Shown: positions 1 to 10,491 of the stretch, piece by piece
Layout of the letters: every line of letters begins with the position of its first letter
How positions within the stretch are numbered: the stretch's first letter is position 1
Assembly (NCBI GenBank): GCA_033549025.1
Contig: JAWSUS010000041.1
Span: 1-10,491 of the forward strand
Length of the DNA stretch: 10,491 nt
Direction: 5' to 3'
From: Desulfuromonadales bacterium
GTDB lineage: Bacteria; Desulfobacterota; Desulfuromonadia; Desulfuromonadales; SZUA-540
Notes under the pieces: model-generated
What the model was told of the DNA's origin: nothing
Database searches by the model: none
Seen by the model: the letters and a program-made list of their open reading frames with translations, nothing else
Program-made: the position numbers and the translations under genes

Positions 1-7
1 CGGTCAT
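1..7 (-). CDS. 5' end of a divergently transcribed gene running off the window (product unknown)
   Basis: Minus strand reads AAGGAGGTTGAAA-ATG-ACC: near-perfect Shine-Dalgarno (plus 13-20 acctcctt) with ATG at plus 5-7. Only two codons are visible. Confidence 0.6.
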
Positions 8-92
8 TTTCAACCTCCTTGGACATGGGAATATTATCCCAAATCAGTGTCCAAGAAAACTGGAGCCGCCCCACAGGCTACAAAAGGAAAGG

Positions 93-518
93 TTGCGGCA
101 CTTTGTGAAACTTCTATTCAGTGATTTAAGATCGGGAACATCTGTGAAAAAGCTGCTGCCAGACCTGAGCAAATACCTTTTGGTCAGTGTTTTTGGCACG
201 TTGATTCATTATGGTCTCATGACGGTCCTGATCCAGCAATTTTCTGCAACCGTGTTGCCAGCTTCCACCGCAGGGGCGATAACAGGTGCCCTGATCATTT
301 ATCTTCTGAATTATTTCTGTACCTTTCACAGCCGAAAAAAACACCTGGAGTCAGTGTCCAGGTTTTTTCTTGTCGCCGCTTTGGGGTTGGTCATAAACGG
401 ACTCACCTTAAAAGCTATACTTGGCTGGCTGGGGGGGCACTATCTTATCGCTCAATGCCTTGCCACCGTCGCTGTTTTTGGATTCAGCTTCACCATAAAT
501 CGGACCTGGACGTTCTAA
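93..518 (+). CDS. GtrA-family membrane protein (putative undecaprenyl-phosphate-sugar flippase)
   Basis: About four hydrophobic segments; KYLLVSVFGTLIHYG, YLLNYFCTFHS, RFFLV and INRTWTF follow the GtrA pattern; lies directly upstream of a GT2. The start is uncertain (TTG 93 or in-frame GTG 144). Confidence 0.85.
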   Translation: MRHFVKLLFSDLRSGTSVKKLLPDLSKYLLVSVFGTLIHYGLMTVLIQQFSATVLPASTAGAITGALIIYLLNYFCTFHSRKKHLESVSRFFLVAALGLVINGLTLKAILGWLGGHYLIAQCLATVAVFGFSFTINRTWTF

Positions 519-530
519 AGGAGCCAGAAC

Positions 531-1568
531 ATGAGAAAACCGTCCCTCAACAAAGCGCCAAAGGCTGTTCAGAAAGAAACATTGCTGACGGTTGTGGTGC
601 CGGCCTACAACGAGCAGGAAGTCATCCTTGAATTCCACCGCAGGCTTTCCGCCGCCCTGGAAGAGGCCGACGTAGACCACGCGGAAATCCTCTATGTCAA
701 TGACGGCAGTCGCGACAATACCCTGCCCCTGCTGTTGGAGCTGATGAGAGAGGATCGGCGCATAGAGGTCCTTGATCTGAGCCGAAACTTCGGCAAGGAA
801 GCGGCGATGACGGCCGGGTTGGATCACGCTCAAGGTGATGCGGTGATCATGATCGACGCCGATTTGCAGGATCCGCCGGAACAGATTCCCGACATGGTCA
901 GAGAATGGCGTCAGGGTTTCGATGTGGTTTACATGCGGCGCCTTAGCCGGGAAGGGGAAACCTGGCTGAAAAAGACGACCGCCCGCGCTTTTTATACGCT
1001 CATGGCCCGTGTGAGTCGTGTCAAGGTGCCCGAGAATGTGGGTGATTTCCGCCTACTGAGCCGGCGGGCGGTCGATGCCTTGAAGCAGCTGCCTGAGCGG
1101 ACCCGGTTCATGAAGGGACTTTTCGCCTGGATCGGTTTTCCGGCGAAAGAGGTTCCCTACCACCGCGATCCCCGCTATGCAGGTGTCACCAAGTGGAACT
1201 ACTGGGGATTGTGGAATCTCGCTATCGAAGGAATAACCTCATTTACCGTGGCGCCTCTGAAAATAGCCAGCTACATCGGTTTTCTGACTTCGACGGCGGC
1301 GCTGCTTTACGGACTGTTTGTCCTGACCAAGGCGCTGTTATTCGGCGATCCGGTTCCTGGTTATCCAAGCCTGATGGTCGTGATTCTATTTCTGGGTGGC
1401 CTTCAGCTTCTGGCCATCGGCGTCGTTGGTGAGTACCTTGGGCGAATGTTTCTCGAAACCAAGCAGCGGCCCATTTACCTGGTGAACAGTCACCACCGTA
1501 CAGCCGTCGGGCGGGTTGGCCTGAAACCTTTCGATTTGGCCCGCAGGGAACTTGAGGCGTTATCATGA
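531..1568 (+). CDS. Glycosyltransferase family 2, GtrB/ArnC-like polyprenyl-phosphate glycosyltransferase
   Basis: VVVPAYNEQE, VNDGSRD, SRNFGKEAAMTAGL, IDADLQDPP (DxD), GDFRLLSRR, two C-terminal TM helices, GEYLGR. RBS AAGGAG at 518-523. Confidence 0.95.
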   Translation: MRKPSLNKAPKAVQKETLLTVVVPAYNEQEVILEFHRRLSAALEEADVDHAEILYVNDGSRDNTLPLLLELMREDRRIEVLDLSRNFGKEAAMTAGLDHAQGDAVIMIDADLQDPPEQIPDMVREWRQGFDVVYMRRLSREGETWLKKTTARAFYTLMARVSRVKVPENVGDFRLLSRRAVDALKQLPERTRFMKGLFAWIGFPAKEVPYHRDPRYAGVTKWNYWGLWNLAIEGITSFTVAPLKIASYIGFLTSTAALLYGLFVLTKALLFGDPVPGYPSLMVVILFLGGLQLLAIGVVGEYLGRMFLETKQRPIYLVNSHHRTAVGRVGLKPFDLARRELEALS

Positions 1569-3130
1569 AATTCCAATTGACATCGATTCAACGTAAGGTG
1601 CTCTGGTCGTTGTTCGCGGTGGTAGCGATAGTTCGTTTGTTGTCGCTGGGAAGCTATCCGCTGGCCGACACCACCGAGGCGCGCTATGGCGAAATCGCCC
1701 GGCTTATGGCAGAGACGGGGAATTGGATCACGCCGCAGATTCATCAGGGTGTTCCTTTCTGGGGAAAGCCCCCTTTGTCGACCTGGCTTTCGGCCCTTTC
1801 CATTCGCTTATTTGGAGTGAATGAGTTTGCCATTCGCTTGCCGTCGTTTCTACTGGCTCTTCTTGTTCTCGCCATGGTTTATTTCATCGCCGTCAGACAG
1901 CGTGGGCGAGATTTCGCCCTGGTGGCGACCGTTGTCCTGACCCTCTCGGTTCTTTTCTTCGTCAGCAGTGGGGCGGTCATGACCGATTCCGCCCTGCTTT
2001 TAGGCACGACACTTTCCATGATCGCCTTTTGGCGGATCATGACGTCAGAGGAACTCAGTGCCCTAGTTTGGGGGTATCTCTTTTTTGTCGGTCTGGCAAT
2101 CGGCCTCCTTGCCAAGGGCCCGGTGGCTTTGATTCTTGTCGGGCTGCCAGTGGGGGGCTGGGTCGTCTGGCAAAGACAGTGGGACCAGGTCTGGCACCGC
2201 CTTCCCTGGTTCTCGGGTCTTGCGCTTTGTTTTGCCTTGAGCGCACCCTGGTATTATCTGGCGGAATTAAAAACCCCGGGGTTTCTCGATTATTTCTTGA
2301 TTGGTGAACACTGGAAGCGCTTTATGGTTTCAGGCTGGCAGGGTGATCTTTACGGCAATGCCCACTCTCGGCCCCTTGGGACCATCTGGCTGTACTGGCT
2401 GGCAACAGCGCTGCCGTGGTCCCTGGTTTTGCTCGTCTCTTTTTTCAGGAAAGAGTTCCGACAAAAGGCTGTCTTTTTGCTCCGGCGCCGCGACGGCTGG
2501 GGGGTGTATCTGGTGCTGTGGTCTGTCGCCCCCATGGTGTTTTTCACCTTGGCCGGCAACATTCTGTGGACTTATGTCCTTCCAGGCCTCCCGGCCTTTG
2601 CCTTGCTTGTCGCTGAGTTGATGTTGCCGGGCCAGCCCGAGAGTACGGTAAAAACGATTTCGCCTGATCCTGGTGTCGGGAAAGTGATTGGGATAGCGGT
2701 CACCACCACGCTTTTGTTTGTATCGGCGTGGATGTTGATAGCGGGCCAAATTGTTCCGCCCAGAAAATGCCAAAAGGGACTGATTACAACTTACCAGGCT
2801 GCCCGGGCCGAGTCGGCCGGAGACTTGATCTATCTGTTCAAACGGCCTCACTCTGCCGAGTTCTACTCCCGGGGCCAAGCGATTTTAGTGGAACAGCCCG
2901 CAGAGGTGGAACGGTATTTTCAAAACAGTATCGATGATTACTTCGCGATCAAAAAAGGGGACTTGAAGCGGCTGCCCGCGGAAACTCGCAACCGTGTAAC
3001 AAAGATCGGCGAGTTCAACGGCTACTATCTTTTGAAGGAAAAATCACGTTATGATGAAGAAAAGAATTCCCGGCTTCTCCCGGAAAGCCCTGGGGCTTTC
3101 CGGGAGAAGCCGGAAGTTGGAATCATTTGA
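1565..3130 (+). CDS. ArnT/PMT-family (GT-C fold) integral membrane glycosyltransferase
   Basis: DTTEARYGEIARLM, WITP, FWGKPPLSTW, EFAIRLPS, LLAKGP, PWY, YVLP motifs and many TM segments. ATGA overlap with the GT2 stop. Confidence 0.92.
   Translation: MKFQLTSIQRKVLWSLFAVVAIVRLLSLGSYPLADTTEARYGEIARLMAETGNWITPQIHQGVPFWGKPPLSTWLSALSIRLFGVNEFAIRLPSFLLALLVLAMVYFIAVRQRGRDFALVATVVLTLSVLFFVSSGAVMTDSALLLGTTLSMIAFWRIMTSEELSALVWGYLFFVGLAIGLLAKGPVALILVGLPVGGWVVWQRQWDQVWHRLPWFSGLALCFALSAPWYYLAELKTPGFLDYFLIGEHWKRFMVSGWQGDLYGNAHSRPLGTIWLYWLATALPWSLVLLVSFFRKEFRQKAVFLLRRRDGWGVYLVLWSVAPMVFFTLAGNILWTYVLPGLPAFALLVAELMLPGQPESTVKTISPDPGVGKVIGIAVTTTLLFVSAWMLIAGQIVPPRKCQKGLITTYQAARAESAGDLIYLFKRPHSAEFYSRGQAILVEQPAEVERYFQNSIDDYFAIKKGDLKRLPAETRNRVTKIGEFNGYYLLKEKSRYDEEKNSRLLPESPGAFREKPEVGII
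3070..3113. repeat. Perfect 21-bp inverted repeat with a 2-nt spacer inside the 3' end of the ArnT-like gene
   Basis: ccggcttctcccggaaagccc (3070-3090), tg, gggctttccgggagaagccgg (3093-3113) are exact reverse complements. Confidence 0.95.
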
Positions 3131-3138
3131 GAGGGAGT

Positions 3139-3816
3139 ATGAGAGTTCTGCTTATTGAGGATGACGATCGAACCGCCGACTTTGTTTCCAAGGGGTATCA
3201 ACAAGCCGGGTATGCAGTGGATCGTGCAGCTAACGGGGTAGATGGCTTGTTTATGGCCTCTCATACCCCTTACGATATTGCGGTGATCGATATTATGCTG
3301 CCCCGGCTGGACGGGCTGACGGTTATCGAAAAGCTCCGTGAGCAAAAGCTCAGCCTCCCCATAATTGTCGTGAGTGCGAAAAAGTCCATTGACGACAGAA
3401 TTCTGGGACTTCAATCCGGCAGCGATGACTATCTTGTCAAACCCTTTGCCTTCTCTGAGTTGTTGGCCCGTACCCAGGCCTTGCTGCGCCGGGTCAACCA
3501 TATCGCTGAACCCATGACTCTCCAGGTCGACGACCTGGAGATGGACGTGGTCCGACGCAAAGTTTTTCGCTCCGGTCGCGAAATCGACCTGCAGCATCGG
3601 GAATTCGCCCTGCTCGAGTATCTGATGCGCAACGCTGGCCGGGTCGTTTCCAAGGCCATGATTATGGAGCACGTGTGGGATTATAATTTTGACCCCGAGA
3701 CCAACGTGGTCGAGTCCCGTATTTGCCGCCTGCGTGATAAAATAGATCGTTCTTTTTCGCGTCAGCTCATCCATACGGTGCGTGGCGTCGGTTACCTTCT
3801 TGAGGCCAGGGGGTAG
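3139..3816 (+). CDS. OmpR/PhoB-family response regulator (CusR/CzcR-like)
   Basis: Receiver motifs LLIEDD, IDIMLP (phospho-Asp) and DDYLVKPF; winged helix with REFALLEYL, VW, NVVESRICRLRDKID, IHTVRGVGY. ATG 3139 after GAGGGAG is preferred over TTG 3127. Confidence 0.95.
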   Translation: MRVLLIEDDDRTADFVSKGYQQAGYAVDRAANGVDGLFMASHTPYDIAVIDIMLPRLDGLTVIEKLREQKLSLPIIVVSAKKSIDDRILGLQSGSDDYLVKPFAFSELLARTQALLRRVNHIAEPMTLQVDDLEMDVVRRKVFRSGREIDLQHREFALLEYLMRNAGRVVSKAMIMEHVWDYNFDPETNVVESRICRLRDKIDRSFSRQLIHTVRGVGYLLEARG

Positions 3817-3817
3817 T

Positions 3818-5197
3818 ATGATACGCAGTCTGAGCGTACAGCTGACCCTCCGCTTTCTGGTGCTTTTTACCTTTCTTTTTTTATCGGCGTTCACCTTTGT
3901 CTATTGGCACCTGAAGTCAACTCTGCACGACAAGATTGATGAAACGCTCACCAAGAATGCTTTCGAGATCGCCAAAACTCTTCGGACTGAAGGTCTGAAA
4001 GAAGCGATCAAGGAAGTCCATCTTGAAGCGGAGGCCGAGGGAGTCGGCCGCGTCTTTATTCGCTTTTTTACGCCCGAACAGGAATTGATCACAACTTCGG
4101 ATTTGACAGCATGGTCGGAGCTGAACGTCAAGCCCAGGAAACCGGCCTCGGAAACCGGCCAGGTGTTAGATACTATCACCCTGCCTGGAAGACATCATCA
4201 GGTCCGTCTTCTGCATCAGGGCCTCGACGGAGGGTATCTCCTTCAGATGGGTTTTCTGCTGAAAGAGGATGATCGGCTGCTCGAAGACTTCCGTAGTATT
4301 TTTGCTATCGCATTCGCCATAATGATCCTGGGCGGCGCTCTGTCTGGCTATTTAATTTCCAGGCGGGCCATGAAGGGTGTGGAACGGATCAGGCAAACCG
4401 CCGACCGGATAGGCCAGGGAGACTTTTCTCATCGGGTGGAGCTGGAGAAAGACGGTGAAGAAATCGAGAATTTGGGGCGGGCCTTCAACCAGATGCAGGA
4501 TCGAATCCAGGTTCTCATCGGCGAATTAAAGGATGTCACCAACAATATTGCCCACGACCTGCGAAGTCCTCTGACGAGGATCCGCGGTCTGGCCGAGACG
4601 ACACTGACAGGGAAACAAGAGCTGGCCGAGTACCGGAATATGGCCGGGACAATCATCGAAGAGAGCGACAGGATGGTCGGCATGGTCAACACCATGCTCG
4701 AAATCGCTGAAACCGATGCCGGGATTCGCGAGATCCCAAAAATATCAGTGAATCTGGGGGATATTGTAATCGATGTCGGGGAACTGTTCTCCACTGTTGC
4801 CGAGGATAAGGGGGTCGAGCTCCAGGTTTTGGTCGCTTCCGCGCCTTTATGTGTTCAGGGTGATCGACCCAGGCTGCAAAGGGCTGTCGCCAATCTCCTT
4901 GACAATGCGATTAAATATACTCCAGCGGGGGGAAGGGTGACTATCCAGGCCGAGGCGGAAGGGGCTCAGACCCTTATTTCCATCGCGGATACCGGCATTG
5001 GTATTCCGGCCCAAGAGCAAAAGTCGATCTTTAACCGGTTTTACCGGCTGGACCAGAGCCGCTCCACCCCTGGGGCTGGGTTAGGACTCAGCCTGGTACA
5101 GGCGGTGGTCAGGGCGCACGGCGGAATGGTACAAGTTGAAAGCGAGGTTGGACGGGGTAGCGTCTTTACTATTAGACTGCCGAGGAAACCGATATAA
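3818..5197 (+). CDS. Two-TM HAMP sensor histidine kinase (CusS/CzcS-like)
   Basis: Two TM helices around a periplasmic domain, HAMP (EIENLGRAFNQM), H-box IAHDLRSPL, N-box NLLDNAIKYT, G1 DTGIGI, F-box IFNRFYR, G2 GAGLGLSLV. ATG 3818 lies 1 nt after the regulator stop. Confidence 0.95.
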   Translation: MIRSLSVQLTLRFLVLFTFLFLSAFTFVYWHLKSTLHDKIDETLTKNAFEIAKTLRTEGLKEAIKEVHLEAEAEGVGRVFIRFFTPEQELITTSDLTAWSELNVKPRKPASETGQVLDTITLPGRHHQVRLLHQGLDGGYLLQMGFLLKEDDRLLEDFRSIFAIAFAIMILGGALSGYLISRRAMKGVERIRQTADRIGQGDFSHRVELEKDGEEIENLGRAFNQMQDRIQVLIGELKDVTNNIAHDLRSPLTRIRGLAETTLTGKQELAEYRNMAGTIIEESDRMVGMVNTMLEIAETDAGIREIPKISVNLGDIVIDVGELFSTVAEDKGVELQVLVASAPLCVQGDRPRLQRAVANLLDNAIKYTPAGGRVTIQAEAEGAQTLISIADTGIGIPAQEQKSIFNRFYRLDQSRSTPGAGLGLSLVQAVVRAHGGMVQVESEVGRGSVFTIRLPRKPI

Positions 5198-5238
5198 ATC
5201 AGGCTTGTGTAAAGGGCAAAACACTTGTTTGTTTAATT

Positions 5239-7053
5239 TTATCCATGATGGGTCTGAATAATTTGCTTAAAAGCATCGTAAATTTTTTCGCCAAAAGCGA
5301 TGTGATCCTTGCCTCTATGCTGCATACTCTGTTTAGGATAAGGATAGATAATCCCATCATTATCCCAAACCCCATTGAGTATTGTCGCGGCGGCAACCAT
5401 ATCACGCAAAACGGGAATAGCATCATCGTCAGAATCATAACCTGCAGCAACCAGGAGAAACTTAAATTTGTCGGCAGGCCGCTTTTCAAATTCCAAGAGA
5501 TAGCAAATCCCCTCTTCAAAGTATATTTTAGCTGTAAAAACAATGCGCTTTCGCTTTTTCCTTTTCAAAAGATAAGTGAAGGGGCCAAGTTTACGCTGTT
5601 GATACTCCGTAGGTAGAAAACTTAGGGTGTGCTCCTTGAAAAAGGCCACCAACCCGAATAAGGAGATGGTTTCCCAGCGCCATCTCTTTTCGGCGCTCAA
5701 GCGCTCTAAGTAGTCGATGGTTTTTAGCAACGTCCACGTATTATCCTGGCCATCTGTTTCGTGCTCAGTCTCTAAATTCACCTGGCCTACAGGCCAATCA
5801 TGGCCCTCGGGGTCACCTGTCGACCAAAGTACCTCTGCGGGGTCGAATCTCACCATCGGCGGCGGTGCCCCTTTTCTTCCGATATACTCGTTTTTTGTGT
5901 TAAAGACGCGGGTCAACTTTTTCCGCTGAAGATCTAGGAATTGTCTGACTGGAGTGATGGGATTTGCTCTTATGTTCTGCACCCAGGAAGGGTCATCATG
6001 GTGGGTGTTCCCGAGATCCCAGTCGGTCTTGTCGATAGGTTCCTTCTGTGGACGATTTCCCCCTTCGCTCTGTTTTTTCCCTTCAGGGTTTCCATCTCCT
6101 GGGATTCCGTCATTGTCTCGGTCGTATTCCAAGTCTTCGAAGGGAAATTTCCCAGAACAGCTCAGTATCCTGAAAACCAAAAACCTTCTTTTGCCCATGG
6201 AATGGATGAATTTCCCTTGGAGGGACAATTTGGTCTCGCCTTCAAAAGGGAACTTCGCGACAAGGCTGGGCGGAGCTTCGTTTATGGCGGCCCGTTGGGC
6301 TGTCTTATAGATCGCCCTGGCTTCGAAGTCAGCCTTTTGAGAGAACGCGATTCGAGCAATTACCCAAGCATCAATTCCATCCATAGCGGCGCGCAATCGC
6401 AAGTGGGACAAGCCAGGTTCTTTGGCCGGTCGCATTTCGTTCGGATAGGTCTCGCTGGGATTGTACAGAGGGTTTGAAACCGACTCCATGTCTCCGCGGA
6501 GAATTAGCTTTGATAGTTTGGAGCTCAAGCCATAATAGAAGCGAAAAATCTCAGCACAAGGAATGAGAACGGCTAAAGGGACATTTTTATAGTTAATCGC
6601 AAGAATTTTCCCCAAACGAAAAGCTGAGCCATGCCCGATGAAATGCTCGGCACTTATGAGGTATTTACCGTTTTGACTATAACTGGACGAAACAACCTCG
6701 GTGGTTTCGTCTGAAATGTAAGTAGGAGATAAGTTAATCTTTTCTGGCTGATGCCAGGGTTTGCTTGAAGGTTTCCCGTACTGCCAAAACGAACCGATAT
6801 ACAGCTTAGGAAAGTATCCTACACGAATATTTTCAACCACGGTTTTCTGATGGTCAACGGCATTGTTATGGAAGGGGTCAGGGGAGCGCTTTCGCCAATC
6901 GTCGTGAAGAGGCTTGAATACTACCAATATCCGGGGTTCGGTTTTATGAAGACCGAGTCCACCAAACCAATCCAGACGCCATATGCGACCATCCATTATC
7001 GGCGACAGTTTTTCGCCGCTCCATCTTTGCTCACCTAGAATTGAAAATGCCAT
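5239..7053 (-). CDS. TnsE-like protein (remote homolog of the Tn7 target-selection protein)
   Basis: 604-aa ORF with RBS GAGGG. Its motif series is colinear with Tn7 TnsE as I recall it: PRILVVFKPL~WRIFVWFNPM, LIPCAEIFRFYY~HIPQLELARSLF, TKLSLQGK..FLVFRIL~WKLHVKGR..YLVEEIV, a charged linker, WSTGDP~VSTDEP, RIVFTAKI..CYLLEFE~RVIKAVGV..FVLLEVD, and terminal W...H. Comparison by eye only. Confidence 0.7.
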   Translation of the reverse strand: MAFSILGEQRWSGEKLSPIMDGRIWRLDWFGGLGLHKTEPRILVVFKPLHDDWRKRSPDPFHNNAVDHQKTVVENIRVGYFPKLYIGSFWQYGKPSSKPWHQPEKINLSPTYISDETTEVVSSSYSQNGKYLISAEHFIGHGSAFRLGKILAINYKNVPLAVLIPCAEIFRFYYGLSSKLSKLILRGDMESVSNPLYNPSETYPNEMRPAKEPGLSHLRLRAAMDGIDAWVIARIAFSQKADFEARAIYKTAQRAAINEAPPSLVAKFPFEGETKLSLQGKFIHSMGKRRFLVFRILSCSGKFPFEDLEYDRDNDGIPGDGNPEGKKQSEGGNRPQKEPIDKTDWDLGNTHHDDPSWVQNIRANPITPVRQFLDLQRKKLTRVFNTKNEYIGRKGAPPPMVRFDPAEVLWSTGDPEGHDWPVGQVNLETEHETDGQDNTWTLLKTIDYLERLSAEKRWRWETISLFGLVAFFKEHTLSFLPTEYQQRKLGPFTYLLKRKKRKRIVFTAKIYFEEGICYLLEFEKRPADKFKFLLVAAGYDSDDDAIPVLRDMVAAATILNGVWDNDGIIYPYPKQSMQHRGKDHIAFGEKIYDAFKQIIQTHHG

Positions 7054-7199
7054 TGTTTTCCCTCTGAAGAACCAGGAAAAAGCCAGTTTCAGTTGGCAAA
7101 AAAAGGGGCTAGATTAAATTTTGAGGGCACCGAAAAGGAAAATCCAAAAGCCAGAGATATCGGCAAGGATGACATCTTTAGCATGAACAGTCCTCGGCA

Positions 7200-7252
7200 A
7201 AGATAAAAATACCCACCGGCAAGGAAGGTGGCAGTTCTCCCTCGCCGGTGAG
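7200..7252 (-). terminator. Probable intrinsic terminator after the 72-aa gene
   Basis: Imperfect GC-rich stem caccggcaagg / cctcgccggtg, followed on the minus strand by GGTATTTTTATCTTT, just past the stop at 7269. Confidence 0.5.
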
Positions 7253-7268
7253 CAGGCATGCGTTGTGC

Positions 7269-7487
7269 TCAGCTAGTGTGGCAAGGCCTGCAGCAGTAAA
7301 TGCAACCATTGACCCTTGCCGTGGGCCATTTTTGTTTTGCAAGAGCGACGGCTCCATGACATGACGTGTGAGTTCCAAGATCGATTTGATTCGCTGCGGC
7401 TGGCATAAAAGAACAACCGGTGGAGGCGTTATGAACCTCATGATCTCCGTTTGACTGAGGATTTTTATTTAGGACGAATCTGGGCAT
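7269..7487 (-). CDS. Small Cys/His-rich conserved hypothetical protein (72 aa, probably metal-binding)
   Basis: AGGAG 8 nt before ATG 7487. The sequence N..Q.NGDHEVH...GC..MP...N...LG....C..AV..AK......NGC.YC...CH matches a small uncharacterised protein type I recall from accessory regions. Confidence 0.85.
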   Translation of the reverse strand: MPRFVLNKNPQSNGDHEVHNASTGCSFMPAAANQIDLGTHTSCHGAVALAKQKWPTARVNGCIYCCRPCHTS

Positions 7488-7678
7488 AATTTTGACTCCT
7501 ATAGCGTTCAAGCTAAAGCTTTTTGATTGACGTTGCCGTGGACAGTAAAAGATCCCAGTGCAGGCTGGGCTTCGTTTGCTGTCACCGGGCTCTCATGTCT
7601 TGGGGGTTTGATTTTTGAGGAGTTTTGCAGTTTACGGTGACATGGGTACCTCCTTCGACAATAGCCGCAATTTGCGGG

Positions 7679-7707
7679 TTGCGATGCCGAAGGAGGTGGG
7701 GTATAGT
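7679..7707 (+). promoter_or_regulatory. sigma70-type promoter of a putative antisense RNA
   Basis: TTGCGA (7679-7684), 17 bp, TATAGT (7702-7707). Confidence 0.6.
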
Positions 7708-7713
7708 TGCCAA

Positions 7714-7805
7714 CGTCAAACGCCAGTTGGCCGATTCCCCCTCCTTCGGTCACCATGGTTTTAAGAGCCCCTGCGATGCCCTGCCCGGCAACGTAGGGGC
7801 TTTTT
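7714..7805 (+). ncRNA. Putative ~90-nt cis-antisense (counter-transcribed) RNA
   Basis: Bounded by the promoter above and the terminator below; fully complementary to the 5' leader of the leftward transcript predicted to start near 7806. Start position is inferred. Confidence 0.5.
7763..7805 (+). terminator. Intrinsic terminator
   Basis: agcccctgcgatgcc (7766-7780) pairs with ggcaacgtaggggct (7787-7801), with one G-U and one mismatch, followed by a T run. Confidence 0.8.
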
Positions 7806-7812
7806 CATTGCC

Positions 7813-7840
7813 ACGCTACCATATACGGAAAACCTGTCAA
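7813..7840 (-). promoter_or_regulatory. Leftward sigma70-type promoter
   Basis: Minus strand TTGACA (7840-7835), 16 bp, TAGCGT (7818-7813) with an extended TGn element. Confidence 0.55.
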
Positions 7841-7846
7841 GATAAA

Positions 7847-7894
7847 AACCTATATTTTGTGTTGATCCTAAATTTTAAACACAACATGTAGTGT
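7847..7894. promoter_or_regulatory. Tandem NrdR-box-like operators
   Basis: aacCtAtATtTtGtgt (7847-7862) and acaCaAcATgTaGtgt (7879-7894) both fit acaCwAtATaTwGtgt at the conserved positions; their starts are 32 bp apart. Confidence 0.7.
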
Positions 7895-8018
7895 TTTGGT
7901 AGGGGTTGGTTGGGCCCGAGTTGTGTTTTTGCGCTTTTTCTGGTGCCCCAGTCCTGTAGCTATACAGGTCAAATCCTCTCTCACCCTCAGTCAGCTTTGT
8001 AGACAGAAGCCAGAAACA

Positions 8019-8093
8019 ACCATATCACGACAAGATAGGTGGGAAAATATCAGGAAATTCCCGATAGAGATTCTGGCAAGGATTTGTTATGGT
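8019..8093. promoter_or_regulatory. Palindromic operator TATCAGGAAATTCCCGATA flanked by divergent extended -10 elements
   Basis: Palindrome at 8048-8066; TGnTATGGT on + (8088-8093) and on - (8024-8019), 31 and 33 bp from the dyad centre. Confidence 0.55.
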
Positions 8094-8216
8094 GCGATCC
8101 TTTGTCTTTGGCTTAGGGGGAGAATCCACCTAGAGGGGCAGTTCGCCAAGTCGCAGGTGGAGCCCTTTTGATTTGCTCCCGCCCCTCTGCAAATTTGCAA
8201 TAAAACTGGACACGGG

Positions 8217-8771
8217 ATGATGAAAACAGCACGCCTTTTTCAGTCGGAAAGCGATCTTTACAGCAAAATCCCGACGCTTCTTGACTTATGGGTTGCACGA
8301 GTGGCCAACTCGTTCAGGCTTAGGGAAGAGTCGGCCCAGGGCATAGTCGCGGGGGCCTTTGCCATTACGCTTTTTTGTCATTTTCAGGAAATACTCGATG
8401 ACGCCACATCCTGGCTGGGGATAGAGCGAGGACAGGAGATTGTATCTGCAAACGCCATCGCAAAGAGCCTTGGCGATTTGCGTTCCCGCGATCTGGCTCG
8501 CCTAGGCTACTGGAATGTCGTCGATTTTTGGGCTGGGCCGCTTAGTAACGCCTCTGATGTGGATGTCCGACAATGCCGAAAGGCTGTCGATGCTGCGCTG
8601 TTTCTGGCTCTGTGCCGGGATGGCCTTGCGTTGGCGGAAACCATCGTGAGTTTGGCGCAAGTTCTTGAGAGAGGTGTTCTTTCCGGGGCAGAGGATCGAT
8701 CAATATCAGATATTGTCCGACGGCGTTGTCCAGGGCGATACCCAAGACCTCAGAAACGAAACACGAAATAG
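8217..8771 (+). CDS. Hypothetical protein, 184 aa, probably alpha-helical
   Basis: Longest ORF in the interval, protein-like composition, downstream of the 8048-8093 promoter. RBS is weak and no family was recognised. Confidence 0.6.
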   Translation: MMKTARLFQSESDLYSKIPTLLDLWVARVANSFRLREESAQGIVAGAFAITLFCHFQEILDDATSWLGIERGQEIVSANAIAKSLGDLRSRDLARLGYWNVVDFWAGPLSNASDVDVRQCRKAVDAALFLALCRDGLALAETIVSLAQVLERGVLSGAEDRSISDIVRRRCPGRYPRPQKRNTK

Positions 8772-8796
8772 CCAAATTTCTCCCTAAGGTTTTTTA

Positions 8797-8910
8797 TGTC
8801 GGGAATTTCCTGAGGCGACAGGCATGGTCTGTTGTGCTAGGGTGGCAGAAGGCCATGTTTCCTGAGTTTATTGTGATTTCTTAAAGCCCGACCCCTATGT
8901 TCAGGGAGAG
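8797..8910 (+). repeat. Copy A of a ~110-bp diverged direct repeat (operator + promoter + leader)
   Basis: 22 bp identical to copy B (8802-8823 vs 10202-10223); 42/50 identical over 8801-8850; alignable to about 8910. Contains GCGACA-17-TAGGGT with extended TG. Confidence 0.85.
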
Positions 8911-9094
8911 ATCGAATGTTCAGAAAAGCTGATTTTTGCTGCTGCGCTTTCATTGCGGACATATCTTTTTCTGGCATCAATGTTTGCCACCCCAGACACG
9001 CAGGTTTAAATGGCACCCTCAGGCAGGAAATATCACTGAGACCCGCGCCGGCTAAAGGATGCGGTATGTGCAAGGCATTTAAGCCTCGATAGTC

Positions 9095-9592
9095 ATGAAG
9101 ACCTTTTTATATATTCTCGTTTTCATTGTCCAGGCCGGCTTTGCGGCTGCTCATCCCGGTGGCCTTGATGCCAGCGGTGGCCATTACAAAAGGGCAACAG
9201 GAGAATACCATCTACATCAGGACAAAGACCCCTCCATAAAAACTGCCTCTCTGGTCCAAGATTCACCAGCTCTTTCCGCTGCGGCCCGTGAACTAAAAAT
9301 CAACGATTATTTCCGCTCTGCCAATGAAAAAGTCGGTGCCTTCGATTGCGATCTGGTCATTCACGAGCGAGACGTCTCAACTTCCCTCAAGGCGGTCGTT
9401 AAGGCCCGGGATGGGTATCGCTGCGTGATCTGCGGCAGTACCCACCAGCTTGAAGTCGATCACCGAAGAGCCCTTATGAATGGTGGGGACAATGCCGAAG
9501 GAAACCTCGCAACGCTTTGCGACGACTGCCATACGGCAAAAACGAGGATGGATAATTCGTTGCGGCGGAAGAGGGAGAGAGTTTGCCGTTGA
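9095..9592 (+). CDS. Exported HNH endonuclease-domain protein with an N-terminal YHYH-type motif
   Basis: Signal peptide MKTFLYILVFIVQAGFAAA, then HPGGLDASGGHYKRATGEYHLH; C-terminal RDGYRCVICG..LEVDH..GGDN..NLATLCDDCH (zinc-binding HNH). Confidence 0.85.
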   Translation: MKTFLYILVFIVQAGFAAAHPGGLDASGGHYKRATGEYHLHQDKDPSIKTASLVQDSPALSAAARELKINDYFRSANEKVGAFDCDLVIHERDVSTSLKAVVKARDGYRCVICGSTHQLEVDHRRALMNGGDNAEGNLATLCDDCHTAKTRMDNSLRRKRERVCR

Positions 9593-9757
9593 GCTTCCCA
9601 CAGCACAGAGAACGCAAAAGAGACGGCGATTATGTCTCTGGATCCACGAAAGGGTAGTGATCGACTCAGAGTTCCCCGGTTCTCTTTGCGTAGAAAACTT
9701 CGATAGGGTCCAAAGTTTCTATCAAACAATTTTTCTATATCCAAGAAGGAGCGAGAT

Positions 9758-10115
9758 ATGAAAAAACTTGTACTAACCATTTCATTACTAGCTATTTCCT
9801 CAATTTGTTTTGCCGAAGGATTGATCCACCCACTTGATTTTAAAGGGACAGAGGCAGAAAAAAACAGGTTATTGCCTTGATTGAACAAAACGTCAAAGAA
9901 ACATATACAGCACTCGGCATGGGCGACCCAGCGACATTAAGAATGATGGAAAAAACAGAATTGGATTTTTTAAACAGCTTACACAAGTAACAAACAGACA
10001 TCTGCTTGATAGTGTAATTGACCAATATTGCTCAATAGGGCTGTGCGACTACAATACCATCCTAATGATGTACAAAGAACAGGAACGCGAGCCGAATAAT
10101 AAACTTCAATGGTAA
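9758..10115 (+). pseudogene. Secreted hypothetical protein (~119 aa) broken by two homopolymer frameshifts (or sequencing errors)
   Basis: RBS AAGGAG, ATG 9758, signal peptide MKKLVLTISLLAISSICFA. Adding one A to the A7 run (9858-9864) and one T to the T6 run (9966-9971) gives a continuous ORF ending ...NNKLQW-TAA at 10115, directly before a terminator. Confidence 0.8.
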
Positions 10116-10119
10116 GTCA

Positions 10120-10152
10120 AAAGAGCCTTGTCTGACAACGACAAGGCTCTTT
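10120..10152 (+). terminator. Intrinsic terminator, possibly bidirectional
   Basis: Perfect 13-bp stem aaagagccttgtc / gacaaggctcttt with a 7-nt loop, 4 nt after the stop at 10115. Confidence 0.85.
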
Positions 10153-10196
10153 CAGTCAGGCAGGAAAGAAAAGTGTGGCCATCGTGAGCTCATCCA

Positions 10197-10310
10197 TATC
10201 AGGAATTTCCTGAGGCGACAGGCGTGGCTTGGCGTGCTAGGCTGACAGAAAGGGCATATTTTCTGAGTTCTTTGCAATTACTCGAAGTCGAGTCCTGTGC
10301 TCAGAAAGAA
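10197..10310 (+). repeat. Copy B of the diverged direct repeat (operator + promoter + leader)
   Basis: TATCAGGAATTTCCTGAG palindrome followed by GCGACA-17-TAGGCT; exactly 1400 bp from copy A. Confidence 0.85.
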
Positions 10311-10491
10311 AATTCACTCCTGATTTTACTGTGGGAGGCCAGTAGTCACCAAATATGTTTAGCCGCTTCTCTTCTCTCGGAACCTAAGCCTGAATTTGAG
10401 GCGGGCAATAAAGCCTGTAGCGGAACCGGTTCCTTGGACACAAGTTTAGATTATGCCGCCTGACGGATTTCGTCGGGCGACCGGAAGCCGT

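Follow-up and report, generated by a model that had tools for sequence, protein, structure and literature searches.

The window and the element around it

The DNA analysed here (the window; 10,491 nucleotides) is the whole of contig C41 in a 78-contig assembly. Its central feature is a distal tnsE gene of the Tn6022 type on the reverse strand (5239..7053), and the ORF call bears out the 604-aa reading frame given in the preliminary description. The neighbours within the window are also as described there: a convergent histidine kinase gene and, upstream, small genes. The kinase belongs to a cargo operon (93..5197, forward strand) which also encodes a GtrA flippase, a GT2 glycosyltransferase, an ArnT/PMT-like transferase (scoring under the ArnT cut-off) and a response regulator, and whose likely role is regulated surface glycosylation. 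A 44-bp near-perfect inverted repeat (3070-3113) lies in the 3' end of the ArnT-like gene.

The cargo that separates tnsE from the element end (7269..9592) includes a 71-aa Cys-rich ORF (reverse strand) and, on the forward strand, a 184-aa ORF and a YHYH-HNH ORF. The latter is flanked by 110-bp repeats of 76% identity (8796-8904 and 10196-10304). These contain two of the four copies of a near-palindromic 15-mer resembling TCRGGAANTTCCYGA (8050-8064, 8384-8398, 8799-8813 and 10199-10213). An operator or a cassette boundary are candidate readings of these repeats. Elsewhere in the element, contig C61 carries a 159-aa ORF composed of tandem STSQYGG repeats (559-1038, reverse strand). An Rfam search gave no match and promoter and terminator counts were close to shuffle level.

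Both ends of the window are copies of a 1312-bp IS3-family element present 12 times in the genome. Positions 1..73 (forward strand) are the end of one copy, which breaks the assembly, and 10416..10491 (forward strand) the start of the following one. Each is bordered by a 14-bp target duplication: that at 74..87 (forward strand) occurs otherwise only at the end of contig C48 and that at 10402..10415 (forward strand) only on C61, which in turn connects to C7. Left and right IS flanks, 12 of each, can all be paired by unique 14-bp duplications (12/12), and the contig order C11-C48-C41-C61-C7 was set by these duplications rather than by reads. The insertion sequence itself (contig C63) scores above cut-off for NF033516. 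IS3-family target duplications are usually 3-5 bp, much shorter than the 14 bp observed, and 4 of the 12 copies lie within this single transposon.

The preliminary description had called for a genome-wide search for tnsA, tnsB, tnsC, tniQ and element ends. This located the core on C48 and C11 and the ends on C11 and C7, and a single-protein TniQ scan of genome contigs gave no match. The end of C11 carries the 3' half of comM, an element end and the 5' half of tnsA; C48 carries the 3' half of tnsA, tnsB, tnsC and a 375-aa tniQ; and C7 carries the other element end and the 5' half of comM. The comM halves meet at GCGGG, which constitutes a 5-bp duplication. The reconstructed element is 18.6 kb long, or about 23.9 kb including four IS copies. 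tnsE lies approximately 8 kb from tniQ and is convergent with it. The gene had been considered an orphan, separated from any tns core; the duplication chain ties it instead to tnsA (broken), tnsB, tnsC and tniQ, to both element ends and to both comM halves. tnsA is split by one of the IS copies, and this copy of the transposon can probably no longer move, unless it does not need TnsA or receives it from elsewhere.

Family, fold and predicted contacts of the TnsE protein

The preliminary description proposed two domains joined by a charged linker, with similarity to Tn7 TnsE along the whole length. An AlphaFold model built from a 135-row family alignment (pLDDT 87.5) likewise gives two folded domains with a less ordered linker (residues approximately 320-435). 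The C-terminal domain (residues 436-601; 5251..5748, reverse strand) has, by structure comparison, the double-stranded DNA-binding fold of TnsE: it matches the TnsE C-domain crystal structures with Z scores of 14.0, 13.3 and 13.0 (the best, 9d5l_A, with an rmsd of 2.5 over 140 aligned residues), against 5.8 for the next unrelated match. TnsE C-domains were the sole matches with Z>=8 among 48,161 chains and occupied the top seven rows of a Foldseek search with the model. The N-terminal domain, delimited by the model and profile alignment (residues 16-315; 6109..7008, reverse strand), gave only weak matches, to OB/SSB-like folds (RPA, Z about 5).

Profile comparison extends the similarity to the N-domain. 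The family profile matched a 54-sequence Tn7 TnsE profile at 98.3% (hhalign; E 1.6e-14 over 499 columns) and the Acinetobacter Tn6022 TnsE (orf4) at 98.5% over its full length, so that both the profile and the structure checks that had been suggested gave matches to TnsE. A Tn7 profile was required for this, since comparison with the single Tn7 TnsE sequence reached only 3%. Single-sequence searches of Pfam, NCBIfam and the PDB, and a search of PDB sequences with the family profile, returned no TnsE match. With Pfam TnsE_C neither the query nor the control gave a match and the closest homolog reached E 0.024; published Tn6022 TnsEs are, in the part of the source available to us, likewise weakly detected by this model (PMC10293859). 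The ORF has homologs in 839 cluster representatives at E<=0.001, and no TnsE paralog was found in this genome. Judged from these comparisons, the ORF is a TnsE: it adds a member to the Tn6022-type group, and the gene sits at the customary position.

The segment IPQLELARSLF is presumably the clamp site of Tn7 TnsE. The preliminary description had placed IPCAEIFRFYY (residues 164-174; 6532..6564, reverse strand) at the corresponding position, and the two do align in register in the profile-profile comparison. In the model this segment forms a strand-helix (pLDDT about 98). It has CAEIF in place of QLELA, and there is no canonical-like clamp motif anywhere in the query. The glutamine (Q122), invariant in Tn7-type TnsE, is absent throughout the 135-member family, while the proline, glutamate and arginine are retained (98, 94 and 91%, respectively, compared with 100, 100 and 98% in Tn7 types). 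The Acinetobacter TnsE, which carries ITSSIHVLHSLF at the aligned position, also lacks QL; the Tn6022 TnsE is reported to be functional in the portion of PMC11014353 consulted. QL therefore defines only the Tn7 subfamily, and its absence, found family-wide, provides no evidence of a new partner, contrary to the earlier suggestion of a different partner specificity. The accessible part of PMC12153342 attributes clamp binding to the Tn7 TnsE N-domain and does not name the segment itself.

A model of the N-domain (residues 16-315) with the cognate TnsC gave an ipSAE of 0.80 in three runs, the best of three controls giving 0.00. The mark adopted for this score is met by 116 of 157 solved pairs and 2 of 215 mismatched pairs; as our own alignments were used, these counts hold roughly. 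The runs share at least 98% of contacts, with a partner pLDDT of at least 84. Predicted contacts centre on TnsE residues 246-262, the end of a helix (6268..6318, reverse strand) that varies across the family, and on TnsC residues 63-86 and 104-112. The predicted TnsC-contact residues of TnsE are poorly conserved. For TnsE, the PDB searches returned only C-domain entries; solved complexes of TnsC with TniQ or TnsD do exist and the TnsC face in the model may therefore be remembered. How TnsE recruits TnsC is described as 'not known' in the part of PMC11406308 available, and recruitment through DNA remodelling is proposed in that of PMC12153342. Among the titles and abstract openings listed from 2024 on, we found no report of a TnsE-TnsC interface. 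The model supports direct binding between the TnsE N-domain and TnsC as a prediction.

Relatives, attachment genes and the absence of TnsF

TnsE and TniQ of this type occur together in the same 3 of 401 genomes of the phylum, in all cases in comM. The survey of gene neighbourhoods was centred on the best 79 of 190 TniQ relatives (the broad TnsE alignments are too divergent for scanning loci). Within these loci, tnsE lies no more than 10 kb from tniQ in 24 of 79, on the opposite strand in 23 of the 24. Such a survey of homologs had been proposed at the outset, and it places TnsE together with the tns core in relatives. The 3' half of comM is on the tnsA side in 34 of 79 loci, one of which (L064) is the unpublished genome G415. 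In plasmid-borne copies the core is 18-47 kb from tnsE. Three plasmid homologs examined as possible orphans were rejected: two have a distant convergent tniQ and the third, L006, is an IS21-truncated remnant.

Several loci depart from this layout. A small clade (L054, 11482-13137; L114, 10001) shows the Tn7 arrangement, with tnsE following tniQ and on its strand. In one comM element (L037, 11342-12745) a second convergent TniQ of 468 aa occupies the usual tnsE position, and in another (L045, 5820-7442) an apparently intact comM-like gene directly follows tniQ. In L129 and L138 comM is cut elsewhere, beside the tnsE-side end, possibly through adjacent deletions or off-site insertions. The tni module on a group of NDM plasmids (L013, 9577-12954) has a TniQ within the alphaproteobacterial comM-targeting clade; this best plasmid TniQ match has no tnsF and was unusable as a Tn6022 reference.

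TnsF is essential for comM targeting by Tn6022, as stated in the portions of PMC10293859 and PMC11014353 available. In this genome none was detected by tblastn, by genome search or with a three-sequence profile; G041 has a TnsF at 36%. With profiles made from only two to three sequences, no tnsF was found after tniQ in any of the 72 loci that extend 2 kb or more downstream (0/72, among the best 79 of 190 relatives). The sole TnsF match in the 79 loci is on the comM side of L050, outside the element. It is a TnsF-like gene (2700-6437) of a probable second element that interrupts the same comM near Walker B. By eye, the top 40 ORF clusters shared by 16 complete or near-complete TnsF-less elements consist only of tnsA, tnsB, tnsC, tniQ and tnsE frames. 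Data S1 of PMC10293859, as far as available, lists a close member, CP000142, with tnsABC, tniQ, an opposite-strand tnsE and no tnsF label; such loci are thus already within published data, and in the accessible text of that paper we found no discussion of them. We infer that homing in this clade uses a TnsF-independent selector.

Relatives also insert at the 3' ends of lipA and of rlmD. A quick TniQ tree, supported by SH-aLRT only and with most of its backbone unresolved, groups the 24 lipA-type rows in one clade (support 100) and the 12 rlmD-type rows in a second (100), both falling among TnsF-less comM elements from several phyla. The literature listings examined contained no relevant report connecting Tn7 elements with lipA (or lipoyl) or rlmD.

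At all three genes a conserved sequence (the lipA and rlmD 3' ends and the RxPHH codons of comM) lies at the tnsE-side end. Spacing was counted in nucleotides from where the HH/YH codons (YAYCAY) stop up to that end, with the end search limited to 22-48 nt and seven ends placed by eye; L056 (motif not found) was dropped and the unpublished L142 left out. The 25 comM sites gave 32 (13 sites), 33 (seven), 30 (three, including the comM of this genome), 29 and 35; the 24 lipA sites gave 32 (13) and 33-36 (ten), one being uncalled. Two TnsF-bearing elements gave 33. The junction is confirmed by duplications at both ends in nine loci. For rlmD, which came up after the idea of a shared motif had formed, the element end follows the gene, with YAYCAY, in 12 of 12 genomes; spacing by eye is broader, with a mode other than 32 (28-37 nt in 11 and about 23 in one). 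The background frequency of YAYCAY is 0.0019 per position, or about 0.02 per 9-base window. In pairwise profile comparisons shift 0 ranks 1, 1 and 2 of 91, where the rlmD profile has three rows, the sites are non-independent, shift 0 keeps the reading frame and the comM rows were chosen on the RxPHH pattern. In L119, which has TATTGG instead of YAYCAY, insertion is still at 32. Because sites range over 29-35 nt, shifts of 3 bp or 1 bp in comM were discarded as clade markers. Many rlmD-type elements (L169-L179) have, by eye, non-canonical termini (TCC, TAC or TCT, not TGT).

The shared spacing of YAYCAY at comM, lipA and rlmD, mostly 29-36 nt, points to a TnsF-independent selector. From the part of PMC10293859 available, 40-50 bp on either side of the Tn6022 site are needed, and a critical 10 bp is assigned to Walker B and TnsF; the need for both flanks is consistent with the shared motif. 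The TniQ model matches only TniQ/TnsD-N folds, with no classical DNA-binding extension or separate DNA-binding domain identified. Its C-terminal helical tail (337-363) was rejected as a universal reader, as it is missing from lipA-type proteins of approximately 330 aa, a length found in many TniQ relatives. The most likely reader of a homing site that includes YAYCAY is the short TniQ, acting by itself or together with a host factor.

Interpretation and comparison with known systems

We consider the ORF, with a probability of roughly 85%, to be TnsE, the target selector of the plasmid pathway, from a Tn7-like transposon that is related to Tn6022 and inserted in comM. It has the homology and fold of TnsE, and the element in which it lies comprises tnsA-tnsB-tnsC-tniQ and both ends, with a 5-bp duplication. 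By analogy with Tn7 and Tn6022, the C-domain would bind duplex DNA and the N-domain would sense single-strand or 3'-recessed structures on replicating or conjugating DNA and then recruit TnsC, with TnsAB inserting without sequence preference, mostly into conjugative plasmids. The complex model predicts that the N-domain touches TnsC directly via the end of helix 246-262. Chromosomal homing is a separate pathway; in this clade it would proceed TnsF-free, and its candidate site includes YAYCAY, roughly 33-38 bp beyond the element end on the tnsE side. A wider proposal, which we make tentatively and at rather less than even odds, is that of a widespread TnsF-free branch related to Tn6022: homing would need only TnsABC and a short TniQ, which would read one small motif with a YAYCAY core, set at a constant spacing from the element on its transposase-distal side, switches between comM, lipA and rlmD would have come about by moves among unrelated genes sharing the motif, TnsF would be a later addition in Tn6022, and TnsE would contact TnsC through its N-domain helix.

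Two other explanations concern the missing selector. These may be ordinary Tn6022 types whose tnsF was lost once they had inserted, or which rely on TnsF or a different selector provided in trans; homing would then call for no new mechanism. IS remnants after tniQ in this genome, the TnsF-like gene in the same comM as relative L050 and the suggestion, in the available part of PMC10293859, that short-TniQ elements recruit selectors in trans all favour this. Nevertheless, the absence is clade-wide (0/72 assessable loci, in several phyla) and this genome has no TnsF match, making the explanation unlikely. We know of no comM Walker-B site bound by TnsF in lipA or rlmD. Alternatively, TnsE itself could act as, or assist, a sequence-specific homing selector in the TnsF-less clade, which would account for the conserved site (the lipA and rlmD 3' ends and comM RxPHH codons) on the tnsE side. 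The 16 TnsF-less elements share no further gene among their top 40 clusters, direct TnsE-TnsC binding is predicted, and Tn7 TnsE insertions are oriented opposite to those of TnsD (PMC12153342, as far as available). We regard this as still less probable: a complete comM element (L062) has no tnsE and L037 has a second TniQ instead, host genomes, many of which are incomplete, yielded TnsE in only 22 of 30 and 17 of 30 cases, and the attachment sites track TniQ clades. In Tn5053/Tn402 elements, IRi is the transposase-distal end. These elements usually turn IRi toward the target (bioRxiv 2020.12.23.424275, in part), and Tn6022 TnsE inserts randomly (PMC11014353, in part), both of which argue against TnsE as the selector.

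The preliminary description had left a choice between a Tn7-like element with a relocated targeting gene, a remnant and reuse of the TnsE fold by another type of element. Of these, the first holds in that the element is Tn7-like and its targeting gene lies apart from the core. The placement is not peculiar to this locus, since Tn6022-type elements are described as normally having tnsE distal and on the opposite strand (PMC10293859 and PMC11014353, parts available). A true orphan, or a TnsE fold in a non-Tn7 element, could be read from the lack of a tns core within the window and from the truncated plasmid homolog L006, whose replicon has no TniQ. Against this, the chain of duplications connects tnsE with tnsABC-tniQ and with both element ends, and TnsE co-occurs with the core in relatives; together these remove the orphan claim, and we hold either version to be highly improbable.

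The Tn6022 papers already account both for the gene and for where it lies, and the finding as first noted is ordinary. How short-TniQ elements without a visible partner choose their site is an open question in the discussion of PMC10293859 (seen in part); the present clade, with its three attachment genes and a candidate shared motif open to mutation, bears on it. The predicted interface, specific and testable, bears in turn on how TnsE recruits TnsC (PMC11406308). If the proposal is correct, a site-specific integrator made of four proteins and recognising a short motif would be useful for genome engineering across many phyla.

Among known systems, Tn5053/Tn402 resembles this element in its TnsC, which is nearer a Tn5053-like TniB (46%) than the Acinetobacter TnsC (37%), and the target may in both cases be on the transposase-distal side. 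The element differs in having tnsA and tnsE, with no resolvase seen, and in targeting conserved chromosomal genes rather than res sites. With Tn7 TnsE (PDB 5D16, 5D17 and 9D5L) the protein shares the two-domain architecture, the C-domain fold and P-x-x-E-x-x-R in register. Identity is about 11-12%, however, the clamp segment lacks QL, the gene is outside the tns operon and Pfam TnsE_C gave no match to the protein. Unlike glmS-type Tn7, the element has no tnsABCDE operon, long TnsD or glmS site.

The closest likeness is to Tn6022/AbaR. Both are inserted in the glycine (GGG) codons of comM with a 5-bp duplication and with a common orientation, the tnsA end toward Walker B; both have a short TnsA, a TniB-type TnsC and a TniQ of approximately 370 aa; and in both tnsE is on the opposite strand toward the far end, with full-length TnsE homology. 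Identity to the Acinetobacter Tn6022 proteins is 37% for TnsB, 37% for TnsC, 24% for TniQ and 40% and 31% for the TnsA halves. The Tn6022 TnsE directs random insertion into F, as given in the available part of PMC11014353. The present copy lies 3 bp further from Walker B, and it has relatives in lipA and rlmD rather than comM. Whereas in Tn6022 tnsF is in an operon with tniQ, here it is missing, and the element is therefore classed as a Tn6022-related variant rather than as Tn6022.

Follow-up and report, generated by a model that had tools for sequence, protein, structure and literature searches.

Introduction

Type I toxin-antitoxin (TA) loci such as hok/sok and ldr/rdl, and the leaders of plasmid ctRNA systems, carry a convergent promoter within the leader, from which an RNA of about 90 nt with an unpaired 5' tail and a terminator is made, and they use anti-Shine-Dalgarno (anti-SD) switching. 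In the C4-icd-ant system of phage P1, a small RNA blocks translation of a short leader gene, leading to premature termination. The CI RNA of phage P4 is a small RNA that pairs with the leader and brings about premature termination (PMC4825925). A ribosome held at the stop codon of tnaC or speFL shields the Rut site (PMC12360218). Termination at a Pro-stop is impaired, the strong C-terminal dipeptides being those with Asp, Glu, Pro, Ile or Val before the Pro; Ser-Pro is not among them (PMC3985003). CreT of P. aeruginosa consists of a Shine-Dalgarno (SD) sequence, M-K-P-P-stop and a hairpin; Pro-to-Ser and Pro-to-Leu mutants were tested, toxicity being lost in the Pro-to-Ser ones, and both prolines are needed (bioRxiv 10.64898/2026.06.02.729485). 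With dATP/ATP bound, NrdR recognises a pair of boxes spaced by some three helical turns (PMC9110341).

Each component of the cassette described here has precedent, and the cassette is a variation on known antisense and leader-ORF control. It lies in a stretch of 10,491 nt from a Desulfuromonadales bacterium (assembly GCA_033549025.1, contig JAWSUS010000041.1, positions 1-10,491, forward strand), which was analysed as a whole and is called the window. With type I TA and ctRNA loci it shares, by prediction, the convergent promoter, the antisense layout of about 90 nt and the anti-SD switching, but neither a hydrophobic toxin nor a Rep protein follows the SD, and the nascent state is predicted to be open and the mature state mostly locked. 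The P4 CI and P1 C4 RNAs are cut from the target strand and have two pairing sites, whereas here an RNA from the opposite strand is predicted. Searches of the full-text literature, mostly by title and abstract and with thin coverage of subscription journals, returned no Pro-stop minigene controlled by NrdR or by an antisense RNA. A term search of the accessible parts of PMC2864571, supplement included, gave no matching motif, and the word "antisense" is absent from the CreT preprint (bioRxiv 10.64898/2026.06.02.729485).

Anatomy of the cassette

Eight distinct full members of the family, the window included, were compared. The features of the window, in the direction of the leftward transcript, are:

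7879-7894, no strand assigned: distal NrdR-type box ACACAACATGTAGTGT, 32 bp from the proximal box, from a genome scan for box pairs
7847-7862, no strand assigned: proximal NrdR-type box, 6 nt before the leftward -35
7813-7840, minus: predicted leftward promoter TTGACA(7840-7835)-16-TG-N-TAGCGT(7818-7813), below the scan threshold, with a predicted start near 7806
7714-7806, plus: predicted antisense RNA of about 94 nt, with an unpaired 5' tail, a C-rich-loop hairpin complementary to the decoy, and an intrinsic terminator
7740-7754, minus: decoy GGUG-A-CCGAAGGAGG, predicted partner of the anti-SD in the nascent RNA
7709-7731, minus: inner hairpin GCCAAC/GUUGGC, arms 7709-7714 and 7726-7731, 48/48 cells paired
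7687-7697, minus: anti-SD ACCUCCUUCGG, from its helix partners and folding
7679-7707, plus: antisense promoter TTGCGA-17-TATAGT, from a promoter scan, invariant in the eight-member alignment, its spacer encoding the anti-SD
7665-7677, minus: small hairpin CCGCA/UGCGG in the interval between anti-SD and SD, arms 7665-7669 and 7673-7677, 36/40 cells paired, one two-sided change
7648-7657, minus: SD CGAAGGAGGU, with AAGGAG 6-7 nt 5' of the ATG in 8/8 members
7632-7643, minus: minigene ATG TCA CCG TAA (Met-Ser-Pro-stop), the only ORF that the guarded SD starts, ATG at 7643
7592-7631, minus: C-rich, G-poor, weakly structured 40 nt (C/G 13/4), candidate Rho loading site
7536-7588, minus: 3' hairpin, core CCCAG/CUGGG at 7554-7569, with a short U-run, from scan and folding
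7269-7487, minus: small gene for a Cys/His-rich protein of 72 amino acids (phrog_4298), its SD at 7496-7500 and its start 144 nt downstream of the minigene stop
5239-7053, minus: TnsE-like gene of 604 amino acids, from comparison of its C-domain with the TnsE C-domain 5d16

The initial annotation of this DNA was built on two mutually exclusive 10-bp helices, decoy:anti-SD and anti-SD:SD. Both are present: 7687-7696 is a perfect complement of 7740-7749, and 7688-7697 of 7648-7657. None of 300 dinucleotide shuffles of 7632-7840 produced a 10-nt segment flanked on each side by a perfect complement, the maximum being 8 nt. The two hairpins that it had placed inside these helices were located at the arms given above, and the minus-strand order that it gave, decoy, anti-SD, SD and then the ATG at 7643, was found as described. 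The leftward RNA (7808-7630) folds with a z-score of -5.45.

All parts of the switch are conserved in the eight members. In the decoy helix, 110 of 112 cells are paired, with two one-sided G-U changes and no two-sided change; the lack of the latter is expected with the anti-SD doubling as promoter spacer. Two-sided covariation across the switch helices is minimal, so that, where covariation among homologs had been called for, pairing is seen to be kept while two-sided changes are scant. The loop of the inner hairpin is the most variable part among members (mean unpaired probability 0.39-0.73). A variable loop facing the 5' tail of the antisense RNA would suit a specificity toehold, and this loop is likely the toehold for that tail; a YUNR U-turn was seen, by eye, in only four of the eight target loops.

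On the plus strand, a terminator scan places the core of the terminator at 7779-7798, with a T-run to 7806. The predicted 94-nt RNA forms two hairpins (z-score -5.84); its first stem, of 7 bp, has 56/56 cells paired and carries a C-G to U-A change in three of the eight members. Promoter-like sites are not in excess in the scan (2, against 1.5 in shuffles). At the predicted leftward promoter, TTGAC and TGnTAnnnT are present in all eight members, with a spacer of 16 in four of them and 19 in the other four. The proposal of a convergent promoter and terminator bounding an RNA of about 90 nt, which covers the decoy and excludes the anti-SD, agrees with the 94-nt RNA predicted at 7714-7806. Its further point, that this RNA ends where the leftward transcript begins, is matched in sequence by the end of the T-run and the predicted leftward start, both at or near 7806.

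One sediment metatranscriptome contains a 237-nt contig over 7629-7865 at a depth of 2.6, with overlapping contigs on to 8112. It stops 3 nt past the minigene stop and reaches upstream past the promoter; as it is strandless and may be DNA, we do not take it as support for either RNA. The suggested Rfam search assigned the cassette to no family, the best match being the ar7 sRNA (RF02342) at 22.6 bits against a gathering threshold of 60. The Rfam C4 antisense RNA model gave no match up to E 5-10, and the rdlD model matched the antisense RNA weakly (E 1.5).

The Pro-stop minigene

The ORF that follows the SD has three to four codons in all eight members and ends in Pro-stop in every one: three members, the window among them, encode MSP*, three MRSP* and two MHPP*. 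There are three synonymous differences (last Pro CCG or CCT, Ser TCA or TCC, stop TAA or TAG), while non-synonymous differences are confined to inner positions, plus one in-frame length difference of 3 nt. Identity in the core is 70-94%; beyond the stop, the next 100 nt sort into three groups that are only about 50% alike. Judged by these patterns, the minigene is under coding-type constraint. The cassette is missed by gene callers. Other SD-ATG-Pro-stop sites in the same genome lie inside genes and were rejected as minigenes, being chance sites.

The initial annotation had likened the locus to ctRNA/rep control. The antisense and anti-SD parts of that comparison are supported by folding and conservation, but no rep-like protein gene would be gated directly, only the Pro-stop minigene, and neither a rep gene nor a rep leader peptide lies downstream. 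No small hydrophobic protein toxin follows the SD in any of the eight members.

Predicted open and locked folds of the leader

Folding was calculated at equilibrium on truncated RNAs, and does not describe kinetics. A window RNA too short to include the SD is predicted to pair its anti-SD with the decoy; once the minigene has been transcribed, the RNA is predicted to refold so that the SD is locked, the antisense RNA being unnecessary for this. Applied to all eight members, the calculation predicts decoy:anti-SD pairing at the moment of SD emergence in seven, and a locked SD without antisense RNA in six for RNAs reaching 60 nt past the stop. The exceptions are L038, predicted to be locked even when nascent, and L004 and L042, predicted to be open when mature. 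With the antisense-covered part forced to be unpaired, the anti-SD:SD pairing probability is 0.74-0.99 in all eight.

The idea that antisense binding frees the anti-SD to lock the ribosome-binding site is supported by folding in eight of eight members and by conservation, with the amendment that the open state is predicted to be transient and that six of the eight lock unaided. Since most mature RNAs are predicted to lock without the antisense RNA, the choice between open and locked is probably made during transcription.

NrdR-type boxes upstream of the leader

Box pairs were scored against an NrdR consensus with our own weights, and the binding sites are putative. On this scale the pair in the window scores 31.7, the best of nine above threshold in the genome, and the pair upstream of nrdD scores 29.2; the highest score in three shuffled genomes was 27.4. 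All eight full members have a box pair with a spacing of 31-32, ending 6-7 nt ahead of TTGAC and with unrelated spacer sequences; in the broken member L005 a weak pair was all that the script detected. The nrdD promoter of the host has a matching box-to-TTGACA layout, its pair ending 8 nt before TTGACA, and the host genome contains nrdR, nrdD and rho. The cassette therefore resembles the NrdR regulon in having two palindromic boxes 31-32 bp apart by a promoter of nrdD-like layout. It differs in its target, here the leader of an island minigene and not a ribonucleotide reductase operon. NrdR binds such pairs with dATP and ATP, so that the promoter would be expected to be released when dATP is low. 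Where the initial annotation had proposed a burst of expression on entry into a new host, the conserved box pairs point to nucleotide status as a main input of the cassette.

Some related observations were made in passing. The nrdD match in the host (L084, G000:C13:20658-22418) contains one TGA stop. Ahead of a ParA-like gene (G000:C30:19116) is another NrdR-like pair with a high score, its boxes 42 bp apart. In another genome (G128), locus L017 has at about 1500-1560 an NrdR-box-like 16-mer identical to the distal box of the window; it sits between cas1/cas2-like ORFs and an apparent CRISPR repeat (both labelled by eye).

The downstream region and its genes

In the 40 nt after the minigene, C exceeds G by at least 5 in all eight members, against 6.5% of 40-mers in the whole genome, a genome-wide background uncorrected for intergenic composition. 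A hairpin follows at the equivalent site in all eight, with -19.5 to -28 kcal/mol in the homologs, across three unrelated sequence groups. No sigma70-like promoter was found between the minigene stop and the first gene in any of the eight.

The first gene in the window, that of the 72-residue protein, matches phrog_4298 (E 9.5e-24) and has 36 homologs at 55-79% identity, with 16 plasmid records. In the seven homologous cassettes the first gene encodes a 70-residue Zn-ribbon protein and begins 121-136 nt after the minigene stop, a distance similar to the 144 nt in the window though the proteins differ; it is followed by a gene for 56-57 residues (phrog_12550) and then by one for 87 residues (phrog_23950), listed in six of the seven. 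The same leader was absent upstream of relatives of the downstream genes in L054, L088, L104-L106 and L109-L113; the check covered L054, L109 and L110 with four of 21 viral loci, and three of 16 plasmid records.

For the 604-residue protein, searches by sequence, in the Atlas and with PDB profiles yielded no name. The C-domain of its low-confidence model (mean pLDDT 41.6) superimposes on 5d16 with Z 10.7 and an rmsd of 3.6 over 134 aligned residues, the next row having Z 6.0, and one of five relatives matches the TnsE_C profile (E 0.024). The N-terminal part resembles OB-fold proteins (Z 4-5.5). Four relatives and nine weak plasmid matches were found, and no tnsABC genes accompany the TnsE-like gene within the window. 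It is possibly the second gene of a read-through transcript.

Distribution and genomic setting

Among 233 genomes of the order, searched at the DNA level, two full relatives (L004 and L006) and one broken one (L005) came to light. Fifteen of the 233 genomes had a DNA match; among the matches listed, 11 were short (20-35 nt) and contained no cassette. A scan of metagenomes returned 10 loci, of which six were members and five distinct; L037, L039, L040 and L043 were dropped as chance matches and L041 is a duplicate of L035. The search pattern for metagenomes included the antisense -10, without the -35, and the anti-SD; for the five of eight members found with it, conservation is independent evidence only in the remaining parts. 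The members are few and related, and the seven homologs, which have one island segment in common, do not form independent cases.

Four pattern scans of viral contigs gave no match. A pattern search of 401 genomes of the phylum gave one match, by chance, and a scan of genome contigs gave seven, all by chance and apparently in coding DNA. Although L004 and L006 match its pattern, the latter scan did not pick them up; the scans are therefore not exhaustive and the family may be larger. No member was added by models R1 (151 genomes of the order) and R3 (151 of the class and 151 of the phylum), and three congeners that were searched have no cassette. Searches of plasmid and phage DNA gave short matches only, with no plasmid record above 15% of the cassette.

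Each genome has one copy. In two complete genomes the cassette lies behind an RmrA-like HTH-peptidase gene and a gene for 161 residues, amid SIR2-HerA and restriction genes. The 161-residue protein has no Pfam match; we take it to be PIN-like. TraD, TraF, TraH and a transglycosylase are encoded in the vicinity of the cassette of G119. No cas genes were seen among the scanned ORFs of the window or the selected neighbours in G053 and G119. The cassette is patchy island cargo, known from one order and from unassigned metagenome contigs.

The broken member L005 is cut just past the decoy, at about 1600, where short tandem repeats of the GAAGCGG type begin; its antisense promoter and minigene are missing. 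L006 is a mosaic with the 5' type of L036/L038 and the MRSP 3' part of L004, and in the window an L004-type 5' part is joined to an MSP minigene. Comparison of the members suggests recombination within the cassette.

Elsewhere in the window, 8796-8850 and 10196-10250 form a 55-nt direct repeat, 84% identical and 1400 bp apart, of which the genome has no further copy. It opens with a near-palindrome, present again at 8047-8064 and 8381-8398, and its two copies lie on either side of a YHYH-HNH gene and a small gene that seems to be frameshifted. The repeats are possibly cassette recombination sites or operator sites. The YHYH-HNH gene (9095-9592, plus strand) encodes 165 residues, with an N-terminal signal-like stretch before the two domains. 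A palindrome resembling CCTGTAGCTATACAGG lies at 7953-7970, between the cassette and a divergent ORF of 184 residues at 8217 that has no family match.

Possible functions

We consider it quite probable that, at its core, the cassette places a Pro-stop minigene, downstream of NrdR boxes, under an antisense switch. As to how this core is used, our tentative preference, at a little short of an even chance, is for an attenuator that is induced through NrdR and given its threshold by the antisense RNA; a ribosome on the minigene would shield a Rho site while at the Pro-stop and allow read-through. The inferred mechanism relies on both transcripts, on binding by NrdR, on a pause, on Rho and on read-through, and would run as follows. 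When dATP is plentiful, NrdR would hold the leftward promoter low, and a constitutive antisense RNA would use its 5' tail and C-rich loop to catch the scarce transcripts. By occupying the decoy it would free the anti-SD, which would pair with the SD; the minigene would be empty of ribosomes, Rho would load on the C-rich stretch, and the 3' hairpin would mark the end of the RNA. Transcripts would exceed the antisense RNA after a fall in dATP, or in a cell still without antisense RNA. Ribosomes would then load co-transcriptionally, dwell at the Pro-stop and shield the candidate Rho site, and transcription would run into the small island genes downstream.

We favour the attenuator because of the open-then-locked order of the predicted folds, the C-rich stretch in three unrelated sequences, the steady distance to a gene for which no promoter was found, and the presence of rho. 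Sequence features of the attenuator type are there: a leader ORF, C-rich open RNA and downstream genes with no promoter of their own found. A Rho site is normally about 60 nt or more, and the free C-rich stretch, at only about 40-55 nt, is short for one. The small downstream genes also occur without the leader, and the spacer between -35 and -10 is not uniform. As in the Rho attenuators tnaC, speFL and cruR, a ribosome at the leader stop would stand by a C-rich site with genes downstream, and TnaC also ends in Pro-stop (PMC12360218). In those systems, however, longer peptides sense a ligand, whereas here there are three to four codons and initiation is apparently regulated, not stalling. Against the attenuator, TnaC-type stalling needs a longer peptide; and with Ser-Pro outside the strong dipeptides, the pause may be weak.

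A doubtful but substantial alternative is a type I-like TA system. The minigene RNA would be a toxin that traps ribosomes or peptidyl-tRNA-Pro, with the cis antisense RNA as its antitoxin, and release of NrdR at low dATP, as in phage DNA replication, would trigger growth arrest. The model here is CreT, which needs an SD, a 15-nt mini-ORF and a 3' hairpin and is still toxic with a 12-nt M-P-P-stop (bioRxiv 10.64898/2026.06.02.729485). The cassette resembles it in its strong SD, Pro-stop mini-ORF of 12-15 nt, downstream hairpin and defence setting; the combination of SD, mini-ORF and 3' hairpin is found in all eight members, and the two with a 15-nt M-H-P-P-stop fit the M-x-P-P-stop form of CreT. 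The layout of the antisense RNA is Sok/Rdl-like, in line with the weak rdlD match, homologs lie in defence islands (RmrA-like and PIN pair, SIR2-HerA, restriction genes), and the cassette of the window has been relocated to a new neighbourhood. CreT requires two consecutive Pro codons, and CRISPR-Cas together with CreA shuts off its promoter; six of the eight members here, the window included, have Ser-Pro, and the predicted means of control are NrdR boxes, an antisense RNA made in cis and a switch between decoy and anti-SD. In six of eight members the mature RNA is predicted to be locked, which sets it apart from a stored toxin mRNA. Also against a TA system are the single copy per genome and the gene that always follows 121-144 nt downstream with no promoter of its own found. 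Attenuator and toxin are not exclusive, since the terminated leader RNA is itself an SD, a minigene and a hairpin.

It is improbable that the ribosome on the minigene acts on RNA structure and not on Rho, freeing the next ribosome-binding site or stabilising the mRNA. In several members the downstream SD and ATG do lie inside a predicted hairpin, and the minigene or the adjoining 3' bases can pair with the decoy flank, which would drive the locked fold. The next start, however, is more than 120 nt away, outside the footprint of a ribosome, and the bias of C over G in three unrelated 3' sequences would go unexplained. The chances are slimmer for the plus-strand RNA as a trans-acting sRNA whose C-rich loop blocks other SDs, with the leftward RNA as its NrdR-controlled sponge: the stable two-hairpin fold with its exposed CCCCCUCCUU loop and the weak ar7 likeness would suit such a role, but the loop sequence varies, its run is broken in L038, and the anti-SD, the real SD and the conserved Pro-stop minigene, all outside the plus-strand RNA, are left unaccounted for. 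Least likely is a decayed remnant of an antisense-controlled leader that has lost a longer gene, as the break in L005 and the small number of members might suggest, because SD-ATG spacing, frame and Pro-stop persist at 70-94% core identity while the flanks diverge, and no member has a longer ORF.

Implications

The cassette would likely let island genes switch on only when deoxynucleotides are low, and would possibly stall the ribosomes of the cell only under the same condition. A bolder and rather unlikely proposal is that islands borrow NrdR as an infection alarm: a drain on dNTPs, by phage replication or by nucleotide-depleting defences, would let the promoter overrun the antisense RNA, and the three-codon Pro-stop RNA would jam ribosomes. 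If so, this would be a protein-free abortive-infection toxin-antitoxin system, independent of CRISPR.

If our reading of the cassette holds, a natural Pro-stop minigene of three to four codons would act beyond CRISPR loci as a unit of regulation or of toxicity, and the MSP*, MRSP* and MHPP* series offers a natural test of whether such a minigene grades from regulatory pause to toxin. The combination of NrdR boxes, a strong SD and a Pro-stop also provides a search recipe for hidden modules. NrdR is known mainly for ribonucleotide reductase genes; here an RNA threshold device would be added to its control, and the expression of a mobile island, or growth arrest, would be tied to the dNTP pool through a repressor of the host.

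Follow-up and report, generated by a model that had tools for sequence, protein, structure and literature searches.

A paired NrdR-type operator, conserved on a mobile cassette ahead of a predicted antisense-checked leader RNA, in a Desulfuromonadales bacterium

NrdR is among the most conserved regulons (PMC5343134, accessible text). Its described operators, at nrdAB, nrdHIEF, nrdDG and nrdRJ of E. coli, S. coelicolor and P. aeruginosa, consist of two 16-bp boxes with six core positions, separated by a 16-bp unconserved linker and located beside a promoter, in a host that carries nrdR; the locus described here resembles them in all of these respects. According to the accessible part of PMC13584703, the NrdR of other bacteria binds with dATP/ATP to pairs 31-32 bp apart and lets go with ATP alone, and the six highly conserved positions of its box are C4, A6, A8, T9, T11 and G13. 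Genome-wide work on E. coli and P. aeruginosa (bioRxiv 10.1101/2025.03.28.645925) reports, in the accessible portion of the preprint, box pairs only at ribonucleotide reductase operons and single boxes at dnaA and topA. The present locus departs from this canonical regulon in its target, which is a non-coding leader with a mini-ORF on mobile DNA and not a ribonucleotide reductase gene.

At the RNA level, the closest described systems are of several kinds. The LexA-repressed type I loci tisB/istR, dinQ/agrB and symE/symR combine a host repressor on the sense promoter with a hidden Shine-Dalgarno (SD) sequence and an antisense RNA that has, as is predicted for our cassette, its own promoter and terminator. 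In the cassette, however, NrdR would replace LexA, and behind the hidden SD there is only a mini-ORF and no toxic peptide or protein. The uORF/Rho attenuators tnaC, speFL and cruR share with the cassette a uORF stop, a C-rich tract and downstream genes, and the last residue of TnaC is also Pro; the cassette peptide, however, has only 3-4 residues, and its control would lie with an antisense RNA and NrdR rather than with an exit-tunnel ligand. The CI RNA of phage P4 and the IsrK RNA of Gifsy-1 are mobile-element small RNAs that choose between leader folds or impose premature termination (PMC4825925, accessible text), but these are same-strand RNAs, unlike the cassette antisense RNA, and share no sequence family with it. 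Finally, CreT of P. aeruginosa is a bacteriostatic RNA toxin made up of an SD, a start, one codon, Pro-Pro-stop and a hairpin (bioRxiv 10.64898/2026.06.02.729485, accessible text). CreTA1/2 and the cassette have in common a strong SD, a 3-4-codon ORF ending in Pro-stop and a repressor site upstream of the -35; the repressor is Csy-CreA there and NrdR here, and the cassette adds a cis-antisense RNA.

The window, by which we mean the whole stretch of 10,491 nt that was analysed, is a complete contig (JAWSUS010000041.1; C41) of a Desulfuromonadales genome of 3.39 Mb and 58% GC (GCA_033549025.1; G000). Its left half encodes a GtrA/GT2/PMT glycosylation set and a two-component pair, with a 26-bp inverted repeat (92% complementary, 3065-3118) at the end of the PMT gene, directly before the response regulator. 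The right half is mobile DNA of lower GC content, both contig ends are repeats common to many contigs, and the contig as a whole is a mosaic. A YHYH/HNH-domain protein is encoded at 9095-9592 and an apparently frameshifted secreted-protein gene at 9758-10060. Furthermore, a 15-bp palindrome occurs three times in the window (8050-8064, 8799-8813 and 10199-10213) and in eight more places in the genome; two of the three window copies fall within a 55-nt direct repeat, and the palindrome is possibly an operator for another regulator. The window ORFs include no nrd gene, as the initial annotation had stated, the host nrdJ/A being on contig C8 and nrdD on C13.

That annotation, made from the sequence alone, had proposed two NrdR-like 16-mers 32 bp apart, and these are indeed present: a proximal box at 7847-7862 (14.9 bits) and a distal box at 7879-7894 (21.4 bits, the second-best single site genome-wide), with a 16-bp linker between them. 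The boxes have 3 and 2 mismatches to the consensus employed at that time and both retain all six core positions. To score them we have used a matrix built from the nrdD and nrdJ/A upstream regions of 30 relatives of the same order (54 of the 56 regions being long enough), with G000 left out and the pair spacing free between 20 and 44 bp; this matrix was seeded with the initial consensus, and same-genus promoters are part of its training set. In 53 of the 54 training regions the best pair has a spacing of 31, 32 or 33 bp. The window pair, with a sum of 36.3 bits, ranks first in the 3.39-Mb genome and exceeds 47 of the 54 training promoters, and a genome-wide scan with spacings from 18 to 60 bp gave no pair above it. 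The comparison with the host's own nrd promoters, which had been suggested as a check, also favours the pair: nrdD reaches 34.6 bits and nrdJ 30.7, whereas in 300 block-shuffled windows no pair scores above 17.3 bits (mean of the best pairs 1.9). The presence of the regulator, likewise put forward as a check, is equally clear, the host nrdR on C19 being intact (TIGR00244 match, 208 bits).

The boxes were said to lie 6 bp upstream of the -35 of a leftward promoter, and this geometry stands, with the qualification that the promoter is a predicted one with a weak -10. It occupies 7813-7840 on the minus strand, with a -35 TTGACA (7840-7835) that begins 6 bp from the proximal box, a 16-bp spacer and an extended -10 TG-n-TAGCGT (7818-7813), and would start the leader near 7806. 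The -10 matches at just 3 of 6 positions and the promoter is missing from the list of a consensus scan; we infer it from the TTGAC and TG-TAG motifs that are kept in 10 of 10 aligned loci. Its layout, in which a short T-rich gap separates the box pair from TTGAC, is the nrdD one: counted by eye, 22 of 27 nrdD promoters of relatives have the same pair followed by TTGAC within 6-10 nt, whereas in the relatives' nrdJ promoters one box sits between the -35 and the -10. From this likeness to nrdD, the boxes being upstream of the -35, we assume that NrdR would act here as a repressor and not as an activator.

To see how widely the cassette is distributed we have searched several collections. Among 233 genomes of the order, three (G027, G137 and G159) contain long DNA homologues, three short matches being excluded; in 401 genomes of the class the same three long matches were found, and 18 other genomes gave only 22-55-nt matches, which were dropped. 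A pattern scan of metagenomes produced 11 matches, of which 8 are this cassette (L096, L098 and L102 are unrelated and were dropped); L101 repeats L094 and was omitted from the alignments. A covariance model matched 3 of 151 genomes of the order, G000 with its single copy included. The one match of a viral scan is unrelated, scans of genome collections gave 0 and 6 matches with none accepted by the covariance model, and a plasmid search returned only one 55-nt match. These wider searches thus yielded no distantly related copies.

The pair is kept at all 11 distinct loci that were scored, always with a spacing of 31 or 32 bp and with pair scores of 21.6-41.0. The proximal box is 6-7 bp from TTGAC in 11 of 11 and the distal box starts 54 bp from the -35; where the spacer has lost 1 bp, a 1-bp longer gap offsets the loss and the 54 bp are preserved. 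Identity across the 11 loci is 91% for the core bases, 59% for the remaining box bases and 41% for the spacer. Conserved cores with a drifting spacer fit selection for protein binding, though the loci are kin, and a count of 10/10 in the aligned set represents a few evolutionary events, not ten. All four genomes with a cassette (G000, G027, G137 and G159) have nrdR. The weakest pair of all (21.6) is that of G159, in which the leader has been replaced after the element that we call A below. Considering the host nrdR, the top score, the conservation at homologues and the geometry of the host nrdD, the two sites seem to be a genuine NrdR operator under selection, and we hold it very probable that the pair is functional; a tie to dNTP status is plausible on the same sequence grounds.

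The initial annotation had offered as its own alternative the relic promoter of a deleted replication gene. A captured nrdD-type promoter that has lost its gene and is drifting would account for the nrdD-like geometry, and the mosaic contig with its repeated ends and the apparently frameshifted gene near 9758 would suit such a history. It would not account for core bases that are kept while the spacer varies, nor for the compensatory RNA changes described below; moreover, the ORF lists of the homologous loci contain no ribonucleotide reductase or replication-gene remnant downstream. We therefore consider a relic very improbable.

The loci resemble one another in sequence from the distal box as far as the stop codon at 7632, beyond which the genes differ: the homologous cassettes precede small genes other than those of this window. 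Here the first gene downstream encodes a Cys/His-rich protein of 72 aa (7269-7487, minus strand; phrog_4298, E 6e-23), which has no Pfam family and whose Atlas clusters are unnamed. Downstream small genes were rejected as cassette markers, homologues of them elsewhere having an upstream box pair in 0 of 23 loci. On the other side, in the homologues, the cassette comes after an HTH/M78-peptidase (RmrA-like) gene and a gene that we call PIN-like from reading its sequence, without a family match. Helicase-nuclease, restriction, RmrA-, MkoA- and Ppl-like genes are nearby in homologous loci and, judged from ORF lists, several of these loci have comM fragments and the G027 and G137 cassettes have conjugation-like genes in their vicinity.

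The other neighbour of interest is a 604-aa protein (5239-7053, minus strand) for which sequence comparison gave no family or PDB match; it was identified by fold alone. Its predicted model (pLDDT 86) has the TnsE C-terminal, DNA-binding domain as top Foldseek matches and aligns with this domain at Z 14.2 (rmsd 2.6 over 140 aligned residues), against Z 6.4 for the next fold. The initial annotation, which cited the targeting of Tn7 to replicating DNA by TnsE through the beta clamp, suggested that the locus may be wired to the dNTP pool and thereby to replication stress; in that reading NrdR would control tnsE and time Tn7-like transposition. The modelled fold and the position of the gene, which is co-oriented with the promoter and some 750 bp downstream of it, are in accord with such control, as is the Tn6022-like element that splits comM in the host. 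Between promoter and gene, however, there is a terminator-like 18-bp hairpin with a U-rich tail (7197-7254, minus strand; -33 kcal/mol, z -4.6), the family has no match at E <= 1e-10 in the cassette genomes G027, G137 and G159, none of the homologous cassettes that we inspected has a tnsE close by, and an upstream box pair is found at 0 of 4 other TnsE-like genes of the order (for G085 just 241 bp upstream are available). We thus rejected tnsE as the NrdR target; the gene is probably outside the NrdR-gated unit, and of the readings discussed here its control by NrdR is the least likely. The comM-splitting element of G000 is scattered over the start of contig C7, the end of C11 and C48, repeats having broken it up; it has a tnsA-like gene, tniQ and transposon-type ends, on contigs other than C41. 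Tn6022 elements that target comM are already known to have a distant tnsE at their far end (PMC11014353 and PMC10293859, accessible texts).

What the initial annotation overlooked is the conserved target of the promoter, a putatively antisense-checked leader with a Pro-stop mini-ORF (7632-7806, minus strand; z -4.3). Three elements of this structured leader can form two alternative folds: A (7737-7752), an SD-like decoy that lies under the antisense RNA loop; B (7684-7701), an anti-SD; and C (7648-7660), the SD of the mini-ORF with GGAGG at 7653-7649. Pairing of A with B would free the SD and pairing of B with C would hide it. Element B is an invariant block in the alignment, an invariance that is partly built in, since 7 of the 10 aligned loci were found by an exact 20-nt pattern within it. 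In the window the B:C fold is the more stable (-79.9 versus -75.4 kcal/mol, a gap of 4.5), but in a truncated leader transcript A:B would form first; of seven homologues folded, five prefer A:B and two B:C, by margins of 1.6-8.1 kcal/mol. Across the alignment 96% of the cells in the named helices, B:C among them, are paired, a value reached by 0 of 500 shuffles, and the B:C helix has G-C/G-U exchanges among loci. Three contigs of a metatranscriptome run (X1), at a depth of about 2, cover only 7629-8112; they are without strand or ends, include promoter DNA and are possibly DNA themselves, and we set them aside as evidence of expression.

The mini-ORF (7632-7643, minus strand) reads Met-Ser-Pro-stop, and Pro-stop is present in 10 of 10 aligned loci. 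Its variants are MSP* (3 loci), MRSP* (5) and MHPP* (2), the codons change and both TAA and TAG serve as stops, so that the last Pro is the sole invariant part of the peptide before the stop; as a background, 7% of 1,946 long host ORFs have a C-terminal Pro. After the stop comes a C-rich, G-poor and weakly structured tract (7587-7631, minus strand; 16 C and 5 G), a candidate Rho loading site. In raw counts the 45 nt following the stop hold 13-20 C against 5-8 G in 10 of 10 loci, and the host has a rho gene. An 82-aa ORF at 7756-7508 was rejected as a product, for its reading frame shifts between loci and no family was found.

On the opposite strand we predict an antisense promoter, TTGCGA-17-TATAGT (7679-7707, plus strand), whose spacer is the complement of element B. 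Both hexamers are invariant in 10 of 10 loci, the -35 lying within the pattern that found 7 of them. The promoter would give a cis-antisense RNA of about 93 nt (7714-7806, plus strand; z -5.3), composed of a hairpin with a C/U-rich anti-SD loop and an intrinsic terminator. Its stems each have one compensatory change, common to 3 related loci. Since this RNA covers element A, its binding would leave B:C alone. No Rfam family matched the cassette RNAs at gathering score, and the resemblance of the antisense RNA to ar7 is weak (E 0.14, far under gathering). Alternatively, NrdR might tune, via the overlapping transcript, the level of a small RNA, antisense or leader, that acts in trans and is the principal product. 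The stability of the antisense RNA, its exposed CCCCCUCC loop and the slight ar7 likeness might be cited for this, but the loop is wholly accounted for as the complement of element A and the other strand keeps an SD, an ATG and Pro-stop; we find a trans-acting product improbable.

The reading that we favour, with a probability of roughly 0.45, is that the conserved NrdR-type operator on the mobile cassette represses this antisense-checked leader and that a lack of dNTPs would turn on the small genes beyond it. Low dATP, or the entry of naked DNA into a new cell, would raise leader transcription. When the antisense RNA binds element A, B would be held over the SD and Rho could load on the C-rich tract; when leader exceeds antisense, A:B would form, a ribosome would pause at Pro-stop and the tract would be shielded. 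The downstream gene, here that of the 72-aa protein, would then be made, and the transcript would stop at 7197-7254, short of tnsE. NrdR would restrict leader synthesis while the antisense RNA soaks up the leak. We prefer such a Rho-antitermination output because the C-rich tract is in every locus, the host has rho and only the last Pro of the peptide is invariant. There is precedent in tnaC, where a ribosome stalled at the uORF stop shields the adjacent Rut site (PMC12360218, accessible text), and a C-terminal Pro-Pro hampers termination (PMC2998420, accessible text). It counts against the model that the genes downstream vary between this window and the homologues, that relatives of these genes at other loci have no box pair, and that a peptide of 3-4 codons is too short for TnaC-like ligand sensing.

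The mini-ORF may control what follows it, as in the antitermination model, or be itself the effector. As effector it would be a ribosome-stalling RNA toxin built, like CreT, on proline codons and doubly locked by NrdR and a cis-antisense antitoxin, and would bring dormancy or abortive infection when dNTPs drop or NrdR is disabled, with addiction to the element. A repressor together with a cis-antisense lock is the layout of the LexA-controlled type I toxins, and the conserved unit stops at the mini-ORF stop while the downstream genes are interchangeable, both of which speak for a toxin. So does the vicinity of homologous loci to RmrA-, MkoA-, Ppl-like and restriction genes. Two of the ten loci (L093 and L094) have a start, one codon, Pro, Pro and stop and in this match, by description, the 15-nt layout of CreT from P. 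aeruginosa; the repressor target of CreT is also upstream of the -35 (both from the accessible text of bioRxiv 10.64898/2026.06.02.729485), and minigene toxicity is documented (PMC8708949, accessible text). However, the window and 7 others end in Ser-Pro-stop, whereas CreT2 needed two consecutive Pro according to the accessible part of the same preprint. The stable downstream hairpin that CreT requires does not appear to be conserved either: one is predicted about 32 nt beyond the mini-ORF, with z -0.5 here and z < -2 in just 3 of 11 loci. Sequestration of a rare-codon tRNA was rejected, the mini-ORF codons not being uniformly rare in the host (TCA 2.7, as against CCG 16.1 and TCC 14.8 per 1000). 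Moreover, the window ORFs include no cas gene, and three of the four cassette genomes (G000, G137 and G159) are without a cas1 match; in the fourth, cas1 is about 1.1 Mb from the cassette.

On balance we regard the toxin as unlikely, if still a serious contender, and say the same of its elaboration in which NrdR serves as the guard of a mobile cassette in a defence island. There, dATP drained by phage replication or by nucleotide-depleting defences, or NrdR disabled by a phage, would free the proline-stop RNA toxin from its cis-antisense antitoxin and let it stall ribosomes. If true, it would amount to a toxin-antitoxin system that senses dNTPs and is free of protein, and to a paired-box target of NrdR beyond the ribonucleotide reductases. 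The Rho-antitermination and toxin outputs are not mutually exclusive, and the toxin reading is close behind.

Further NrdR-type sites were noticed elsewhere in the host. At 262698-262745 of C1 (loci L156-L177) a pair precedes pilM and a small HTH gene, and 9 of 22 genomes have one of 20 bits or more at the same place; genes of the type IV pilus may respond to dNTP status. At 12750-12795 of C11 (L178-L201) another is situated between gidB and parA; here 7 of 24 loci reach 20 bits, six with the pair at this position. These two conserved pairs, G000 being included in the counts, suggest, at the level of sequence, a wider NrdR regulon in the order, which makes the island site less singular and broadens the claim. 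At 107389-107436 of C7 (L202) boxes of 22.3 and 1.9 bits, spaced 32 bp and followed after 6 bp by TTGACG, precede a ubiquitin-like defence-type operon of a small ORF and genes with ThiF and Prok-JAB domains. At 19116-19173 of C30 a pair 42 bp apart (27.5 bits) is found between divergent xseA-like and parA-like genes, named by ORF reading. Finally, genome G007 has a look-alike cassette of different sequence (L122, 13640-13860), in a comM insertion, where it directly follows a tnsE-like gene. It comprises a single NrdR-type box near the start site, a reverse terminator, an SD-like/anti-SD/SD triplet, a start-stop mini-ORF and a convergent promoter, and has no homologue in 150 other genomes of the class.

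The literature covered, with RegPrecise lists and the supplements of PMC5343134 outside its scope, contained no NrdR-controlled mobile, antisense or mini-ORF locus, and the accessible text of PMC12051234 has nothing on NrdR-controlled mobile or RNA cassettes. Judged by its sequence features, the cassette has a genuine and conserved operator of the NrdR type, placed on a predicted RNA switch not described before; its parts are of known kinds, and their combination was not found in print. As NrdRs bind heterologous boxes (PMC13584703, accessible text), the cassette of about 270 bp is testable in E. coli. A toxic mini-ORF would extend proline-stop mini-genes past CRISPR loci. Many anti-phage systems and phages disturb dNTP pools, and an NrdR-gated RNA switch is a testable means of sensing such disturbance; more generally, a conserved box pair on a mobile cassette would mean that mobile DNA can read the dATP/ATP state of its host.
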